Source: Candidatus Methanomethylophilaceae archaeon (lineage in GTDB: Archaea > Thermoplasmatota > Thermoplasmata > Methanomassiliicoccales > Methanomethylophilaceae). Taken from it: a stretch of 64,000 bases of DNA. Below are positions 1-64,000 of this stretch, piece after piece. Below the pieces are notes generated by a model. It was not told where the DNA came from and did not search any database. It saw only the letters and a list, made by a program, of their open reading frames with translations. Each line of letters starts with the position of its first letter. Within the stretch, counting starts at the first letter, position 1. Location: NCBI GenBank assembly GCA_050950505.1, contig JBMNHS010000001.1, positions 864,001 to 928,000 of the forward strand. The letters are read 5' to 3'. The translations under genes and the position numbers were made by a program.

Positions 1-611
1 AGGGGAATCAGATACAACAATTTTTGGAATATATCAGGCAATATGGAGACCGAGAAAAACGTTCCGCACAGGAATGTCATGGGGAGAATCACGAATGTAT
101 TGAAGACCGCCATGCTTTGATGGGTCTTCGCCAGCAATGCGGCCATTTCCCCCAACAGCGCGAAGGTCAAACAGGACAGCATGAGACAAGCGATGAACGG
201 CAATGAAAATATCAGCTTATCAGTCAGGAGCAACCCCAAGAGAAAAATCAACAGACAACTTATGAGACCTCTGATGAATCCGAGAATAGCCTTGCCGATT
301 ACTATCGAAGACGTTCGCAAAGGACAAATCATCATTTCATCAAAACTTCTGTAATACAGTCTTTGCACATTCAGACGGGTGGCGGTGGAAGAGAAAGAAG
401 CGTTCAAAGAAGAAAGTGCCACAATACCGGGTATTATGAATGCGATGTACGGAACTCCATCCATCTCAACACCTTGACCCATTCCGTATCCGAAGGCAAT
501 CAGATAAAGTACCGGACTGACAAGAGTCATGGCCATGATGCTGACGAAGTTATGTCTCATGAAACGCAAATCGCCCCATGCCACACTGTAAATCTCCTTG
601 AGTCTTCCCAT
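1..611 (-). CDS. ABC-2 type transporter permease (3' part runs off the window)
   Basis: ATG at 611 overlaps the stop of the ATPase gene (TGATG). Frame reads MGRLKEIYSVAWGDLRFMRH... with hydrophobic segments. Not in the ORF track because there is no stop in the window. Confidence 0.8.
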   Translation of the reverse strand, partial: MGRLKEIYSVAWGDLRFMRHNFVSIMAMTLVSPVLYLIAFGYGMGQGVEMDGVPYIAFIIPGIVALSSLNASFSSTATRLNVQRLYYRSFDEMMICPLRTSSIVIGKAILGFIRGLISCLLIFLLGLLLTDKLIFSLPFIACLMLSCLTFALLGEMAALLAKTHQSMAVFNTFVILPMTFLCGTFFSVSILPDIFQKLLYLIP

Positions 612-1480
612 CAGTTTTTCACCGTCCTTCCGGTAAGTTCGACGAAACAATCTTCCAGATTTGTTCTTCTGATCAGAATTTCTCCGTTGGTCATACTGTT
701 GCCGTATTCGGACGCGGAAGCCCGGTCGGGAAAATATTTGTAGACTGATTTACCGTCGGGATCGGTTGCCACGACGGTGAATTTACCTAAACTTTCCGAC
801 AGATCCGACGGAGTGCCGTCGGCGATTATTTTGCCGTTGTCTATTATGCCGACCCTGTCGCACAGAGCCTGAGCCTCTTCGATGTAGTGAGTCGTGAGAA
901 ATACGGTGGTGCCGTCTTTGTTCAGCAACCGTATGAGTTCCCAAAGCAAACGTCTGGCTTTAATGTCTAATCCGACAGTGGGTTCATCAAGGAATATGAT
1001 TTCCGGCGAGTGAATTATGGCACAAATTATGGAAACTCGTTTTTTCCATCCTCCGGACAAGGAGTCTATTTTGCTGTCGAGATATTCATCCAATGAGAAA
1101 TATTCGATAAGTTCCGCGATTCTTTCTTCTCTTTTATTTTTTGGAATTTGGTGCATCAACGCCCTGTGACGCATGTTTTCCATGACCGTCAAATCTTTGT
1201 CGAGGCTGATATGTTGCTGTATGACGCCTACGCTGACTTTTGCCTTCATAATGTTCTTTTTCAGATTGTGGCCGTTGATGATTACGGTCCCGCCGTCAAA
1301 GTCTGTCAATGTCGAGAGAATTCTTACTGCTGTCGTTTTTCCGGCTCCGTTAGGTCCGAGGAAGCCGTATATTTCCCCCCTCTTCACTTTCAGGTCGATG
1401 CCGTTCAATGCGACCTTCTGGTCGTATCTCTTCACAAGATTTTCAGCAATGATTATGTAATCTTCATCAGACATACCCAC
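611..1480 (-). CDS. ABC transporter ATP-binding protein (DrrA/NodI-like exporter)
   Basis: Walker A GPNGAGKT, signature LSGG, Walker B IIFLDEPT, H-loop TTHY. Confidence 0.9.
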   Translation of the reverse strand: MGMSDEDYIIIAENLVKRYDQKVALNGIDLKVKRGEIYGFLGPNGAGKTTAVRILSTLTDFDGGTVIINGHNLKKNIMKAKVSVGVIQQHISLDKDLTVMENMRHRALMHQIPKNKREERIAELIEYFSLDEYLDSKIDSLSGGWKKRVSIICAIIHSPEIIFLDEPTVGLDIKARRLLWELIRLLNKDGTTVFLTTHYIEEAQALCDRVGIIDNGKIIADGTPSDLSESLGKFTVVATDPDGKSVYKYFPDRASASEYGNSMTNGEILIRRTNLEDCFVELTGRTVKN

Positions 1481-1524
1481 AAACCCCGTGCAAATCTCTC
1501 GCCGTATGCGTTAAGTCATATACA

Positions 1525-1541
1525 TTGGATATATAATCCAT
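1525..1541. promoter_or_regulatory. Operator palindrome TTGGA-N7-TCCA(T), copy 1 of 6
   Basis: TTGGAtatataaTCCAT in the divergent intergenic region. Confidence 0.7.
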
Positions 1542-1602
1542 ATTGTGGCTGATCAATTTATGAATCTCCTATTCTGATGGAAATTCCATAACAATAAATA
1601 AA

Positions 1603-1619
1603 TTGGACTATATATCCAA
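1603..1619. promoter_or_regulatory. Operator palindrome TTGGA-N7-TCCAA, copy 2 of 6
   Basis: TTGGActatataTCCAA, 24 nt upstream of the ATG at 1644. Confidence 0.7.
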
Positions 1620-1643
1620 TCAAGTGGCGGAGGATTCTGCGGA

Positions 1644-2501
1644 ATGAAAATCATTATCGATAATATCGAATTCGGATACACGAGCACACCCGTTCTTAGG
1701 AACATAGAATTGGATCTCGGGGGAGCACAACTCGTTTCGATATTGGGTCCGAACGGAGTGGGAAAATCCACCCTGATTCACTGCATAAACAATATTCTGA
1801 CTCCTTCATCGGGTGTGGTTACCGTCAACGGTAAAGACATAACTTCGTTCAAGCTCAAAGAATTGGCCAAAATCATGGGATACGTTCCTTACTCTTCATC
1901 GGACAGATTCCCCCTCACGGTAGTCGATACCGTTTTGATGGGAAGGCATCCCCACAGCAACTGGAAGTCCACGGAAAAAGATTTGGATGTGGTTTATGAC
2001 ACCCTGGAATTGTTGGGGATAGAGGATTTGGCCATGAGACCGTTCAATGAACTGAGTGCGGGACAACACCAGAAAGTCATGCTGGCCAGGGGATTCGCCC
2101 AAGAACCTAAAGTTCTGCTTTTGGATGAACCGACCTCGAATCTTGACATCCGGCATCAGATGGAAGTGACCATGCTTCTGAAGGAAATGTCCGTAAGAAA
2201 AGGAATTCTGGTCATAATGATAAGTCATGACATCAATATAGCCTCCAAATTTTCGGATAAAATGATATTGATGAGCGAAGGGACCATCTATTCCGTGGGA
2301 ACTCCGGGGGAAGTCATCACCGAAGACAACATACGCAGTGTTTACGGTGTCAATTCAAAAATCATAGATGACGAAGGAACACCTCACGTGATACTGCAAA
2401 ATCCCATAGGGGGATACAGGACCGAGTCCGCGGGAAGCGCAATCGAAAGCACTGTTTTGGACGTCCGTTCGGACAGTGGCGTGCCCGTCACCGGTCGGTG
2501 A
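1644..2501 (+). CDS. Iron-siderophore/cobalamin ABC importer ATPase (FepC/BtuD-like)
   Basis: GPNGVGKST, LSAGQHQKV, LLLDEPTSNLD, ISHDINIA and the family-typical TVxDTVLMGRHPH. Confidence 0.9.
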   Translation: MKIIIDNIEFGYTSTPVLRNIELDLGGAQLVSILGPNGVGKSTLIHCINNILTPSSGVVTVNGKDITSFKLKELAKIMGYVPYSSSDRFPLTVVDTVLMGRHPHSNWKSTEKDLDVVYDTLELLGIEDLAMRPFNELSAGQHQKVMLARGFAQEPKVLLLDEPTSNLDIRHQMEVTMLLKEMSVRKGILVIMISHDINIASKFSDKMILMSEGTIYSVGTPGEVITEDNIRSVYGVNSKIIDDEGTPHVILQNPIGGYRTESAGSAIESTVLDVRSDSGVPVTGR

Positions 2502-5500
2502 CTTCCTCTATTCTCTCTTCGGTCTGCATGAATAATTCGGCTACGCGTCTCTTTTCATCTTCGGTCGCGTTCCAAAGACCTCTGTTTATGGCTTCCTGAA
2601 GACGTTCCAGTATACTCATCATGGCGAAAGGATTCTCATCCTTCATCCATTCCCGGGTATCCGTGTCTTCCAAAAATTTCTCCAATATGCCTCTGTACAT
2701 CCAGTCATCGCCGGCATCGGATGTGGCATCCCAACCGATCAGATATTCAGTGAGATTGGCAATTTCTGATACGCCTCTGTATCCGTGTTGTTTCAAACCA
2801 TCGAGATATTTGGGGTTGAAAACTTTGCTTCTGAATACGAAGCTCAATTCCTCTTCGGTGTGTCTTATTTTCGTATTTTCGGGATTGGAACCATCCCCGA
2901 TGACGGACATGGCGTCTTTGTTCCCGTAACTTTTTACGAATGCGTTCAGACCTCCGAGGTATCCGTAAACATCGTCAATGTCAATTACATCAAATTCCCG
3001 GTCGGGCATGTTTTTCACGGTTATCTCCGCACTGCCGAATCTTTGTATGAACTGATTTTTCATGGGCACACCCCGAAATTTGCGCCCGTAACCGTAACTT
3101 CCCCAGGCAACATATATGTCGGCCAGATCCTGAGCGGTTTCCCAATTTCCGGATTCAATGGCGTGATTTATTCCGGGTCCGTACATACCGGGCGCGCTCC
3201 CGAACACCCTTACAGAAGATTCCGCTCTGGCATCCTCCGCAGACATCCCCCTTTCTATTTTGTTCAGGATATCCTTTCTGAGATTGGCGGAAAGATAATT
3301 TTCCTCGTCGGTCTCGTCCAGTTCCGAAACAAGGTTGACGGCATCGTCTATCATGTCTATGAGATTGGGGAAAGTGTCCCTGAACAAACCTGTGATTCTT
3401 ACGGTAACGTCTATTCTCGGTCTTTTCAATTCACTGAGAGGGATTATTCCCAAATCGATTATTTGGCCTCCCGTGCGGGACCATACGGGTCTGACTCCCA
3501 TGAGCCAGAGTATGTATGCCATGTCATCCCCCCCGGTTTTCATTATATCGGTTGCCCATATTATGAAGGCGACGTCACGGGGATACGTTCCCTTTTCATT
3601 GACGTATTTTTCAATCATCTGATCTGCCATCCCGCATCCTACTTTCCATGACGCCCGGCTGGGGATGGCCCCGGGGTCGGTGCCGTAATAATTTCTTCCT
3701 GTCGGAAGTATGTCGGCGTTGCCCCGGGTCGGAGCCCCGGAAGGTCCGGGAAGGACAAAATTACCGGCCAGGGCATCCATGGTGAATTTTATTTCATCTG
3801 AAGTCTTTATCAAATTCGGAACCAACGTGTTGCACAGATATACCAGGGATTTCTCGAAATCTTCGGAAAGTTTTCCGTACGATTTTTCGGTTGCAGAAAG
3901 GCATTTTTCCAAATCGTATTCCAAATTTCTGAATTCGATGAGAAGTTTTCCGAATTCCATTTCTGCGTATTCGGCAAGTTCGCTGTTGAGTCTGCCTCCG
4001 GAGCCGAGGACGGAAGGATTCTTCAAACATTCCAATATATCGATTCCCAGCAGTGATGTGAAAGAATTTCTGAGGGACCGTATGTCTCCGTTGTCCATGC
4101 GAGTCAGGGAATACACCGCATCGTCCATACGTTCGTTTTCGGGTGCTTTTCCAAGTATATGCAATCCGTTTCTGATGATTGCGTCTTTCATGTCTGAAAT
4201 GTAATCGTGAAGTTTCGGCATATGGGTTTCAAAATCTTCGGCGTCGGTGTCGGTCAGCCCCAGATCCCCGAGCATATCGGCTTCTTTCACGGCTTCATAC
4301 ACGCTTTCCACCAGAGCGGTCTTTCGGTCTCCCTTAACGGTTCCTGACATTTTGAGATATTCTTGCAAAGGAACTTCTACGGAATCCAGATCGTCGTAAC
4401 CTCCGGCCCTGCCCAATATGGGGTTCATATGTCCGATAAGAACGGCCTCGGACCTTCTTTTTGCCTGTATACCCTCACCGGGGTCGTCGATTATGTAAGG
4501 ATATATATTGGGAAGCCCGTCCAACACCACATCCGGAAAACATTTTCCGGAGAGGCCCACATTCTTTCCGGGCAACCATTCCAATGTGCCGTGTGTGCCC
4601 ACATGTATAACGGCATTGGCTCCAAAATCATTCTGAATCCATCGGTAATATTCCAGATACTGATGGGGTATGGCGGCATGGGGATCGTGGTACAGGGATT
4701 CCATTTGTTCTGAGAGCCCCCTCATCGGTTGATATCCGATGAAGACGTTTCCCTTCAGAATGCCGGGAATGACAAATCGCCCTCCGTCCACGGATATTTC
4801 ACCCGGCGGCGGCCCCCAGCTCTTTTCCATCAAAATACGGTTGAATTCAGGAATCTTGTCATAATGGATAAGGTACTCTTTGTTGTTCACAAGAGCAATG
4901 GCTCTCTCTTCGACATCGCGCGTCGAAGTCCAGGAAATATCGTTGGTCACGCCGTCCAAAAATTCTTGAAGAAGACCTTTGCTGTTTTCGGGGAGAACGC
5001 CGACGTTGTATCCTTCATCTTCCATACTTTTCAAAAGACGGTACACACTTTCTATGGAATCCAGACCTGATGCGTTGCCTACGCGACCGGAGTCTTCGCG
5101 GGACTGCCACAGTAAAATGGCAACCTTTTTTTCTTTGGCGGGGGTATGGCGCAATTTGGCCCAATTCCTTGCCAATTTTACAAGGTGTTCTATTCGATCT
5201 GGTATGGGAAGCGCCCGTTTGGCCGTCATTAGGCCCTTGCCTACGGAACTAACGGGGACCGTGATGATTTGACCGTCGATTTCGGGATATGCAACCTGAT
5301 TTTTTATTTCATTTTTGTTCAACCCTTCCGACGAGGCCTCATAATCAAAATACCCTCCGCTGGCGGTCATTGCCTGGAAAACCGGGACGTTTGTCACGGC
5401 TTTGAAGAAATTGTCTTCGTCCTTTGTTTTCATGCCTTCGTCGGGCTCTCTGGAATTGAACAATTGTGAGAACGGAGAGTTCAGTATGATGGCGTCAACC

Positions 5501-6234
5501 AAGCATTCCCCGTTCCTGAAAAAATATTTTTTTACAAAATCAACGGTTTTCGTTGTACCCGCGCTGCTGCTCGTGACGGCAAAGAAAAAAGGTATGGCGT
5601 TCATTTTTTGTTTTTCGATTTCTCTGATTAAAGCATTTATGTGTTCCAAATTGTCATATATCCACAAGTTGGAAGTGAACATGATGCCAATTGCCGGTTT
5701 GGACAGGTCCAATTCCGAAATATAATCTTCAAAGGTAATGCCTCGTGGAAAATCCGGGTGGTATATTCCGTCGGTCGGCTGTTCAGCAATGTCGGGAAGA
5801 GGAAAGTCGGTTCCGTGCAGTATGTTGTGCAACCAGACAACGGGACCCTTTTCGTTTTCAAATCCTCTGGCGGCAAGATATCTGACCACGGTTTTGTATG
5901 ATTCGTCATCCCCCTTGAACAGATTCCGGTATATCATCGTGACATCGGAATTCCCGCTGATAAGCAATACATAAGCGGAACACTCCCTCAGAACTTTCTC
6001 GTATCTTTCAAATTTTTTGAACCTGTTCGGGTCGGACATGCACCTCACCAGTACCAAATCCGCGTCATTCGTATTTTTCACGAGTTCGTTGTACAGAAGG
6101 ACATCCTCATCCGCATCGTATTCGTTGTAACAGTGCAGTTCCAGTGAAAAACCGAATTCCGAAGCGACGGCTTCCGCAGGTTCGATCATTGTTTTTGAAT
6201 CCGTTGTCTGAATGGAAAGATTGACGATTTTCAT
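2488..6234 (-). CDS. cobN: Cobaltochelatase CobN / Mg-chelatase H family subunit
   Basis: Motifs HVGTHGTLEWLPGK, PGEGIQAKRR, GPSGAPTRG, LPTGRNYY, RPRIDVTVRITGLFRD. Start moved to ATG 6234 (MKIVNLS) because the longer ORF overlaps chlI and the divergent promoter. Confidence 0.92.
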   Translation of the reverse strand: MKIVNLSIQTTDSKTMIEPAEAVASEFGFSLELHCYNEYDADEDVLLYNELVKNTNDADLVLVRCMSDPNRFKKFERYEKVLRECSAYVLLISGNSDVTMIYRNLFKGDDESYKTVVRYLAARGFENEKGPVVWLHNILHGTDFPLPDIAEQPTDGIYHPDFPRGITFEDYISELDLSKPAIGIMFTSNLWIYDNLEHINALIREIEKQKMNAIPFFFAVTSSSAGTTKTVDFVKKYFFRNGECLVDAIILNSPFSQLFNSREPDEGMKTKDEDNFFKAVTNVPVFQAMTASGGYFDYEASSEGLNKNEIKNQVAYPEIDGQIITVPVSSVGKGLMTAKRALPIPDRIEHLVKLARNWAKLRHTPAKEKKVAILLWQSREDSGRVGNASGLDSIESVYRLLKSMEDEGYNVGVLPENSKGLLQEFLDGVTNDISWTSTRDVEERAIALVNNKEYLIHYDKIPEFNRILMEKSWGPPPGEISVDGGRFVIPGILKGNVFIGYQPMRGLSEQMESLYHDPHAAIPHQYLEYYRWIQNDFGANAVIHVGTHGTLEWLPGKNVGLSGKCFPDVVLDGLPNIYPYIIDDPGEGIQAKRRSEAVLIGHMNPILGRAGGYDDLDSVEVPLQEYLKMSGTVKGDRKTALVESVYEAVKEADMLGDLGLTDTDAEDFETHMPKLHDYISDMKDAIIRNGLHILGKAPENERMDDAVYSLTRMDNGDIRSLRNSFTSLLGIDILECLKNPSVLGSGGRLNSELAEYAEMEFGKLLIEFRNLEYDLEKCLSATEKSYGKLSEDFEKSLVYLCNTLVPNLIKTSDEIKFTMDALAGNFVLPGPSGAPTRGNADILPTGRNYYGTDPGAIPSRASWKVGCGMADQMIEKYVNEKGTYPRDVAFIIWATDIMKTGGDDMAYILWLMGVRPVWSRTGGQIIDLGIIPLSELKRPRIDVTVRITGLFRDTFPNLIDMIDDAVNLVSELDETDEENYLSANLRKDILNKIERGMSAEDARAESSVRVFGSAPGMYGPGINHAIESGNWETAQDLADIYVAWGSYGYGRKFRGVPMKNQFIQRFGSAEITVKNMPDREFDVIDIDDVYGYLGGLNAFVKSYGNKDAMSVIGDGSNPENTKIRHTEEELSFVFRSKVFNPKYLDGLKQHGYRGVSEIANLTEYLIGWDATSDAGDDWMYRGILEKFLEDTDTREWMKDENPFAMMSILERLQEAINRGLWNATEDEKRRVAELFMQTEERIEEVTDR

Positions 6235-6248
6235 AGTCCCGACTCTGA

Positions 6249-6265
6249 TTGGATAATACATCCTA
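6249..6265. promoter_or_regulatory. Operator palindrome, copy 3 of 6
   Basis: TTGGAtaatacaTCCTA just upstream of the cobN start. Confidence 0.6.
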
Positions 6266-6385
6266 TTCCGATATATAGTATCCTTTTTCTGAATTTGAAC
6301 GGAAATTTCGGAAGATATCAAACAAGTTCGGACACACCTTTCGGCGAACCGGCAAGAATCGGGAAAGAACCGTGAAAGACAATAG

Positions 6386-6402
6386 ATGGATATATAATCC
6401 AA
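6386..6402. promoter_or_regulatory. Operator palindrome, copy 4 of 6
   Basis: ATGGAtatataaTCCAA upstream of chlI. Confidence 0.7.
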
Positions 6403-6427
6403 TATATGTTCTCCGTTTTGATTGGAA

Positions 6428-7456
6428 ATGACGGTCAAACAATATTTTCCCTTTGCGGCCATCGTGGGACAGGAAGAGATGAAACGGGCATTGCTTCTCA
6501 ATTTGGTCGACCCCGGCATAGGCGGAGTTCTCATCAAAGGGGAGAAAGGTACGGCAAAGTCCACCGCAGTACGTTCCCTCAGTCAGATTATGTCTGAAAA
6601 AACAGTTGTGGAGGGATGTCCTTTCGAATGCGGATACGACGGGGACCGGGGATATTGCCCTTATTGCGAAGAACGGTTGTCTGACGGTGAGGTGCTCAAC
6701 CCCGTATATGTAAAAACCAGAGTCGTCGAATTGCCGCTGAATGCCACCGAAGACCGCGTGGCAGGCACACTGGATGTGGAGCATATTCTGAAAATCGGTG
6801 AAAAGAAATTTGAACCGGGAATATTGGCGGACGCAAACGGCAATGTATTGTATGTGGACGAAGCAAACCTACTGGATGATCATATTGTGGATATGTTGCT
6901 GGACTCGGCAGCCATGGGCGTCAACTATATTGAAAGAGAAGGTGTGTCGTTTACCCATCCCGCAAGGTTTGTGCTGATAGGAACCATGAATCCGGAAGAG
7001 GGGGACATCAGACCTCAGCTGATGGACAGATTCGGCCTTTCCGTGGATGTCAGAGGCGAAAAAGACACGGAATCCAGGAAGGAAGTAATCAGACGCGGAA
7101 TAATGTTCCACGAAAATCCTGAAAAATACATCGAACTCTTTGCGGAAGACACAACGGAATTGAAAAATAAGATATCGGATGCCCGCAAACTCAGAACTTC
7201 GGTTACTTACAACGATGACGTTCTCGATGCTATCGTTTCGGTCACGACCCATTTCGGTGTCGACGGTCACAGGGCGGATATAACGCTATTGAAGGCGGCG
7301 ATTGCCAATGCGGCCTTGGAAGGCAGAAACAAAATCACGAAAGAAGACATATCGGTTACCGCACCCCTGGTCATTTCACATCGCATGCGCAGAAGACCTT
7401 TTGAAGAAACATCCTTCGACAAAGAGGAGCTCGAAGAATGCCTGAAGGCATTTTAA
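6428..7456 (+). CDS. chlI: Chelatase AAA+ subunit ChlI/BchI
   Basis: FPFAAIVGQEEMK, GEKGTAKST, LPLNATEDRVAG, LYVDEANLL, GTMNPEEG, VDGHRAD. Confidence 0.92.
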   Translation: MTVKQYFPFAAIVGQEEMKRALLLNLVDPGIGGVLIKGEKGTAKSTAVRSLSQIMSEKTVVEGCPFECGYDGDRGYCPYCEERLSDGEVLNPVYVKTRVVELPLNATEDRVAGTLDVEHILKIGEKKFEPGILADANGNVLYVDEANLLDDHIVDMLLDSAAMGVNYIEREGVSFTHPARFVLIGTMNPEEGDIRPQLMDRFGLSVDVRGEKDTESRKEVIRRGIMFHENPEKYIELFAEDTTELKNKISDARKLRTSVTYNDDVLDAIVSVTTHFGVDGHRADITLLKAAIANAALEGRNKITKEDISVTAPLVISHRMRRRPFEETSFDKEELEECLKAF

Positions 7457-9327
7457 AATTCCCCCTTTCGGCAGTTTACAAAGCCGACGAAGCAAAAAAA
7501 GCAGTGTCATGCGCCGCAATCGATCCCGGAATCAAAACTATATTGATCCGAGGTCCACCCGGAACTGCCAAGTCAGTCATTGCTAAATCTTCGGGAGACG
7601 TATTGGGAAAGAACGTCGTGAACATACCGTCAAACACCTCCGAGGGGGATTTGTTCGGCGGTGTCGATATGGAATCTTCCATCAAAGAAGGCAGAATTGT
7701 GCCGCTTGAGGGTCTATTGGCTTCCGCCCACAGAAATGTGGCGGTTGTAGACGATGCGAATCTGATGGATAGGAAAACGTTGTATCAGCTTCTTGATTCG
7801 GTTATTCTCGGAAGGGTGGAAGCGGAGAGGGAAGGAGTATCCGTATCGTATCCCTGCGATACGGTTCTGATAGCAACTGCATGTTTGGAAGAGTCCGACA
7901 TGCCCCTTCATTTACTGGATCGTTTCGACATATGCGTTCATACGAAATCCATGGAAGATAAAAATGTGAAAACCGAAATTCTGAGGAGGATGAACGGTTT
8001 TTCAAACAATACAAAGGAGTTCATCAAGGAATGGGACGGAGAAAAGGAATCCAATCTGTCAAAAATATCCAATGCCGTGAAAATATTGCCTCTGATTACC
8101 GTCTCGGATGAATTTCTGACCATTATGGTTGAACTGTGTGAAAGGATGGGCGTCGACGGCCACCGGGGAGATTTGGCCCTTTTCAGAGTTTCCCGGGCTT
8201 TGGCGGCTCTGGCGGGAAGGGACGAAGTCATCACCGAAGATGTGGAAGCGGCCGCAATAATGTGTCTAGCCCACAGAAGACGGATTTATCCACCGGATCC
8301 GGAAGAACCGGAAGTTCCCGGGGAATCCCAGCAGGACGAAAAACCGGAGAATCCTGATAATCCTGAAAAGCCTAACGAACCCGAAGATAAAGAACCGAAT
8401 GACTCCGAAAACGAAGAAAGCGAACATGATGACAAGGAGGAAACAACGCCCCCATCCCCGGCACCGAATTTTGACGATATGATGTTCAACATAGGGGAGC
8501 AGTTCCGCGTGATAGATTTTCTTACCGGCGTACCGGAAAAAATTGAACGGTCCAATGCGGACAAAGGCAAAAGAAAACGGGCGGTCAGTACCGACGGTTC
8601 GGGAAAATATTCCAACTACGAAGTTCCAAAGGGCCGTTTGACAGATTTGGCTCTGGATGCCACAATACGTTCGGCGGCGCCTTACCAGAAGTACCGGGAT
8701 CCCGGAAAACTCGCCATCGCAATAGAGAAACAGGATCTGAGGCAAAAAGTACGGGAAAAACGAACTGGGGCCACAATAATGTTCGTAGTGGATGCCAGTG
8801 GATCCCTGGGTGTCAGAAGGAGAATGGAAACGGTCAAAGGTGCGGTTCTTTCGATGTTGAAAGACAGTTATGTCAAAAGAGACAAAATAGGCATGATGGC
8901 CTTCAGAAGAACGTCTGCGGAATTAATACTGCATCCGACTCATTCGGCGGAATATGGGTATAAAAAATTAAAAGATCTGCCCACAGGCGGTAAGACGCCC
9001 TTGTCCGATGGAATAGGTTCGGCAGCAAAATTCATGTCATCTTACTCCCGCTCGCACACGGGTGAAAAATGTTATATCGTTTTGATAACGGACGGCAGAG
9101 CAAATGTTCCCTTGAAAGAGGGGGCTGATGCAAACGAAGAAGTTTTGGAAATAGCCGAAAAAGCGATTATTCCCGGATTGAAGTGGATCGTCATCGATGC
9201 ATCCGCAGGTTATGTGAAATTTGATAATGCCGAAAAACTTGCCGAAAAGCTGCAGGCAGCATATTTCAGTATAGACAATCTCAATGCCGATAAATTGGCC
9301 GGCAGCGTAAGAATGGTCGTCGATTGA
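7438..9327 (+). CDS. chlD: Chelatase subunit ChlD/BchD (AAA+, Pro/acidic linker, vWA)
   Basis: N-terminal ChlI-like domain, P/E/D-rich linker, vWA MIDAS VVDASGS, LPTGGKTPL, LITDGRAN. Confidence 0.9.
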   Translation: MPEGILKFPLSAVYKADEAKKAVSCAAIDPGIKTILIRGPPGTAKSVIAKSSGDVLGKNVVNIPSNTSEGDLFGGVDMESSIKEGRIVPLEGLLASAHRNVAVVDDANLMDRKTLYQLLDSVILGRVEAEREGVSVSYPCDTVLIATACLEESDMPLHLLDRFDICVHTKSMEDKNVKTEILRRMNGFSNNTKEFIKEWDGEKESNLSKISNAVKILPLITVSDEFLTIMVELCERMGVDGHRGDLALFRVSRALAALAGRDEVITEDVEAAAIMCLAHRRRIYPPDPEEPEVPGESQQDEKPENPDNPEKPNEPEDKEPNDSENEESEHDDKEETTPPSPAPNFDDMMFNIGEQFRVIDFLTGVPEKIERSNADKGKRKRAVSTDGSGKYSNYEVPKGRLTDLALDATIRSAAPYQKYRDPGKLAIAIEKQDLRQKVREKRTGATIMFVVDASGSLGVRRRMETVKGAVLSMLKDSYVKRDKIGMMAFRRTSAELILHPTHSAEYGYKKLKDLPTGGKTPLSDGIGSAAKFMSSYSRSHTGEKCYIVLITDGRANVPLKEGADANEEVLEIAEKAIIPGLKWIVIDASAGYVKFDNAEKLAEKLQAAYFSIDNLNADKLAGSVRMVVD

Positions 9328-9409
9328 ATACTCAATCCGAATGGCTTTCACAGATTTTATTTAGAATAAATAATAAAAAGTAAGAAGTTTTCAGATTCCG
9401 AACGGTGAA

Positions 9410-10744
9410 TCAGGACGCCTTGGCCGTGTCGTAATCCGCCTTGGTTATGGTGGTGGTCATATCCAATTTTACATCAAAGCTTCCGTCGGGACCGGTTCCT
9501 TCAAGGTAACCGAGGAATGCATCCACATATTCCTGGAATATTTTATCGCCGAATCCTTCTTCGAACAATTCAGGATAGAATATCTCGGCACAGTATGCGA
9601 CTCTGCAGGGGACAGGCATACTGGCATTGATGAATACCATGTTTCCGTCAATGTATGCTTTGCCTGCGTGCAAATAACTGTTATTTGCATTTTCCCAGGT
9701 TTCTACAACATCATCGACAATATAGTCTCTGGTTCTGAAACTTATCATCCATTCGGCGGCATCGAACATTGTGATTGCATCTTCAGTTTCCAATTTTGAG
9801 GATGTGTCACCGGGGAAAATGGTTAAGTTGTTTCCTCCGGCAGCCTCAGTAACCTGCGTGTAAGCGGAATCAATTTCGGTTATGTAACGCCACATGGTCA
9901 ATGAAATGCATTTAACCTTTTCATCATCGGAAAGATCCTTCAGCTTGTTATCAATCATATCATACAGCGCATGAGTTTTTTCGTAGTAATCTCTGGCCTG
10001 TTCTTCCACTTCGGTACCGAGCAATACGCCTATGGTGAGACAAGCATTGACCTGATCTATGGGGGCTGAGCACTTGATTCTCAGAACGGGTATGCCTGCG
10101 GCATTAATATCATCGATTTTATCGGAAACGGCGGCATCCGTCATTGCAAATATTGCGCCGATACCGCCCTCCTCATGCAGGTCTGCATCCAGCGCGATAA
10201 GGCCACTGTAGTTGGCATTATTTATTTCCCTTGTACCCGCAAGTTTTGTAGCGCCCGCATCGACAACAACCTGCTGTTCCACGGCGTAATTGCTTGCAAC
10301 AAATCCTGCAATACTGTTTTCACCGCCGATCAGTATGAACATGGACAGCATATCCGCATTGACGGTAACCACATTTTTCAAAGGATACTGTACTTCAATG
10401 ACAGACTCGTTCTGATCGATCACAAAAGCTTTGGTGGGCTCACCGTCGATAATATTTTGAACGATTTTCCTATCGGCCGCAGTGACCTTTCCGTCATTGT
10501 TCGCATCGGCGAATTCATAATCGGACAGTTCCTTTTTACCGTCGATTATGTCATTGATTATATCTATGTCATCTTGGTCTATACGATCGTCCTCGTTGGC
10601 ATTACCCAGTATGGGCAAAGACGTGTGAGGTACGTAATCTCCGGAACCGCCGCTTCCTTTGTAAAGGAACACCCCGGCACCGATGACCGTAGCGGCTATG
10701 ACAAGGATAGCCGCAATGATCAGAGTCATATTTTTATTGTTCAT
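9410..10744 (-). CDS. ABC substrate-binding protein (Fe/B12-type) with N-terminal anchor and dockerin-like domain
   Basis: N-terminal TM helix, two EF-hand-like repeats (GNANEDDRIDQDD; DANNDGKVTAAD), then a binding-protein domain ending AEIFYPELF. Divergent from the FecCD permeases. Confidence 0.8.
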   Translation of the reverse strand: MNNKNMTLIIAAILVIAATVIGAGVFLYKGSGGSGDYVPHTSLPILGNANEDDRIDQDDIDIINDIIDGKKELSDYEFADANNDGKVTAADRKIVQNIIDGEPTKAFVIDQNESVIEVQYPLKNVVTVNADMLSMFILIGGENSIAGFVASNYAVEQQVVVDAGATKLAGTREINNANYSGLIALDADLHEEGGIGAIFAMTDAAVSDKIDDINAAGIPVLRIKCSAPIDQVNACLTIGVLLGTEVEEQARDYYEKTHALYDMIDNKLKDLSDDEKVKCISLTMWRYITEIDSAYTQVTEAAGGNNLTIFPGDTSSKLETEDAITMFDAAEWMISFRTRDYIVDDVVETWENANNSYLHAGKAYIDGNMVFINASMPVPCRVAYCAEIFYPELFEEGFGDKIFQEYVDAFLGYLEGTGPDGSFDVKLDMTTTITKADYDTAKAS

Positions 10745-10755
10745 ATTACACCTAC

Positions 10756-10772
10756 TTGGATGTATAATCCAA
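10756..10772. promoter_or_regulatory. Operator palindrome, copy 5 of 6
   Basis: TTGGAtgtataaTCCAA upstream of the binding-protein start. Confidence 0.7.
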
Positions 10773-10845
10773 CTTATAATAATCCACTCCATATTAAGCC
10801 GTTTCGCATCTACAGATTAAAGGAAAAAAATCATTGTTATATATG

Positions 10846-10862
10846 TTGGACATATTATCCAA
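10846..10862. promoter_or_regulatory. Operator palindrome, copy 6 of 6
   Basis: TTGGAcatattaTCCAA immediately upstream of the permease ATG. Confidence 0.7.
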
Positions 10863-10866
10863 CCAA

Positions 10867-11943
10867 ATGAGGGATAACGTTAGTAAATTTGAAGAATACC
10901 GAAGGGGAAATTCCTCCAAAATACTCTTCATAATCGTGTGCGTCGTGCTGTTGTTGATAGCGGCGCTAGTGTCCCTCTCAGTCGGAACAAGAATAGGATT
11001 CGGCAGAACTGCCGAGGTTGTGTTCAACCATTTAACCGGAGTGACGTATCCCAAAAGGTCGCCAGAATGGTGGGAAGATTACTATATTTTTCAAAACGTA
11101 ATGCCTGAAGTCGTGGTGGCGATCATAGCGGGAGCGGGTCTCGCAGTCACCGGAGTCATCATGCAGAGCATAATGAACAACCCCTTGGCAGATCCATACA
11201 CCACAGGTATTTCCTCAGGCGCCAGTCTTGGAGCCGTAACTGCCATAATAATGGGTTACACATTCAGTTCCATCGCAGGTGAAATGGGCATTGTGTCCAA
11301 TGCATTCATCGGCGCAATGGTTCCAGCGCTGATTATTATTCTGTTATCGAAACGAGTGGGCAATTCTCCGGCGACGATTATCCTCATTGGTACTGCAATC
11401 TCATATTTCTTCAATGCTTTGACAACGCTGATTATGATTACCGCCGATTCTGAAGCCCTCCAATCGGCGTATATGTGGCAGATAGGCAGTGTTGCCGGTG
11501 TTTCATGGAGCAGCATACCTTTGATGCTGGTAATTGTGACGGCTTCTTCGATTTTTGCAATTTTGCTTTCCCGATCGTTGAACCTTATGACATTGGGTGA
11601 TGAAAGCGCAAGATCGCTGGGTATGGATGCGGAAAGGCTCAGGATGGTATGCATCATGGTTTCTTCATTTCTCATTGCGTCCATCGTCAGTTATACAGGA
11701 ATAATAGGATTTGTAGGTCTGGTTTCCCCCCATATAGTAAGATTTGTTGTAGGAAGCGACAACAGATTTGTTATCCCCGCATCAATAGTCGCGGGGGCGC
11801 TTTTGCTCACGGTGGCGTTGATGCTGTCCCGCTTGCTCAATTCCTTCGGATACATTCCGATAGGTGTGGTCGTTTCGTTCATAGGGGCACCCATATTCCT
11901 GTATCTCGTGGTCCGGGACAAGTCGGGGAGGGAGATATGGTGA
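10867..11943 (+). CDS. FecCD/BtuC family ABC permease
   Basis: NNPLADPYTTGISSGA, LGDESARSLG, GIIGFVGLVSPH, GAPIFL. Confidence 0.9.
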   Translation: MRDNVSKFEEYRRGNSSKILFIIVCVVLLLIAALVSLSVGTRIGFGRTAEVVFNHLTGVTYPKRSPEWWEDYYIFQNVMPEVVVAIIAGAGLAVTGVIMQSIMNNPLADPYTTGISSGASLGAVTAIIMGYTFSSIAGEMGIVSNAFIGAMVPALIIILLSKRVGNSPATIILIGTAISYFFNALTTLIMITADSEALQSAYMWQIGSVAGVSWSSIPLMLVIVTASSIFAILLSRSLNLMTLGDESARSLGMDAERLRMVCIMVSSFLIASIVSYTGIIGFVGLVSPHIVRFVVGSDNRFVIPASIVAGALLLTVALMLSRLLNSFGYIPIGVVVSFIGAPIFLYLVVRDKSGREIW

Positions 11944-13001
11944 ATTCCAAATCCTTGCAGAAGAAAATGTACCTGTCTTCTGCCCGTAAAAAAATAATGT
12001 TCATATTATTATGTGCGATACTGACGGTTATTGTATTCATATACTATCTCAAAGTGGGATTTTATTCGACGACCATGTCGGATATTTTCGAAATAATATC
12101 CGCGCATTTCACAGGCAAAGAAGTCGATTATCAGGCAGATTTGATTATATGGGGTAAAAGAATCCCTCGTGCAATAATGGCCGTATTCTGCGGAGCCAGC
12201 CTTGCGGTCGGAGGGGCAGTTATACAGACGGTGTTAAGAAATCCCCTTACGGATTCTTACACCACAGGCATATCTTCCGGAGCCTTTCTCGGAGTAACGT
12301 TGTTCCTAATACTGGATATATCGTTAATCCCATCCGCTCAGAACCTGTCGCTAGTGTTCAATGCCTTTTTGTTTTCATTGATACCTGTTGCCGCAATATT
12401 GGTGGTTTCAGGAAAGAAGCGGGTGACGGCGTCCAGACTGATACTCACCGGAATAGCGGTCATGTATTTGTTTTCGGCAACGTCGACTTTGCTGATGGTT
12501 TCGACAGACCATGAGACTCTCTCCGAAGCATATTCCTGGAGAATAGGCACGCTTGCAAACACCGGTTGGATATCCGTACCCATTGTCGTGACGGTCACCG
12601 TCATATGCATTCTGTTTCTGTTCAGCAAATCCAGGGAATTCAACATTGTTTCGGCCGGCGAGAAAGTTGCACAATCCCTCGGTGTCAATTCGAAAAAAGT
12701 CACCGTCATGGCTTTGATTGTCGTGGCCTTCATGACGGCGAGTTCCGTCAGTTTCACGGGAACAATAGGATTCGTCGGACTGGTCGCTCCTCATATCTCA
12801 AGAATTTTCATTGGATCCGATTGCAGATATCTGATCCCGGCATCGGCCTTCGTCGGAGCTTTGTTTTTATTGTCAATGGATGCAATTGCGAAAGTTTCCG
12901 GAGATTTGGGACTGCCTGTGGGAGTCATCAGTGCACTGATAGGTGCGCCGCTGTTCGTGATAATTCTGGTAAAAAACAAAAAAACAGCCTGGGATATATG
13001 A
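11937..13001 (+). CDS. FecCD/BtuC family ABC permease (second)
   Basis: RIPRAIMA, RNPLTDSYTTGISSGA, GTIGFVGLVAPH. Likely start MVNSKS overlapping the previous stop. Confidence 0.9.
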   Translation: MVNSKSLQKKMYLSSARKKIMFILLCAILTVIVFIYYLKVGFYSTTMSDIFEIISAHFTGKEVDYQADLIIWGKRIPRAIMAVFCGASLAVGGAVIQTVLRNPLTDSYTTGISSGAFLGVTLFLILDISLIPSAQNLSLVFNAFLFSLIPVAAILVVSGKKRVTASRLILTGIAVMYLFSATSTLLMVSTDHETLSEAYSWRIGTLANTGWISVPIVVTVTVICILFLFSKSREFNIVSAGEKVAQSLGVNSKKVTVMALIVVAFMTASSVSFTGTIGFVGLVAPHISRIFIGSDCRYLIPASAFVGALFLLSMDAIAKVSGDLGLPVGVISALIGAPLFVIILVKNKKTAWDI

Positions 13002-13150
13002 CCGACAGCTTCGTAGGAAAACATACCGAATATAATCGAAGAGAGCCCCCAGTCATCCTTATAAATAAGACCTGCATATTCTGCCACGAAATTAAGCGAT
13101 GTCTGCGTTGAAGTCGCAGGCGGTTTGACTTCAGATCTAAGTGATATTAT

Positions 13151-14587
13151 ATGATCTCGAACTTTACAAAATTAGGTATTGCGGAAGATGCGGCAAAAGC
13201 CATGTTGGACATGGGCTGGGAAACCCCCACCCCCATCCAAGAAGCCGCGGTTCCCATAGGATTGGAAGGGCAGGATATGTTTGCCCAGGCTCAGACCGGT
13301 ACGGGAAAAACCGGGTGCTACGGTTCCATAATCATCGGCAAAACGGAAGCCGAACAGAAAACGCCCCATTCAATCATTCTCGTTCCCACAAGGGAACTGG
13401 CGGTACAGGTTTCCAAAGAGCTTTCGGCTCTTTCGAAATATACGAAACACGTGAGCATACCGATTTACGGCGGCGTCAGCATAGACGGACAGATCAAGAA
13501 ACTCAACAACGGCGTCGACATAATAGCCGGAACGCCCGGAAGGGTCAAGGATCTCATGAGGCAGGGCGCGTTGAACCTGTCCGCGATAAAAGTCGTGGTG
13601 TTGGACGAAGCCGACCGCATGCTGGAAATGGGATTCATCGAAGACATCGAAGATATTCTCAAAATGATGCCTGTCGAAAGGCAGACTCTTCTGATGTCGG
13701 CAACCATGCCGGAAGACATCAAACGTCTTTCTTACGACTATATGAAAAAGCCTGTCGAAATCAGTGTTTCCAGGGACGAAGTCGTTTTGGATCTTACAAA
13801 ACAGTACTACATCTCCATCGGCAGAAGAAACAAGTCCTGGGCATTGAGCAGGATACTTGACGCAAACAAATCCAAAGCGATTATTTTCTGCCAGACAAAG
13901 AGAATGGTGGACATGCTCGTCGAGCGTTTGGAACGTTACGATTACAAAGCGGAAGCAATCCATGGGGACATGCCCCAAAACAAGAGGGAAAAAGTCCTCA
14001 AGGAATTCAAGGACTTCCGCGAAGGCAAAGATGATGAAAAACGCACCGTGAGGATTCTCGTCGCTACCGATGTGGCCGCAAGGGGACTCGATGTGGAAGA
14101 CATCACCTTCGTAATAAACTACGACATGCCCGAAGACGTTGAAACTTACATCCACAGAATAGGAAGAACCGGCCGTGCCGGAAAAGAAGGCACAGCCATT
14201 TCATTCGTGACCGCGGAGGAAGAGCATCTCATTGACGAATTTGAGCTGAGGACCGAAATGGTCATCGAGAGGATGGAAGTTCCCGGTGTCGAAAAGGGCG
14301 AGAAAGACACCATACGGAAAGTGGTGGACTTCGATCAGGCCGCCGACGTGTTCGGAATGGTCAAGTTCGAAATAAGTCTCGGCAAGAAAGACGGACTGGG
14401 AAAAGTCGCCATATCCGACTTCATTGTAAGGAATGCCAGGATAATGGAATATGCCATCGGCGATATTGAAATCGGAAAGAATTCCTCCGTCATCGAAGTG
14501 CACAAAGACTTCGGCATGAAAATGACCAGGGATTTGGTTAAGGCAAAGTTTGACGGGAAAAGAATTAACGTACAGGTCGTACAGTAA
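13151..14587 (+). CDS. deaD: DEAD-box RNA helicase with DbpA-like C-terminal domain
   Basis: Q motif TPTPIQ, AQTGTGKT, PTRELA, LDEADRML, SAT, HRIGRTGRAG. Confidence 0.92.
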   Translation: MISNFTKLGIAEDAAKAMLDMGWETPTPIQEAAVPIGLEGQDMFAQAQTGTGKTGCYGSIIIGKTEAEQKTPHSIILVPTRELAVQVSKELSALSKYTKHVSIPIYGGVSIDGQIKKLNNGVDIIAGTPGRVKDLMRQGALNLSAIKVVVLDEADRMLEMGFIEDIEDILKMMPVERQTLLMSATMPEDIKRLSYDYMKKPVEISVSRDEVVLDLTKQYYISIGRRNKSWALSRILDANKSKAIIFCQTKRMVDMLVERLERYDYKAEAIHGDMPQNKREKVLKEFKDFREGKDDEKRTVRILVATDVAARGLDVEDITFVINYDMPEDVETYIHRIGRTGRAGKEGTAISFVTAEEEHLIDEFELRTEMVIERMEVPGVEKGEKDTIRKVVDFDQAADVFGMVKFEISLGKKDGLGKVAISDFIVRNARIMEYAIGDIEIGKNSSVIEVHKDFGMKMTRDLVKAKFDGKRINVQVVQ

Positions 14588-14620
14588 TCCTTCCCGCCAA
14601 ACCTCTTTTTTTTATTTGAA

Positions 14621-17242
14621 TCAGTTTCCGGAACCTATACCCAGCACAATCAGGATATTTCCCACCTGCAGGGTCTCCACCGCCATTCCGTCCAACATGA
14701 GACGGGTTTCCAGTTCAAAGAATTCCGGACCCAGTTCGTAAGTTTCCCCGGCTTCGATTGTAACCTTTCCGTATTCAATCTGTTCCGCAACGTCCTTAGG
14801 ATCCATCTTCGACAGAGCCGCGATTATGTCTTTGGCGCCGGCTTTGAAAGCAGGTCCCAGTTTAGCATGCACGGGTTTGATTCCGACGACCTCTTCCGAG
14901 ATTTCCGCGGATTCGGCGACGATTATGTTGACGGCTTTGGTGGTTTCCGAGATGTCGGCGATAGCGTCCTTCAACAGCACCGCGTCCTTGCCCACAAGTT
15001 CCAGTGAAGGAATTTCCGAGTTCAACGCTATTTTCTTGGATGATTTCCAGGCTCTGACGGAAGCGACCACTTCCTTCAGGATTTCCCCCTCGATTTCCGC
15101 GTTTGCGTCGTCAAGAAGAGGCTCGGGCCAGGAAGTGAGGTGTATGCTCTCGGTCCCTTCAAACTCTTTGAAGATTCTCTGGTACATCTCTTCGGTGACA
15201 TGGGGGAACAGAGGGGCAATCATCTTCAGAGAACCTAAGAAAACATTGTATAACGTGTACACAACGGCGTCGTCATCCCTTCCTTTGACCATTTCCACAT
15301 AGTGGTCGGCAAACTCATGCCAGATGAAAGATTCCAATGTTTTCAAAGCTCTGTCGAACTGATATTCTTCGTAAAAAGCACCGGCTTCTTCAACAACTCC
15401 CGAAAACTTGGAAAGTATCCATTTGTCCGATACGCGCAGCGTGTCGCAGGCATCGGCGGGTTTCTTTTTGAGGAATCTGGAAACGAAGAGTCCGAGGTTG
15501 AAGACTTTGTTGCAGAATCTTCCTCCGCGGACCACGTCCGGTTCTCTGAACGCATGGTCGATGCCCAGCGAACAGGTCGCGGCGTAATATCTGAGGGCGT
15601 CAGCGCCGTATTTTTCCAAAATGGGAACGGGATCGATGACGTTTCCGATGGACGAATGCATCGGCGTGCCGTCGGGAGACATAATAAATCCGTTGATCAT
15701 AACGTCGTCCCAGGGTTTTTTGCCGGTCATCTGTTCGGAACGCAGTATGGTATAGAACGCCCAGGTGCGTATGATGTCATGGGACTGAGGTCTCATGGAC
15801 ATCGGGTACAGTTTCTTGTGAAGCTCTTCGTCTCTTTTCCAGAATGTGTTGTAAAGAGCGGAACCGGAAGAATCCATCCAAGTGTCAAAGACGTCCGTGG
15901 ATCCTATCAGCTTTCCGCCGCATTCGGGACACTTTTCCACGGGGGGATTGTATTCAGTGGGATCGCAGTAAAGCATGTCTTCCGTGGCACACACGGCGCG
16001 ATCGCAATCCTCGCATTCCCAAATCGGAATCGGAGTGGCAAAAACTCTCTGTCTGCTGAGGACCCAGTCCCATTCAAGGGATTCGACCCAATCTATGAGG
16101 CGCACCTTCATGAATTCCGGGTGCCAGTTTATCTCGTCGGCTATTTTGAGAACCTGTTCTTTAAAATCCAAAGTTTTGAGGAACCACTGGGGAACCTGAA
16201 GATATTCGATGGGGGCTTTGCATCTCCAGCATACGGAGAGCTGCTGAGGGTTGTCCTTCTGATTGTCGAGAAGTCCCCGTTCCCTCAGGTCTTCGATCGA
16301 AGCTTTTCTGGCTTCGGTGACGGTCATCCCTTGGTATTTTCCGGCGATTTCGGTCATGTTGCCTGTTTCGTCAATCCCCTTTTCCATGGGAAGATGATAT
16401 TTCATGACCCATTCCAGATCGTCTTTGTCTCCGATGGTGCAGATCATGACGAACCCGGTTCCGTACGCAGGATCAACTTTGTCGTCGGCGATGACCTTTA
16501 CCCTCTTGCCGAACAGAGGCGTGACCAGTTCCTTTCCTACAAGGTGTGCCTTGTCCTCATCCTCGGGATGAACGGCGACAACCTGACAGGTGCAGAGAAG
16601 TTCCGGTCTCGTCGTTGCAATCAAAACTGAATCATCGGTGTCCGCAACGCCGAATTTTATGAAATTGAGTTTTGTTACGTTGTCCAAGTAATCCACTTCC
16701 GCATCCGCCAAAGCGGTCATGCATCTGGGACACCAATTGACGGGATAGTTTGCTTTGTAAACCAAGCCCCTGTTGAACAACTCGACGAAAGACAGTTGGG
16801 TGATTCTTCTGTAATACGGCGCATCCGTCTGATAGTAAATGCTGGGATCCATGCTTTCCCCGAGTTTCTCGAAGTCCCTGGTCATCTCGTCGATGAATCC
16901 GTTGGCGTAATCGCTGCAGAGTTTTCTGTACTCCGCACGGGGAAGATCCAGTTTGGTGATGTTGTGTTTCTTTTCCACCCTTACTTCGATCGGAGTTCCG
17001 TTGACATCAAAACAAAGAGGGAAGAATACGTTGAATCCCTTCATTCTCTTGTAGCGGGCGGCGAAATCGGATATGGAGTATCCGGTCGCGTGACCCAAAT
17101 GCATTGAACCCGAGGTGTACCGAGGGGGGTTATCTATGCTGAAGACGGGGGCGTCGGAGTTTTTGTCGAAACGGTAAATCTCCTTATCCTTCCACATCTT
17201 CTGCCATCGCCCCTCTATCGAAGAAGAGTCATACTGAGACAT
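14621..17242 (-). CDS. valS: Valine--tRNA ligase (archaeal type)
   Basis: DNPPRYTSGSMHLGH (HIGH), ATTRPELL, DVFDTWMDS, DIIRTWAFY. Start set at MSQYDS. Confidence 0.95.
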   Translation of the reverse strand: MSQYDSSSIEGRWQKMWKDKEIYRFDKNSDAPVFSIDNPPRYTSGSMHLGHATGYSISDFAARYKRMKGFNVFFPLCFDVNGTPIEVRVEKKHNITKLDLPRAEYRKLCSDYANGFIDEMTRDFEKLGESMDPSIYYQTDAPYYRRITQLSFVELFNRGLVYKANYPVNWCPRCMTALADAEVDYLDNVTKLNFIKFGVADTDDSVLIATTRPELLCTCQVVAVHPEDEDKAHLVGKELVTPLFGKRVKVIADDKVDPAYGTGFVMICTIGDKDDLEWVMKYHLPMEKGIDETGNMTEIAGKYQGMTVTEARKASIEDLRERGLLDNQKDNPQQLSVCWRCKAPIEYLQVPQWFLKTLDFKEQVLKIADEINWHPEFMKVRLIDWVESLEWDWVLSRQRVFATPIPIWECEDCDRAVCATEDMLYCDPTEYNPPVEKCPECGGKLIGSTDVFDTWMDSSGSALYNTFWKRDEELHKKLYPMSMRPQSHDIIRTWAFYTILRSEQMTGKKPWDDVMINGFIMSPDGTPMHSSIGNVIDPVPILEKYGADALRYYAATCSLGIDHAFREPDVVRGGRFCNKVFNLGLFVSRFLKKKPADACDTLRVSDKWILSKFSGVVEEAGAFYEEYQFDRALKTLESFIWHEFADHYVEMVKGRDDDAVVYTLYNVFLGSLKMIAPLFPHVTEEMYQRIFKEFEGTESIHLTSWPEPLLDDANAEIEGEILKEVVASVRAWKSSKKIALNSEIPSLELVGKDAVLLKDAIADISETTKAVNIIVAESAEISEEVVGIKPVHAKLGPAFKAGAKDIIAALSKMDPKDVAEQIEYGKVTIEAGETYELGPEFFELETRLMLDGMAVETLQVGNILIVLGIGSGN

Positions 17243-17304
17243 GTTGAACGGACTCATTATAAAAGTAGATAATAAAAGGTTTGCTGAAAGGGTTTGCCTT
17301 AAGC

Positions 17305-18480
17305 TCACTTCTTGCGCTGGCGGAATTTTACCTTGGTGTCCTTGAGATTCATCACGGAATCCGAGACTCTCTTCATGAGGCTCGAAGTGGTCATGACGAG
17401 ATCCCAACCGGTTTCCTTGTAACTCATAACTTTGCCCTTGAAGTACAATCTGGCGGTTATGCTGTACTTGAACCGTCCGCCGGTATCGTTGTATCGGGAC
17501 ACGTGAAGCATGAGACTTTCCGGAACGTAGACTTTGCTGATTTTGTTTATCTGTTCCTGGATGACGTCGTACATGGCGCCTCTGAGGTTCTTGTCCTGAT
17601 CCCTGAGTCCGCTGATCTGTATGAACATCATCTCTCTTTCCCTGCAGGCGGAGATGACTTCGATTATGTCGTACTGGGTAAGTATACCCACGAGCTTTCC
17701 TCCTTCCACAACGGGCAGAGTCGAAATGTCTTCCTTCACCATGATTCCGGCCGCTTTCTGAACGGTGTCGTCCCAGTTTATGACCGTGGGGGAATGAACA
17801 TAAACGGACTTGAGGGTCACGTCGGCCCTTGTCTTCTTTTCGAAGTCGCCGATAATCTTGGTATCATCCTTCCAGATGAGGTCGATGACCTCTTTCATGC
17901 CTATGACGCCCACAACGTCGTCTTCATCGTTGACCACGGGTATGGTCAAAGTATCCAATTCGGTCATGATGTCGTAAGCATCGGACAGCATGCCGTCGGA
18001 AGCGACTCTCTTGACGGGATTCGTCATGAGTTCCCATACTTTGATTTCGCTGAGGGCCTTCAATTCCGATGCGATGCCGACCAGAGTATTTCTGGAAACG
18101 AGGCCGACAACCTTTTTTCCGTCCATCACGGGAAGCTGTCTGCAGTTGTTTGCAGTCATGGCTTCGGCAATCACGGTTATTTCATCCGAAGTACTCAGAA
18201 TCGGAACTCCTTCAATCAGGTTCTTCACCTTGTTATCCATATTCGCGCTCTTTTTCTTAAGAACGGATGTGTAGCTCACAACTCCCAAATAATTCCCGTC
18301 TTCCAAAACAGGGATTTCTTGGTAGTTGCTCTTTTTCATGACCTGCAGAACGTCGGACAAACGGTCCTCGGGGCTTACGGTCGGAAAATCGGTGTCCATT
18401 ACCTCTTCGACGGGATTAGCGTCGATCTGGGCTCTGAGCATGGATAACCTTCTCGGATCCTCTAGATCTTTCAATACCAT
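17305..18480 (-). CDS. Multi-CBS domain protein with C-terminal HPF/RaiA-like domain (candidate ribosome hibernation factor)
   Basis: Four CBS repeats followed by about 110 aa with a beta-alpha-beta-beta-beta-alpha pattern and basic tail. Confidence 0.7.
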   Translation of the reverse strand: MVLKDLEDPRRLSMLRAQIDANPVEEVMDTDFPTVSPEDRLSDVLQVMKKSNYQEIPVLEDGNYLGVVSYTSVLKKKSANMDNKVKNLIEGVPILSTSDEITVIAEAMTANNCRQLPVMDGKKVVGLVSRNTLVGIASELKALSEIKVWELMTNPVKRVASDGMLSDAYDIMTELDTLTIPVVNDEDDVVGVIGMKEVIDLIWKDDTKIIGDFEKKTRADVTLKSVYVHSPTVINWDDTVQKAAGIMVKEDISTLPVVEGGKLVGILTQYDIIEVISACREREMMFIQISGLRDQDKNLRGAMYDVIQEQINKISKVYVPESLMLHVSRYNDTGGRFKYSITARLYFKGKVMSYKETGWDLVMTTSSLMKRVSDSVMNLKDTKVKFRQRKK

Positions 18481-18559
18481 TGATTAATCCTCAGTGATAT
18501 ATCGTGTTCAATATCTTTATAATTTGGTTCCGAGGGGCCAGTGGCGCCCTCGGATTGAT

Positions 18560-20269
18560 TTAAAGCGTTGAGAATTCCCTTCCGCCAATCAGCTGGCGGA
18601 GGATGTCGGCGACTTTGTCAGCAGGTATGCGTTTCTGATCGCCGGTATCCCTCTCTCTGATGGTGACGGTTCCTTTGTCGGGACCTTTCAGGGATTCGTA
18701 ATCCACGGTGATGCACCAAGGTGTGCCGATTTCGTCGATTCTTGCGTAACGTCTTCCGATGGTGCCCGAATCGTCATAGAATGCGGGAAGATCGGAGGAG
18801 TGAACTTCAGAGTATATTTTCTTGGCAAGATCGTCAAGACCGTCTTTTCCCATAAGGGGGAAGATGCCGACTTTGACGGGGGCAACACCGGGAACGAGTC
18901 TGAGAACCGAATAGCCTCTCTTTTCGTCTTCGAAATAGGCGTGTTCCAACACGGAGTAGAATATTCTGTCCAAACCGTAGGAAGGCTCTATCACGTGGGG
19001 TATCACGCGTTTTCCGTTCACTTTTTCGGTCACTTCCCTGACTTCGAAGAATTCGTCGGTAAGCACGGTTTCCTCACCCTCGATGTTAAGAATGATTTTT
19101 CCGTCTTTCACGTCTTCTTCGTTTTTGGATTCGAGGGCGGCGGCGATGATTTTCGCCTTGTCTTTGAAGGCCGGACCGAGCTTTTTGTGGTTCGCGACGA
19201 CTTTGTTGAAAGTCATTTCCTTGGGCTCGTCGAACATTTCGAAATGGGAAAGATCCTCACCGGAGAACTGTGAATGTCTGGACAGATCCCAGCATCCTCT
19301 GTCGGCAATGCCGGTGACTTCGGTCCATCCGTAGGACAGCAGCACTTCGGCATCCCAGCAGTCTTCGGCATAGTGAGCCTTTTCGTCCTCCAGATGCTGC
19401 CTGAATCTCAGCTTGTCCGTATTGATTCCCAATCTTTCCAAAAGCTGTTTAGTGGTGTATATGAAATAAGCCAGTACGGGATTTGCGATGATTCCTCCGT
19501 CAACGGCTTCTCCGACGGTCATTTCGACCGTCTTGTCGGAGTCGTTGGGCAGAAGAGTAAGTTTTCCGTCTTTGATTTCGGGATACCTCGACCATCCTTT
19601 GTCTTCGGGACTGACGAACAATTCAACCTCCATCATGTTGAATTCCCTCATCCTGATCATTCCCTGACGGGGAGAAATCTCGTTTCTGTACCCTCTTCCG
19701 GTCTGAATGACCCCCAAGGGAAGTTTCTCGCGGTTGTATCTGTACAGGTTCGGGAAGTTTACGAAAATTCCCTGTGCGGTCTCCGGCCTTAAATATCCGA
19801 CTCTGGACGAACCGGGACCGATGGTGGTTTTGAACATAAGATTGAAGTCTTCAACCCTGCCCAGTCCGCCTCCGCATTCGGGACACCTGATGTCAAACTT
19901 TTCAAAAGCCTCTTCCAGGTCGGAAGGGCTCATGGTGTCCGGATTGTCACAGAAGTCCTTCACGAGATGATCGGCCCTGAAGGGAAGCTGACATTCGGAA
20001 CAGTTGGTCATGAGGTCGGAAAACTGTTCAACGTGTCCGGAGGCTTTGAAAACATCTTCGGGATTGACGGTTTCGGAATCTATCTCGACGAATCCTTCGC
20101 GTACTTTGTAGATGTCCCTCCAGGCTTCGAGAATGTTGTTTCTCATGACGCATCCGAGAGGGCCGTAGTCAAACATGCCGGCAACCCCCCCGTAAAGTTC
20201 GAAGGAAGGCCATATGTACCCTCTGCGTTTGCAGACGGCCATTAATTCAGTGCTGATGTCTTTACTCAT
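18560..20269 (-). CDS. glyS: Glycine--tRNA ligase (alpha2, archaeal/eukaryotic type)
   Basis: YDYGPLG-like, YLRPETAQGIF, RNEISPRQGMIRMREF, VIEPSYGLDR, IGRRYARIDEIG. Confidence 0.95.
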   Translation of the reverse strand: MSKDISTELMAVCKRRGYIWPSFELYGGVAGMFDYGPLGCVMRNNILEAWRDIYKVREGFVEIDSETVNPEDVFKASGHVEQFSDLMTNCSECQLPFRADHLVKDFCDNPDTMSPSDLEEAFEKFDIRCPECGGGLGRVEDFNLMFKTTIGPGSSRVGYLRPETAQGIFVNFPNLYRYNREKLPLGVIQTGRGYRNEISPRQGMIRMREFNMMEVELFVSPEDKGWSRYPEIKDGKLTLLPNDSDKTVEMTVGEAVDGGIIANPVLAYFIYTTKQLLERLGINTDKLRFRQHLEDEKAHYAEDCWDAEVLLSYGWTEVTGIADRGCWDLSRHSQFSGEDLSHFEMFDEPKEMTFNKVVANHKKLGPAFKDKAKIIAAALESKNEEDVKDGKIILNIEGEETVLTDEFFEVREVTEKVNGKRVIPHVIEPSYGLDRIFYSVLEHAYFEDEKRGYSVLRLVPGVAPVKVGIFPLMGKDGLDDLAKKIYSEVHSSDLPAFYDDSGTIGRRYARIDEIGTPWCITVDYESLKGPDKGTVTIRERDTGDQKRIPADKVADILRQLIGGREFSTL

Positions 20270-21107
20270 TTGAATTACCAATCAGCGCAATGAGTATGTC
20301 CACGTCGTAAAGCATTCCGATAAGTTCGTCTTTGGATCCTCTGACGGGTATCTGACCGAAGTCGTGCAGTTTCATGAGTTTGGCAACTTCCGATATGGAT
20401 GTTTTCTTGTACACCGTAATCGGATCCCTGATCATGAAGTCGCTGACGTCTTTGTCCTCGTTGAGATATTTGTCGGTGGCGGTGTAGAACAGCGGCAGGA
20501 CGTTTCTGTATCCGGCAAGAGTGGTATCTTCGATACCCAGGATTTTCATGGCTTCCGGATCCCCGGCCTGATCGCTGAAAAGGTCACGGTCGGTTATTAT
20601 TCCCACAAGGTTTCCGGTGGCGTCCAACACCGGCATGGCAGGGACGTCGCTGATTCTCATGGCGGGAACGGTGTAGGAAAGAGGTTCGTGTTCCCATGCG
20701 GTGACGCAGGTCGTCTGAATCGCCTCTTCGGCGGTTATTTTACTTTTCAAGGCCCTCACGTCATCCATCAAATCGGTGGGCGTGATGATTCCCACAAGTT
20801 TTCCGTCTTCGGTGACGGGGAGTCTGTGGAATCTTTTCCTGAAGAAAATTTCAGCCGCTTCACGGACGGTGGTGTCCACGTCGACGGACATGGGGTCCTT
20901 CCTCATTATGAGTGACAACTGGTCCTCCTCAAAGTTGTTGAATATGTCTTTTCTGGACACAACACCAACAAGTCTTCCGTCGGAACCGCGGATGACCGGA
21001 AGTCCCGTGAGGTCGTTTCTGACCATTATGTTGACAGCTTCGTTTCTTGTTCCCGGCACCTCTGCTACAATGGGTGCCAGTGTCATTATCTCGGATACTT
21101 TTTTCAT
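20262..21107 (-). CDS. CBS domain-containing protein
   Basis: Four CBS repeats ([16 protein letters not shown]; [14 protein letters not shown]; [18 protein letters not shown]). Confidence 0.85.
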
Positions 21108-21553
21108 TTAATATCAGCCTCGGGCGATCTAACTACCATTACCGGGCGTTTGGAAGCCTTGACAACTTTATCGGCAACGCTTCCCATAAGAAGTTTGGAC
21201 AGACCGGATCTTCCCAATGTACCCATGACTATAATGTCATGGTCTTCCGATTTTTCCAGAATAACTTTAATCGGAATGCCCTCGGCCAAATCCGGAATCA
21301 CTTCGACCCCGTATTCTTTTCCGAGTTCTTCCGCGAAGGAAAGGGCATCCTTTCCTTCACTTTCCAAGATTTCATAAACGTTCATGATGGCGGTATCCAT
21401 CGGAATGTTCCTGAATATCGTCTGATCGACCACATAGAGGGCGGTGACGACACCGTTGCTGAGTTTGGCGAGCTCCATGGCCGCTCTCATGGCGGCTTCT
21501 GTGTATTTGCTCCCGTCCGTCGGTACAAGAATCTTTTCGAAAACCATCATCAC
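21104..21553 (-). CDS. Universal stress protein (UspA family)
   Basis: KILVPTDGS; [26 protein letters not shown]. Confidence 0.92.
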
Positions 21554-22587
21554 CTTCTCCTTGTCATATTGAAACGCATTATCCGTCCGTTGCTTCCCAG
21601 CATGCCTCTCACGCTTCCGTCATCCGACGGAAATATCGTAATGTCGGCATCAATTCCGGGGTGAAGCCCAATTCCCCTTTCATGATATAATATCTTTCTT
21701 CCGTTCGCAACCAAAGTATCCCAGATTCTTTCACCGGTTCCTCCTTGGGATTTCAGTACGGAAACATATTCCCTGGCTTCTTCCCTCAGGTCCGGAGAAC
21801 ACAGCATGGCGTTGTCCGTTCCGAGAATCGTTTCGTTGTTGCATTCTTCCATCAGGGCCAACGGAGGAGTCAGTCCGAAAAACCGGTTGGATCTGGGACA
21901 AACGACGATGGGCACATTCTCATCGGCGCATCTGACAAGGTCTTTTTTTGTGGCCGAAGCCATATGAACCACGAAGGAAGGAGACAAAGCCAGTATTCTG
22001 TCGATGTCTTCTCTTTTACCTTCGCTGGCGTGTATTGCGAACATTCTGCCTTTGCTTCTGACGTAATCGGCAACGGACTCTATGTACGCATAGGGCATAT
22101 CGCCGATTCCGGACAGCCCGATTCCGTCTGCGGTTTCCAGAATCCCGTCGATCTCATTCGGATCGAACATATCGGAAACCGGACGTCCCATAATGAACGC
22201 TCCGGGAACGGTTTCTCTCAGAAGTCTGCAGCCTTCCGCACCCCCTTCCCTGAAATCGATGAAGGTGCCGATGCCGTTGGTATGGGAAATTTCTGAATAT
22301 CTTCTCATGTTTTCCGAAAGCGTCTCTTTGGATGCTTTTGAAAGATAATCGTGTTTCAGACCTCCGGGACCCACAAGTCCGTCAAGATTCATGTTGTTCG
22401 GAATTTTGACGCCGCAATCGGCACAGTGACTGTGTCCGTTCACGAGAGGGGGCATGACGATTCCTTCAGAAGTCGGAGTTTCAGGACACGGGCCTTCCCG
22501 GATTTCCCTGACCGAGCCGTTTTCAATCAAAACATACCCGTAAACCGGACCATCGGATGTAATCACGGTTCCACTGAAACACTCCAT
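21550..22587 (-). CDS. Amidohydrolase family metal-dependent hydrolase
   Basis: [27 protein letters not shown]. Confidence 0.85.
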
Positions 22588-22673
22588 GGCACGGGATTAC
22601 CTTCCTGTCCTATTTCTTTTCGGTACAAAGGTACAAATATTCTCTTTTTCTTAATCAGAACGGAGAAAATCTT

Positions 22674-22841
22674 ATGCCTCAAGTCATAAAAGAAAAATGC
22701 ACTGCCTGCGGCGCATGCGCGGACATTTGTCCCCAGGACGCCATCGTAATCGAAGACGTTGCCGTTATCGACAACGACGCCTGTGTCGAATGCGGAGCCT
22801 GCATCGACGAGTGTCCCCAGGACGCAATAGTCGAAGAATGA
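22674..22841 (+). CDS. 2x[4Fe-4S] ferredoxin (55 aa, below the ORF-track cutoff)
   Basis: Hand translation MPQVIKEKCTACGACADICPQDAIVIEDVAVIDNDACVECGACIDECPQDAIVEE*, with two CxxCxxCxxxCP motifs. Confidence 0.95.
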   Translation: MPQVIKEKCTACGACADICPQDAIVIEDVAVIDNDACVECGACIDECPQDAIVEE

Positions 22842-22882
22842 AATCAATTACCGGCTGAAAAGCCGGGTCATATTTTTCCGTT

Positions 22883-23842
22883 TCACGCCCAGTAAGGCTT
22901 TTTGGAGAATTTGTAAGCCATCTGAACGGCGTTGGCCGCTTCACCGCAGGCCGTTATTATCTGCTTGTATTTGCCGGGATAGTCTACAACGTCCCCGCAG
23001 GCGAATATTCCGGTTCTGTTGGTGGACATGTCGAGATCGACCTTCACAAGTCCGCCGTCGGTAAGTTCCAATCCCCATTTGGTCAATATGCCCAAATCGG
23101 CGGTGATTCCTATGTTGATCACTGCAAGATCGGTTGGGATGTCGAACCTGCGTCCGCCCTGTTCCACAGTGACCGATTCAAGTTTGTCGGTGCCGTTGAA
23201 AGAAATCGGAGTGGCGTCCATGACTTTCTGGATGTTGCTCTGTTCCAAAGAAGTGACGTTCATTTCATCGGCTCGGAATTCGGGTCTTCTGTGAACGATG
23301 GTTGTGTCGGTGACGGAATCTGCGATCAAAGCCATTTCTATGGCACTGTTTCCGCCGCCGAACATGGTGACTTTCTGTCCGACCAGTTTTTCCTTCACGG
23401 GCAAAAGATATTCAACGCCCTTTCCGGCGAATTCGTCTTCTCCGGGAATGTCCATTTTTCTGGGGTTGAATTCGCCCATGCCTATGGCCACGACGACCGA
23501 GAGCGTCCTGTATTCCCCTTTGTCGGTGACGATTATAATTTCCTCATGGCCGTCGTTGATTTCCAGAACTTTCTCGAATTCTTTGATGTCACAGCCCATG
23601 TTTTCTGCCTGGGCGTAGAAGCGGTCGGACAGTTTTCTGGCCTGAACAAGCTCAAATCCGGGGAAATTCTGCACCCCTTTTTCAGGATACAGGCCGACAA
23701 GCTGTCCGCCCACCCGCCCGGAGTCGATCATCAAAGTTTTCATCAATTTCGATCTGGCGTAAATCCCTGCGGTAAGCCCTGCGGGACCGGCACCGATGAT
23801 GACTATATCGTATATCATCCAGTCGGGAGATATTGTGTCCAT
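22883..23842 (-). CDS. Thioredoxin-reductase-fold FAD/NAD(P)H oxidoreductase, probably ferredoxin--NADP+ reductase
   Basis: IIGAGPAG, GGGNSA..HRR, IFACGD. The CxxC of true TrxR is absent (GKGVEYLLPV). Confidence 0.8.
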   Translation of the reverse strand: MDTISPDWMIYDIVIIGAGPAGLTAGIYARSKLMKTLMIDSGRVGGQLVGLYPEKGVQNFPGFELVQARKLSDRFYAQAENMGCDIKEFEKVLEINDGHEEIIIVTDKGEYRTLSVVVAIGMGEFNPRKMDIPGEDEFAGKGVEYLLPVKEKLVGQKVTMFGGGNSAIEMALIADSVTDTTIVHRRPEFRADEMNVTSLEQSNIQKVMDATPISFNGTDKLESVTVEQGGRRFDIPTDLAVINIGITADLGILTKWGLELTDGGLVKVDLDMSTNRTGIFACGDVVDYPGKYKQIITACGEAANAVQMAYKFSKKPYWA

Positions 23843-24023
23843 ATAAAAAAATGACTGAAACAAGAGTCGGATTTCTTCGAAAATCGTAAAACAATTACCG
23901 TTTACGTCAAAAAATACAAGATTTTTACCAAACGGTGAACAGTAATCTGCTCATTGCGTAATCAATGTGTCATTCGGTTGAATTTAATAGTCGCTTCGCA
24001 ATATCCGAGCGGAGGTAAAAAAA

Positions 24024-24380
24024 TTGGATTCACTCGGATTTGCCGACGTTCTTTTGAACATGATTCTGGATGAAATTGATGATTTGATCATAATACATGA
24101 TTCATCCCACAATGTCGTATGGATGAACCGTGCCGCTCTGAAAGCTTTTGACAAGACCGGAGACGAAGTCATAGGCAGCAAGTGCTACAGGCTGTTGGGC
24201 CATTCCACCTGCTGTATGGACTGCAACACCCTGACGGGAGGCCCGACCCCCGTCCGCCGCAAGGATCCCAAAATCCTGCCCGGAACCGGAAAGGAATACG
24301 AATGCACAACGGTGCCGTATTACGAGAAGGGGGAGCTTCAACTGGTAGTCCAGCATTTGAGGCCGGTTGCAAACCCATAA
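24024..24380 (+). CDS. Stand-alone PAS domain protein
   Basis: IIIHDSSHNVVWMNRAA...EVIGSKCY PAS signature. Confidence 0.7.
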   Translation: MDSLGFADVLLNMILDEIDDLIIIHDSSHNVVWMNRAALKAFDKTGDEVIGSKCYRLLGHSTCCMDCNTLTGGPTPVRRKDPKILPGTGKEYECTTVPYYEKGELQLVVQHLRPVANP

Positions 24381-24621
24381 ATAGGATTTTCACATTGGTG
24401 GATTCATGAATTTCCTGATTTATTTCGGACCGATTATCGTCGTGTCGGCAAGTTATCTGTTCATTCTGATGGCTTACGACAGACTCAGTAAGAAAAAGGC
24501 CTGATTGCAATTCATTTTTGACGATGGCCGGAAGGTCATATTCAATATCATACAGGAGTAACACCGAGGTAACTTCTTAAATGATATACTTTTGTTACCA
24601 TCTTGTATCCGGAGGATTAAA

Positions 24622-25020
24622 ATGGTAAAAATTCCGAAAGAAGTATCAGAACTTCTGGGTCAGAAAGAAACCGTAAAAATTCTTGTTACGGCAGACAGTA
24701 AGGGACAACCTCACGGAATTGTCTGCGGAAGCATCGGCATAATCGGCGAAGACACTCTGAGTGTCGGCGAAATCTTCATGAAGAGATCTTCCAAGAATAT
24801 GAACGAAAACAAGAAAGTCGCCATTCTCGCGGCCAACGGACCCAAAGCTTACGAAGTACAGGCCACTGTGCTCGGAAGGGAAGACTCAGGGGCGAATCTT
24901 GACGGCCTCAACAAAGCGTTGTCGGCGGCAAATCTGAAAGCCAATGCAGTCTGGAAGTTCAAAGCGGAAGCGGTTTACGACGAAGGCGCCGGACCCAACT
25001 GCGGAAAGAAAATCGCCTGA
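24622..25020 (+). CDS. Pyridoxamine 5'-phosphate oxidase-like FMN-binding protein
   Basis: ILVTADSKGQPH, NMNENKKVAI, GPNCGKKI. GGAGG RBS upstream. Confidence 0.8.
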   Translation: MVKIPKEVSELLGQKETVKILVTADSKGQPHGIVCGSIGIIGEDTLSVGEIFMKRSSKNMNENKKVAILAANGPKAYEVQATVLGREDSGANLDGLNKALSAANLKANAVWKFKAEAVYDEGAGPNCGKKIA

Positions 25021-25122
25021 TTGCGGATTCCGCGGAATTCCGACAAACCCCTTAACAATCCATAATTTATTTTCATGATCTTCTGCAAGCAAATTAAATA
25101 TCATCTTTCTGTTCAATAATCC

Positions 25123-25353
25123 GTGGAAATCAAAAAGACAGTGTCGAACGCCCGCAGATCTTTCTTTCTTTTCGCTGCTTTGGCCTTCATAGGATTGGGG
25201 ATATACTCAATGGGATACAAAGTGCCCGGAGTCGCAGTTCTGGCTGTAGGAATCGGCGGGTTCATGATATCCATGTCCATAATCAAATTCTCCTTCAGGG
25301 TCCAAAGTTCAATCGAAGCCAAGGAAAGAAGGCAAAAAGCAAAACGTAAGTGA
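25123..25353 (+). CDS. Small membrane protein (2 TM), hypothetical
   Basis: Two hydrophobic helices and a basic tail; fills the intergenic gap. Confidence 0.55.
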   Translation: MEIKKTVSNARRSFFLFAALAFIGLGIYSMGYKVPGVAVLAVGIGGFMISMSIIKFSFRVQSSIEAKERRQKAKRK

Positions 25354-25395
25354 TTACGTAAAAGGTTTCAACAGGTTCCGGATTCTTTTAAGAAT

Positions 25396-25602
25396 TCAGT
25401 ATCTGTAACGTCCGCCGCCGCCGCCGCGCCTCTCAGGGGGGCGGTGTTTCTGGAAGCAATCCCTGCAATAAACGGGTCTTCCGTCAGTCGGTTTGAACGG
25501 TACCTGACAACCTTCGCCGCAGTCTGAACAGACGGTATCGAACATCTCGCGAGGCTCGTTCCTGTCTCTATAGTTCCTGTTTCTGTTTTCTCCGTAGGCC
25601 AT
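25396..25602 (-). CDS. CxxC-x17-CxxC zinc-ribbon protein
   Basis: PREMFDTVCSDCG...VPFKPTDGRPVYCRDCF; GGAG RBS. Confidence 0.9.
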   Translation of the reverse strand: MAYGENRNRNYRDRNEPREMFDTVCSDCGEGCQVPFKPTDGRPVYCRDCFQKHRPPERRGGGGGRYRY

Positions 25603-25726
25603 ATTTATTTCTCCTATCTGCTCGGCCCCAATACTACTTCCTAACTCTTTCCCTACAGCGTACAGGGAGCTATATCAGAACGCCAGTGTTTGCATCGTGG
25701 TATTGATTATAAATCTTTGCATGCGG

Positions 25727-26639
25727 TCAGCAATCCGTACAGGACCACATTCCGTTGTAATACGTCATATTCTTTCCGCATTTGGGGCATCTGTGCGCGA
25801 CATCGGAGGTTTTTACGGTTTTGCCGTCCAAGTCGTCAGTGGCCCAACGGATGAGATCAGACAGCCTGTCCGCCCTTTCCGTTTCAACCGCACCGTAATG
25901 TTCCAGATTGTCGGATTCATTGTAAAGGCGGATGTTCATTTTGTTCAATGCGGAAGCGATGTTGTTTCTGACTTTGGTCGAAATGATTTTTTCCGGGTGG
26001 ATGTTTTCTCTGTATCTTACGTCGAGATACTCGATCGACCTGCCGAGAAAGCTATCGAAGGCATCCTCGTTCGGACGCACAGGAAGCGAAAGAATCAACT
26101 CTCTGCGAAGTTCCAGTTCCGGATTTCTGTCTATTATCCGTGAAAGGGTTCTGTGCAATTCGTTTCTCATGGTTCCTTTGACCAGTCCGTAGGATTTTCG
26201 GATCGTGTCAATGTCCTCGATCCGACCGACGGAACCAAGTAAGCCAGCCGCTTTGGAAAATTCATCGCCCGTCCGATACCTTATGGTATTGAGAAGCTCA
26301 GGAATCCTTTCTTCGGCATCGGTGAAAGCAGAAAGATATCCGATGCAGGCGCCGCGGACCCGTTCGGTGTCCGTGATGCCCATTTCACGTATGGTATCGG
26401 CGACCGATGGCTCTTTCACATCAGTGAACAGCATTATGGTTTCGGCCCTGACTCTTTCGTCGTCGTAAGAAAGATAACGTTCGAGAATCGGAGCATACTC
26501 AGGACCTGTAATTGACGACAAGCCACCTGTCTGCCGACACGCCGCCCGGCCTCCCCGTTTCGATGCGGTCGATTCCGCCGATGTACCGTTCAAGATAACC
26601 GGCTTTGCCGGATGATGAACTTCTGCTGCTGGGACTCAC
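25727..26639 (-). CDS. HEAT-repeat protein with C-terminal zinc ribbon, split by a +1 frameshift near 26500
   Basis: HEAT-like ERVRAE/ERVRGAC and CPKCG...WSCTDC. A GTG start coupled to the upstream stop (GTGA) opens a 46-aa frame ending TCC-TGA (26504-26499); the body continues in the +1 frame. Confidence 0.6.
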
Positions 26640-26863
26640 TCGAGGTCTTCCCTTGTCTCCAAGGCCATCCTCAACATTGCGGCCTCTTCTTTGGTAAAGG
26701 TCACCCCTTTGCCCATTTTGCTTCGATCGGGGGACCACTCCCTTATGTCGTACTTAGGTTCGTTTTCGTTCCAGCTGACTATGTTCAATTGTTTGGTCCA
26801 GCCCTTCTGGGATTCCGACAGGACGGCAATTTCTTCAATTATTTCATATTTGAAATCGGACAT
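26636..26863 (-). CDS. YdbC/PC4-like ssDNA-binding protein
   Basis: FKYEIIEEIAVLSES..GWTKQLNIVSWN..PKYDIREW...MGKGVT. Confidence 0.9.
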   Translation of the reverse strand: MSDFKYEIIEEIAVLSESQKGWTKQLNIVSWNENEPKYDIREWSPDRSKMGKGVTFTKEEAAMLRMALETREDLE

Positions 26864-27040
26864 GTTTTCACTTGAGTGTGGATATTATTTATAATATAAA
26901 TACAGTGGCAGATAATATTTTGAAAATCAAAGAAAAATGATATCGACTGACCCAGTACAATTATATCTGGACAGAATCTACGTCATTTCTATAATCTTTT
27001 TTCGAATATGTTATATAATAGTTACCACTGTTTATGATAC

Positions 27041-27652
27041 ATGTCATTCTTTGATAACCCCAAAAATTTTGGACTGGCAGCAATCGTAATAGGTGCTGTG
27101 AGTATGTTAGCGGGAATTGTTGGCATTGTAAAGGGGGTACTCGCGGATCCCATCGCGACAGGTATTGTCGTGGCGGCCGTTGGTACTATCCTGTACGGTG
27201 TCCTGATTCTCGGTGTAGGTTTGCCCGTTTACAAGGGCGAGGAATCCGATAAACTCACCATTCTCGGAATGTTCGTGAGGTTCGTCGGTCTTGCGACGAT
27301 AGTCGTCGGAGTTTTCACCGGTGCAGGTCAGATTATCGATGATAGTCTTGCCGTGGGTGTAACGACGATTGTTATCCAGGCTGTCCTCGGTTTGGTCCTT
27401 ATTTGGATTGCCGGAAGAATTGTTGACGGTTCCGTCGACACACTGGACAGAATCGTTTGGATAATCCTTTTGGTTGTCTTCGCAATTCTTACCGTATTCG
27501 CTCTGGTGGGCATTTTCATCCCGTTCTTCGCAGAACTTGCCGTTCTCGATCTCTTGGTCGAAGTGGTGCTCAGCCTCTGTCAGTTCATCCTGTACGCCTT
27601 CCTCTTGGTCTCCGTTCTTTCGAACGAAGTCAAGTCGGCAATGGGAATGTAA
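27041..27652 (+). CDS. Hypothetical membrane protein (about 6 TM)
   Basis: Hydrophobic throughout; AT-rich TATA-like promoter upstream. Confidence 0.75.
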   Translation: MSFFDNPKNFGLAAIVIGAVSMLAGIVGIVKGVLADPIATGIVVAAVGTILYGVLILGVGLPVYKGEESDKLTILGMFVRFVGLATIVVGVFTGAGQIIDDSLAVGVTTIVIQAVLGLVLIWIAGRIVDGSVDTLDRIVWIILLVVFAILTVFALVGIFIPFFAELAVLDLLVEVVLSLCQFILYAFLLVSVLSNEVKSAMGM

Positions 27653-27823
27653 GTTCACAGAGCCGGAGAAGAATCAAAACCCCTTACCTTACTTTTTATC
27701 ATTGAAAAAACAACTGATTTTCGACAATACTTAAATACCTATAATTTTTAATAACGACGTCGATTGAAAGACAGGATTTACAGAAGTGTCCAATTACATT
27801 ATGGGACTGACGAGTTGATCTGA

Positions 27824-29110
27824 ATGGACGTAGGTCTCGTCGTAGCTTTGACAGCAATAATATTCGTTCTGTTGATTTTCTCAGCATATTTCTCAATGTC
27901 GGAAATGACATTCTCCACCGTCAACACAATCCGCTTAAAAAAATTGGATTCGGAAGGTGAAGTAAACGCCGCCAAGGCAATATCCCTCACCGAGGACTTT
28001 GATAAATTCCTGACTACGGTTTTAGTGGGAAACAATCTTGTCAACATCGCCGCATCAACCACCTGTGCCATGCTGTTCACGGAACAGCTGATGCCGGGCA
28101 ACCCGGGAATGGCAACACTTGCCGCCACGGTGATTATGACCGTAATCATACTCACATTCGGTGAGATACTGCCGAAAACCTTTGCCAAAAGAAATCCGGA
28201 ACATTACGCATTGAAACTGGTCAATTCTCTTTCTTTGTTCGTCACGATTCTGTATCCGATATCCTGGGCATTTGTCAAGATGAGCGCGATTCTCACAAAG
28301 AAGGAAGACGTGGATCCCGCACTCACCCTCACGGAAGATGAACTTGTGGTAATGATAAACGAAATCGAAGAGGAGGGAACTTTGGAAAAGGCGGAGAGCG
28401 ATCTGATCAAATCCGCAATCACTTTCGATGATACGAAACTCTCAGAAGTATACATTCCCAGAGTCGATGTGGTTGCCGTAAGCAAAGACGTGAACATGGA
28501 CGAACTGAAGGACATTTTCATTCACACCGGATATTCCAGAATCCCCGTTTACCATGAAAACATCGATCGCATTGTCGGTGTCGTGAATGCGAAAGACTTC
28601 TACCGAAGATATGTGGAAAACGACAATTTCAACATAATCGACATAATCCGTCAGGTGAAGTTCTTCGATGTATCCACGAACATCGACGAGGTACTCAGCG
28701 TGATGCAGAAAACCAAGGTTCACATGGCCGTGGTCCTGGACGCTTTCGGAGGGACGCTGGGTATCGTGACCCTTGAAGACCTCATAGAAGAACTCGTAGG
28801 GGAAATCTGGGATGAAAGCGATGATATCCTCCTCCCGGTGGTAAGGGAAGCCGACGGTTCGTACACCGTTCTCGGAGATGCCAACATCTTTGATGTAATG
28901 GACGATCTGGGTCTGGATTTCGATCCCGGCGAATATCAGGATTACAACGTAAGCGGATACATTCAGTATTCCACCGGAATGATTCCCAGAAGAGGAACCG
29001 TAGTGGAAACGGACAATCTGATCATCACAGTACTGTCTACCAAAGGACGCCGCGTGAAAGAAGCAAAGTTCGAAATCAAGCCCGCTCCGGAAGAACCGGA
29101 CGAGATTTGA
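27824..29110 (+). CDS. Hemolysin/CNNM family protein (DUF21-CBS-CorC)
   Basis: FSAYFSMSE, LVGNNLVNI, FGEILPK, YSRIPVY, GIVTLEDLIEELVGEIWDE. Confidence 0.9.
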   Translation: MDVGLVVALTAIIFVLLIFSAYFSMSEMTFSTVNTIRLKKLDSEGEVNAAKAISLTEDFDKFLTTVLVGNNLVNIAASTTCAMLFTEQLMPGNPGMATLAATVIMTVIILTFGEILPKTFAKRNPEHYALKLVNSLSLFVTILYPISWAFVKMSAILTKKEDVDPALTLTEDELVVMINEIEEEGTLEKAESDLIKSAITFDDTKLSEVYIPRVDVVAVSKDVNMDELKDIFIHTGYSRIPVYHENIDRIVGVVNAKDFYRRYVENDNFNIIDIIRQVKFFDVSTNIDEVLSVMQKTKVHMAVVLDAFGGTLGIVTLEDLIEELVGEIWDESDDILLPVVREADGSYTVLGDANIFDVMDDLGLDFDPGEYQDYNVSGYIQYSTGMIPRRGTVVETDNLIITVLSTKGRRVKEAKFEIKPAPEEPDEI

Positions 29111-29522
29111 GATATTCTTTCAGCACATCAATAGCCAGCTCTCTTTTTGCGGGATAAGATGCGACTTTACAGATAAATGATACGACGTCCCCTCCGGACC
29201 CTATGACATACTCACCGGACATCGCCTTTTGTTTGTCCAATCTGAAAAAGAAGCTGCAGTCTTCATCGATCCGTTCTTCTATTTCGTCAAGAATCCATTC
29301 AATGACATCCTTTCCGAGTCTGTCGAACAATCCGTCCATGTCCTTTCTCTTGGTGAGTTCGGCTTCAAGAATCAAAGTTCTGTTCCCCATTTCCCCTTCG
29401 GCGACATCAACTTCGTATTCATCGGTGCCAATCAGATTTTCAAACATTTCCGTAACACGGTCTTCGTCTTCTGTGGAGTAAATCATCACTCTGGATTTTA
29501 TCCATCTGAACGCAGGTTTCAT
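29076..29522 (-). CDS. Archaeal RNA-binding protein (COG1325-like)
   Basis: YSTEDEDRV, EGEMGN, FFRLDKQ, KVASYPAKRE. Confidence 0.75.
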   Translation of the reverse strand: MKPAFRWIKSRVMIYSTEDEDRVTEMFENLIGTDEYEVDVAEGEMGNRTLILEAELTKRKDMDGLFDRLGKDVIEWILDEIEERIDEDCSFFFRLDKQKAMSGEYVIGSGGDVVSFICKVASYPAKRELAIDVLKEYLKSRPVLPERA

Positions 29523-30001
29523 TCTTCGGTCTCCGTCTTGTTTTTATTTACGGCTTTGGGTAGAACCGATGCGAGCTCTTCCGCTCTTTCGGAAGATACA
29601 GCGACAACGGTGTTCTTTGTTCTGAACAGAACTCCGTCCACGCATCCGGTGCAGTTGTAATATCTGTATTTGTAATCTCTGAAACTTATTCCGGCATAAT
29701 TTCTGAGTTCGTTCATGACTCCGTAACGGGTGTCCAAAATCTTCTCGATACGGTAACTGCGGACTTTGTAGTATTTTATTACGACTTTGTCCTCATACAC
29801 ATCGGTTTTCAGTACGAACTTACGGAAGAGCACAAACAAAAATAAGGTAATAACAGTGAATACAACAAAAAGCCACCACTCCGTCCATCCGAGAGCCGCG
29901 CTCACAAGGATGAAAATTGTCGTAGGCACAAGTATAGCCATTGTGGCTTTTTCGACTATCGGAGGCACCACGCGAATTCTTTCGCTGAATACGGGTTCCA
30001 T
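29519..30001 (-). CDS. Hypothetical membrane protein (2 TM + soluble domain)
   Basis: Two N-terminal TM helices; stop overlaps the next start (ATGA). Confidence 0.7.
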   Translation of the reverse strand: MEPVFSERIRVVPPIVEKATMAILVPTTIFILVSAALGWTEWWLFVVFTVITLFLFVLFRKFVLKTDVYEDKVVIKYYKVRSYRIEKILDTRYGVMNELRNYAGISFRDYKYRYYNCTGCVDGVLFRTKNTVVAVSSERAEELASVLPKAVNKNKTETEE

Positions 30002-30106
30002 ATTCCCCCATAGGGAGTCGGAGATATTTATTTTCCGTATAATAGGTTCGTCTGGCTGACGGAATGGGAATGTTTATATCATACTTCTTTATTGGTAATT
30101 CTCATC

Positions 30107-30183
30107 GGGCCCATAGCTTAGCCTGGTGGAGCGTCCGGCTGATAACCGGAAGGTCATGTGTTCGAATCACATTGGGCCCACCA
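30107..30183 (+). tRNA. tRNA-Ile(GAT), CCA encoded
   Basis: GGGCCCATAGCTTAGCCTGGTGGAGCGTCCGGCTGATAACCGGAAGGTCATGTGTTCGAATCACATTGGGCCCACCA; cloverleaf, anticodon GAT. Confidence 0.97.
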
Positions 30184-30336
30184 TAACCAAACCCCTTGAT
30201 GAAGATCCGCTCCGATTTTCGTTTTTCCTTTCAATCCGTTCATAATATCTCTTTTGATTCATTCGTATTTTTATTTTGCGGGTCAATGGATGCAACTTAG
30301 AAAGTTATTTATACTTTATACCTCGTAATATCTATT

Positions 30337-30556
30337 ACACGCGCAGAGGTCGCAGAATCGGTAGAACGGTCAAATGTCTCGCAAGACCTGTGTTCGAAGA
30401 TTCAGTGCCCTATACATCGTGAGACGGATAGGAACCGTCGCCTGAACGATACGAAGATTCCCTACTGGAATCATATAATGATTCGGGCCCTCCGGTATTC
30501 CTGATACAGAACAACAAGAGGGTGTATGCAGAATCGTTGTACGGCTCTGCGCGTGT
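30337..30556 (+). ncRNA. Candidate ~220-nt structured non-coding RNA of unknown family
   Basis: 12-bp terminal stem ACACGCGCAGAG/CTCTGCGCGTGT, several internal stems, BRE/TATA-like element about 25 nt upstream, T-rich tract downstream, no ORF. Confidence 0.6.
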
Positions 30557-30710
30557 TGTCGGATTGCTTATTTGAATTTTTATGATTTTATAATGTATCG
30601 AAACAGAGCAAGCTCGATGTTTGAGGGTATTGTCATTTCAACAAAGTAAAAAAAATCAAAGACCTCTTGCTTCGCGTGACGCAAAGCAAGAAGTCTCCAT
30701 AAGTTGTTTT

Positions 30711-32495
30711 TCAATCAGACGGTCCGTTCCAATCTTTCGGTCCGTATTCATCAAGATACTGGCCGTGTGTGGCCGGGGCCCATACGGTAGTGGTCAGATC
30801 GATGTGTCCGTAAGCCAATCCGGCATACAGCGGACCCGCGGTAACCTGTCGGGTCTCAACCGTGTATCCCAGTTCTTCCAGCAAATGCTTCAGCACGTTC
30901 GTGGATCCCACGGCACAGGACCAATCAACAAGACCGAGAACTATATTTCCGCGACTCTCGCCGACATTCAAATCCTTCAGCCATTTTTCTTTGATATCCT
31001 CATTTTCCGTCAGCCACATCAAAGCAGATTCAGAGATGTCCGATCCGTCTTTCCGATCTTCGATAAACTCCAGAAGTCCGTTGAACTCATCGACGGAATA
31101 CGAATATCTGCTCATCAACAAAGCAAGATCCGCATCATTTTTCAATAATCCGTTCCTGGCCCAGGACTGTATGGATTCGGCTTCTCCGTAAACCCCCAAA
31201 TCATCTTCCAGATAGATCATTTCATATTTTGATGCGGCCCAATGGGGATCCCACAAAGTCACAACGATGTATTCGTTGTTCTCATAAGCCGCTTTAAGGC
31301 TGGTAAGCATTCCCGCTTCCGAACTCGATTGAAGTTCAAAATTCAAACCATAATCTTCTATGGCCTGTTCGGTCATGTTCATGATGCCCGCTCCGGAATC
31401 GATACCGATAATTTTTCCTTTGAAAGCATCGAAGTGAGTGTCAAGATCGGAAACGGTTCTCACTCCGAGCATGTCGTACGTATACGTGGTAACGGCCAAA
31501 CCCAGTTTGGCACCGTTATCGAGAACATCGCCCGCAAATTCTATGTCTTCCATCTTGTCTTCATCGACAAAGAAAAACGCGCCGGCGCTGACCACAAGAA
31601 ATACAGCAAGTACGCCGGTGCCGATTTTTAAGGTTCTCATTGTATCCTTTTTGCTTCTTGACACAAAAACTTCAGGTTCCGTTTTGGTAAACGATTGTGT
31701 GAGTCTGTCCAGAGTCATCGCTATCAATACCACGGCAAGACCCGCTTCGAATCCCACGGCGATATCGATCCGGTTCAATGCGTACACAATATCTCCGCCG
31801 AGTCCGCCTCCGCCGATCATGGCGGCGATGACAACCATCGACAATGAGAGCATGATGCATTGGTTGATTCCGGTCATTATTGACGGCATTGCGATGGGAA
31901 GCTGAACTTTGGTAAGTTTGTCCCATTTCGTGGAACCGAAGGCATCGGCCACCTCGTTCATCTCTTCGGGAACCTGACGGATTCCCAGGTTGGTCAGCCT
32001 CACTACGGGAGGCATTGCGAAAATGACAGTTGCGATGACTCCCGGCACGGCACCCAATCCGAAGAAGATTATGGCCGGTATAAGGTAAACGAAAGCGGGC
32101 ATCGTCTGCATAAAGTCCATGACGGCTTTGATTACGGTATTCGAACTCTCGCTGTTGGATGCCCAGATTCCCAGCGGAATCGCAATGGCAACCGCCACCA
32201 GAGTCGACACGAGAACCATCGTGAGGGTATCAATGGAACTCTCCCAGTACCCCATGTAGTTTATGACGGCGAAGGCAAGACCGATCAACAACGGCAACAC
32301 GAGCCGTTTGGTAATCAGAATTGAAATGAAAATAAGCAGTATTATGAAAACCAGCGGACCGGGATAACTCAGGATTCCTCCCACCATGTTGATGAGGCCG
32401 TCCAGAAATCTGCTCAGAAGACTCAAAAGCCCGCCGAAATAAACTTCGATAAAATCCACAACGGTTATGGCCGCTTCGCCGACGACGGAAGTCAT
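30711..32495 (-). CDS. Glycine betaine/proline ABC transporter permease fused to substrate-binding domain (OpuABC/ProWX)
   Basis: MDFMQTMPAFVYLIP, RLTNLGIRQVP, GINQCIMLSLSMVVIA, then GIDSGAGIM, WDPHW. Confidence 0.92.
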   Translation of the reverse strand: MTSVVGEAAITVVDFIEVYFGGLLSLLSRFLDGLINMVGGILSYPGPLVFIILLIFISILITKRLVLPLLIGLAFAVINYMGYWESSIDTLTMVLVSTLVAVAIAIPLGIWASNSESSNTVIKAVMDFMQTMPAFVYLIPAIIFFGLGAVPGVIATVIFAMPPVVRLTNLGIRQVPEEMNEVADAFGSTKWDKLTKVQLPIAMPSIMTGINQCIMLSLSMVVIAAMIGGGGLGGDIVYALNRIDIAVGFEAGLAVVLIAMTLDRLTQSFTKTEPEVFVSRSKKDTMRTLKIGTGVLAVFLVVSAGAFFFVDEDKMEDIEFAGDVLDNGAKLGLAVTTYTYDMLGVRTVSDLDTHFDAFKGKIIGIDSGAGIMNMTEQAIEDYGLNFELQSSSEAGMLTSLKAAYENNEYIVVTLWDPHWAASKYEMIYLEDDLGVYGEAESIQSWARNGLLKNDADLALLMSRYSYSVDEFNGLLEFIEDRKDGSDISESALMWLTENEDIKEKWLKDLNVGESRGNIVLGLVDWSCAVGSTNVLKHLLEELGYTVETRQVTAGPLYAGLAYGHIDLTTTVWAPATHGQYLDEYGPKDWNGPSD

Positions 32496-33886
32496 TCTTC
32501 ACTGCCCCCGTTCAAAGTGTCGGCGGCCACCGACGGACTGACCGTTCCCAAAAACAATCCGTTTTCATCCACGACGGGTATGGGGAAATCGGTGGTGACC
32601 ATAATCTGTATGACATCGCTCATCGGCGAGTCAGGTCCGACAGTGGGTGTTTCGATGATGATGTTCGACAGATCGGATTCTCCGAACTTCACTCCGCGGA
32701 GTATGTCGTCGGATTCGACTCTGCCTATGAAACGGTTGTTTCGGTCTATGACAAGCATGTCGTTTCGGTCAAGACGATCCATGATTCTCAGTGCCGTCCG
32801 GGGCCCCTGAGTGACATACAGAATGTTTCTGGGTCTTCTCATGAACAGTTCCGCGGTAAGGATTTTCGTACGGTCGACTTCTTTCACGAACCTGCTTACG
32901 TATTCATCGGCCGGATTCTGAAGAATATCCTCCGCCCGCCCAATCTGTACGATTTTACCGTCTTTCATCAATGCGATGCGGTCTCCGAGTTTGAGAGCCT
33001 CGTCAAGATCGTGAGTCACGAACACCACGGTTTTTCCGAGTTTGGATTGAATTTTGATCAATTCATCCTGCATATCATTTCTTATCAACGGGTCCAAAGC
33101 GCTGAACGCTTCGTCCATGAATAGTATGTCCGGGTCCGTGGCCAAAGCTCTGGCCAATCCCACTCTTTGCCGCATGCCGCCGCTTAAATCGGCGGGCATG
33201 CTTTCTTCATAACCTGCAAGGCCTACGAGCTCAATCGTCTCTTCGGACCTTTTAAGCCGTTCTTCTTCGCAGACGTTCTGCATTTCCAAACCGTAAGCAA
33301 CATTGTTCAGAATATCTCTGTGGGGTATGAGCGCAAAATTCTGGAAAACCATTGACATTTTCTTTCGTCTGACCAATCTAAGATCGTCTTCGTCCAAGGA
33401 TGTGAAATCCAAACCGTCAATGTACACTTTGCCCGAGGTGGGCTCGATCAGACGGTTCATACAACGTTCCAAAGTGGATTTTCCGGAACCGGAAAGTCCC
33501 ATCAGGACGAATATTTCACCTTCCATGACATCAAAAGAAACGTCGTACAAACCGACGTTGTTGGAAGTGCGACTTTGAACTTCCTCTTTACTGTGACCTT
33601 GTTCCAGAAGCTGCAACGCTTCCTCGTGATGCCTTCCGTATATTTTGGACAGTTTTTCAACTCTGATTATCACACGATTGCCTTCCGTGTCCCGGATGGC
33701 GTCGACGCCTTCGAAAATATCGTCGGCGGTTTGCCTCTCCTTCTTGGAAGGGTGATATTTTTTTGTGAAGTTTTTGACGGATCCCTTTACGCGGGTTCCG
33801 ATTCTGCTCATATTTTCAGATAAAAGCCGGTTGAACTCGTCGTCCATGGCTTTGATCGGTCTCTTTGTGTCTATCTTTGAAGACAT
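32492..33886 (-). CDS. opuAA: Glycine betaine/proline ABC transporter ATPase with CBS pair
   Basis: MGLSGSGKST, LSGGMRQRVGLARALA, MDEAFSALDPLIR, C-terminal CBS domains. Confidence 0.92.
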   Translation of the reverse strand: MSSKIDTKRPIKAMDDEFNRLLSENMSRIGTRVKGSVKNFTKKYHPSKKERQTADDIFEGVDAIRDTEGNRVIIRVEKLSKIYGRHHEEALQLLEQGHSKEEVQSRTSNNVGLYDVSFDVMEGEIFVLMGLSGSGKSTLERCMNRLIEPTSGKVYIDGLDFTSLDEDDLRLVRRKKMSMVFQNFALIPHRDILNNVAYGLEMQNVCEEERLKRSEETIELVGLAGYEESMPADLSGGMRQRVGLARALATDPDILFMDEAFSALDPLIRNDMQDELIKIQSKLGKTVVFVTHDLDEALKLGDRIALMKDGKIVQIGRAEDILQNPADEYVSRFVKEVDRTKILTAELFMRRPRNILYVTQGPRTALRIMDRLDRNDMLVIDRNNRFIGRVESDDILRGVKFGESDLSNIIIETPTVGPDSPMSDVIQIMVTTDFPIPVVDENGLFLGTVSPSVAADTLNGGSEE

Positions 33887-34155
33887 TGTTTGTCATCTCC
33901 GAATTTCGGATCGGAAATGAACCGTTCTTCAGCGCTTACGCTAAGATTATCCAACAATGTGAGTCGCAGGATCGACCCGGGGTTTGGATACCGCGGGGTT
34001 TTCTTAGCGTATGGGCCTTTACTTTACGGATTTTCTTTTATTTTATATCCGTATTTTTATCGAACGGCTCAATTCTGACCGAACTCAGATACCTGTGTGT
34101 TTTTGAAACGCCCAGGTATCAAGGCAGAATTTGCCACGTTCGGCATTATATAAAT
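33887..34155 (-). promoter_or_regulatory. TATA box plus ~230-nt structured 5' leader of the opuA operon
   Basis: TTTATATA near 34150 on the minus strand followed by stems GATACCTG/CAGGTATC, TACGGAT/ATCCGTA, TACGCTAAGA/TCTTAGCGTA, TATCCAA/TTGGATA. Confidence 0.5.
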
Positions 34156-34568
34156 AATGTAGGATTTGGAGATTTTTTGTGAAAATCGGTCGATTCATGC
34201 GGCAAAATCAACCTAAAAAACATACAAAAGTTATTTTTCAATCAATAAAATATGTTCTTCAGACAATCCGATGCGGAACGTTTAATCTCGGAATCCTTGA
34301 AAATTTCGTTGAAACATAAACAAACAATCCAGCATACGTTGAATAATAAATATCTTTGAATTTCGGCATATCTTCGACTTTAGACGATATAATTCTCGGT
34401 CATTAAGCGGAAATATACGTAAACTCTGATGTATTTTCGTTATTCGTACAAATTTGAGAATCTGTGTAATCCGAGTTATTTTTACGTTAAATGCAGTAAA
34501 TACGCATATTATATACGAAATTCGTAGAATAGTTGGGTATATATACAATGAGTGCGTTAATAGAGATT

Positions 34569-34760
34569 GAGGTGAGACCCAATTTCAAAACGTAAAGACA
34601 CTAGGATCTGCGGCGAAGACATGAACGAGGCATTATGTTCGTTGGTAGAGAAATGGCCGGTCGGCACCTCTCGATGCGGATAAGCGAAATTCATGTCTGC
34701 AAGACCCGACTGATGACCGCAACAAACCCCCTGCCCTTTGGGGCAGGGATTTCTTTCTCT
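34569..34760 (+). ncRNA. Candidate pseudoknotted RNA/leader with terminal hairpin upstream of cas3
   Basis: Stems GAGGTG/CACCTC and TGCGG/CCGCA, 9-bp cross pairing AGACATGAA/TTCATGTCT, hairpin CCCTGCCC-TTTG-GGGCAGGG plus pyrimidine tract; TATATATA about 25 nt upstream. Confidence 0.45.
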
Positions 34761-34858
34761 CTGAACATTTCTCTCGGTTTACACATTCTGAGATTTTTAT
34801 CGTCTGTTTATATAGAGTTATACGCTACCGTTAAATGCAAACATATTGCTGAATCAGT

Positions 34859-37660
34859 ATGAACTCCGTCGGAGGGGATGTAAAGACCAATCGGGTTCCT
34901 TTTGATGATTTATCTGATATGAGTACATCATTGTGGGCAAAAGTTTCACAGACCGTCGGTGATGTAAGTTGGCTTCCTCTTGTTGCTCATATGCATGACG
35001 CGGGATACGTTTCGTAGTGTATTTGGAGAAGATGGCTTCCGGAGTCAACTAGAAAACTAATCGAAGATGGAATTTACACGGAGGACGGACATAAATTAAC
35101 TCCGGATGTGGTTGAACGGATTCTTAAATTCGTTTCAACAACACATGATATCGGAAAAGCCACCCCCGCTTTTCAGGGGAAAATGATTTTTCAAAATCCG
35201 GATGTTCAGATTGAATGCAGGAGAAGGTTAGACGCGTCCGGAATACCAATGAGGTATGACTTGGACAATCCGAACTTGATTCCACATTCATTTGCTTCGC
35301 AATATATCCTTGAAAGCAGAGGTATAGATCGAAGCGTTGCCTCTATTGTCGGTGGCCATCATGGCACATTTCCGAACAGAGATGAGTTTAGAAAAATAAG
35401 TTCATTTAAAAATCATACAGGCGTTGGGAACAAAAAATGGGATGACATTCACGACGAACTCTTGGGGTATTCACTTTATGTTTCAGAGTTGGATTATGAA
35501 TCCATTTCAAGTTTGAAAATTGCAGTTCATTCTCAGATATTGCTTACGGCCCTGGTGATAATGTCTGATTGGATATCAAGCAATGAGTATGATTTTCCTT
35601 ATGATGAGGAGTTCACTTATTCAAATTCAATTTTAAAAGAACGGGCCATCAAAGGATGGGACCGTCTCAGTATCCCATCTATTTGGACGCCGGACACCGA
35701 TGGTATTGTGGACATTCTTTATCAGAGTCGTTTCGGATTCAATCCCAGACCTTTTCAAAAATCCATTTTGGATATATTGAACAATATAAATTCCCCCGGA
35801 CTCATTATTTTAGAAGCACCGATGGGTGAAGGTAAGACCGAGGCTGCACTTGCGGCAGCTGAGATATTGGCAGATCGGTTTGGAAAAAGCGGGTTATTTT
35901 TCGCATTGCCGACACAGGCAACGTCTGATGGAATTTTTGACAGAGTCAAAAATTGGATGGAGAAAGCCGTGGGAAAATACAGCGATGAGAAGCACTCACT
36001 GTTTTTGGCGCATGGTAAATCCAGATTTAACGAATCATACACTTCATTGTATCAAAAGAAGTGGAACGTCGGTTCGACAAATGAAAATCACAATGGAAAC
36101 GTCATCGTTCACGATTGGTTCAATGGGAGAAAAAAAGGTATTCTTTCCGATGTTGTCGTGGGAACCGTTGATCAAATACTCATGGCAAGTTTAAAACAGA
36201 AACATCTTGTATTGAGGCATCTGGGACTTGCGAACAAAGTAGTGATAATCGACGAATGTCATGCATATGATACATACATGGGAAGTTACCTGGTAAAGAC
36301 ATTGAGGTGGCTGGGCGCATATAAAGTACCGGTGATCCTGTTATCTGCAACACTTCCCCCCAATATACGTTATGATTTTGTGAAAGGATACATGTTCTGT
36401 GGTACGAACAATGAGCCCGCGTCTCTCGATTGGGTTCATAATAAAAACTACCCCCTGTTGACTTATGCAGATTCAGAAGGGATATTTCAGAACGCTCCCG
36501 AGAGCTCGGGCCGCACAGTAAAAATCAATATCGAAAACATTTCTGATGAAGATATATTAGGGATTTTGGAAGATCACACTTCTGAGGGGGGATTTGTGGG
36601 CATAATATTAAACACAGTTAATCGAGCACAAGAATTATCTAAAAAGCTTTCAGATCGCTTCGGCGAAGAGCAGATTCAACTGATACATTCCCGTTTTACT
36701 AACATAGATCGTTCCGTGAAAGAAGCAAAACTTCTCGAAATTCTTGATAAAGGAAATCGATTATCTCCCGGAAATAGGTTATTTGTCATAGGTACGCAAG
36801 TAATAGAACAATCTCTCGATTTGGATTTTGATTTACTTATAACTGATTTATGTCCTATGGATCTCCTGATACAACGTATGGGAAGACTGCACAGACATAT
36901 TCGAAAAAGATCTGCGAAAATGCATCTTCCATTGTGTTATGTTTTGGACAATGGTAAAGGGGATTTCGAACCGGGCGCCGAGAGCGTTTACGGAAAATAT
37001 CACCTTATGAACTCGAGAGAATTGCTCAGGTTACGAAAAACTATCAATTTCCCTGATGAAATTCCTTTTTTGGTGCATGCGGCATACGACGTCAACGGAA
37101 TTCCCATGCCGGAGGCCCTCAGGGACGAATATGATTGCGCGCACAAAGAATTGGAACAAAAGATGATCGATAAAGAACGCAGAGCAAAGGTTTTCCAAAT
37201 CAAACATCCTGAAAAAACGAAAAATCTCATGGGTTGGACGGAGGGTTCGGGAAGTGATACTGAAAGGGCTGCACAGGCAACAGTCAGGGATGTAAACAGT
37301 TCTTTGGAAGTAATCGTTGTCCGAAAAGACGATGAAGGAAATTTTAGAATGATTTCATCTGTGTCGGAGGATGACGGTTCTGTGATTCCTTCAGATTCGG
37401 TTCCTGATGGAAAATTGGCCTTCAGGCTTGCAGGATGCAAAGTCTCTCTTCCCGGATTTCTGTCTGCAGATTGGAAAATAGATGAAACGATACGTTATCT
37501 CGAAATGAGAAACAGTAAAGAAATTCCCAAATGTTGGCAGGAATCGGAATGGCTGAACGGAGAATTATTCTTGTTGCTTGATAACAGCGGTATCACAACT
37601 GTTATATCATATTCACTGAGGTATGACACCAAGTTCGGGTTGATGATGGTTTATGAATGA
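34859..37660 (+). CDS. cas3: CRISPR type I-E Cas3 (HD nuclease + SF2 helicase) with in-frame TAG at 35015-35017 (probable pyrrolysine)
   Basis: Upstream in-frame segment SLWAK...WLPLVAHMHDAGYVS*CIWRRWLP continues into HDIGKATPAFQ, APMGEGKTEAAL, DECHAYD, LSAT, QRMGRLHRH. Start may be 34859 or 34919. Confidence 0.88.
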
Positions 37661-39221
37661 TGTCGATTTCAATCTCCTGTACGAGCCGTGGATATCTGTA
37701 ATGGACTATGAAGGAAAAATTCTTCAAATGGGTATCATGGATACGTTGAATCAAGCTCATAAAATCAAATCATTGGCTGGGGAAACCCCGACACAGGATG
37801 TAACGATTATACGTTTATTACTGGCAATAATATCTGCAATTTATCTTCGGACGGACTCTGATGGGACAAAGGCCCATTTGACGGACGAAGAGGATGCCGT
37901 TGAAAGATGGGGTCGATTATGGGAAAGAAACCGATTTGATTCCGAACACGTTCAGCAGTATCTGGTTGGATTCGAAGACAGATTCTATTTGTTCCACCCC
38001 AAATTTCCCTTTTATCAATCTCCTATTGAAAAAGGTACAGAGTATACATCACCCAAACTCATCGGAGATCTTCTGGAAAGCAGTAATAAACTTCGATTGT
38101 TCAGTAACAGAAACGGTGCCGGCAAAGTCAAAATCTCTTACGCTGAGGCGGCACGCTGGATACTTCATCTGAACGCGTTCGATGACACCTCTGCAAAGCC
38201 TACGGTAAGGGGAGGCAATATGCCATCTCCGGGTGCAGGGTGGTTGGGCAAGTTAGGTCTTATATATGCGGAAGGAAAGAATCTCTTTGAAACTCTGATG
38301 CTGAATTTTGTAATGACCGATCATAATTATGATCCTTTTCCGGATGGAAAGGCCATATGGGAGTCCAGCCCCCGCATCGAGGAAAGGGTAATCATACCCA
38401 TGCCCGAAAGTCCGTTGGAAATAATGACATTACAATCCCGCAGAATATTGTTGAAGCGTGAAGAGGGTTTCGTAACAGGATATATTCTGATGGGCGGGGA
38501 CATAGTTGACAGAGAAAATGCTCTGATAGAGCAAATGACTGTGTGGAGAAAGGATAAAACGGGCGCATGGTTGCCTAAAAGACACGATCCATCCCGATTG
38601 ATGTGGAGGGATTTTTCCGCAATGATGTCAGGATTTGAAGATAATATAAAACCCGGCGTTGTAAGATGGATTTCTTCACTCGTAGCGGAAGACTTGCTTC
38701 CGGATGAATTTTTAACCTTCAGAATCACAGGAATAAAATACGGAGATAAGGATTTTTTTGCCGAAGACACGATAGACGACGGAATGGTATTCAATGCCGA
38801 ACTTCTGAGTTCTCTCGGAGAATCATGGATTCATAGAATTTCAAACCTGATAAAGAGAACAGAAGAATCCATCTATGCCTTCGGTACGTTCGCACGAAAT
38901 TTATCAATTGACAGCGGCAACGACGCGGAAGGTAAAAGTGCAAAAAATGCTTCCGCATCTGCAAGAGAAATGGCATATTTCCATTTGGATATGCCTTTCA
39001 GACGATGGCTTCAATCTATAAATCCCGTGTCTGATGATGAAGAGAGCCGGTTGAATGAGTGGACCGGGTTAGTATACTCTGTTTTGGTGGACAATCTCGG
39101 AAAACAATTACTTGAGGATGCAGGAGTCCAGGCCATGGTGGGCAGCAGTCTGCAAAACAATTCAATTTCCAGGTACAGACTGTTCAGAAACAGTGTTCGC
39201 AAGATTCTTAGAGGTGATTAA
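37653..39221 (+). CDS. cse1: Type I-E Cascade large subunit Cas8e/Cse1
   Basis: FNLLYEPWI, DRFYLFHPKFPFYQ, GWLGKLG, GKNLFETLMLN. Confidence 0.92.
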   Translation: MNDVDFNLLYEPWISVMDYEGKILQMGIMDTLNQAHKIKSLAGETPTQDVTIIRLLLAIISAIYLRTDSDGTKAHLTDEEDAVERWGRLWERNRFDSEHVQQYLVGFEDRFYLFHPKFPFYQSPIEKGTEYTSPKLIGDLLESSNKLRLFSNRNGAGKVKISYAEAARWILHLNAFDDTSAKPTVRGGNMPSPGAGWLGKLGLIYAEGKNLFETLMLNFVMTDHNYDPFPDGKAIWESSPRIEERVIIPMPESPLEIMTLQSRRILLKREEGFVTGYILMGGDIVDRENALIEQMTVWRKDKTGAWLPKRHDPSRLMWRDFSAMMSGFEDNIKPGVVRWISSLVAEDLLPDEFLTFRITGIKYGDKDFFAEDTIDDGMVFNAELLSSLGESWIHRISNLIKRTEESIYAFGTFARNLSIDSGNDAEGKSAKNASASAREMAYFHLDMPFRRWLQSINPVSDDEESRLNEWTGLVYSVLVDNLGKQLLEDAGVQAMVGSSLQNNSISRYRLFRNSVRKILRGD

Positions 39222-39222
39222 T

Positions 39223-39819
39223 TTGACAAAATCTGATATGATATATAATTTTGTTAATGAGAAGATAGGCATATTGCAAACGGGAAGTCCCTGGTCTAAA
39301 GCAATGTTGGCAAAATTAAGAAGAGGAGTGGGTAAGGAACCTTCAGAATCATACGAGACGTGGGAAATCACGTTAAACGGGATTCCTGAGGAGTTGACCG
39401 GTTTTGAAGGAGTCGGAGATTTTGAGGCCAATGAGGCAGAAATGGCAATACACGTGGCTTTGACGTTATACGCACTTCATCAACAAGGTAACTCATTGCC
39501 GGTGAATTCATACAATAAATCCTTTGCCGCATCCATAAGAAGTCTCATAAATACTGACAAGTCCAATGAGGATGCAATCAAAAGACGGTTTGACGCAATC
39601 ATCACATCCGATACCTTGATGGAATTATCAACTCATGCCAGAGGACTTGTTCAGTTGATGAAAGCATCGGAGAACACATCATTCAATTACCCCTTATTTG
39701 CAAAAGATCTCTATTTCTTCCAATATCCGGAAGGTAAAAAAACAGTTCGTTTGCGATGGGGGCTGGATTTTTATAAAGTACGTATGAACGAACCTATGAA
39801 AAAGGAGGAAGAAGAGTGA
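39223..39819 (+). CDS. cse2: Type I-E small subunit Cas11/Cse2
   Basis: LAKLRRGVGK, ALTLYALHQQ, RRFDA, WGLDFY; TTG start after GAGGTGA. Confidence 0.9.
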   Translation: MTKSDMIYNFVNEKIGILQTGSPWSKAMLAKLRRGVGKEPSESYETWEITLNGIPEELTGFEGVGDFEANEAEMAIHVALTLYALHQQGNSLPVNSYNKSFAASIRSLINTDKSNEDAIKRRFDAIITSDTLMELSTHARGLVQLMKASENTSFNYPLFAKDLYFFQYPEGKKTVRLRWGLDFYKVRMNEPMKKEEEE

Positions 39820-40922
39820 AAAACAGAATATTTGTAGATTTGCACGTTATTCAAACAGTACCGCCCAGTTGTGTGAACAGGGATGATACGGGAAGCCCCA
39901 AAACGGCTATGTACGGCGGAGTTCGCAGAGCCCGTGTTTCCTCTCAGAGCTGGAAAAAGGCAATCAGAGATCAGTTCAAGGAAGAATTTGACGAATCTGA
40001 GTTGGGAATACGCACCTTGAACGCAGTCGATGTGATTGCTGACAAAATACGTTCCATCGATACAGCCCTCTCCAAAGAAGAAGCGGTGGGGAAAGCAGCA
40101 GGCGTTCTTAGAGTCGCAGGTATTAAATTGGACACGAAGAAGAAAAAAGATACGGAGTCAGAAGAAAATCTCCGTACGGGAGCGTTATTTTTTATCAGTT
40201 CCAAACAGGCAGAGAATATGGCCGCTTTGGCGTTGACTGAGAACTATTCTAAAAAAGACGCACAAGAGGCGCTGAACAAAGGCAACGGAGTAGACATAGC
40301 TCTGTTCGGCAGAATGGTCGCCGACGATCCGTCATTGAATTCCGACGCATCAGCCCAAGTTGCTCATGCGATATCAACTCATAAGGTTGACACGGAATAC
40401 GATTATTTTACGGCAATAGATGATAGGTCTCCCGCAGACAACGCGGGTGCCGGAATGATCGGTACCGTTGAATTCAATTCTTCTACGCTATACCGGTACG
40501 CGACAGTTTCAGTTCATGACCTGTACAACAGATTGGAATGCAATAAAGAGATGACTTCGAAAGCCATAACCGAATTCATAAAAGCATTCATGCTCAGTAT
40601 GCCCACAGGAAAACAGAATACGTTTGCAAACAGAACGGTTCCCAATGCCGCTATAATCGCAATCAGAGACGATCAACCAATCAATCTCGTCAGCGCATTC
40701 GAATCTCCCGTAGGTACAAACAAATCCTCAATCGGGTACCTGGACGAATCAATAGACAGATTAATCAAAGAAAAGGAAGAAGCAACTTCTTCCTTTGTCA
40801 AGAAATCCAAGAAAACTTGGCAGATCGGAAAAGGTCTTGATGCATTGGGGCCTTCTGCTGATGTGGAAACCACCATTTCCGAAATAGAAGACTACCTCAA
40901 TGGGGAATTAGGTGAATGGTGA
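39816..40922 (+). CDS. cas7: Type I-E Cas7/Cse4
   Basis: PPSCVNRDDTGSPKTA, RARVSSQSWK, DIALFGRMVA, DYFTAIDD, PTGKQNTFA. Confidence 0.95.
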   Translation: MKNRIFVDLHVIQTVPPSCVNRDDTGSPKTAMYGGVRRARVSSQSWKKAIRDQFKEEFDESELGIRTLNAVDVIADKIRSIDTALSKEEAVGKAAGVLRVAGIKLDTKKKKDTESEENLRTGALFFISSKQAENMAALALTENYSKKDAQEALNKGNGVDIALFGRMVADDPSLNSDASAQVAHAISTHKVDTEYDYFTAIDDRSPADNAGAGMIGTVEFNSSTLYRYATVSVHDLYNRLECNKEMTSKAITEFIKAFMLSMPTGKQNTFANRTVPNAAIIAIRDDQPINLVSAFESPVGTNKSSIGYLDESIDRLIKEKEEATSSFVKKSKKTWQIGKGLDALGPSADVETTISEIEDYLNGELGEW

Positions 40923-41631
40923 CATTATTGTTGAGATTGGCCGGCCCTTTGCAATCCTGGGGGGTGGGTTCCAAGTTTGAAACCCGCACTACCTCGAAAG
41001 CACCCTCAAAGAGCGGAGTCTTGGGAATGGTCGCTTCTGCAATGGGACGCGACAGAGAAGATTCTCTCGATGATTTGGCATCTTTGAAATTCGGAGTGCG
41101 GATAGATCAGGAAGGAACGATTTTAAAGGATTTTCACACAGCGCACAGCGCGAGTCGCAAGACGGCATACGTGACAAACAGACATTATCTCGAAAATGGG
41201 TGTTTTTTAGTAGGCCTTGAAGGTGATGAAACATTACTGTTTAGAATCGAAGATGCGATAAAAAATCCCTTTTATCCTCTTTACCTGGGACGCAGGTCTT
41301 GTCCACCTACGGGCAGAATGATTTTGGGATTCAGAGACAAAGTGCTGTATGAAGCACTGAGGGATGAGCCGTGGTTGGCGTCAGAGTGGTATCGAAAACG
41401 GACTCCCTCCAATGTAATGTTGGAGATTGTATGCGAAGATGATTCCGATTTATTTTCGGAATCTGTCCGGGATGTGCCCCTCAGTTTTAGCCAAACCAGA
41501 AGAAAGCATGGTTTCAGGAATGTAAGAAGAGTTCTTGACGGAAAGACAATCGAAAATTCCGATTCCGGAATCAAAAAACCCATGAATGCACAATTCGATC
41601 CAATGTTCGAAGTAAAGAAGGAGGTTCGTTA

Positions 41632-41632
<1 letters not shown>
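40916..41632 (+). CDS. cas5: Type I-E Cas5
   Basis: LLLRLAGPLQSWG, PSKSGVLG, LYLGRRSCPP. Confidence 0.95.
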
Positions 41633-44047
<2,415 letters not shown>

Positions 44048-44133
44048 TCATCGGGTTTCAATTAAAGTTTTCATAAGTTTTCTGAGAAAAAATTATTTAT
44101 TTGAAAAAGTGTGGGTATATTGGGATTCTTAGT
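44048..44133 (+). promoter_or_regulatory. CRISPR leader
   Basis: 86-bp AT-rich segment between cas2 and the first repeat; degenerate repeats lie at the opposite end. Confidence 0.8.
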
Positions 44134-46228
44134 GTGGTCCCCGCGAAAGCGGGGGTGATCCTCATTCATGAAGCCTATCAGACGAAAACTCGGTGGTCCC
44201 CGCGAAAGCGGGGGTGATCCTATGAGAGACAGATAGAGATTATCGACAGGTGTGGTCCCCGCGAAAGCGGGGGTGATCCCCATGTTCATTGACACGCCAA
44301 TCGCAACAAGAAGTGGTCCCCGCGAAAGCGGGGGTGATCCTATTCTCCAACGACATCTTATCAGTTGCTATTCTAGTGGTCCCCGCGAAAGCGGGGGTGA
44401 TCCTCTCAGGCAACGTCACTTGTGGTATCCGACGTGTGGTCCCCGCGAAAGCGGGGGTGATCCTGGTAAGGTTCTTTTTCGTCCTCAAGTAGCACGTGGT
44501 CCCCGCGAAAGCGGGGGTGATCCTACGTAGCAACCATATGTTACGGGATGATATCCTTTGTGGTCCCCGCGAAAGCGGGGGTGATCCTCGGGTACATATC
44601 GTTCCTGATTATCTGGTTGAGTGGTCCCCGCGAAAGCGGGGGTGATCCTCAGGTGTAGATTCTGGACGGCTATAATCAGTGTGGTCCCCGCGAAAGCGGG
44701 GGTGATCCTCAGCACTGATTACAGCGAGAATGTCATACTAGTGGTCCCCGCGAAAGCGGGGGTGATCCTAGGTCCAGAACGACTTTTAAGACGTCTAATA
44801 GGGTGGTCCCCGCGAAAGCGGGGGTGATCCTAGTCCTTGACCGTCAGATATCAACATGTAGGTGGTCCCCGCGAAAGCGGGGGTGATCCTGAGAACTCGC
44901 AGCCGTCAACCGAGGAGGAGTGGTCCCCGCGAAAGCGGGGGTGATCCTATCAATAAGACTGTCCTATTATGTCGAATCGGGTGGTCCCCGCGAAAGCGGG
45001 GGTGATCCCCTCATCGTATGATCATCGAACTTCCACGGTGGTCCCCGCGAAAGCGGGGGTGATCCTGCAGCTGGTCAAGCACGATATAGGAAATGGTGGT
45101 CCCCGCGAAAGCGGGGGTGATCCTCTGTGATCTTCAACCGTTCCAAGTACCTCATTCTTTAAGTGGTCCCCGCGAAAGCGGGGGTGATCCTCGTCTAGAC
45201 TTCGCACTCTCGGTCAAGTCGGTGGTCCCCGCGAAAGCGGGGGTGATCCTACTTACATGTCTGCCGGAAATGATCGGTGCAATGACATGCGTGGTCCCCG
45301 CGAAAGCGGGGGTGATCCTAGATATGACTTAATTGATCTCATGTAATCAGTGGTCCCCGCGAAAGCGGGGGTGATCCCATACCCATGCGTCTTTATCGCG
45401 GAGTCTGGTGGTCCCCGCGAAAGCGGGGGTGATCCTGAGGCAACCAATAGCAATTAAGGGTCAGGTCGGTGGTCCCCGCGAAAGCGGGGGTGATCCTACT
45501 TGACCAAAGACGGTTCAGGATGCCGATTGGTGGTCCCCGCGAAAGCGGGGGTGATCCTGACCACCTACACCACAACCCAGATATCTGATGGTGGTCCCCG
45601 CGAAAGCGGGGGTGATCCCTTGGTCAAATCGACGGCGAATTTTGTCGGCTCGTGGTCCCCGCGAAAGCGGGGGTGATCCTACTTGCAGGCTATTAGCCGT
45701 GTAATGTCGGGCGTGGTCCCCGCGAAAGCGGGGGTGATCCCTCAGTAGGATAGTCAAGGCGACTGACGGCGTAGTGGTCCCCGCGAAAGCGGGGGTGATC
45801 CCGCATACCGCGAACGCAGGCTGGGGAGAACTGGGTGGTCCCCGCGAAAGCGGGGGTGATCCTATCCCGATAACGATTAGAGACAGGGAAATCAAGTGGT
45901 CCCCGCGAAAGCGGGGGTGATCCTTATATGCATATCTTGTAATATCTCTGTATGCCGTGGTCCCCGCGAAAGCGGGGGTGATTCTTGCTTGTAGAGTCCG
46001 CCGAGTTTTTTCATGTGGTGGTCCCCGCGAAAGCGGGGGTGATCCTCTGCCCTGTGGGTGCGCTTATCGATGAACCCTGTGGTCCCCGCAAAAGCGGGGG
46101 TGATCCCGGATTTATTGTTTTTGCTACTGTGTACAGTATGTGGTCCCCGCGAAAGCGGGGGTGATCCTGGGAGTATGAGTTGGAAAAACACCTAGCACCG
46201 GTGGTCCCCGCGAAAGCGGGGGTGATTC
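44134..46228 (+). CRISPR. Type I-E CRISPR array, 35 repeats / 34 spacers, repeat GTGGTCCCCGCGAAAGCGGGGGTGATCC (28 nt)
   Basis: Repeat starts counted by hand from 44134 to 46201; hairpin CCCCGC-GAAA-GCGGGG; variants at repeats 31, 33 and 35. Confidence 0.99.
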
Positions 46229-46357
46229 ATATAACTCGAATTTGATGCTCAGAGACAGCTTTTAAATAATTAATTTGATAAATTGATATCGGACAGCATT
46301 TTTGAGAAAAACTGTCCGATCTGAAATAGTTTTTATCGTTCAGATGTTGTAGAATTC

Positions 46358-46840
46358 TTATTTCATGTGGACTTTGTTTTCCGCCAAAGCCTTGTGATAT
46401 TTTCCTGTGACCGATTCCGCTTCAATTTTGTATACGATGGTAGGGGGGATTTTTTTGTCATCCATTCCCGTCTTTCCGGGTACAAGTTTGTCAACGATTT
46501 CCAGAAGCATTTTCTTTTTTGTTTCGGAATCGTCAATTATCTTAACCTTCCCCCGTATAATCACGGATTCGTACACGGTGGTGGTGTCGCACGCGGCGGT
46601 ACCGCAGTCTTCGTATCCGGTTCTTTCCCAAACGGTGAAACACACTCTGGGGTCTCTTTCGATGTTTCCGACCTTTTCACCTATTTTGCGTCCGTGTATG
46701 TAGACATCCCCGTCCATGATTACGTAATTTACAGGCGAAGCATAAGGAAAACCGTCTTCTCCGTTGGTCGACAGGACGCCGACATCGGTTCTGTTTAAAA
46801 GATTCAAAATTTCTTTTTCATCCATTTTGTTTTTCATCAT
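46358..46840 (-). CDS. Pyridoxamine 5'-phosphate oxidase/NimA-like flavin-binding protein
   Basis: GVLSTNGEDGFPYASPVNY, YIHG...GEK..NI..DPRVCFTV, YESVIIRG. Confidence 0.85.
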   Translation of the reverse strand: MMKNKMDEKEILNLLNRTDVGVLSTNGEDGFPYASPVNYVIMDGDVYIHGRKIGEKVGNIERDPRVCFTVWERTGYEDCGTAACDTTTVYESVIIRGKVKIIDDSETKKKMLLEIVDKLVPGKTGMDDKKIPPTIVYKIEAESVTGKYHKALAENKVHMK

Positions 46841-47015
46841 ATTCGGTTGCATTAGGGATTACCTCACAATATTGCAATCGCGATTAATCTGATGCATTAA
46901 ATAGATTTACGATTTTGTGCAATTTCAAAAAATTTTCAGTTGAGTCTGGATGGCATGGGAAGAGTTCTTTGAAGGGATTGACGGACACCGAGAATCCTGC
47001 ATAAGGGGAATGATA

Positions 47016-47091
47016 TGGTGGGCCCGCCCGGATTTGAACCGGAGTCAATAACTCCCGAAGCTACTAGTATACCAAGCTAACCCACGGGCCC
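47016..47091 (-). tRNA. tRNA-Pro(CGG), CCA encoded
   Basis: Reverse complement GGGCCCGTGGGTTAGCTTGGTATACTAGTAGCTTCGGGAGTTATTGACTCCGGTTCAAATCCGGGCGGGCCCACCA. Confidence 0.96.
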
Positions 47092-47128
47092 TTGTGCTCT
47101 GTATCAAGCACTATGATTAATAGATTTC

Positions 47129-49762
47129 TTATGAAATCATATTCCTCAGTACGTATTGGAGTATGCCCCCGTTTGCCAGATACTCTATCTCGGCGGGAAC
47201 GTCCGCTCTGCATATGACGTCGAAATCGATTTTCTTTCCGTCTCTGTAAGCGGTTACCGGCACCAATGAACCGGGTTCGATACCTTCAAGGAAAATATCG
47301 AAAGTCTCGGTCCCGTCCAAACCCAGGGATTCGGAGTTCTGGCCGTTGACGAACTGCAACGGCACGATTCCCATTCCAATCAGATTGGACCTGTGGATTC
47401 TTTCGTAGGATTCGGCGATGACGGCTTCGATTCCCAGAAGAAGAGGTCCTTTCGCGGCCCAGTCCCTGGAACTTCCCGTGCCGTATTCCTTGCCCGCAAG
47501 GACTATCAGCGGCGTTCTGTCTTCGGCATATCTTTCGGAGGTTTCGAATATCGTACTCTTCTTTTTCTCCGGTAGGTAAACGGAATGGCTTCCTTCGGTG
47601 TTCGGAACCAATTCGTTCTTCAGTCTTATGTTCGCGAAAGTTCCGCGGACCATTATTTCGTGATTTGCCCTTCTGGAACCGTAAGAATTGAAGTCTTCCT
47701 TTTTCACTCCGCGTTCCTTAAGATAAATTCCGGCATCGCTGTCTTCCGAGAAAGATCCTGCGGGGGAGATGTGATCCGTCGTAATCGTGTCTCCGAGTTT
47801 TGCGATGCACCTTGCACTCTTTATGTCCCTGATTTCCGGATCTTCGAAGATTTCGTCGAAGAAGGTAGGTCTGCGTATGTAAGTGGAATTCTCATCCCAG
47901 TTGAAAAGAGGGGATTCCTCGTAAGGCACCGCTTCCCATCTTTCGGACCCTTTAAACACGTCTTTGTATTCTTTCACGTAAGTTTCGGTGTTGACGTATT
48001 CGTTCTGTATTCTTTCGACTTCTTCGTCATCCGGCCAGATATCCCTCAGGAAAATCTCTTTTCCTTCGAAGACTCCCAGAGGTTCGGTTTCAAAGTCAAT
48101 GTCAATCCGTCCCGCAATCGCGTATGCGATTACCAACGGCGGGGATGCGATGTAGTTCGCTTTTACCAAGGAGTGAATTCTTCCTTCGAAATTGCGGTTG
48201 TTGGACGCAACGGCGGCGACAGCCAGATCTTTGTCGGTTATCTGTTTCGATACCTTCGGGGACAAAGGTCCGCTGTTGCCTATACAGGTCATGCATCCGT
48301 ATCCGCATACGTGGAATCCCAAATCTTCCATGGGGTTCAGAAGTCCGGACTGTCTCAGATATCCCGTGACCGCTTTCGATCCGGGCGCCAGGGATGTTTT
48401 TACATAATCTTTTTTTCTCAATCCGTATTTCACGGCGTTCTTCGCCAACACCCCGGCGGCAATCATGACCGAAGGGTTTGCGGTGTTTGTGCATGAGGTT
48501 ATGGACGCTATCACAACCGAACCGTCCCCCAGCCCGTCTCCGGAGGGAACTCTTCTTTCGGTTACGTTCAGATCCGTCATCGTGTTTTTGAAAGCGTTCT
48601 TCATCTCTGACAGCGGGATGCGGTCCTGAGGTCTCTTGTGGCCGGCCAATGACGGTTCCACGTCGCCAAGATCCAATTCCAGCATGTCGGTGTATTCCGC
48701 TTCCCCGGTATACCACAGACCTTGTTCCTTTGCGTATTTCTCTATGGTATCGATGTGCTCCGGACTCTTTCCGGTCAGCACGAGATACTCTACGGTTTTA
48801 CCGTCAATGGGACAGAATCCCATGGTTGCCCCGTATTCCGGAGCCATATTGGACAGAGTTGCCCGGTCGGCCAAATCCAAATTTTCATAACCCGGTCCGC
48901 AGAATTCCACGAACTTTCCCACAACGCCTTTTTCTCTGAGCATCTGCACGCAGGTCAGCACGAGGTCCGTGGCGTTGACGCCCGGCCTAAGTTTTCCTTT
49001 TAGTCTGAATCCTATGACGTCCGGAAGGCTCATGTAACTGGGCTGTCCGACCATCACGGCCTCTGCCTCGATGCCTCCGACCCCCCATCCGACCACTCCG
49101 AGACCGTTGATCTGCGGAGTGTGGGAATCCGTGCCGAAACAGGAATCGGGATAAGCCACCAGTCTTCCGTTTTCTTCCTTTACATGAATCACCGGTGAAA
49201 GATATTCAAGATTGACCTGGTGACAGATTCCGTTCCCGGGAGGGACGACTCTGAAATTTCCGAAAGAATTCTGGGCCCATTTGAACAATGCGTACCGTTC
49301 TTTATTTCTCTCAAATTCCAATTCCTCGTTCAGATTCTGAGCGTCGGGCACTCCGGCATAATCCGTGTGAACCGAATGATCGATGACCAAATCGACGGGA
49401 ACGAGAGGGTCTATCCGCGAAGGGTCCAAACCCATGTCCGCCACGGAATCTCTCATGGCCGCCAAGTCGACGACGGCGGCACCGCCGGTAAGGTCCTGCA
49501 GCAGAACCCTTGCCGGAATCCACGGAACATCCTCATCCGATCTGTCTTTGGGTTTCCAGGATGCGGCGGTGTACACGTTTTTGTCCGTAATCTGTTTTCC
49601 GTCCCTTTTCCGGAGCATCGATTCTATTATCACTTTAATTGAATAGGGTATTTTTGAAAGGTCTTTTATGATCCCTTTCTCCTCAAGTTCCCTGAGACTG
49701 TAAACATCGATTTCACCTTCGTCGGTGACGATGGTCCTGATGCACTTTCCTATCTCTTTCAT
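47129..49762 (-). CDS. acnA: Aconitate hydratase A
   Basis: DLVIDHSV, GICHQVNLE, GTDSHT, ITSCTNT, GCMTCIGNSG, TTDHISPAG, GSSRDWAAKG. Confidence 0.96.
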   Translation of the reverse strand: MKEIGKCIRTIVTDEGEIDVYSLRELEEKGIIKDLSKIPYSIKVIIESMLRKRDGKQITDKNVYTAASWKPKDRSDEDVPWIPARVLLQDLTGGAAVVDLAAMRDSVADMGLDPSRIDPLVPVDLVIDHSVHTDYAGVPDAQNLNEELEFERNKERYALFKWAQNSFGNFRVVPPGNGICHQVNLEYLSPVIHVKEENGRLVAYPDSCFGTDSHTPQINGLGVVGWGVGGIEAEAVMVGQPSYMSLPDVIGFRLKGKLRPGVNATDLVLTCVQMLREKGVVGKFVEFCGPGYENLDLADRATLSNMAPEYGATMGFCPIDGKTVEYLVLTGKSPEHIDTIEKYAKEQGLWYTGEAEYTDMLELDLGDVEPSLAGHKRPQDRIPLSEMKNAFKNTMTDLNVTERRVPSGDGLGDGSVVIASITSCTNTANPSVMIAAGVLAKNAVKYGLRKKDYVKTSLAPGSKAVTGYLRQSGLLNPMEDLGFHVCGYGCMTCIGNSGPLSPKVSKQITDKDLAVAAVASNNRNFEGRIHSLVKANYIASPPLVIAYAIAGRIDIDFETEPLGVFEGKEIFLRDIWPDDEEVERIQNEYVNTETYVKEYKDVFKGSERWEAVPYEESPLFNWDENSTYIRRPTFFDEIFEDPEIRDIKSARCIAKLGDTITTDHISPAGSFSEDSDAGIYLKERGVKKEDFNSYGSRRANHEIMVRGTFANIRLKNELVPNTEGSHSVYLPEKKKSTIFETSERYAEDRTPLIVLAGKEYGTGSSRDWAAKGPLLLGIEAVIAESYERIHRSNLIGMGIVPLQFVNGQNSESLGLDGTETFDIFLEGIEPGSLVPVTAYRDGKKIDFDVICRADVPAEIEYLANGGILQYVLRNMIS

Positions 49763-49874
49763 TCTATCTCCCCCCGTATGAAGGTGGAGTAATATAAGGT
49801 TCTCTGGACCGGTTTCTATGTTTCGCAGAATAAGTTTCGTGCATTATATCAACCATTAAATCAAATGTATCTTT

Positions 49875-50537
49875 ATGCGTTGTTGCAAAATCCTGCTGGA
49901 CCGGGAAAGAAGAATAAAGGAACATCCCTGTCATTATTTTTTGCCCTTTGACGTGGAAAAGGATGTCAATATACGGATTCTGTCGTGTTCGATGATTGAC
50001 GAAATCAGTGGCTATTCAATCATGGGAATTACCGACAATTGTGGTGTTGTCAAGGAAGGTCAATACGTAAAGGAAGACGGCAAATGCGACATCGTGAGCG
50101 TCGGGTCCGATTCCTATATGGCAATCGTGACCAACATGAAATGTGTTCTGGCGAGATTGATCAATGAATCGAGATGTTTTCTCGTATCCGCCGTGCCTCA
50201 AACCGATACGTTGATCGAATGGACTCTGGTCGGTCCTTCCGACGGTGCACTGTCCGACCTGAGAAGAAGGATGAAAGAAGAAGGTTACGAATTCAAGACC
50301 CAGGCCATATATGAAATTGATTCCAAGATATCCCTCACGACCAAAGAAGTCGATGCTTTCAACCTTGCCATGAATCTGGGATATTATGACGTGCCCAAGA
50401 GAACCACCCTGGATTCGATCTGCGCACTGTTGGGCTGTTCCAAATCCACTTTGAATGTCCGTTTAAGAAATGCGGAAAAGAAAATCTTTGAACATTACAG
50501 AATATTCTCCATGGGATCCCATATGAAACGAATTTGA
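49875..50537 (+). CDS. Bat-type (HTH_10) transcriptional regulator
   Basis: C-terminal LTTKE..AFNLAMNLGYYDVPKRTTL..I..LLG.SKSTL..RLRNAEKKI. Confidence 0.85.
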   Translation: MRCCKILLDRERRIKEHPCHYFLPFDVEKDVNIRILSCSMIDEISGYSIMGITDNCGVVKEGQYVKEDGKCDIVSVGSDSYMAIVTNMKCVLARLINESRCFLVSAVPQTDTLIEWTLVGPSDGALSDLRRRMKEEGYEFKTQAIYEIDSKISLTTKEVDAFNLAMNLGYYDVPKRTTLDSICALLGCSKSTLNVRLRNAEKKIFEHYRIFSMGSHMKRI

Positions 50538-50547
50538 ACATGTTCGT
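50534..50547. promoter_or_regulatory. Operator ACGAACATGTTCGT-like, copy 1 of 3
   Basis: TTGAACATGTTCGT, 5 nt before TTATTTAA upstream of the MFS gene. Confidence 0.65.
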
Positions 50548-50624
50548 AATTCTTATTTAATATTCACATTGTGCTGTTTCCTTAGCGATTGACGAACCTC
50601 CGTCTACCCGGTCGGAGGAATACA

Positions 50625-51956
50625 ATGGCAATTGATGTAGAAAAGAAAAAAAAGACACTGTCATACAGATGGCTGATCTTTATCGTCCTAGCATTGGCGT
50701 ACTTCTTTGTATACTTCCACCGCACGACCGGTGGGGCTATATCGGATACAATGCAGGAATACTACGGGGTAGGAACCGCTTCGGTGGCCCTGTTGGCTTC
50801 GGCTTATCTGTATGCGTACACACTGATGCAGCTGCCGAGCGGCATGCTTACGGATAAATTGGGCCCGAGACAGGCCGCCACGATCTTCGTTTTATTGATT
50901 GGTATAGGTTCTGTTCTGGGCGCATATTCGGCGACCATAGTGAACTTCAATCTGATGATTGTCGCCAAGTTCCTGATCGGTATCGGAGCCGCTGTGGTGT
51001 ACATACCCATAATGAAGATACTGGCCGTTTGGTTCAGGAAGAACGAATTTGCATCCATGAGCGGAGTTTTGTTGCTTGTGGGTAATGTAGGAGGAATAGC
51101 CGCCGCGGCCCCCATGGTCCTCATGATAGATTCACTGGGAATTCAGAACACATACCTCATACTGGCCGTAATCACGGTCCTTATCGCGGTTCTCTGTTGG
51201 ATTGTCGTTCGCGATCACCCCTCCCAGAAGGGACTTCCCGCAATTGAGGACATTGTCGCGGAGGAAACCGGAGAACCGGTGACTGAGTCCACTTCCGACA
51301 AAATCGGAACCATGGAGGCGCTGAAGAGAACATTCTCCAGCGGAAGGAAGTTCTGGCCCCTGGCGATTTGGTTCTTCTGCATATACGGAACAATCATGCT
51401 CTGGCAGGCATCTCAGGCCGGTTCATTTTACAGAAACATATACGGTTTCAGTATCAGTGAAGCGGGACTTATGGTGACGATGGTCGGAGTCGGAATGGTA
51501 TTCGGATGTCCTTTGGCGGGAGTTCTCTCGGACAGAGTGTTCAAATCCCGTAAGAAGGTGATAGTCTTCGGTACGCTTGTTTACACGGCCATATGGGCTG
51601 TGATATACTTCATGACCGGAAACGTGTCCGGCAACAGCTTCGCGATACAGGGTGCAATCAACTTTGCGTTCGGATTCTTCGGAGGGTTCTTCGTGGTGTC
51701 CTATTCGCAGATCAAGGAACTTTACCCTATTGCCATGGCGGGAACATCAACGGCTTCGCTTAACCTGTTCCCCTTCCTTGGAGGTGCGGTGCTTATCACC
51801 ATAGCCGGTTATCTGGTGACCGACAAGACATTGGTCCAGTTCCAGAATGTGTGGCTGATGGCTTTGATACTGATGATCATCGGAAGCATCTGTGCGATAC
51901 TCTCTGTTGAAAAGAAGGATCTGGACAAGTTGGAGGCCGCAAAAAATAAAGATTAA
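50625..51956 (+). CDS. MFS transporter
   Basis: About 12 TM; YFFVYFHR, QLPSGMLTDKLGPR, GVLSDRVFKSRK; GGAGG RBS. Confidence 0.9.
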   Translation: MAIDVEKKKKTLSYRWLIFIVLALAYFFVYFHRTTGGAISDTMQEYYGVGTASVALLASAYLYAYTLMQLPSGMLTDKLGPRQAATIFVLLIGIGSVLGAYSATIVNFNLMIVAKFLIGIGAAVVYIPIMKILAVWFRKNEFASMSGVLLLVGNVGGIAAAAPMVLMIDSLGIQNTYLILAVITVLIAVLCWIVVRDHPSQKGLPAIEDIVAEETGEPVTESTSDKIGTMEALKRTFSSGRKFWPLAIWFFCIYGTIMLWQASQAGSFYRNIYGFSISEAGLMVTMVGVGMVFGCPLAGVLSDRVFKSRKKVIVFGTLVYTAIWAVIYFMTGNVSGNSFAIQGAINFAFGFFGGFFVVSYSQIKELYPIAMAGTSTASLNLFPFLGGAVLITIAGYLVTDKTLVQFQNVWLMALILMIIGSICAILSVEKKDLDKLEAAKNKD

Positions 51957-52120
51957 ATCGCTCCAGCCTCTTTCAAACCTTTTATTCCTGTTAACAGGGG
52001 ATCCGTCCCCTTTTAACAGGAAACCTTTACTTATTTTTAAATTATTATTCAATTTATATCTGTTTAAAGATATCTTATATTTAAATGTTTAATCACGTTA
52101 ATATAGGTGGGATGAATGAT

Positions 52121-52134
52121 ACGAACAGGTTCGT
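52121..52134. promoter_or_regulatory. Operator ACGAACATGTTCGT-like, copy 2 of 3
   Basis: ACGAACAGGTTCGT, 6 nt before TTATATAT upstream of the corrinoid gene. Confidence 0.7.
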
Positions 52135-52215
52135 AATTTCTTATATATCCCCGGTATACGATATTTATTTTGGGTAGACGGAGAAAATGCTCAATCGTTC
52201 AAGGAGGAATAAATA

Positions 52216-52866
52216 ATGAGCAAAGAAGAAATTTTGCAGGAATTGGCCGACGTGGTCATAAATCTCAATCCCGCCATAGCAAAAACAGTTGCACAGAAGG
52301 CGTTGGATGCCAAGATGGATCCGGTTGAGGCCATAAACAAGGGGTTGGTAATAGGAATGGGAGTAATCAGTGATAGATACGCCAACAAGGAGATTTATCT
52401 CCCTCAGGTTCTTGTTGCTGCACACGCAATGTATGAAGGATTGGATGTTTTGACACCCGCTATTCCCAAAAAGAGTATGGAAGACACGAGAACCGCGGTT
52501 GCCGCGGTTGTTCAAGGTGATGTCCACGACATCGGAAAGAACATCGTGAAAACGATGCTTACCGCCGCCGGATACATGGTCAACGATTTAGGGAACGATG
52601 TTTCGCCGGTATTGATAGCCGATACGGCGAAAGATGAGAAAATCGACATCGTATGTCTCAGCACGCTGATGACTCCCACAATGGACGCCATGGCCGCCGC
52701 GGTAAAGAATCTGTTTGATAACGGTTATCGTGAGAACTGTATCGTAACCATCGGAGGTCCGCCAACCAGCGATAAATTCGCCAAAGAAATAGGCGCGGAT
52801 CACCGTGATACGGATGCCCAACACTGTGTCAAATTCGTCAACGAAGAAATCAAAAATAGGGGTTGA
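52216..52866 (+). CDS. Methyltransferase cognate corrinoid protein (MtaC/MtpC-like)
   Basis: Cap domain (EIYLPQVL), B12 motif GDVHDIGKNIV...STLMT...IGG. Confidence 0.92.
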   Translation: MSKEEILQELADVVINLNPAIAKTVAQKALDAKMDPVEAINKGLVIGMGVISDRYANKEIYLPQVLVAAHAMYEGLDVLTPAIPKKSMEDTRTAVAAVVQGDVHDIGKNIVKTMLTAAGYMVNDLGNDVSPVLIADTAKDEKIDIVCLSTLMTPTMDAMAAAVKNLFDNGYRENCIVTIGGPPTSDKFAKEIGADHRDTDAQHCVKFVNEEIKNRG

Positions 52867-52871
52867 TAAGA

Positions 52872-53909
52872 ATGGCAAAGATGACACCTAGGGAAAGAGT
52901 TCTCGCAGCGTTGAGACAGGAATCTCTGGACAGACCTCCCGTCGCATGTTTCACCACCTGCGACACAATCGGTATGCAGAATATTTCGGGCGCCAAGTGG
53001 CCCGAAGCCCACTCTGATCCGAAACTGATGGCGACTTTGGGTTGCGCACAGGCCGATTATTTCGGTCTTGAATCAGTAAGATCGGGATTCTGTCTCACGC
53101 AGGAGGCAGATGTTTTCGGGGCCGGAGTAAACATAGGAACGCCTACAGCTTCACCGATGGTGAAGACGCATCCGTTCACATTCGAACCCATGAAGAATGT
53201 TTACGACGAACCCGAAAACCTGCCGGACCTTGAAGCCTATCCCACCATGAAAAGATTGGGAACAACCGTCGAAGCTATGGGCATAATGAAGAAAACCCAC
53301 GGCGAAAATTATGTGATCATCGGAGGAAACACCGGTCCCTTCACGGTAACCGGACACCTGTTGAACACCGAGAATCTGATATATTCGGTATGGACCGCAC
53401 CGGACATGGCCAAAAAATGGCTCTCCGCCGTTGAAAAGTACTGCAAGGCATTCGCGGAAGCCCTTTACGCAGGTGGAGCGGACGTCGTGCAGATGTCGGA
53501 ACCTTCGGCATCCGCGGATATACTGTCGCCGGATCAGTTCCCGGAATTTTCCGGACAGTACGTGAAGAGAGCTCTCGGAGATCTGCCGGGTAAATCCGTG
53601 CTGCACATCTGCGGTGACACATCGGTGATAATGCCGTTGATGATGGACACGGGAGTGACCGCCATATCCATTGAGGAAAAGGTGAATCCCTACAAAGCCA
53701 TTGAAATTGTCAACGGAAGGACTGCCGTGGTAGGCAACGTGGGATGTGCATATCCTTTGTACAAAGGAACTCCCGAAGAGGTCGAAAAAGACGCAAAGGT
53801 CTGCATGGATGCGGGCTTTAACGTAGTATCTGCGGGATGCGGTGTCCCCATAGGCACGCCCGATGAGAACATCCGTGCACTGGTCCGCGCAGTCAAGGGT
53901 GATGCCTGA
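52872..53909 (+). CDS. MtaA/CmuA family methylcobamide:CoM methyltransferase (paralog 1)
   Basis: MTPRERVLAAL..DRPPV, WPEAH, Zn motif LHICGD, SAGCG. Confidence 0.9.
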   Translation: MAKMTPRERVLAALRQESLDRPPVACFTTCDTIGMQNISGAKWPEAHSDPKLMATLGCAQADYFGLESVRSGFCLTQEADVFGAGVNIGTPTASPMVKTHPFTFEPMKNVYDEPENLPDLEAYPTMKRLGTTVEAMGIMKKTHGENYVIIGGNTGPFTVTGHLLNTENLIYSVWTAPDMAKKWLSAVEKYCKAFAEALYAGGADVVQMSEPSASADILSPDQFPEFSGQYVKRALGDLPGKSVLHICGDTSVIMPLMMDTGVTAISIEEKVNPYKAIEIVNGRTAVVGNVGCAYPLYKGTPEEVEKDAKVCMDAGFNVVSAGCGVPIGTPDENIRALVRAVKGDA

Positions 53910-54115
53910 AGACGGATTCAGGCAACAAACGGAAACATAACAGGGTCTCCGGACCCTGGTTTTTATTCTTTTTTCTTCACAATATATGTGTTTTTTCAAG
54001 CGGTCTGTGACAGGTTCAGACTGTGTATTTTTTATTTTTTCATACATAGCCAGTACTAAAATTTGATATGTCAGAAATCGGTTCGGATCAGGTCTTTCCG
54101 TCAAACCGGAATATA

Positions 54116-54129
54116 ACGAACATGTTCGT
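54116..54129. promoter_or_regulatory. Operator ACGAACATGTTCGT, copy 3 of 3 (perfect palindrome)
   Basis: ACGAACATGTTCGT directly before TTTATTAT upstream of the second MtaA gene. Confidence 0.7.
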
Positions 54130-54201
54130 AAACTTTATTATCTATCAACATCGCGGTATAAAATTCAAGCAGATTTTCTGCGTTGTGGAAGGATATAAAT
54201 T

Positions 54202-55239
54202 ATGACGATGACACCAAGAGAAAGAGTGCTGTCCGCACTCAAAAAAGAATCTACGGACAGACCGCCCGTAGCCATGTTCACCGCCTGTGCTACTGCTGGG
54301 ATGATGAGAGCCGCCGATACGTACTTTCCGGAGGCGCACTCCGACGCCGGAAAGATGGCCAGACTGGGCAGTTCCCAGGCAGTGAACTTCGGTCTCGAAT
54401 CGGTAAGGGCCGGTTTCTGTCTTACGCCTGAAGCGGAGGCTTTGGGTTGCGAAGTGAACATAGGAACGGATAAATCGGGGCCAATGGTCAAAGAACACCC
54501 ATTCAATTTCAACCCCATGAAAAAAGAGTACGATGAACCCGAATTGTTGGACATCGACAAGTTTTTGCAATCCGGGCGCGTCAAAGTGACCCAGGATGCG
54601 ATGTCTATCATGAAAAAGGAACACGGCGAAGATTACGTCGTGATTGCGGGAAGCACGGGACCCTTCACGTTGACGGGACATCTGGTGAACACAGAGAATC
54701 TGATATTCTCGGTTTTCATGGATCCGGATGTTGCCAAGAAATGGATATCCGCAGTCAATCCTTATTGTAAAGCCTACGGACAGGCGTTGTTGGACGCAGG
54801 TGCGGATGTGCTGCAGATGTCTGAACCGTCTTCGTCGACGGATATATTGTCGCCGAACGATTTCCCGATTTACTCGGGGGCGTACATGAAAGATTCCCTG
54901 GGGGCTCTGAACGGAGATAACAGAATATTGCACATCTGCGGGGACACGACGGAAATAATACCTGCCATGTTCGAATCGGGAGCCTCAGGAATATCCATAG
55001 AAGAAAAAGTGGAGCCTCATGAAGCCATAAAAATCGTCAACGGAAAAGGCCCGGTGGTAGGCAACGTGGGATGTGCGTTCCCCCTGTTCAGCGGTACGCC
55101 GGAAGACGTGGTAAAATCAACGAAAGCATGCGTCGAGGCGGGATTCGATGTCGTGGCCGCCGGATGCGGAGTTCCCGTGGGCGTGCCGGATGCCAGCATA
55201 AAAGCCATGGTGGACACGGTCAAATCTTACGGAAAATAA
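54202..55239 (+). CDS. MtaA/CmuA family methylcobamide:CoM methyltransferase (paralog 2)
   Basis: MTPRERVLSAL..DRPPV, FPEAH, LHICGD, AAGCG; colinear with paralog 1. Confidence 0.9.
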   Translation: MTMTPRERVLSALKKESTDRPPVAMFTACATAGMMRAADTYFPEAHSDAGKMARLGSSQAVNFGLESVRAGFCLTPEAEALGCEVNIGTDKSGPMVKEHPFNFNPMKKEYDEPELLDIDKFLQSGRVKVTQDAMSIMKKEHGEDYVVIAGSTGPFTLTGHLVNTENLIFSVFMDPDVAKKWISAVNPYCKAYGQALLDAGADVLQMSEPSSSTDILSPNDFPIYSGAYMKDSLGALNGDNRILHICGDTTEIIPAMFESGASGISIEEKVEPHEAIKIVNGKGPVVGNVGCAFPLFSGTPEDVVKSTKACVEAGFDVVAAGCGVPVGVPDASIKAMVDTVKSYGK

Positions 55240-55389
55240 GACTTTCCCAAAACCTCTTACTTTTTATTTTTATTTCGGTTCCGTCGATCGTGCGGACGGA
55301 ATCCTATAAAAAATCCGACAGCGGAAGCTGTCTTTCAGGTTAATGGATTAAAAAAAGAAAAACTCCGGATTTTCACCGGAGTCATTGTT

Positions 55390-55791
55390 TCACTTGCCTT
55401 CTTCCTCGTCCCATTCGCTGAAGAGCTGTACAATGCCTTTTTTGGCAATGGACCAGCTGGGAACTCCGCCGGTCAGAACGGCGACCTGAACCGCTTCAAG
55501 AATCTCGGCTCTCGTGGCACCGTAATTCTTGGCCACTTTTGCCTGTGCGTAAACACAATCGTCGCAGGCTCTCACGCATACGCAGGCGAGGGCGATGAGT
55601 CTCTTGGTTTTCATATCCAGGGCCCCGTCGGACAGAATTGCTTCATCCAAATCGCGGATGATATCCACAAAACCCGGAGTAAGGTCCTTGATGGCTTTCA
55701 GTGTGTTGGGTGCGAAATCACCCATGATTCTGCGCATTTCACAGAAAGACGCAGGATCCTTTTTGCCGCAAGCTTCATGTTTCTCGGACAT
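55390..55791 (-). CDS. Carboxymuconolactone decarboxylase/AhpD family protein
   Basis: DGALDMKTKRLIALA..CDDC....A...GAT.AEILEA. Confidence 0.85.
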   Translation of the reverse strand: MSEKHEACGKKDPASFCEMRRIMGDFAPNTLKAIKDLTPGFVDIIRDLDEAILSDGALDMKTKRLIALACVCVRACDDCVYAQAKVAKNYGATRAEILEAVQVAVLTGGVPSWSIAKKGIVQLFSEWDEEEGK

Positions 55792-55842
55792 AATTTACGG
55801 TATAGCTTCGGATGCTTTATTTAATCATCGCAGTAAACATCA

Positions 55843-56628
55843 TTAAACGAACGGCTCTCCGAAATTCTCCATCTCTTCGCAGACGGTATTTCTCAAAAAC
55901 TCAAAACTGTCTTTGCTGTTGGATGCGATAATCGGATACTCTCTGCCGTACCCTTCGTTCCCGTTAACGGAGCCGACAAATCCTCCTGCCTCCCTCACAA
56001 TCAGGGCGCCGGCGGCAAAATCCCAGGGCTGCAGCGATGCTTCGTAGTAGATATCGATTTTTCCTTCGGCCAGCAGACACATTTCGTATGCGGCGGTTCC
56101 GAACCTCCGTATGTCTTCGCACAAAGGAAACATTCTTTCGGAAATTCTGAAACACATTTCGGCCCTTTCTTTTTTGTATGCGCTCCAGGAAGTGCAGAAC
56201 ATGGAGTTCTCCAACCGTCGGTCGGATACGGTCAATTTCTTATTTCCCGAGAATGCCCCTTTCCCTTTTTCAGCATGAAACATTTCTCCGGTGTAAGGCT
56301 GGTAAACCAGACCCGTGACGGGAATTCCGTTGTCGGTCAAAGCAACGGAAACCGTACTGACCCTCAGATCTCTGGCGTAATTGGCGGTTCCGTCTATGGG
56401 ATCTGCAATCCACCCGTAACGTCCTTCCCCCTCCCTTCCGTTCTCTTCTCCCAGAAACGAGGATCCCGGCAACAGTTCCGTCAGTTCCTTTTTCAGAAAT
56501 CTTTCGACTTTGTAATCGGCGCTGGTCGCGAGGTTCTCCCGTGTGCCTTTGGATTTCACGATCAGGTTTTCCCTGTCCTCCATGATATCTCCGGCCTTTC
56601 GGACAATGTTCATGATGTCTTCAATCAT
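55843..56628 (-). CDS. suhB: Inositol monophosphatase family protein
   Basis: FLGEE, WIADPIDGTANY, RRFGTAA, QPWDFAAG. Confidence 0.9.
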   Translation of the reverse strand: MIEDIMNIVRKAGDIMEDRENLIVKSKGTRENLATSADYKVERFLKKELTELLPGSSFLGEENGREGEGRYGWIADPIDGTANYARDLRVSTVSVALTDNGIPVTGLVYQPYTGEMFHAEKGKGAFSGNKKLTVSDRRLENSMFCTSWSAYKKERAEMCFRISERMFPLCEDIRRFGTAAYEMCLLAEGKIDIYYEASLQPWDFAAGALIVREAGGFVGSVNGNEGYGREYPIIASNSKDSFEFLRNTVCEEMENFGEPFV

Positions 56629-56878
56629 CTTACTCCCGTCACCACTGTATCGCATCATATATTCCTATAATAGCGGTTTCCGTTGCACGGCGTTTCCGAA
56701 AGAATACTTATGCTTGTTTCCGCATCATGTTTTGTAAAGTCTTAAAAAGTACTTTTGACCCAATTCCCTGAGTTCATTTTTCGACAAATGGTAAAAAACT
56801 CTGTTTTCAATTCTTTACGTCAAATGACGATAAATAAGTTCGACATTATTAAATAAGAATCCTTCTGTCTATCGAATT

Positions 56879-57571
56879 ATGACGGAGGAGTTCGGCGAAA
56901 AAATTGCCGGTGACATAGCTATGTCTTCGGAGCCTGGGAAGACTATCCGCAAATGGAGAGAAGAGTTTTCCCTGTCTCAGCAACAACTTGCGGACAGCAT
57001 GGGAGTTTCCAACTCGGTTATAAGCGATTATGAATCCGGAAGACGGAAATCCCCCGGGGTGGCCGTTATCAAGAAGCTTGTTGAATCGCTCATAGCTTTG
57101 GATGCAATCAACGGATATCCGGTTGCTTCCAGATACCGGCCCGAAACCAGGGACGAGTGTATTTTGGCCATGGAAGAATTTGACGGAGGAATCGATTCCG
57201 ACAAATTCATCGAGATCATCGCCGGGCGGAACGTGAACCCGGACAAGATGCCTTCAAGGAAAATTTACGGTTACACAATCGTGGATTCCATGAAAGCCAT
57301 TGTGAATCTGAGTTCCGAGGATTACCTGAAGATATACGGGTGGAACATCGAACGTGCGTTGATTTTCACCGACGTGCATTTCGGAAGATCCCCCATGGTC
57401 GCAATCCGAGCCCATCCGCTGACTCCCGGAATGGTTGTTTACCAAAACCCGGAGAACACGGATGTTCTGGCCATAAAACTGGCTAAATTGGAGAAGATAC
57501 CCTTGGTCACCACCAAACTGGCTGTTGAAGAATTGGTTGAACGTTTGAACAAATTAAAGGAAGGGAATTGA
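56879..57571 (+). CDS. XRE-family HTH regulator (conserved archaeal)
   Basis: IRKWREEF.LSQQQLA..VISDYESGRRKSPG, GRSPMVAIR. Confidence 0.85.
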   Translation: MTEEFGEKIAGDIAMSSEPGKTIRKWREEFSLSQQQLADSMGVSNSVISDYESGRRKSPGVAVIKKLVESLIALDAINGYPVASRYRPETRDECILAMEEFDGGIDSDKFIEIIAGRNVNPDKMPSRKIYGYTIVDSMKAIVNLSSEDYLKIYGWNIERALIFTDVHFGRSPMVAIRAHPLTPGMVVYQNPENTDVLAIKLAKLEKIPLVTTKLAVEELVERLNKLKEGN

Positions 57572-58624
57572 ATGGACGTAGGAATTGTAAGCTACGGGGC
57601 TTACGTGCCCCGCTACAGAATAAAACCTGAGGAAATCGGGAGAATCTGGGGTGCGGACGGCGTAGGCATGGGAAGAGGACTGGGAATAATTCAGAAATCA
57701 GTCCCCTCGCCGGATGAGGATGTCATCACGATATCTTCCGAAGCGGCGAGATACATGATGGACAGGGTTCCCGAAGTGAACCCTCAGGACATCGGAGCCG
57801 TTTACGTCGGATCCGAATCGCATCCTTATGCGGTCAAACCCTCATCCGGGACCATCGCGGAAGTCATCAGGGCAACACCCAATCTGACCGCCGCCGATTT
57901 GGAATTCGCCTGTAAAGCCGGTACCGCCGGAATACAGATGTGCAAAGGACTCGTCGGCTCCGGAATGGTAAAATACGGAGTGGCAATCGGTGCCGATACC
58001 TCCCAGGGCGCACCCGGGGACGCTTTGGAATACTCTGCGTCGGCAGGCGGCGCGGCGTTCCTGATAGGGTCCGAAAAGGTAATCGCAAAGATAAACAAAA
58101 CATTGAGTTTCACCACCGATACGCCGGACTTTTGGAGAAGGGAAGGTCAACCCTATCCAAGACACGGAGGGAGGTTCACCGGAACCCCCGCGTATTTCAA
58201 ACACATAACTTCCGCCGCGAACCTGATGTTCGAGGCCATGGGAACCAAGGCCGAAGATTACGATTATGCGGTGTTCCACCAGCCCAACGGAAAATTCCCC
58301 CAAAGGGTCGCGGCCATGCTGGGATTCACCCCCGAGCAGATTGAGTACGGTCTTATGTCTCCGTATATCGGAAACACGTACAGCGGGGCCGTTCCTATCG
58401 GACTCGCCGGAGTCTTGGACAAAGCCAAACCCGGCGACAGAATTTTCGTCGTGTCGTACGGTTCCGGTGCCGGAAGCGATGCTTTCGACATAACCGTCAC
58501 CGACGAAATGAAGAATTACAAGAAAGAAAACGCACCCACATTGGAAAAGATAATTGAAAATCCGGTATTCCTGGACTATGCATTGTATGCGAAGTACAAG
58601 GGAACCATCATGATGCCGGAGTGA
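57572..58624 (+). CDS. Hydroxymethylglutaryl-CoA synthase (archaeal)
   Basis: [45 protein letters not shown]. Confidence 0.95.
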
Positions 58625-58628
58625 TGAC

Positions 58629-59792
58629 ATGAGAGAAGTAGCTATAGTAGGCACAGGAGTCACAAAGTTCGGTGAACTTTGGGACAAATCATTCAGGGCA
58701 ATCGGAATCGAAGCCGGAATCAAAGCAATCGAAGACGCCGGCATGTCCGGTTCGGAAGTGGACGGTGTCTACTTCGGAAACATGTCTTCGAGGTTCATCA
58801 ACCAGCAGCACATCGACGCGTTGATTGCGGATTATTCGGGAATGGCCACAAGGCACGTTCCTGCCGTGAGAACCGAGGCCGGAGGAGCCTCCGGAGGCGT
58901 GGCGTTCAGACAGGGAGTCATGGCCGTGGCGTCGGGAATGAACGACGTTGTCCTTGTGGGCGGAGCGGAAAAGATGACGGACATGGACGATGAAGGCATC
59001 GCTTCGATCATGGACAGCACCGCGGATGCGGAGTGGGAAGTTTCCATGGGACTTACTTTGACTTCATTGTACGCAATGATTGCGAGAAGAATGATTTATG
59101 ACGGGATTGCGACCCGGGAGGAAATCGCGTCCTTCGCGGTAAACGCCCACAAACACGGTGCGTTGAATCCCAACGCACAGTTCAAGAGACCCGTTCCTTT
59201 GGAAACGGTTCTGAAATCCGGCCCGGTGGCCGAACCGTTGAACGTGTTTGACTGCGCTCCTTACTCGGACGGTGCCGCCGCCGTGGTGCTGGTTCCTGTG
59301 GAGCAAGCCAAAAAGATGGGCGTGGACTATGTCAAAGTGGCCGCAACCGCCCAGGCAAGTGACACGCTGGCTCTGTTCCAGAGAGAAGACATAACCACCT
59401 TCAAAGCAACCACCGTTGCCGCCAAGGAAGCATACAAGCTGGCGGGAATCGAAGCCAAGGACATCGACGTTGCGGAAGTCCATGACGATTTTACCGTGGG
59501 GGGTGTAATGGCCCTTCAGGATCTCGGATTCTTCAAGAGAGGAGAGGCCGGAAAAGCCGTCCTCGAAGAACGCATCGGAATCGACGGAGAGGTGGCAATC
59601 AACACCTCGGGCGGCCTGAAAGCCGCAGGTTATCCCGTTGGGGCCGCCGGCGTCGCTCAGATAGTGGAAATCGCCAACCAGCTCAGGAACAAGGCGGACG
59701 GCAGACAGGTTGAGAATGCAAAATACGGTCTCGCACAGTCGGTCGGAGGAACAGGTTCCGCCGTAACCGTCAGCATATTGGAGGCAATCTGA
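58629..59792 (+). CDS. Acetoacetyl-CoA thiolase (archaeal thiolase family)
   Basis: TKFGELW, GGAEKMTD, DGAAAVVL, VAEVHD, INTSGGLKA.GYPVGA. Confidence 0.9.
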   Translation: MREVAIVGTGVTKFGELWDKSFRAIGIEAGIKAIEDAGMSGSEVDGVYFGNMSSRFINQQHIDALIADYSGMATRHVPAVRTEAGGASGGVAFRQGVMAVASGMNDVVLVGGAEKMTDMDDEGIASIMDSTADAEWEVSMGLTLTSLYAMIARRMIYDGIATREEIASFAVNAHKHGALNPNAQFKRPVPLETVLKSGPVAEPLNVFDCAPYSDGAAAVVLVPVEQAKKMGVDYVKVAATAQASDTLALFQREDITTFKATTVAAKEAYKLAGIEAKDIDVAEVHDDFTVGGVMALQDLGFFKRGEAGKAVLEERIGIDGEVAINTSGGLKAAGYPVGAAGVAQIVEIANQLRNKADGRQVENAKYGLAQSVGGTGSAVTVSILEAI

Positions 59793-60196
59793 TGTCAACA
59801 GTCGCAAAAGAGTGGAGAGAAATCCCCGCGAGGTACAACCTTGTCGGTTCCGAATGCGGAAACTGCGGAAGGAAGTACTTCCCCGAGAGGAACATGTGTC
59901 CTCACTGCAGAAGGAACGGTTTCGGCAAAATGCGCCCCTATGACGTGTCGAGGAAGGGTAAGGTGTTCACCTTCTCCATAGTCCATGACGCTCCGGCGTG
60001 CAACAGGGATCTGAAACCCTATGCGGTGGTCATGGTCAGAACCGATGACGGTCTCCTGATATCCGGTCAGTTGGTTGACGCGAATCTCGGAGAAATCGAA
60101 ATCGGAATGAGAGTCCGTGCCGTGTTGAGAAAACTCAGCGAAGCAGGGGATTCCGGAATAATCCACTACGGTTTCAAGTTCGTCCCCGACCTTTGA
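59792..60196 (+). CDS. DUF35 Zn-ribbon/OB-fold scaffold protein
   Basis: CGNCG..YFP.R.MCPHC, IHYGFKF; third gene of the HMGCS-thiolase operon. Confidence 0.92.
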   Translation: MSTVAKEWREIPARYNLVGSECGNCGRKYFPERNMCPHCRRNGFGKMRPYDVSRKGKVFTFSIVHDAPACNRDLKPYAVVMVRTDDGLLISGQLVDANLGEIEIGMRVRAVLRKLSEAGDSGIIHYGFKFVPDL

Positions 60197-60261
60197 ACGG
60201 GACGGACGGCAAACATCTTATTTCAATCAAAAGGGGGTCCGCCCCCTTGTCTTTTCATTTT

Positions 60262-60720
60262 TCAGAATTTCATTATGTCGACGGCGGCAACATGTTCCAG
60301 AATAAGTTCGGTGTACGGGATGTCCGATTTTTCCAGATTCATGTTCTTTGCGGATTCTTCGGTGCAGTCGATGAGGGAATCATCCCTTTCCGCCTCTATG
60401 TCCTCAAGACGGAAATCGTCACAGTTTCCGATAATCAGCACCACGAATCGGTCACTGTCTTTCTTCGGACTCATTTTCTTTATGGCTCTCCCGATCTGTC
60501 TGTCCGCCGAGGCGTAAAGAATTGTTTCGGAAACAAGATCCCGGGAGCGGTTTGTTCCCCTTTCCATGGCACGTTCGGCGTGAATGTAAGCGGACAGAAG
60601 GTGATCCTTTCCGCAGATGTAATCAGGATCGAAAAGTATCGCTTCGGCCCCCACGGTTTCAAAATGATCCATGATTTCATTCGGAGTCTTTTCGCATTTT
60701 ATTCCGATTGCTTTCAGCAT
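60262..60720 (-). CDS. cgi121: KEOPS complex subunit Cgi121
   Basis: DYICGKDHL.SA..HA.RA..RG.NRSR....ETILYASADRQI.RAI. Confidence 0.85.
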   Translation of the reverse strand: MLKAIGIKCEKTPNEIMDHFETVGAEAILFDPDYICGKDHLLSAYIHAERAMERGTNRSRDLVSETILYASADRQIGRAIKKMSPKKDSDRFVVLIIGNCDDFRLEDIEAERDDSLIDCTEESAKNMNLEKSDIPYTELILEHVAAVDIMKF

Positions 60721-60836
60721 GACGGACCATGTGATGAACCCCTTCCGTTTTAACTTTATCAATGACGGAAACCGATAAAGTTTATCATATGGGGCATATA
60801 TGCCCGATTATTGGAATAATTCCGGGACTGAATCAA

Positions 60837-61769
60837 ATGAGTGACGAATGGATTAAGGTAGCCGCTCCGGCCACCACTTCTAACATCGGGCCGGGGTTCG
60901 ATACCTTCGGACTCGCGTTGAGCGAACCTTATGACATCGTGGAAGGCCGGAAAATAGATTCAGGCATGATCATCAGTGAAATCACAGGTCCCGGCAGCGA
61001 CATCATACCCATTGATCCGAAAAAGAATTCAGTCTGCATCGCGGCCGCCGAGGTTCTTCAAAAATCAGGCGAGGATTTCGGCATCGAATTCAGAATCACG
61101 AAAGGAATCAGGCCGGGAAGCGGTTTGGGTTCTTCGGGAGCTTCCGCTTCGGGCGGAGCGTATCTCGCGCATCTGATGTGCGGGAAAAAACTCACGGACA
61201 ACGAATTGGTACTGTGTGCCGCAAGAGCCGAAAGCGTGACTTCCGGAGGACTGCACGCGGACAATGTGGCTCCTTCCCTTTTGGGAGGATTCACCGTGAT
61301 ACGTTCCTACGACCCTTTCGACGTGATATCGATCGAACCGCCGAAGAATCTGGGTATTGTGGTCACTCTTCCGGACATTTACATTGAAACCAAGGAAGCC
61401 AGAAAAGTCATTCCCAAGGAAGTTCCGTTGGAACATCTCGTGTTCCACGTAGGAAACGCATCGTGTCTAACTCACGGCATGGCGACCGGCGACCTTGATT
61501 TAATCAAAAGATCCATACGGGATTTGGTATCCGAACCGAACAGAAAGGAACTCGTTCCCCGCCTGGACGAAGCGGAAGAAACGGCTTTGTCCAACGGAGC
61601 CCTGGCATCTTTCCTGGGGGGTTCGGGCCCCTGTGTCATGTCGTTCTACGACAAAAGCACCGGCGACGGAAACGTTATTGCCGAAAAAGTGAAATCGGTT
61701 TACACCCAAGCCGGCATCGGATGCGAAAGTTGGGTTACGGTTTGCGGCAAAGGCTGCAGAAGGATTTGA
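60837..61769 (+). CDS. thrB: Homoserine kinase
   Basis: PATTSNIGPGFD, GSGLGSSGAS, HADNVAP. Confidence 0.93.
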   Translation: MSDEWIKVAAPATTSNIGPGFDTFGLALSEPYDIVEGRKIDSGMIISEITGPGSDIIPIDPKKNSVCIAAAEVLQKSGEDFGIEFRITKGIRPGSGLGSSGASASGGAYLAHLMCGKKLTDNELVLCAARAESVTSGGLHADNVAPSLLGGFTVIRSYDPFDVISIEPPKNLGIVVTLPDIYIETKEARKVIPKEVPLEHLVFHVGNASCLTHGMATGDLDLIKRSIRDLVSEPNRKELVPRLDEAEETALSNGALASFLGGSGPCVMSFYDKSTGDGNVIAEKVKSVYTQAGIGCESWVTVCGKGCRRI

Positions 61770-61770
61770 A

Positions 61771-62988
61771 ATGGTATCTCACAGAGTAAAGTGCTGGGAT
61801 TGCGGTTCGGACGTGGATGACCCGTTCGTCAGCGTATGCCCGAAATGCAAGGGACTGCTCACTGTCAAAATGGACTTGGAAAAAGTCAAAGAAAAATCTC
61901 CCGAAGATCTGAGGAAAACACCGATAGGAGTGTGGAGATACTCCGATTTCATGCCGGTTGACGCTTCGAAGAAAGTTTCAATACAGGAAGGGGGAACCCC
62001 GTTGTACAAGACGGACGCTCTTGCCGAAATCGTCGGCGTCGACGGGATGCACATAAAGTTTGAAGGACTGAACCCCACCGGTTCCTTCAAAGATAGGGGA
62101 ATGACCGTAGGAGTCACCCGCGCCAAGGAATTGGGCGCTGAAATCGTGGGATGCGCATCCACCGGAAATACTTCCGCTTCTCTTGCGGCTTACGCCGCGA
62201 AGGCGGGTATGAAGTGCGCCGTGTTTTTGCCGTCCGGAAAAGTTGCCGCCGGCAAACTGGCACAGGCTCTGTTCTACGGCGCCAAAGTTCTTTCCATCGA
62301 CGGAAATTTCGATGACGCCCTTGCTCTGGCAAGAACCATGTCCGAACAGAAGAAACTGTACCTGTTGAATTCGATAAACCCATATCGTCCCGAAGGACAG
62401 AAATCCGTGCTGTTCGAAATCCTCGATCAGTTGAATTACGAAATACCCGACAGAATCGTTCTCCCCGTCGGAAACGCCGCAAACATCTGGGCGGTTTACA
62501 AAGCCCTCACCGAGCTGGAAGAGGTGGGATGGATAGACAAAATGCCCATGCTTACCGGAATACAGGCGGAACTGTCCGCTCCGGTCGCCAAGGCTTTCGG
62601 CGGAAAAGAGAAAGATTTCGTTCCTGTCGAGAATCCTGAAACCATTGCCACCGCGATACGCATCGGCAATCCCGTGAGCGGCAGAAAAGCCCTTGCGGCG
62701 ATTTACGACACGGGCGGATTTTCCACCACGGTCACCGATGACGAAATAATCGAGGCCCAGAAACTCACCGCGATGAAGGAAGGCGTGTTCGTCGAACCCG
62801 CTTCCGCGGCATCCGTCGCGGGATTGATTAAGCTGAGGAAACAGGGCATCGTTGACAGAGACGAAAAAGTCGTGGCCATCTGCACCGGAAACGGACTCAA
62901 AGATCCCGAAACCGCGGTGAAGTACAGCAATCAACCGATCAAGTGCGCCAACTCCGCGGAAGCCGTGGATGAAATCCTGTCCCGTTGA
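61771..62988 (+). CDS. thrC: Threonine synthase
   Basis: NPTGSFKDRG, CASTGNT, PVGNAAN, VEPASAA. Confidence 0.95.
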   Translation: MVSHRVKCWDCGSDVDDPFVSVCPKCKGLLTVKMDLEKVKEKSPEDLRKTPIGVWRYSDFMPVDASKKVSIQEGGTPLYKTDALAEIVGVDGMHIKFEGLNPTGSFKDRGMTVGVTRAKELGAEIVGCASTGNTSASLAAYAAKAGMKCAVFLPSGKVAAGKLAQALFYGAKVLSIDGNFDDALALARTMSEQKKLYLLNSINPYRPEGQKSVLFEILDQLNYEIPDRIVLPVGNAANIWAVYKALTELEEVGWIDKMPMLTGIQAELSAPVAKAFGGKEKDFVPVENPETIATAIRIGNPVSGRKALAAIYDTGGFSTTVTDDEIIEAQKLTAMKEGVFVEPASAASVAGLIKLRKQGIVDRDEKVVAICTGNGLKDPETAVKYSNQPIKCANSAEAVDEILSR

Positions 62989-63002
62989 TTTCTGAAAAGG
63001 AA

Positions 63003-64000
63003 TCAACGGAAGTCCAGAAGATTGGATTGCTTGGAGACCTTCTCGGCCTCCCCGTATTCCGCGGCCATGGCTTCAAGCTCATCGTCGTCGGGAGCCCAAT
63101 CCGTCTCGGGAGGTTTCGTTTCCGTCGAACCTCCCGTCTGTTCCTTCAGACTTTTGGCGAGACTGCCGCCTATTCTGTGCAGCGAAGCCAATTCGTTTTC
63201 CGATGCGGCCATGATGTCCGTTCTTCCTTTGTAGCCGGCATCAAAGAGAATTCTGGCTCTTGTTCTTCCGACTCCGCGGAATGAAACCAGATCGGTGAGT
63301 TCTTCCTTCACTCCGTATTTTATTCTCGTCAGGAGAGGTCTGATTTTCTTCATGGTTTCAGGAGCGAAAATGTATGCGATTTCACTCATGGCATACATGA
63401 TCCAGTTCATCATTTCAACCCGTGAACGGATATCCCCCGGACCGATTCCCATATTTTCTGTCACCGTTTCTTCGGGTATTTCCGAAATCCAGTCCGTGAC
63501 CATCGCGGACACCTTTATCGCACCCATCAGAACTTCTTGGGCAAAATCGTATTCTTCGTAAGGATCGTACAGCAGTTTGCTTTCGTACTCATCGGCGATG
63601 GCGTTAAGACGGTCTTCATCGCATTTCTTGGGATACAGTCCCATGACGTCCGGAGTCAGCGCCGCGGCGATGAGAATCTGCATTTCGTCCGTTTCTTCGT
63701 TAATTTTCTTTACGGCGTCTCTGAGTATCACCGCCGATTTCGGATCGATGTACAGATCGGATATCCGTTTTCCGAAAGGCAATATCCTGAGGAAATCTCC
63801 GTTCTTCTCAATCATTCCCTCTTTCGCGAGGAAGCCGGTCACATTTTTTACAACGTTCTCCACGCCGGCCATCGAAGAAGTGCTTCCGTAGAAAGTGGAA
63901 TTGAGAAAATCGACGACTTCGCTGTCGGTAGACGCGTCATTCGTCGCAATCAATCCCAGAATATGGCTTCTCAGAGTGACTTCGTTTCCGAGTTTTGAAG
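63003..64000 (-). CDS. hel308: Ski2-like DNA helicase Hel308, C-terminal part (5' end outside the window)
   Basis: LRSHILGLIA, STFY, FGKRISDLYIDP, GPGDIR, RIKYGVKEEL, RGVGRTRARILF. Confidence 0.9.
   Translation of the reverse strand, partial: SKLGNEVTLRSHILGLIATNDASTDSEVVDFLNSTFYGSTSSMAGVENVVKNVTGFLAKEGMIEKNGDFLRILPFGKRISDLYIDPKSAVILRDAVKKINEETDEMQILIAAALTPDVMGLYPKKCDEDRLNAIADEYESKLLYDPYEEYDFAQEVLMGAIKVSAMVTDWISEIPEETVTENMGIGPGDIRSRVEMMNWIMYAMSEIAYIFAPETMKKIRPLLTRIKYGVKEELTDLVSFRGVGRTRARILFDAGYKGRTDIMAASENELASLHRIGGSLAKSLKEQTGGSTETKPPETDWAPDDDELEAMAAEYGEAEKVSKQSNLLDFR

Follow-up and report, generated by a model that had tools for sequence, protein, structure and literature searches.

A member of a covarying RNA family without Rfam counterpart beside a tRNA-Ile gene of Methanomethylophilaceae

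The locus, its promoter and its transcripts

What is encoded between the tRNA-Ile gene (positions 30107–30183) and the opuA-type ABC transporter gene (30711–32495, minus strand) of a Candidatus Methanomethylophilaceae archaeon? In the window, i.e. the whole 64,000-nucleotide stretch of DNA that was analysed and whose numbering is used throughout, a first-pass annotation made from the letters alone had proposed a stand-alone archaeal RNA of unknown class, adjoining the tRNA-Ile, endowed with its own promoter and followed by a convergent gene. Both neighbours are as described, and all the strings named in that annotation are found where it placed them. The checks that it suggested also bear out its central claim: a search of Rfam that included matches down to E ≤ 10 returned no family, 26 aligned members from Methanomassiliicoccales covary, and metatranscriptome contigs of 198–218 nt, from three studies, cover the RNA as a discrete unit. 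The reading that we consider probable is that the locus encodes, in a gene of its own, a stable and structured non-coding RNA (ncRNA) of about 220 nt, belonging to a new family and acting in trans as a folded molecule, likely as the scaffold of a ribonucleoprotein. The gene is one of two family copies, about 60% alike, in a genome of 1.33 Mb that is 99.6% complete; the other copy is at C1:1088918–1089150. Its elements are the following:

30287–30297, plus strand: conserved upstream promoter element TGGATGCAACT, directly 5' of the BRE/TATA stretch
30300–30314, plus strand: putative BRE/TATA-like core promoter GAAAGTTATTTATAC, with the TATA centre about 26 nt 5' of 30337
30337–30558, plus strand: ncRNA gene, 'a-type' paralogue, matched by our two covariance models with 178 bits (R1) and 88.7 bits (R2)
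30568–30583, plus strand: T-rich runs (TTATTT, ATTTTTAT) 3' of the gene, a candidate archaeal terminator

The RNA is assigned to the plus strand because of the side on which the promoter lies and because of the many G–U pairs of the fold, which would be C–A on the opposite strand. The promoter that had been placed about 25 nt before 30337 corresponds to 30300–30314, a stretch kept across the ncRNA family; its BRE/TATA role is suggested by its position and composition. The element just upstream aligns in 27 of the 28 family genes, and its motif, TGGAT[GA][CT]AACT, occurs twice in the whole 1.33-Mb genome, each time in front of a gene of the family. Transcription would start from a private promoter made up of this family-specific element and the BRE/TATA stretch, the former pointing to a dedicated regulator, and could end at the T-rich runs, a possible terminator.

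Sixteen RNA-labelled runs from ten studies contain the ncRNA stretch, which appears as a separate contig in digester and fermenter metatranscriptomes. Three contigs, each from a different study, cover the ncRNA and nothing beside it: X2 (205 nt, depth 38, 30349–30553), X3 (218 nt, depth 21, 30345–30562) and X4 (198 nt, depth 4.2, 30349–30545). Such contigs do not fix the ends, the strand or the level of a transcript; all three stop at 30545–30562, before the T-rich runs. A discrete ncRNA species accumulates. Neither circular nor spliced joints were seen in the RNA contigs, whose uncovered parts are no sign of silence. A fourth contig, X1, continues from the ncRNA into the neighbouring gene (30345–31004), an extension for which either read-through or library DNA may account. 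It could also speak for an antisense or 3'-end element acting in cis to control the neighbouring convergent gene, in this case that of the transporter, by read-through or terminator sharing, all the more so as, at the loci examined, the ncRNA gene points towards the 3' end of a convergent gene. However, the contigs of the three other studies end with the ncRNA, the convergent neighbour varies (opuA or a zinc-ribbon protein, nrdD, a GHMP kinase, an ACT-domain protein), and it is the folded RNA that is conserved, not complementarity to the neighbours, so that we give this reading very little credence.

A small protein gene is ruled against by the comparison of 28 family members, whose longest stop-free stretches (31–83 codons) lie in differing frames and have no sequence in common; the first-pass annotation had rightly seen no open reading frame. 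Nor is the ncRNA RNase P, SRP or 5S RNA, as it had also stated: no such Rfam model matches, and full-length RNase P and SRP RNAs are encoded elsewhere in the genome (C1:804398–804688, 205.6 bits, and C1:1093142–1093447, 157.1 bits, respectively). With Rfam 15 and a score at or above the gathering score of the family as criterion, the window contains only two tRNAs. At E ≤ 10, the region 30190–30710 gave seven junk matches of 14–18 bits against cut-offs of 36–112, the best one scoring 18.2 bits for a cut-off of 88; at E ≤ 1, 14 family loci gave four tRNAs and two junk matches, none of them on the ncRNA. A box C/D or H/ACA sRNA was rejected, the scores of snoR64a (15.6 bits) and SNORD43 (14.3 bits) being far from their common cut-off of 45 and both matches lying largely outside the ncRNA; inspection by eye for guide regions and for a C/D or ACA box arrangement, against the usual box consensus sequences, showed none. 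A Y RNA was rejected as well: the TROVE/Ro60 domain (PF05731) was not found in the genome, control genomes being positive, and no Rfam Y RNA model matched. In the available part of the literature on Methanomassiliicoccales, we found no ncRNA beyond Rfam annotations (PMC4153887, whose ncRNA Table S1 could list the locus, as could the supplements of PMC8040213). The ncRNA family is without Rfam counterpart and appears to be previously undescribed.

A fold supported by covariation

The minimum free energy (MFE) structure of the window copy reaches −78 kcal/mol (z = −3.68), and none of 200 shuffled sequences folds equally well. The parts of the ncRNA, named P for helices and J for joining strands, are listed below, together with the helices of the family alignment to which they correspond:

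30337–30348, plus strand: 5' strand of P1, pairing with 30545–30556 over 12 bp (family helix 1)
30349–30354, plus strand: J1/2, GTCGCA, with U, G and A invariant and both C positions almost invariant by column counts
30355–30403, plus strand: P2 hairpin, whose internal loop is asymmetric and sets GGTA (30360–30363) against GAA (30396–30398)
30404–30415, plus strand: J2/3, with a near-invariant GCCC whose CC (30409–30410) pairs with GG (30543–30544) to form P1b (family helix 4)
30416–30450, plus strand: P3, ATCGT (30416–30420) with ACGAT (30446–30450), found in the MFE structure and as family helix 5
30451–30472, plus strand: J3/4 (ACGAA) and the P4 hairpin, GATTCC-CTACT-GGAATC (family helix 6)
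30474–30541, plus strand: P5 long arm, TATAATGATTC (30474–30484) with GAATCGTTGTA (30531–30541) (family helices 7–10)
30545–30556, plus strand: 3' strand of P1, partner of 30337–30348

The 5' and 3' ends are thus brought together in a 12-bp clamp, P2 branches off, and the 2-bp P1b closes a four-way junction between P1b, P3, P4 and P5, the joining strands of which are the most conserved nucleotides of the ncRNA. More specifically, (i) the GC of J1/2 (30352–30353) pairs with the GC at 30407–30408 (family helix 2); (ii) P3 encloses a GACGG/CCGTC stem (30423–30427 with 30435–30439), in which one variant RNA contig carries a C>T change at 30439 that turns a G–C pair into G–U; (iii) the arms of P4 are GATTCC (30456–30461) and GGAATC (30467–30472); (iv) P5 encloses a CCCTC/GAGGG stem (30488–30492 with 30518–30522).

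In an L-INS-i alignment of 26 family members, on which the fold statistics rest, 87.8% of the cells of the 50 pairs are paired, against 31–48% when the partners are slid; 31 of the 50 pairs are altered on both sides (13–18 with slid partners), and so are 134 cells (14–39 with slid partners). No covariation measure was attained by any of 500 shuffles, figures which overstate independence because the members represent few lineages of two genera. The fold is supported by covariation. P1 is paired in 97.4% of the cells, five of its 12 pairs being altered on both sides and its outer 7 bp being near-invariant; the same holds for four of the five P2a pairs and for four of the eight pairs of family helix 5 in P3 as regards two-sided changes. 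An orthologue (in genome G007) is near-identical within the RNA with diverged flanks; its changes in P5 mostly preserve pairing, and the outer stem survives several of them, one being two-sided (A–U to G–C).

Four helices of the first-pass annotation are retained with compensatory changes across the 26 relatives, namely the 12-bp closing stem, the P2 hairpin GAATC-GGTA-GAAC...GTTC-GAA-GATTC, the GATTCC/GGAATC stem (P4) and the CCCTC/GAGGG stem of P5. Three other pairings that it proposed are not conserved. CCTAT/ATAGG (30409–30413 with 30428–30432) and AACGAT/ATCGTT (30445–30450 with 30533–30538) are in competition with two pairings that the family supports, ATCGT/ACGAT of P3 and TATAATGATTC/GAATCGTTGTA of P5. 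The kissing loop between GTCTCGC (30376–30382) in P2 and GTGAGAC (30419–30425) is excluded by the family fold, since GTGAGAC spans two family-supported stems, which makes the two mutually exclusive. Note that GTGAGAC lies outside the aligned P3 columns, so that the 7-bp pair of the window copy itself was judged by eye against the family fold. P2–P3 complementarity does not stand out in 25 of the 26 aligned members (p = 0.04 in the remaining one), runs of seven in other members having p values of 0.26–0.71, and nothing consistent emerged for P2–P3, P2–P5 or P3–P5 among the 26.

The internal loop of P2 bears a sequence resemblance to a loop E/S-turn: most members retain GAA on the 3' side, while several versions of the 5' strand occur (AACUA, AACAA, GAAUA, GGUA). 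This GGUA/GAA loop, the multi-helix junction and the 7-bp P2/P3 complementarity of the window copy can be cited for the lysine riboswitch (RF00168), a resemblance raised in the first-pass annotation. The likeness stands for generic traits only, the junction and the loop; a diverged lysine riboswitch has next to no chance of being the answer, as the family was included in the search and gave no match at E ≤ 10, the ncRNA is not in a 5' UTR and has no same-strand gene after it, the kissing complementarity is neither conserved nor compatible with the family fold, and the K-turn signature of the family, described below, lies at P3/P4 and not in P2.

In 19 of the 26 aligned members, P4 is flanked by the K-turn pattern NNN-G-A-N opposite U-G-A-A, i.e. 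a 3-nt bulge, G·A/A·G pairs and U·U or A–U at the next position. The definitions of k-turns and k-junctions (PMC5061560 and PMC10573300, in the parts consulted) suggest that a K-turn would form at the P3–P4 junction, with P5 on the non-bulged strand, giving a k-junction-like arrangement. The signature is absent from the window copy and from four other a-type members, and two b-type members deviate from it. In the window copy, the two G·A positions are Watson–Crick pairs and a near-invariant P4 hairpin is found instead, which suggests a paralogue that has diverged and become sub-functionalised. The signature is likely to be an L7Ae site: according to the part of PMC4382518 that was available, the affinity of L7Ae for k-turns is in the pM range, and the folding of archaeal box C/D k-turns depends on L7Ae. 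L7Ae-family genes are present in all 61 genomes of Methanomethylophilaceae searched, and carriers have no extra paralogue, 60 of the 61 genomes having two copies and one non-carrier having one.

Distribution and genomic context

BLAST with a 301-nt stretch reached the genomes of only four of 41 relatives, and the family became visible only through covariance models. R1 matches 14 of 16 genomes of the same genus, and R2 matches 13 of 15 other genomes of that genus and all four genomes of one sister genus; in 131 genomes from 17 other genera of Methanomethylophilaceae, R2 gave no genuine match. The lone match outside the two genera (in genome G103, 16.7 bits, E = 0.012) was dropped, for it sits in a protein-coding frame, presumably that of an Hsp90-like protein, as recognised by eye. 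At the level of the order, matches were found in eight of 151 genomes. When 185,579 species genomes were scanned with a pattern, 24 stretches came up, 19 of which are in Methanomassiliicoccales-type MAGs and score 147–225 bits; the five bacterial ones do not exceed 7.9 bits and were taken as chance, as were seven of 19 metagenome matches that had no model score. As found in these searches, the ncRNA family is confined to two genera of Methanomethylophilaceae. The carriers appear to be one clade, so that common descent would confound any search for a partner protein by co-occurrence.

Genomes have one to three copies, some of them in tandem, in several synteny types. The a and c types lie beside opuA-type transporter genes and a gene for a zinc-ribbon protein, the b type beside corA and nrdD, the d type beside the genes for chorismate synthase and a GHMP kinase, and the sister-genus copies beside those for a nitrogenase-like protein and an ACT protein; across these types, the neighbours gave no functional lead. 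The nrdD gene that adjoins the b copy was not found in five other genera, and it is present in the congener G001, which is without the ncRNA, so that the two are not linked. Since this congener, 92% complete, lacks the ncRNA gene, the latter is probably accessory rather than housekeeping.

The unit is cleanly present or absent between genomes at the corA/nrdD spacer. This behaviour, together with the occurrence of copies at different loci and in tandem, could be that of a MITE or of the relic of a mobile element, the 12-bp inverted repeat then serving as a terminal inverted repeat rather than as an RNA helix. Such an origin is extremely unlikely: the genome has only two copies, about 60% alike, compensatory changes maintain the helices of the interior, the repeats do not include the conserved promoter, the boundaries of the RNA coincide with the repeat ends, and the viral contigs searched contained no match to the family.

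Possible roles and comparison with known RNAs

Among large structured RNAs whose cores are conserved, ribozymes, riboswitches and RNP scaffolds with new biochemistry have been recognised time and again. For the ncRNA family, we favour a trans-acting folded RNA, most probably the scaffold of a ribonucleoprotein. L7Ae would bind the K-turn at the P3–P4 junction of the members that carry the signature, and a further partner, protein or small ligand, would be bound by the conserved junction core. The conservation of the junction strands is as compatible with a ligand pocket or a catalytic core as with a site for a protein, and two other readings start from there.

The first is that of a ligand-sensing regulatory RNA, i.e. 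an orphan riboswitch-like aptamer acting in trans, or a sponge, in which the junction would be a pocket for a small molecule or an ion and binding would alter what the ncRNA sequesters. The contrast between the joining strands, which are the best conserved, and the peripheral helices, which vary in length and sequence, is typical of aptamers; the cores of the paralogues differ (a-type versus b, c and d), as in riboswitch variants; and several riboswitch classes use K-turns, which serve there as architecture (PMC4316175, in the part available). We nevertheless regard ligand sensing as unlikely, given that no same-strand gene lies downstream at the loci inspected from each of the synteny types, that the varying neighbours (opuA, nrdD, GHMP kinase, ACT-domain protein) offer no ligand candidate, and that there is neither an expression platform nor an Rfam riboswitch match.

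The second reading is that of a ribozyme, with the conserved junction as the catalytic core, which would process the ncRNA itself or act on another RNA. Variable helices hold an invariant, purine-rich core (GAAGA, UGAA, ACAG and UAAGG in most members), part of which may resemble the tandem G·A region beside stem II of hammerheads. On the other hand, the junction has four helices, the would-be counterparts of the hammerhead uridine turn take part in P3 pairing, none of the Rfam ribozyme models matches, and the RNA contigs cover the whole molecule without joints or internal ends; catalysis is thus very unlikely.

A bolder reading, which we put forward as a tentative minority view, combines an invariant junction core that would be catalytic or ligand-binding, in an RNA assembled with L7Ae, with a dedicated transcription factor that would switch on the gene by recognising TGGATGYAACT and with two or three paralogues of diverged specificity, the window copy having exchanged its K-turn for a new invariant hairpin. 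If true, this would be the first 'ornate' orphan RNA class of archaea, a new ribozyme or trans-acting aptamer that is clade-specific and highly expressed. To our knowledge, orphan classes of large structured RNAs are almost all bacterial. The ncRNA opens a way to study regulation or catalysis by RNA in Methanomassiliicoccales, which are methanogens found in guts, rumen and digesters, and offers built-in controls, namely paralogues with and without the K-turn signature, a congener without the gene and the private promoter element; its narrow distribution, in two genera, limits its immediate reach.

How does the ncRNA compare with known systems? It has in common with the lysine riboswitch a junction of several helices and, close to the base of P2, a loop-E-like loop, but differs from it in its core sequences, in its location outside a 5' UTR and in the lack of a conserved P2–P3 loop contact. 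Like the Y RNAs bound by Ro60, it has paired ends, with a terminal stem of conserved sequence enclosing variable structure, and multiple paralogues; unlike them, it occurs in a genome without a TROVE/Ro60 gene and matches no Rfam Y RNA model. The k-junction of TPP riboswitches is another parallel, as the predicted K-turn with its extra helix P5 on the non-bulged strand fits the definition given in the consulted part of PMC10573300; the k-junctions described are three-way, whereas the one proposed here from sequence is four-way, since P1b enters it, and the window copy is without the motif. The archaeal RNAs bound by L7Ae (RNase P RNA, box C/D and H/ACA sRNAs) are likewise abundant and stand-alone with their own promoters, and the K-turn signature of most family members is the kind of site bound in them, as far as the portions of PMC4245976 and PMC4382518 that were available describe it; the ncRNA is not homologous to these RNAs, and the two-junction fold of the family, at 220–270 nt, is unlike theirs. 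Finally, the raiA motif, OLE, ROOL and GOLLD were, like the ncRNA, found by conservation and covariation, have highly conserved junctions and are abundant in transcriptomes, and OLE uses a K-turn for a protein partner (PMC9723947, in part). These four RNAs are bacterial, whereas the ncRNA is archaeal, is restricted to two genera, has no Rfam match to any of them and is smaller than OLE, ROOL and GOLLD. In contrast to these bacterial orphan RNAs, it exists as two or three diverged paralogues, every one of them preceded by a promoter element dedicated to the family.

The ncRNA gene, its flanks and its transcript

The RNA at 30337–30558 (+) comes from a stand-alone ncRNA gene that is conserved and expressed, shows covariation and belongs to a family with no known relative. 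The first-pass annotation had proposed a stand-alone ncRNA devoid of an ORF and distinct from a 5' UTR; this holds, as the next gene is convergent and no conserved reading frame is found within the RNA family. The surrounding genes referred to below are the following.

30107–30183, +, tRNA-Ile(GAU), upstream neighbour of the ncRNA
30711–32495, −, convergent gene with OpuAC and permease domains (glycine-betaine-type ABC transporter)
47016–47091, −, tRNA-Pro(CGG), sole other RNA gene found by Rfam or ARAGORN within the window

Scanning the whole 64-kb window with Rfam 15 at gathering thresholds returned the two tRNAs only. A permissive scan (E ≤ 10) of 30190–30710 gave seven matches of 14–18 bits versus cut-offs of 36–112, and the sole one touching the RNA, at its 3' end, was snoR64a (15.6 bits, cut-off 45). 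Likewise, scanning 14 homologue loci (E ≤ 1) yielded four tRNAs and two junk matches, none on the RNA, so that neither the window nor these loci contain an Rfam family match for it. RNase P RNA and SRP RNA, which the first-pass annotation had already set aside, are both present full-length elsewhere in the source genome (205.6 and 157.1 bits, respectively). The lysine-riboswitch resemblance it had noted does not stand up to the tests for membership of that class. A ligand-sensing RNA is a rival reading of the gene. The excerpts of the literature dealing with non-coding RNAs of Methanomassiliicoccales/Methanomethylophil* or with archaeal structured-ncRNA discovery describe no such RNA, and the ncRNA passages of PMC4153887 report annotation by Rfam only (group II intron, SRP, RNase P).

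Part of a 401-nt query is contained in 16 runs recorded as RNA, which belong to 10 studies and originate from digesters, bioreactors, fermentations and wastewater. Contigs of four of these runs (X1–X4) were mapped on 29800–31200, three of them being close to the size of about 220 nt predicted by the first-pass annotation.

30349–30553, X2 contig, 205 nt, depth 38
30345–30562, X3 contig, 218 nt, depth 21
30349–30545, X4 contig, 198 nt, depth 4.2

These three contigs do not cover the tRNA or either neighbouring gene at all. The X1 contig spans 30345–31004 and may contain DNA: its loose end at 30345 resembles an adapter, and its library is labelled FAIRE-seq. A variant X2 contig (record 4; 30393–30523, 12 differences, unrelated-looking flanks) shows that this sample also contains the RNA of a related strain. 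Altogether, the accumulation of a discrete RNA, roughly of the predicted size, is well supported; the contigs are uninformative on its ends, strand and level. A ribozyme is a further rival reading; no joints were seen in the RNA-run contigs.

The convergent transporter gene is followed, just past its stop, by a strong, G+C-rich hairpin (30657–30699), which has an A-run before it on the + strand and at which the permissive Rfam scan gave junk miRNA matches only. It looks like the transporter gene's terminator and may also halt read-through from the ncRNA gene, whose terminator is putative. A 148-aa PF01877 ('RNA binding') protein is encoded at 29076–29522 (−), two genes upstream of the tRNA/ncRNA pair and divergent; the corresponding ORFs at the c-type locus had no Pfam match, and no link is claimed.

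A conserved, covarying fold

The + strand folds at −78 kcal/mol versus −62.2 (sd 4.3) for shuffled sequences (z = −3.68), with none of 200 shuffles as stable; the − strand gives z = −3.23. RNAalifold applied to an alignment of 26 family members (A4) predicted 10 helices with 50 pairs in total; 87.8% of the cells are paired, versus 31–48% when partners are slid by 1–3 columns. The same controls bring the pairs changed on both sides from 31 to 13–18 and the cells with both-side changes from 134 to 14–39. None of 500 shuffles attains any covariation measure, but the tool warns that shuffle figures are inflated by relatedness; the slid partners, which make the fairer control, also score clearly lower than the structure. 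The elements of the fold, all on the + strand, are as follows.

30337–30348 with 30545–30556, +, P1, outer 7 bp nearly invariant
Joining strand J1/2, +, GUCGCA
30352–30353 with 30407–30408, +, 2-bp extension of P2
30355–30403, +, P2, with GGUA/GAA internal loop
30409–30410 (CC) with 30543–30544 (GG), +, P1b
30416–30450, +, P3
30456–30472, +, P4
30474–30541, +, P5

The numerous G-U pairs (e.g. 20/26 at columns 184/273) would turn into C-A if the opposite strand were read; together with the promoter, they fix the + strand. An orthologue 90% identical (genome G007) is almost unchanged within the RNA, its flanks having diverged, and where its outer P5 stem carries substitutions, pairing is mostly preserved (one change is A-U to G-C). 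The G007 assembly breaks inside this orthologue (L003/L006, contigs C85 and C44, ends overlapping by ~22 nt), which may stem from strain variation or high-coverage RNA-gene repeats.

All the motifs listed in the first-pass annotation sit at its coordinates. The family fold bears out its closing stem (P1), its P2 hairpin and its GATTCC/GGAATC and CCCTC/GAGGG stems, which are P4 and inner P5. Two others are not borne out: the CC of the CCTAT/ATAGG hairpin is the near-invariant P1b strand, and in place of AACGAT/ATCGTT the family conserves the pairing of ATCGT with ACGAT (P3) and of TATAATGATTC with GAATCGTTGTA (P5). The loop-E-like loop is loosely kept, its 3' GAA being frequent and its 5' strand variable. 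As for the proposed kissing loop, GTGAGAC (30419–30425) spans two family-supported stems, so that pairing with GTCTCGC requires a non-conserved fold. P2–P3 complementarity did not exceed shuffles in 25/26 members as aligned (one p = 0.04; runs of 7 in other members, p = 0.26–0.71), the row of the window copy being no test of the proposed pair since the test window cut part of its GTGAGAC.

Distribution, paralogues and promoter

By BLAST, the promoter recurs, along with the initial 20 nt of the RNA, at a second site of the source genome (G000) and in congeners. With nhmmer, exactly two copies are found in G000 (E = 1e-69 and 7e-62; next match, E = 0.75). A MITE relic is a rival explanation of the gene. 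A covariance model built from 5 sequences (R1) matched 14/16 genomes of the source genus (g1), with 1–3 copies each, and 8/151 genomes of the order: G000, 6/7 of g1 and 1/1 of the sister genus g9, versus none in 32 other genera. A model built from 26 sequences (R2) matched, across the family, 13/15 genomes of g1 and 4/4 of g9. In 131 genomes of 17 other genera, R2 gave a single match, inside a coding frame, and with laxer filters it matched 0/5 further genomes.

A two-block pattern derived from the alignment was also scanned over species genomes, viral contigs and metagenome contigs. Among 185,579 species (one genome each), it found 24 stretches, 19 of which lie in MAGs of Methanomassiliicoccales, Methanomassiliicoccaceae, Methanomethylophilaceae or Thermoplasmatales and score 147–225 bits with R2; they include 'Methanomassiliicoccales archaeon RumEn M2', of genus g9 (its L065 sequence equals L040). 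The five bacterial stretches reached at most 7.9 bits and were rejected. Viral contigs gave no match, and metagenome contigs 19 stretches, 12 of them real.

By synteny, the paralogues fall into several types, with the following neighbours.

a-type (window): opuA-type transporter
a-type (G008) and c-type: opuA-type transporter, with a zinc-ribbon gene in between
b-type: between corA (same strand) and convergent nrdD
d-type: between chorismate synthase and GHMP kinase
g9 copy: nitrogenase-like gene on one side, ACT-domain gene on the other

No same-strand gene follows the RNA in the loci inspected for the different synteny types, so what is conserved as a unit is the promoter with the RNA and not a UTR. 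An antisense regulator of a neighbouring gene is another rival reading. Tandem duplicates, 480–850 nt apart, occur at L011 (G015), L027 (G008), L017 (G009) and L018 (G002); each carries its own promoter copy, the upstream element of the second G008 copy being degenerate.

Aligning the 70 nt upstream of 28 family genes revealed three conserved parts, which would constitute the promoter and set the transcription start site: an upstream element TGGATGtAACT (27/28 genes), an A/T-rich BRE/TATA block and a TA lying ~10 nt upstream of the RNA's first G/A. Within G000, the upstream element is confined to the two RNA genes.

The second G000 copy, a b-type paralogue, lies outside the window (C1:1088918–1089150; L025:1501–1733) between corA and convergent nrdD. 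G001, a genome of the same genus (92% complete, 30 contigs), has no match with R1 or R2; its corA and nrdD ends are 26 nt apart, versus a ~515-nt spacer containing the b-type gene in G000, and no close opuA homologue was found (best 25% identity). On these grounds, the RNA is probably accessory. The NrdD beside the b-type copy (L025:1747–3219) is present in G001; the same query did not find it in complete genomes of five other family genera (G017, G020, G021, G059, G052).

A kink-turn-like signature

The strand between P3 and P4 consists of three nucleotides, G-A, then U or A, and the strand after P4 is U-G-A-A in 19/26 members. The resulting signature combines a bulge of 3 nt with tandem G.A/A.G, followed by U.U or A-U as the next pair; P5 begins on the non-bulged strand. 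It is carried by 7/7 c-type, 6/6 d-type and 6/8 b-type members. The five a-type members, including the window RNA, all have U-C instead of G-A on the non-bulged strand, so that the two G.A pairs become Watson-Crick pairs; their P4 hairpin is almost invariant. The b-type paralogue of G000 has the signature and the window copy lacks it, and a b-type copy with the signature is present in all genomes where an a-type and a second copy were found. L7Ae-family genes are present in 61/61 genomes of the family, in two copies in 60, with no extra copy in the carriers. We infer that most paralogues bind L7Ae, and the RNA would act in trans as an RNP. In the 19 members that have it, the signature fits the kink-turn definition in excerpts of PMC5061560 and PMC10573300, and the extra helix would make it a k-junction; according to passages of PMC4382518, k-turns are bound by L7Ae at pM affinity, and those of archaeal box C/D RNAs fold only with L7Ae.

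Follow-up and report, generated by a model that had tools for sequence, protein, structure and literature searches.

The closest described counterpart of a pyrrolysine (Pyl) codon in a CRISPR nuclease gene comes from ISO4-H5, a rumen isolate and Methanomassiliicoccales methanogen whose Cas3 gene AR505_1089 was reported to contain an in-frame amber codon (Li et al. 2016, PMC5011839). According to that report, ISO4-H5 also carries a pyl operon and many other amber-containing genes. More broadly, a 'Genetic Code 34' in which TAG stands for pyrrolysine genome-wide has been described for Methanomethylophilus, Methanogranum, Methanoplasma, and others (Kivenson et al. 2024, 10.1101/2024.09.30.615893), and the assignment was backed by proteomics in Methanomethylophilus alvi. 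The same article reports Pyl in Cas1 by proteomics, lists Cas2, Cas4, Cas8e, and Cas10 as further Cas proteins, and calls Pyl in Cas1 and Cas3 'previously predicted'. Earlier, 16 non-methyltransferase genes with in-frame TAG codons were reported for 'Ca. Methanomethylophilus alvus', among them cas1 and the digeranylgeranylglyceryl phosphate synthase gene, together with 1.6% TAG stops and an argument that the Pyl cassette is expressed constitutively (Borrel et al. 2014, PMC4153887). Given the 2016 report and the renewed mention in 2024, Pyl in Cas3 is not new, and the gene or site studied here may already be included in Table S12 of Kivenson et al., a list of Cas proteins with Pyl.

We analyzed a 64,000-nucleotide window from a Methanomethylophilaceae-like archaeon that encodes a type I-E cas3 gene at 34859..37660 on the forward strand, which is the strand of all features given below. 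The gene starts with ATG at 34859-34861, and its frame is interrupted only by TAG at 35015-35017 (codon 53, in the context GYVS-TAG-CIWRRWLP), with no further stop until the TGA/TAA at 37658-37660. If the TAG is counted as a sense codon, probably for pyrrolysine, the gene comprises 933 codons, its translation of 933 residues differs from that under table 11 at one codon only, and matches to Cas3_HD, cas3_core, and Cas3_C are obtained. Under table 11, as the original prediction correctly noted, the open reading frame begins at the first start codon 3' of the TAG, a GTG at 35108..35110, and encodes 850 amino acids; residues 1-83, including His44 and Asp47, are missing from this product. The Cas3_HD match (Pfam, E 2.1e-39) extends over residues 26-245 and profile positions 1-206 of 207, and thus the HD domain begins upstream of the TAG and spans it, being complete only with the TAG read through. 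Codon 53 sits between the metal-binding His44/Asp47 and the remainder of the HD nuclease domain. Codons 44-47 (34988..34999) encode His-Met-His-Asp, in which His44 aligns with metal ligand His37 of Thermobifida fusca Cas3, a residue that a review places among the Fe ligands. The original prediction rightly placed the N-terminal part, which includes the first metal-binding His, upstream of the TAG and in frame with the rest of the gene. In the family alignment, H44, D47, H96, D97, H167, and H168 are invariant metal-ligand positions; across the 13 aligned family homologues, no variation is seen at W26, K28, L41, H44, and D47, which precede the TAG, or at W56, which follows it.

The closest solved structures are those of Cas3 from Thermobaculum terrenum (4Q2C, E 1.4e-110) and T. 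fusca (4QQW/6C66, about 1e-72), which align over residues 26-929 and 24-808, respectively. Both bacterial proteins have the same order of HD, two RecA-like, and C-terminal domains, and the metal-ligand His is common to all three. In contrast, both use the standard code and have Leu at the TAG position. Upstream of the gene, a TATA-box-like motif read from the sequence, TTTATATA at 34807..34814, lies 45 nt before the ATG and is a candidate archaeal promoter of cas3. When the cas3 upstream regions of this genome and of a same-genus genome (G003) were aligned, conservation was too low for a shared promoter to be recognized. The sole contig of the RNA run X15 spans 34675-34864, ending 5 nt into the cas3 open reading frame.

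The remainder of the system is intact, as the original prediction of an operon free of frameshifts or decay had claimed. The seven other cas genes follow in order: cas8e (cse1/casA; 37653..39221; TIGR02547, 131.3 bits against a cut-off of 70.05), cas11 (cse2/casB; 39112..39819; TIGR02548, 116.1 bits over residues 62-222), cas7 (casC; 39816..40922; TIGR01869, 291.8 bits), cas5e (casD; 40916..41632; TIGR01868, 150.8 bits), cas6e (casE; 41632..42285; TIGR01907, 89.8 bits), cas1e (42282..43250; TIGR03638, 360.1 bits), and cas2e (43247..44047). The true start of cas11 is probably further downstream than 39112. The Cas2 match covers residues 1-84 of 266 in the cas2e product, leaving an unannotated C-terminal extension of approximately 180 amino acids. 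The operon is followed by a CRISPR array at 44134..46228 that holds 35 copies of a 28-nt repeat unit, all but three of them perfect (32), where 0 matches are expected by chance.

The TAG is identical in contigs from three DNA runs (X5, X9, and X14) that belong to three different studies. One of them, X14, represents a strain variant with a synonymous G>A change at 35014 and a G>T change at 35044, and the TAG is kept. Because three independent assemblies agree on the codon, it is not attributable to an assembly error. It could also be supposed that the UAG is read by a near-cognate tRNA for Gln, Tyr, Lys, or Trp, and near-cognate suppression of UAG is found in many organisms. Nothing specific favors either a sequencing error or such read-through at this locus, and the agreement of the three studies and the presence of a dedicated CUA tRNA with a full pyl cassette in the genome make this pair of readings scarcely credible. 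In addition, the data published for M. alvi include no standard residue detected at TAG (10.1101/2024.09.30.615893).

The pyl genes asked for by the original prediction are present as a complete cassette, pylT-pylS-pylB-pylC-pylD, and the organism belongs to a Pyl-decoding family of the Methanomassiliicoccales, as that prediction supposed. The products of pylS (267.1 bits against a cut-off of 178), pylD (217 bits against 150), pylB (435.5 bits), and pylC (315.5 bits) all score above their NCBIfam cut-offs. A tRNA of 71 nt with the anticodon CUA lies directly 5' of pylS. This tRNA was detected by ARAGORN only at a relaxed threshold, the default run being without a match, and no tRNA was recognized when the pylT-pylS locus was compared with Rfam at E <= 1. 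We identify it from the relaxed ARAGORN match together with its conservation and covariation. Homologues of the CUA tRNA adjoin pylS in all five other genomes searched, and in the resulting six-sequence alignment 5 of the 23 predicted pairs change on both sides while the CUA is kept in every sequence.

The age of the codon can be judged from G003, in which a TAG occupies the same alignment column of a cas3 orthologue that is only 60% identical. Between the two genes, pS is 0.84-0.87, and synonymous sites are saturated; pN amounts to 0.35-0.40 in the part before the TAG and to 0.25 in the part after it. We give pN and pS instead of dN/dS because pS above 0.75 means saturation. Even the codons flanking the TAG differ synonymously between the two genomes (TCG/TCA and TGT/TGC). 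A TAG shared with such a distant orthologue at saturated synonymous sites is therefore old and very probably translated, rather than a nonsense mutation. The alternative that the original prediction had set beside its own reading is a nonsense mutation. On this view, for which there are several observations, cas3 would be a recent pseudogene or yield only a truncated product from GTG 35108 (a helicase with an HD domain lacking the first metal ligand). The frame is interrupted under table 11, the GTG start lies 30 codons after the TAG, and in one family homologue (L018 in genome G089) some 130 N-terminal residues are missing from the frame. Against this stand the shared TAG, the purifying selection on the 52 upstream codons (pN 0.40 vs pS 0.84) with their five invariant residues, the lack of any other lesion in the operon, the nearly perfect 35-repeat array, and the genome-wide avoidance of TAG as a stop. 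With selection on both sides of the codon, the G003 orthologue, and the three assemblies, the evidence rules out a nonsense mutation to the extent that sequence is able to, and we regard it as extremely improbable. The original prediction had asked whether the TAG is shared by related strains and supported by reads; it is kept in the contigs of three studies and in the G003 orthologue.

Across the family, the codon-53 TAG is common to only 2 of 18 cas3 genes, and the corresponding column is variable in other genera. Internal TAG codons occur in 6 of the 18 cas3 genes, each time in a genome with a PylS match, and internal TAGs are missing from the cas3 genes of the two genomes in which PylS had no match, which are 95% and 83% complete. 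One TAG, in L072, was left out of the cas3 count; it directly precedes the probable Met start, and its genome yielded no PylS match. No internal TAG was found in any of 77 bacterial Cas3 relatives, which were retrieved by a search with an alignment. A search for related loci that used the single Cas3 protein found no relative.

Stop codon usage in the whole genome was assessed in a crude gene set picked by codon score. Among its 1130 open reading frames of at least 100 amino acids, 870 end in TGA, 251 in TAA, and 9 (0.8%) in TAG. Seven of these nine continue into coding sequence past the TAG: mtmB, mtbB, mttB, and genes for a PLD/DUF3427 helicase, a KAP NTPase, an AAA_14/DUF4143 ATPase (with two TAGs), and a Fer4 protein. 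Two further internal TAGs, in a UbiA prenyltransferase gene and in cas3, lie inside Pfam domain matches, and TAG is found inside at least six other non-methyltransferase genes of this genome. Of 56 frames with an internal TAG, 20 were compared with Pfam; in nearly all of the other 36, the TAG lies no further in than codon 28 of the maximal frame. Many apparent internal TAGs, for example in genes for an M16 peptidase, TatD, an ABC ATPase, a POR subunit, AspRS, an AlaX-like protein, and DHQS, were rejected because they arise only when the frame is carried 5' beyond the genuine start codon. If the pylB TAG were read through, the gene would gain 29 codons that score negatively for coding and extend into pylC; on contig 2, a gene has just two codons between its TAG and the next in-frame stop. 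At most these two are candidates for Category 4 of Kivenson et al., in which read-through creates an extended overlap out of frame and of which group C genomes should have few or none. Both genes possibly still end on TAG, and TAG is perhaps not sense in every instance.

These features agree with those published for Genetic Code 34: a complete pyl cassette, TAG-ended frames at 0.8% (the group C criterion is TAG at the end of 5% or less of genes), and TAGs that are mostly internal to conserved genes (Category 1), here observed from sequence alone. As in 'Ca. Methanomethylophilus alvus', a UbiA-family prenyltransferase gene is among the TAG-containing genes, and the proportion of TAG-ended long frames is comparably low. 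The two differ in that the Cas gene concerned is cas1 of another CRISPR type in the former and type I-E cas3 here. In ISO4-H5, which is a different genome, the amber codon is likewise in cas3; its position is not stated in the PMC5011839 passage on the gene, and because TAGs in the family occur at eight different cas3 sites, it probably represents an independent event.

We consider it very likely that the cas3 TAG is an ordinary sense codon read as pyrrolysine and that one 933-residue Cas3 is made. Codon 53 would be read by tRNA-Pyl (CUA), charged by PylS with pyrrolysine supplied by PylBCD, and the ribosome would yield a single HD-nuclease/helicase protein; Pyl rather than another residue is presumably inserted, full-length Cas3 is presumably produced, and UAG decoding in this organism appears to be constitutive. 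The Methanomethylophilaceae lineage seems to have almost eliminated TAG as a stop, matching the published code. The most likely origin of the TAG is a mutation that hit a helix position tolerant of change and variable, once a bacterial-type I-E system had entered a Pyl-decoding archaeon; the codon would since have been inherited as a near-neutral substitution.

The original prediction went further in proposing that full-length Cas3, and with it interference, could be switched or tuned by Pyl supply or growth on methylamines. In a softer form, competition between the early UAG and release factor would keep the dose of a potentially self-toxic nuclease low. There is some basis for this idea in the distribution of TAG codons among the family's 18 type I-E(-like) operons, where 8 in-gene TAGs occur in 15,730 aligned cas3 residues as opposed to 2 in 31,870 residues of the other seven cas genes (Fisher p 0.003, or 0.008 with the shared site counted once). 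The core UbiA gene has at least three TAGs among the matches listed, in a set of 144 genomes. As such, TAG per codon in cas3 is about eight times that of the seven neighboring cas genes or of the core prenyltransferase gene. The eight distinct sites (residues 29, 53, 69, 117, 119, 269, 592, and 886) also lean toward the N-terminus (KS test against a uniform distribution, p 0.024), five of them falling within the first 119 residues. Furthermore, a non-recoded Pyl archaeon and a bacterium are reported to turn the Pyl system off without trimethylamine (Kivenson et al., 10.1101/2024.09.30.615893).

However, these are small counts from related genomes, and it was only with the data in view that the N-terminal cut-off was picked. 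All eight sites lie in variable columns (entropy in the 69th-95th percentile) or a gappy loop, which is what neutral drift predicts. Elsewhere in this genome, too, TAG occurs within intact genes, among them that of the UbiA prenyltransferase. The region 3' of the cas3 TAG contains no structure (MFE -20.4 kcal/mol, compared with -20.2 on average for shuffled sequences; z = -0.07), and no PYLIS family match was obtained in Rfam at E <= 1. In the conditional code of the Acetohalobium arabaticum type, with trimethylamine-induced Pyl, TAG widely serves as a stop and decoding has to be shut down for most of the time, whereas here at most 2 of the 1130 long open reading frames plausibly stop at TAG. 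Constitutive Pyl expression has been argued for genomes of this kind (Borrel et al. 2014, PMC4153887; Kivenson et al. 2024), and Pyl peptides were reported from M. alvi grown on methanol plus rumen fluid (10.1101/2024.09.30.615893). A conditional reading of the cas3 TAG is therefore not supported by the sequence evidence and is disfavored; we judge it improbable.

The same distribution could be taken to mean that UAG/Pyl codons preferentially settle in cas3 among Methanomethylophilaceae, independently at eight sites, which we think unlikely. If the pattern is not drift, an early UAG might act as a translational throttle that holds the dose of a self-toxic nuclease-helicase below that of Cascade, or as a 'code lock' that renders the interference nuclease useless once transferred to hosts or viruses in which UAG does not mean Pyl.

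On the preferred reading of the TAG as an ordinary Pyl codon, the cas3 site opens no new question beyond those of the 2014-2024 papers. It does add a conserved and dated example of Pyl in a protein other than a methylamine methyltransferase, here from a CRISPR system of seemingly bacterial origin. Standard gene callers cut cas3 at codon 53 and return an 850-residue protein without a catalytic metal ligand, and at least nine further genes in the genome are miscalled in the same way. Gene calling in Methanomethylophilaceae should treat TAG as sense. As the original prediction anticipated, it follows directly from the in-frame TAG that a host without Pyl decoding would truncate Cas3 at codon 53. 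The case suggests that TAG codons accumulate once a gene enters a Pyl-decoding host and then tie the gene to such hosts.

The cas3 gene that heads the type I-E operon begins, as read from the sequence, with the ATG at 34859-34861 and carries an in-frame TAG at codon 53 (35015-35017) in the context GYVS-TAG-CIWRRWLP. With TAG translated as a sense codon, 34859-37660 encodes 933 residues and no further stops, and Pfam places Cas3_HD on residues 26-245 (profile positions 1-206 of 207, E 2.1e-39), with further matches to DEAD/ResIII helicase domains, Cas3-like_C_2 and Cas3_C; NCBIfam cas3_core and cas3_HD both exceed their cut-offs. The original prediction, in which the N-terminus lies upstream of the TAG in the same frame with the TAG as its sole interruption, is thus confirmed, and the table 11 ORF list does start cas3 at GTG 35108 (850 aa), as had been noted. 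Among solved structures, the best matches are type I-E Cas3 proteins, 4Q2C (E 1.4e-110) followed by 4QQW/6C66 (about 1e-72). The first metal-binding histidine was correctly placed upstream of the TAG: aligned to the solved structures, His44 falls opposite His37 of T. fusca Cas3, and a review (PMC5965380) names His37 among the holders of two Fe(II) ions. Across 13 aligned family homologues, W26, K28, L41, H44 and D47 before the TAG and W56 right after it are invariant. A protein begun at GTG 35108 would lack one nuclease metal ligand.

The pyl genes that this reading presupposes are present. The assembly (1.33 Mb, 2 contigs, 48.8% G+C, 99.6% complete) holds a canonical pyl cassette at 4818-8766 of contig 1 (- strand), with pylS (267.1 bits, cut-off 178), pylB (435.5, cut-off 348), pylC (315.5, cut-off 248) and pylD (217, cut-off 150), and a 71-nt tRNA with anticodon CUA directly 5' of pylS. 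This tRNA is atypical, being missed by ARAGORN at default settings and matching no Rfam family at E <= 1. Homologues with 76-97% identity adjoin pylS in all five other genomes searched, and aligning the six sequences shows that 5 of the 23 predicted pairs have changed on both sides with pairing kept, while the anticodon CUA is retained in all six. A search for a PylS N-terminal domain found none. In pylB (contig 1 6786-7835, -) the closing codon is itself a TAG, beyond which a read-through product would gain 29 codons of negative coding score that extend into pylC.

A crude gene set, picked greedily on a codon-usage score, comprises 1130 ORFs with a minimum length of 100 aa; 870 end on TGA, 251 on TAA and only nine (0.8%) on TAG. 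Three of these nine are mtmB, mtbB and mttB, with the TAG within full-length Pfam matches, and four, the helicase, KAP NTPase, AAA_14/DUF4143 ATPase and Fer4 protein listed below, have a long coding extension past the TAG with homology across it or on both sides; pylB is the eighth, and in one contig 2 gene the TAG is followed by two codons and the next stop. A census with TAG as sense gave an internal TAG in 56 of 1124 frames. Twenty of these, cas3 included, were compared with Pfam, and most of the internal TAGs so checked were rejected as artefacts of a frame extended 5' of the true start; in the other 36, nearly every TAG falls no later than codon 28 of the maximal frame. One further gene with an internal TAG, a UbiA prenyltransferase, came out of this census. 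Overall, ten or more genes require the TAG to be read through, and no more than two long ORFs may terminate on this codon. Besides cas3, five of the genes requiring read-through are not methyltransferases, all on contig 1: a PLD/ResIII/DUF3427 helicase (1138060-1140903, -, TAG at codon 374), a KAP NTPase (255191-257419, +, codon 281), an AAA_14/DUF4143 ATPase (223352-224713, -, codons 286 and 328), a Fer4 protein (1017040-1017732, -, codon 132) and the UbiA prenyltransferase (626552-627397, -, codon 85, spanned by the domain match). As with cas3, the families of three of these five are defence-like or mobile-element-like. Only one same-genus genome, at 82% identity, shares the UbiA TAG, and a second UbiA paralogue in the genome has no TAG.

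The possibility that the cas3 TAG is a sequencing artefact is ruled out by independent assemblies. Twenty public runs hold the window or part of it, four of which were compared with it; contigs from three DNA runs of three different studies (X5, X9 and X14) are identical at 35015-35017. The X14 strain keeps the TAG despite a synonymous change in the codon directly before it (35014, TCG to TCA) and a GAG to GAT change at 35044. The sole RNA contig, from metatranscriptome run X15 (190 nt, depth 22.5), spans 34675-34864, taking in the intergenic region ahead of cas3 and just 5 nt of its ORF. This stretch, which contains a G+C-rich hairpin and then a T-rich run at about 34738-34770 and gave no Rfam or Pfam match, may represent a small RNA, a leader sequence or carried-over DNA.

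The TAG is shared with a related genome: it occupies the same alignment column in cas3 of same-genus genome G003, where protein identity is 60%, synonymous sites are saturated (pS 0.84-0.87) and the codons either side of the TAG differ synonymously, and so the TAG predates a deep split. Between the two genes pN falls from 0.40 over codons 1-52 to 0.32 over codons 54-83 and 0.25 in the remainder, so purifying selection has acted on the frame to either side of the TAG. The age of the TAG and this selection together exclude a recent nonsense mutation. Among 151 family genomes, 113 have a PylS match and 18 a Cas3 match (E <= 1e-20); a TAG lies within the match in six of the 18, all six in genomes with PylS, and neither of the two cas3 genomes that lack a PylS match (95% and 83% complete) has a TAG within cas3. 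The nearest named Cas3 relatives are 'Candidatus Methanomethylophilaceae archaeon' (60% identity) and 'uncultured Methanomassiliicoccales archaeon'. The species collection gave 80 Cas3 loci, and the 77 bacterial ones (33-43% identity) all lack an internal TAG; in three of them TAG occurs solely at the ends of the longest frame, where a real stop or a 5' leader would put it. One Cas3 homologue of the archaeal family (L018, genome G089) has an open frame without the N-terminal ~130 residues, first HD ligand included, and may be truly truncated or a decayed copy.

The TAG column itself is variable (89th percentile of column entropy), with V, G, G, R, E, T, S, V, S, S, S, Q, A, T and K in other genera and Leu in both solved bacterial Cas3 proteins. 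The sequence 3' of the TAG forms no stable structure (z -0.07), and Rfam gives no PYLIS match. Pyl here would then be a tolerated substitution rather than a catalytic residue. In BLAST-aligned residues of 18 family operons, cas3 has nine TAGs in 15,730 residues, or eight after dropping that of locus L072, which lies just 5' of a probable start; the second TAG of L023/L074 falls beyond the alignment and was left out of the count. The seven other cas genes have two in 31,870 (one cas5, one cas6; Fisher p 0.003, or 0.008 with the shared site counted once), and cas8e, which evolves as fast as cas3, has none in 7,650, where the cas3 rate would predict 3.9. All eight distinct sites in cas3 (residues 29, 53, 69, 117, 119, 269, 592 and 886) fall in variable columns, and their positions depart from uniform (KS p 0.024). 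A core UbiA gene, matched in 144 of 151 genomes, has a TAG in at least three among the matches listed (seven further matches lie outside these). With small numbers, related genomes and a pattern noticed post hoc, the apparent enrichment in cas3 is a lead only.

The operon (35108-44047) is a complete bacterial-style type I-E system in an archaeon. Cas3 proteins of Bacillota, Actinomycetota, Synergistaceae and others (L078-L155) share 33-43% identity with it, little less than the 41-47% of homologues from other genera within this archaeal family, and the system occurs in just 2 of the 16 genomes of the genus. This near-equal identity and patchy presence suggest that the locus is mobile and was transferred between domains. 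The cas2e product (43247-44047) has 266 aa, with a Cas2 match on residues 1-84 only and no Pfam or NCBIfam match for the C-terminal ~180 residues. Long Cas2 (176-277 aa aligned) occurs in four related operons, compared with about 90 aa in the rest. Just upstream of cas3, on the opposite strand, lies a choline/glycine-betaine-type ABC transporter (30711-33886, -) made up of a ProV-like ATPase and a permease fused to a binding protein, which is of interest in a methylamine-using methanogen.

The original prediction further proposed that Cas3 could be conditional on Pyl supply or methylamine growth. Nothing in the sequence favours this, and several points speak against it: TAG is almost never used as a stop in this genome, and other intact genes also depend on its read-through. 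In M. alvi cultured with methanol plus rumen fluid, 12 of the 15 predicted Pyl proteins that were expressed showed Pyl, with no other residue found at TAG. Borrel et al. 2014 (PMC4153887) and Kivenson et al. 2024 (bioRxiv 10.1101/2024.09.30.615893) argue that such genomes need a constitutive Pyl cassette. Li et al. 2016 (PMC5011839) describe an amber codon in the Cas3 gene of isolate ISO4-H5, and the proteomics of Kivenson et al. 2024 detected Pyl in Cas1; these authors also list Cas2, Cas4, Cas8e and Cas10, and refer to Pyl in Cas1 and Cas3 as predicted earlier. Overall, the cas3 TAG is very likely read through as Pyl, and it adds a further case to something already described.

What the first reader, a model, noticed from the sequence alone, without database searches (positions are those of the whole stretch)
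44134..46228. CRISPR array records an abrupt loss of spacer-length control: 13 old spacers all 33 nt, 21 new spacers 29-41 nt
Seen: with the 28-nt repeat, spacer lengths from the leader are 31,31,33,35,32,32,36,33,32,32,34,31,30,33,29,30,39,31,41,31,30, then thirteen consecutive spacers of exactly 33 nt (repeat period 61 from 45408 to 46201). Polarity is fixed by the AT-rich leader after cas2 and the mutated repeats at the far end. Established: type I-E Cas1-Cas2 acts as a ruler giving near-invariant 32-33-nt spacers. Inference: the array is a time record of a switch in the adaptation mechanism. Options are (a) loss of Cas2-DEDDh trimming, (b) transfer of the locus from a bacterial donor into an archaeon with different host nucleases, (c) acquisition in trans by another Cas1/Cas4 module, or (d) relaxed selection after Cas3 impairment. 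A I-E system that keeps acquiring 29-41-nt spacers would imply Cascades of variable Cas7 stoichiometry.
Basis: partly seen in the sequence, partly recalled or inferred. Interest (0 to 1): 0.9.

Follow-up and report, generated by a model that had tools for sequence, protein, structure and literature searches.

The report
CRISPR array with sudden spacer-length drift

Summary
There are 35 copies of a 28-nt repeat. From the leader, 21 spacers measure 29-41 nt and the next 13 all measure 33 nt.

This is far outside the norm:
- In 18 arrays of archaeal relatives, 0 of 515 repeat periods deviate by 2 nt or more.
- In 61 arrays beside Cas2(-DEDDh) homologues, 11 of 1609 spacers do.
- In the new block here, 13 of 21 do.

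The polarity reading holds. The old block is found in contigs of four other studies. Sister-strain arrays with the same repeat carry only 33-nt spacers.

All four proposed causes fail:
- The Cas2 DEDDh domain is dead across a whole clade whose arrays are uniform (146 of 146).
- Archaeal relatives keep 33 nt.
- The genome has one cas1 and no cas4.
- The cas3 in-frame TAG is conserved in a sister species with 68 of 68 spacers at 33 nt, and is probably pyrrolysine.

Every spacer still starts with T or C, so the same integrase made both blocks and the PAM-distal end is what varies. Cas1 is identical to sister strains. My best guess is a change acting in trans on end trimming or shielding. No run shows the new spacers, so an assembly artefact is not excluded (about 0.2).

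The parts
34859..37660 (+). cas3 (HD nuclease plus helicase), with an in-frame TAG at 35015-35017
   Evidence: Pfam and NCBIfam hits. The two stop-to-stop frames share one frame. The same TAG codon occurs in G009 cas3.
37653..39221 (+). cse1/cas8e
   Evidence: PF09481 1.4e-93, TIGR02547
39112..39819 (+). cse2/cas11e (the true start is probably further in)
   Evidence: PF09485, TIGR02548
39816..40922 (+). cas7e
   Evidence: PF09344 6e-118, TIGR01869
40916..41632 (+). cas5e
   Evidence: PF09704, TIGR01868
41632..42285 (+). cas6e
   Evidence: PF08798, TIGR01907
42282..43250 (+). cas1e; the protein is identical on 15 contigs of the collection
   Evidence: TIGR03638 6e-108. PDB 8hi1 and 8fy9 Cas1 at E 1e-114 to 1e-119, with the wedge His conserved. 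Cluster look-up.
43247..44047 (+). cas2e fused to a catalytically dead DEDDh (DnaQ-like) domain
   Evidence: Cas2e domain at residues 1-84. The C-terminal domain folds like DnaQ. The catalytic columns read D,G,S,-,N instead of D,E,D,H,D.
44048..44133 (+). AT-rich leader
   Evidence: Sequence. Identical in contigs of runs X1-X3.
44134..45407 (+). new block: repeats 1-21 and spacers 1-21, 29-41 nt
45408..46228 (+). old block: repeats 22-35 and spacers 22-34, all 33 nt; includes mutated repeats 31 and 33 and the degenerate terminal repeat at 46201-46228
   Evidence: Pieces spanning spacers 24, 25, 27, 28 and 30-33 occur in runs of four studies.

Best explanation
This is a complete type I-E CRISPR-Cas locus in a small pyrrolysine-decoding methanogen. 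The nearest named Cas2 homologues are from Methanomethylophilaceae. The array grows at the cas2-proximal leader.

The 13 oldest spacers were made with the normal Cas1-Cas2 ruler: 33 nt, counted with a 28-nt repeat. The 21 youngest were made by the same integrase. Every one still begins with T or C, the base preference that I-E integrases show on the PAM side. The PAM-side cut is therefore still exact and the PAM-distal 3' end is what varies (inference).

Cas1 is identical to sister strains. Cas2 differs from all of them at one conservative residue only (I209). The leader is identical to strains that carry 33-nt spacers. The most likely cause therefore lies outside the integrase genes. It could be a change in what trims or shields the PAM-distal overhang: a host or mobile-element 3'-5' exonuclease, or gating by the dead DEDDh domain. 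It could also be a change in the kind of DNA fragments supplied.

Most aberrant spacers are short (13 shorter, 5 longer). This looks like loss of protection or over-trimming rather than loss of trimming.

Shown: the anatomy, the rarity, the polarity, the sameness of Cas1 and the leader, and the failure of the four proposed causes. Inferred: which end varies, and that the cause acts in trans. Unknown: the factor itself.
For: - Lengths and perfect repeats.
- First base T or C in 34 of 34 spacers, including 21 of 21 new ones. S. thermophilus I-E shows the same C/T preference (PMC10470216, passages).
- Sister arrays with the same repeat carry only 33-nt spacers: 8 of 8 in L130, and 12 of 12 listed joint rows, which are 10 distinct spacers, in runs X1, X2 and X4 (my arithmetic).
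- Old-block pieces occur in four studies.
- Cas1 is identical on 15 contigs. Among 7 Cas2 variants only I209 is unique to the window. Cas1 shows only synonymous differences from L020.
- The leader is identical in X1-X3.
- The flanks are indel-free against independent contigs.
- Spacer 16 (30 nt) is one continuous in-frame piece of an mre11-like gene: 17 nt exact, and 26 of 29 positions with a one-codon indel by my reading. Its 13-nt core also occurs in a 33-nt spacer of runs X1 and X2. At least that short spacer is therefore not garbled inside.
- Dead DnaQ mutants in S. thermophilus shift lengths only slightly, to 34-35 bp (PMC10470216).
Against: - No run or contig was shown to contain any of the 21 new spacers, so they rest on one assembly.
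- No protospacer was found, so the varying end and the PAM are inferred, not seen.
- No candidate factor was identified. The host DEDDh exonuclease at C2:97041-97604 has intact motifs.
- Cas2 I209, or the particular combination V203/I209/H211/Y213, cannot be excluded as the cause.
- How a 29-31-nt fragment reaches both Cas1 active sites is not explained by the published ruler model (bioRxiv 10.1101/2023.01.23.522648, passages).
Confidence: 0.5

Rival explanations
1. Assembly or polishing artefact. The leader-proximal end of the array differs between cells of the sampled population. A consensus or polishing step over mixed reads, anchored on the identical repeats, then produced mosaic spacers of odd length. 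The shared old spacers came out clean.
For: No run was shown to hold the new spacers. The genome is in 2 contigs, which suggests a long-read assembly (inference). The populations are heterogeneous at this array: many alternative spacers appear in X1-X4 and L130 has a wholly different spacer set. The odd lengths begin exactly where sharing with other strains stops being demonstrable. Another locus, L067, also shows 37, 31 and 30-nt spacers.
Against: There are 0 indels in 7898 nt of flanks against independent contigs. All 22 repeats of the new block are perfect. Insertions of up to 8 nt are not typical polishing errors (my judgement). Spacer 16 is a coherent in-frame gene fragment over its full length. 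Three new spacers are 33 nt. An isolate genome (L072) also holds rare 30, 35 and 39-nt spacers, so odd lengths do occur naturally.
Confidence: 0.2
2. The cause lies in Cas2's dead DEDDh domain. The domain gates access of host exonucleases to the overhang, and the window's allele (I209, with V203, H211 and Y213) gates badly.
For: Residues 203-213 are a polymorphic hot spot with only non-synonymous differences among 7 strain variants. The domain is well folded, with pLDDT about 85-93. PMC10470216 proposes that an inactive DnaQ hinders host exonucleases (Discussion passage).
Against: Only V209I is unique to the window, and it is conservative. V203 and Y213 occur in other variants. The arrays that go with each variant are unknown. 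The positions are variable across the family.
Confidence: 0.08
3. The new block was imported as a unit by recombination between arrays, from a strain or element whose adaptation machinery gives variable lengths.
For: Strains of this lineage have wholly different spacer sets between identical flanks. Recombination through identical repeats is easy (general knowledge).
Against: The donor would need the identical 28-nt repeat. No array with this or a related repeat shows variable lengths. This reading only moves the question to the donor.
Confidence: 0.08
4. One reading: (a) recent loss of DEDDh trimming, (b) transfer from a bacterium into an archaeon, (c) a second Cas1/Cas4 module acting in trans, (d) relaxed selection after Cas3 impairment.
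For: (a) The domain is indeed dead. (b) The cas island has lower GC than its surroundings and the fusion family is mainly bacterial. (c) A lost plasmid or virus cannot be excluded. (d) cas3 has an in-frame TAG.
Against: (a) It is dead in a whole clade, and 146 of 146 spacers beside dead fusions are 33 nt. Lengths are mostly shorter. (b) The old block lies in the same lineage in four studies, and archaeal relatives show 0 of 515 periods off by 2 nt or more. (c) There is one cas1, no cas4 and one array, and the T/C first base is kept in 21 of 21. (d) The TAG is conserved at the same codon in G009 with 68 of 68 spacers at 33 nt, occurs in all 9 strain variants, and PylS is present. Selection also cannot create lengths that the integrase does not make.
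Confidence: 0.1

Closest known systems
Streptococcus thermophilus DGCC7710 type I-E (CRISPR4) Cas1-Cas2 with DnaQ domain (PDB 8hi1, 8h2f; PMC10470216)
   Same: Cas1 aligns over its full length to 8hi1 at E 7.5e-119. It uses the 28-nt repeat and 33-nt spacer convention and prefers C/T as the first spacer base. Cas2 carries a DnaQ-fold domain (8h2f, TMt 0.68). Dead DnaQ mutants shift spacer lengths (passages).
   Different: There the domain is active and new spacers are over 99% 33 bp; mutants give only slightly more 34-35 bp. Here the domain lacks its catalytic residues and the new spacers span 29-41 nt, mostly shorter.
Megasphaera Cas1:Cas2-DEDDh trimmer-integrase (PDB 8fy9-8fyd; bioRxiv 10.1101/2023.01.23.522648)
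   Same: Same fusion architecture. Cas1 matches at E 7e-114. The wedge His29 aligns with His28 here.
   Different: In Megasphaera the DEDDh site does the trimming and the ruler gives single-nucleotide precision. Here the site is dead, and precision was present in the old block and lost in the new.
Escherichia coli K-12 type I-E adaptation (Cas1-Cas2 ruler, host DnaQ/ExoT trimming)
   Same: Same subtype and gene set. The first spacer base is carried over from the PAM side. Host exonucleases do the trimming (as cited in PMC10470216; the rest is recalled).
   Different: E. coli Cas2 has no extra domain. No natural E. coli array with such a length spread is known to me (recalled, not searched).
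Engineered Cascades with altered crRNA spacer length (PMC6859484; PMC5159557)
   Same: They show that I-E Cascade can take other spacer lengths, and that an R-loop of about 28 bp suffices for locking (PMC6859484, passages). The shortest spacer here is 29 nt.
   Different: Those were designed in 6-nt steps. Here the changes are -4 to +8 nt, arose naturally, and their function is untested. For PMC5159557 I saw only the search listing and the start of the abstract.

Membership tests
Type I-E CRISPR-Cas | Gene set cas3, cse1/cas8e, cse2/cas11e, cas7e, cas5e, cas6e, cas1e, cas2e in one operon | tested here: met
   All eight genes match the subtype-specific Pfam and NCBIfam models.
Type I-E CRISPR-Cas | Repeat of 28-29 nt with a GC-rich hairpin, and an array next to cas2 behind an AT-rich leader | tested here: met
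   The repeat has the stem CCCCGC/GCGGGG and the loop GAAA. It occurs in 35 copies starting 86 nt after cas2.
Type I-E CRISPR-Cas | Near-invariant spacer length (32-33 nt) | tested here: not met
   Met by spacers 22-34 (13 of 13 at 33 nt). Not met by spacers 1-21 (3 of 21 at 33 nt, range 29-41). This is a property of the family's arrays rather than a formal criterion.
Cas2-DEDDh (Cas2/DnaQ) fusion | Cas2e domain followed by a DnaQ-like fold | tested here: met
   Cas2e at residues 1-84. The C-terminal domain has pLDDT about 85-93 and matches 8h2f, 2ido and 2gui.
Cas2-DEDDh (Cas2/DnaQ) fusion | Catalytic residues D, E, D, H, D | tested here: not met
   The columns read D,G,S,-,N in the window, against DEDHD in 65 of the 81 other rows of the alignment longer than 200 residues. 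There is no PF00929 hit.
Pyrrolysine-decoding archaea | PylS present, and in-frame TAG conserved in orthologues | tested here: met
   PylS scores 267 bits against a cut-off of 178. TAG sits at the same cas3 codon in G009. tRNA-Pyl was not found by my ARAGORN filter, which may simply miss it. pylBCD was not searched.

The most novel reading that the evidence does not exclude
This is a natural type I-E lineage in which spacer length has become uncoupled from the Cas1-Cas2 ruler without any change in Cas1. The cause would be a trans-acting trimming or shielding factor, or the dead DEDDh gate. The system keeps acquiring 29-41-nt spacers with correct PAM-side processing. The array then serves as a before-and-after record, and it would point to a still unknown determinant of PAM-distal end definition in Cas4-less archaeal systems.
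Probability: 0.45. Interest if true: 0.7.

Novelty: new variant of a known kind. Interest (0 to 1): 0.55.

Why it matters
Spacer length in I-E systems is taken to be set by the integrase alone, with nucleases only trimming to its footprint. A natural strain with unchanged Cas1 and nearly unchanged Cas2 that makes 29-41-nt spacers would show otherwise. It would mean that something else, such as a host nuclease, a shielding domain or the substrate, can override the ruler. It would also give a defined pair of near-identical strains in which to find that factor.

The case bears on two further questions. One is what the widely retained dead DEDDh domain does. The other is how much length variation Cascade tolerates in nature. 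If the new block is an artefact, it is a useful warning about CRISPR arrays in genomes assembled from mixed populations.

Tried and rejected
Protospacers:
- Exact scans of viral contigs with cores of spacers 19, 17 and 7 gave 0 hits.
- blastn of the array against 'phages' gave only one record, at 75% identity over scattered pieces of the array and no spacer-length match.
- Spacers against the own genome and all loci gave no self-target and nothing beyond 17 nt.
- The array against 261 genomes of the order gave only other arrays and the mre11 partial match.
- Mre11 of G095 against viral contigs gave only 24-28% relatives and no spacer hit.

Single small target: overlaps between spacers were 15 pairs of 8 nt or more, against a null mean of 9 and maximum of 14. 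This is not convincing.

Different target pools: GC is 0.436 in the new block and 0.480 in the old, p = 0.10.

Lost host nuclease: G000 keeps a DEDDh exonuclease with intact motifs. A second paralogue seen in G009, G005 and G013 is 97-99% identical between species, so it is probably mobile and not a core factor.

Unique Cas1 substitutions against 84 homologues (A225S, V221I, D35E, N113D) and Cas2 P77T are shared by the sister strain L020, so they are not the switch.

New spacers in other runs:
- The highest share of words was 0.49. This is close to my estimate of 0.48 for the flanks plus the old block alone.
- No piece longer than 89 nt was listed for the long spacers.
- Contigs drop rare variants and the listing was cut, so this shows no absence.

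A 12-nt prefix shared by spacer 20 and a 33-nt spacer of run X2 could hint at a mosaic. The aligner allows mismatches and picks the best of many placements, so I draw nothing from it.

Tools and files not seen:
- Supplementary files were not opened. Figure S3 of PMC10470216 (length distributions of the DnaQ mutants) may bear on the comparison.
- Whether a natural I-E array with such a length spread is in print: my searches listed none, but they were few and narrow.

Full report
**Observation**

The region 44134-46228 holds 35 copies of the 28-nt repeat GTGGTCCCCGCGAAAGCGGGGGTGATCC. Its stem is CCCCGC/GCGGGG and its loop is GAAA.
- Counted with this 28-nt repeat, the spacers from the cas2 side measure 31,31,33,35,32,32,36,33,32,32,34,31,30,33,29,30,39,31,41,31,30, followed by thirteen of 33 nt.
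- All repeats are 28 nt. Only nos. 31 and 33 and the terminal no. 35 carry a substitution.
- Given 16 spacers of 33 nt among 34, the chance that the last 13 are all 33 nt is 6e-7.
- The genome has 2 contigs, 1.33 Mb and 99.6% completeness. It holds this repeat nowhere else and has no other array.

**Context**

- Upstream lies a complete type I-E operon on the + strand: cas3, cse1, cse2, cas7, cas5, cas6e, cas1, cas2. Each gene matches the subtype-specific models.
- An 86-nt AT-rich leader separates cas2 from repeat 1.
- The neighbours are housekeeping genes: a betaine ABC transporter, a PNPOx-like protein, aconitase and two tRNAs.
- The cas island has a GC content of 0.40-0.45, against about 0.49 around it.
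- The nearest named Cas2 homologues are from Methanomethylophilaceae and a Methanosarcina bin.
- PylS is present.

**How unusual is it?**

- In 18 arrays from 16 genomes of the same archaeal order, 497 of 515 repeat periods are at the mode, 18 differ by 1 nt, and none differs by 2 nt or more.
- Of 80 loci fetched with the Cas2 alignment from one-genome-per-species contigs, 59 had arrays (61 arrays, 1609 spacers).
  - 1549 are 33 nt (normalised to a 28-nt repeat), 41 are 34 nt and 8 are 32 nt.
  - 11 are something else. Three of these (-7, 12, 89) are parsing artefacts at degenerate repeats.
- In the window's new block, 13 of 21 spacers deviate by 2 nt or more.
- The only partial parallels are L072, an isolate genome with 18, 30, 35 and 39 nt among 85 spacers, and L067, with 37, 31 and 30 nt next to a 930-bp insertion.

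**Polarity and history**

- Twenty public runs from 16 studies hold part of the stretch. The best share is 0.49.
- I laid Logan contigs of four runs from four studies. They contain pieces spanning old spacers 24, 25, 27, 28 and 30-33, together with the flanks. In X1-X3 the leader is identical to the window.
- The same runs contain other spacers between this repeat. The 12 listed joint rows, which are 10 distinct spacers, each add up to 33 nt by my arithmetic from the tool's coordinates.
- A metagenome contig of a sister strain (L130) has the same degenerate terminal repeat and the same flank: 12 mismatches and 0 gaps in 3670 nt.
  - It carries eight different spacers, all 33 nt and all starting with T or C.
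- The lineage therefore normally makes 33-nt spacers, and the old block is ancestral to several strains.
- I could not show any of the 21 new spacers in another data set. Contigs cannot prove absence, so the new block rests on this one assembly.

**The four proposed causes**

(a) Recent loss of DEDDh trimming.
- The 266-aa Cas2 has a C-terminal domain that folds like DnaQ. Its pLDDT is about 85-93. It matches 8h2f (TMt 0.68), 2ido and 2gui.
- The domain lacks the DEDDh residues: its columns read D,G,S,-,N. It has no PF00929 hit.
- The same decay is seen in all close homologues at 40-52% identity, so it long predates this array.
- Loci with dead fusions have uniform arrays: L021/G009 68 of 68, L056 54 of 54, L026 22 of 22 and L024 2 of 2.
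- In S. thermophilus a dead DnaQ gives only slightly more 34-35-bp spacers (PMC10470216, passages). Here 13 spacers are shorter than 33 nt and 5 are longer.

(b) Transfer from a bacterium into an archaeon.
- The old block lies in this same lineage and genomic context in four studies, and archaeal relatives keep 33 nt. A move from a bacterium into an archaeon therefore does not mark the boundary.

(c) A second adaptation module acting in trans.
- The genome has one cas1 and no cas4.
- All 34 spacers begin with T (27) or C (7), including 21 of 21 new ones. The same I-E integrase therefore handled the PAM side throughout.

(d) Relaxed selection after Cas3 impairment.
- cas3 has an in-frame TAG at 35015-35017.
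- All 9 strain variants in the protein collection carry the TAG: 8 are called at the TAG-truncated 850 aa and the window's own at 879 aa, also short of the 933-aa read-through.
- Species G009 has TAG at the same codon, with 58% amino-acid identity around it. Its array is uniform.
- The codon is probably read as pyrrolysine.

**What differs in this strain?**

- Against the sister contig L020 (99.5% identity, 0 gaps in 4228 nt), Cas1 has only synonymous changes. Cas2 differs at residues 138, 203, 209 and 213.
- The Cas1 protein is identical on 15 contigs. Among seven Cas2 variants only I209 is unique to the window; V203 and Y213 occur elsewhere.
- The wedge histidine that sets the 23-bp duplex (His29 in Megasphaera; bioRxiv 10.1101/2023.01.23.522648, passages) aligns with His28 here.
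- The integrase and the leader are thus essentially those of strains that make 33-nt spacers.

**Best reading**

The same integrase made both blocks, and the PAM-side cut stayed exact. The PAM-distal end lost its definition, mostly towards shorter lengths. I take this as a loss of protection or a change of trimming activity acting in trans, or a change in gating by the dead DEDDh domain. It is not a loss of trimming. The factor is not identified. The host DEDDh exonuclease is intact. My confidence is 0.5.

**Artefact rival**

A consensus over a population that is heterogeneous at the leader end could give mosaic spacers between perfect repeats. Several observations speak against it:
- There are no indels in 7898 nt of flanks.
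- All repeats in the new block are perfect.
- Insertions reach 8 nt.
- Spacer 16 (30 nt) reads as one in-frame fragment of an mre11-like gene. It matches G095 over 17 nt exactly, and at 26 of 29 positions with a one-codon indel by my reading.
  - Its 13-nt core recurs in a 33-nt spacer of runs X1 and X2.

I put this rival at about 0.2, and only the source reads can settle it.

**Function**

StCascade needs about 28 bp of R-loop to lock, and it accepts other spacer lengths when engineered (PMC6859484, passages). The shortest spacer here is 29 nt, so all of them could in principle still guide interference. This was not tested.

**Verdict**

The time-record reading is reasonable. The four named causes are not supported and the actual cause is open. 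I rate it a new variant of a known kind, with interest 0.55.

Noticed in passing
window 35015-35017 (cas3); L012 2007-2009: cas3 carries an in-frame TAG just after the first HD-domain histidine motif. Species G009 has TAG at the same codon at 58% amino-acid identity, while other relatives have E, V, G, S or A there. PylS is present in the genome. Cas3 is probably a pyrrolysine-containing protein. Borrel et al. 2014 (PMC4153887, passages) predicted the same for a Cas1 of a related archaeon.
   Followed up: partly
window 43610-44047 (Cas2 residues 122-266): A catalytically dead but well-folded DEDDh domain is kept on Cas2 in a clade of close homologues, the named ones archaeal, and in a few bacterial loci (L022, L024, L026). 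Their arrays are still exactly 33 nt. The domain must therefore have a non-catalytic role, and another nuclease must trim.
   Followed up: partly
window 43854-43883 (Cas2 codons 203-213): Four nucleotide differences from sister contig L020 fall within 30 nt, and all are non-synonymous. Among seven strain variants, residues 203, 209, 211 and 213 are polymorphic while the rest of the protein is almost invariant.
   Followed up: partly
window 45066-45095 (spacer 16); L121 1501-1526: Spacer 16 matches an mre11-like gene next to rad50 in genome G095. A different 33-nt spacer in runs X1 and X2 comes from the same part of a related gene. This suggests a recurrent target that carries mre11-rad50.
   Followed up: partly
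L067 11437-12363 and 12364-12695: A Pelotomaculum I-E array is split by a 930-bp AT-rich insertion with one ORF. The three spacers just after the insertion are 37, 31 and 30 nt, while all the others are 33 nt.
   Followed up: no
L136 5162-5980, L137 5215-6033, L138 5024-5764: A DEDDh exonuclease gene is 97-99% identical in protein between three species of the genus (G009, G005, G013) and was not found in G000. It is probably carried by a mobile element.
   Followed up: no
L020 (= L131): A 4237-nt contig that is 99.5% identical to this archaeal cas locus is filed in a public bin labelled as a Bacilli bacterium. This is probably a binning error.
   Followed up: no
L130 (reverse strand) spacers 6 and 7: Two consecutive identical 33-nt spacers occur in the sister strain's array.
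   Followed up: no
window 34001-44000: The cas island has a GC content of 0.40-0.45, against about 0.49 in the flanks and the genome. Only 1 of 15 other genomes of the genus has a Cas2e match, so the locus was probably acquired horizontally.
   Followed up: partly
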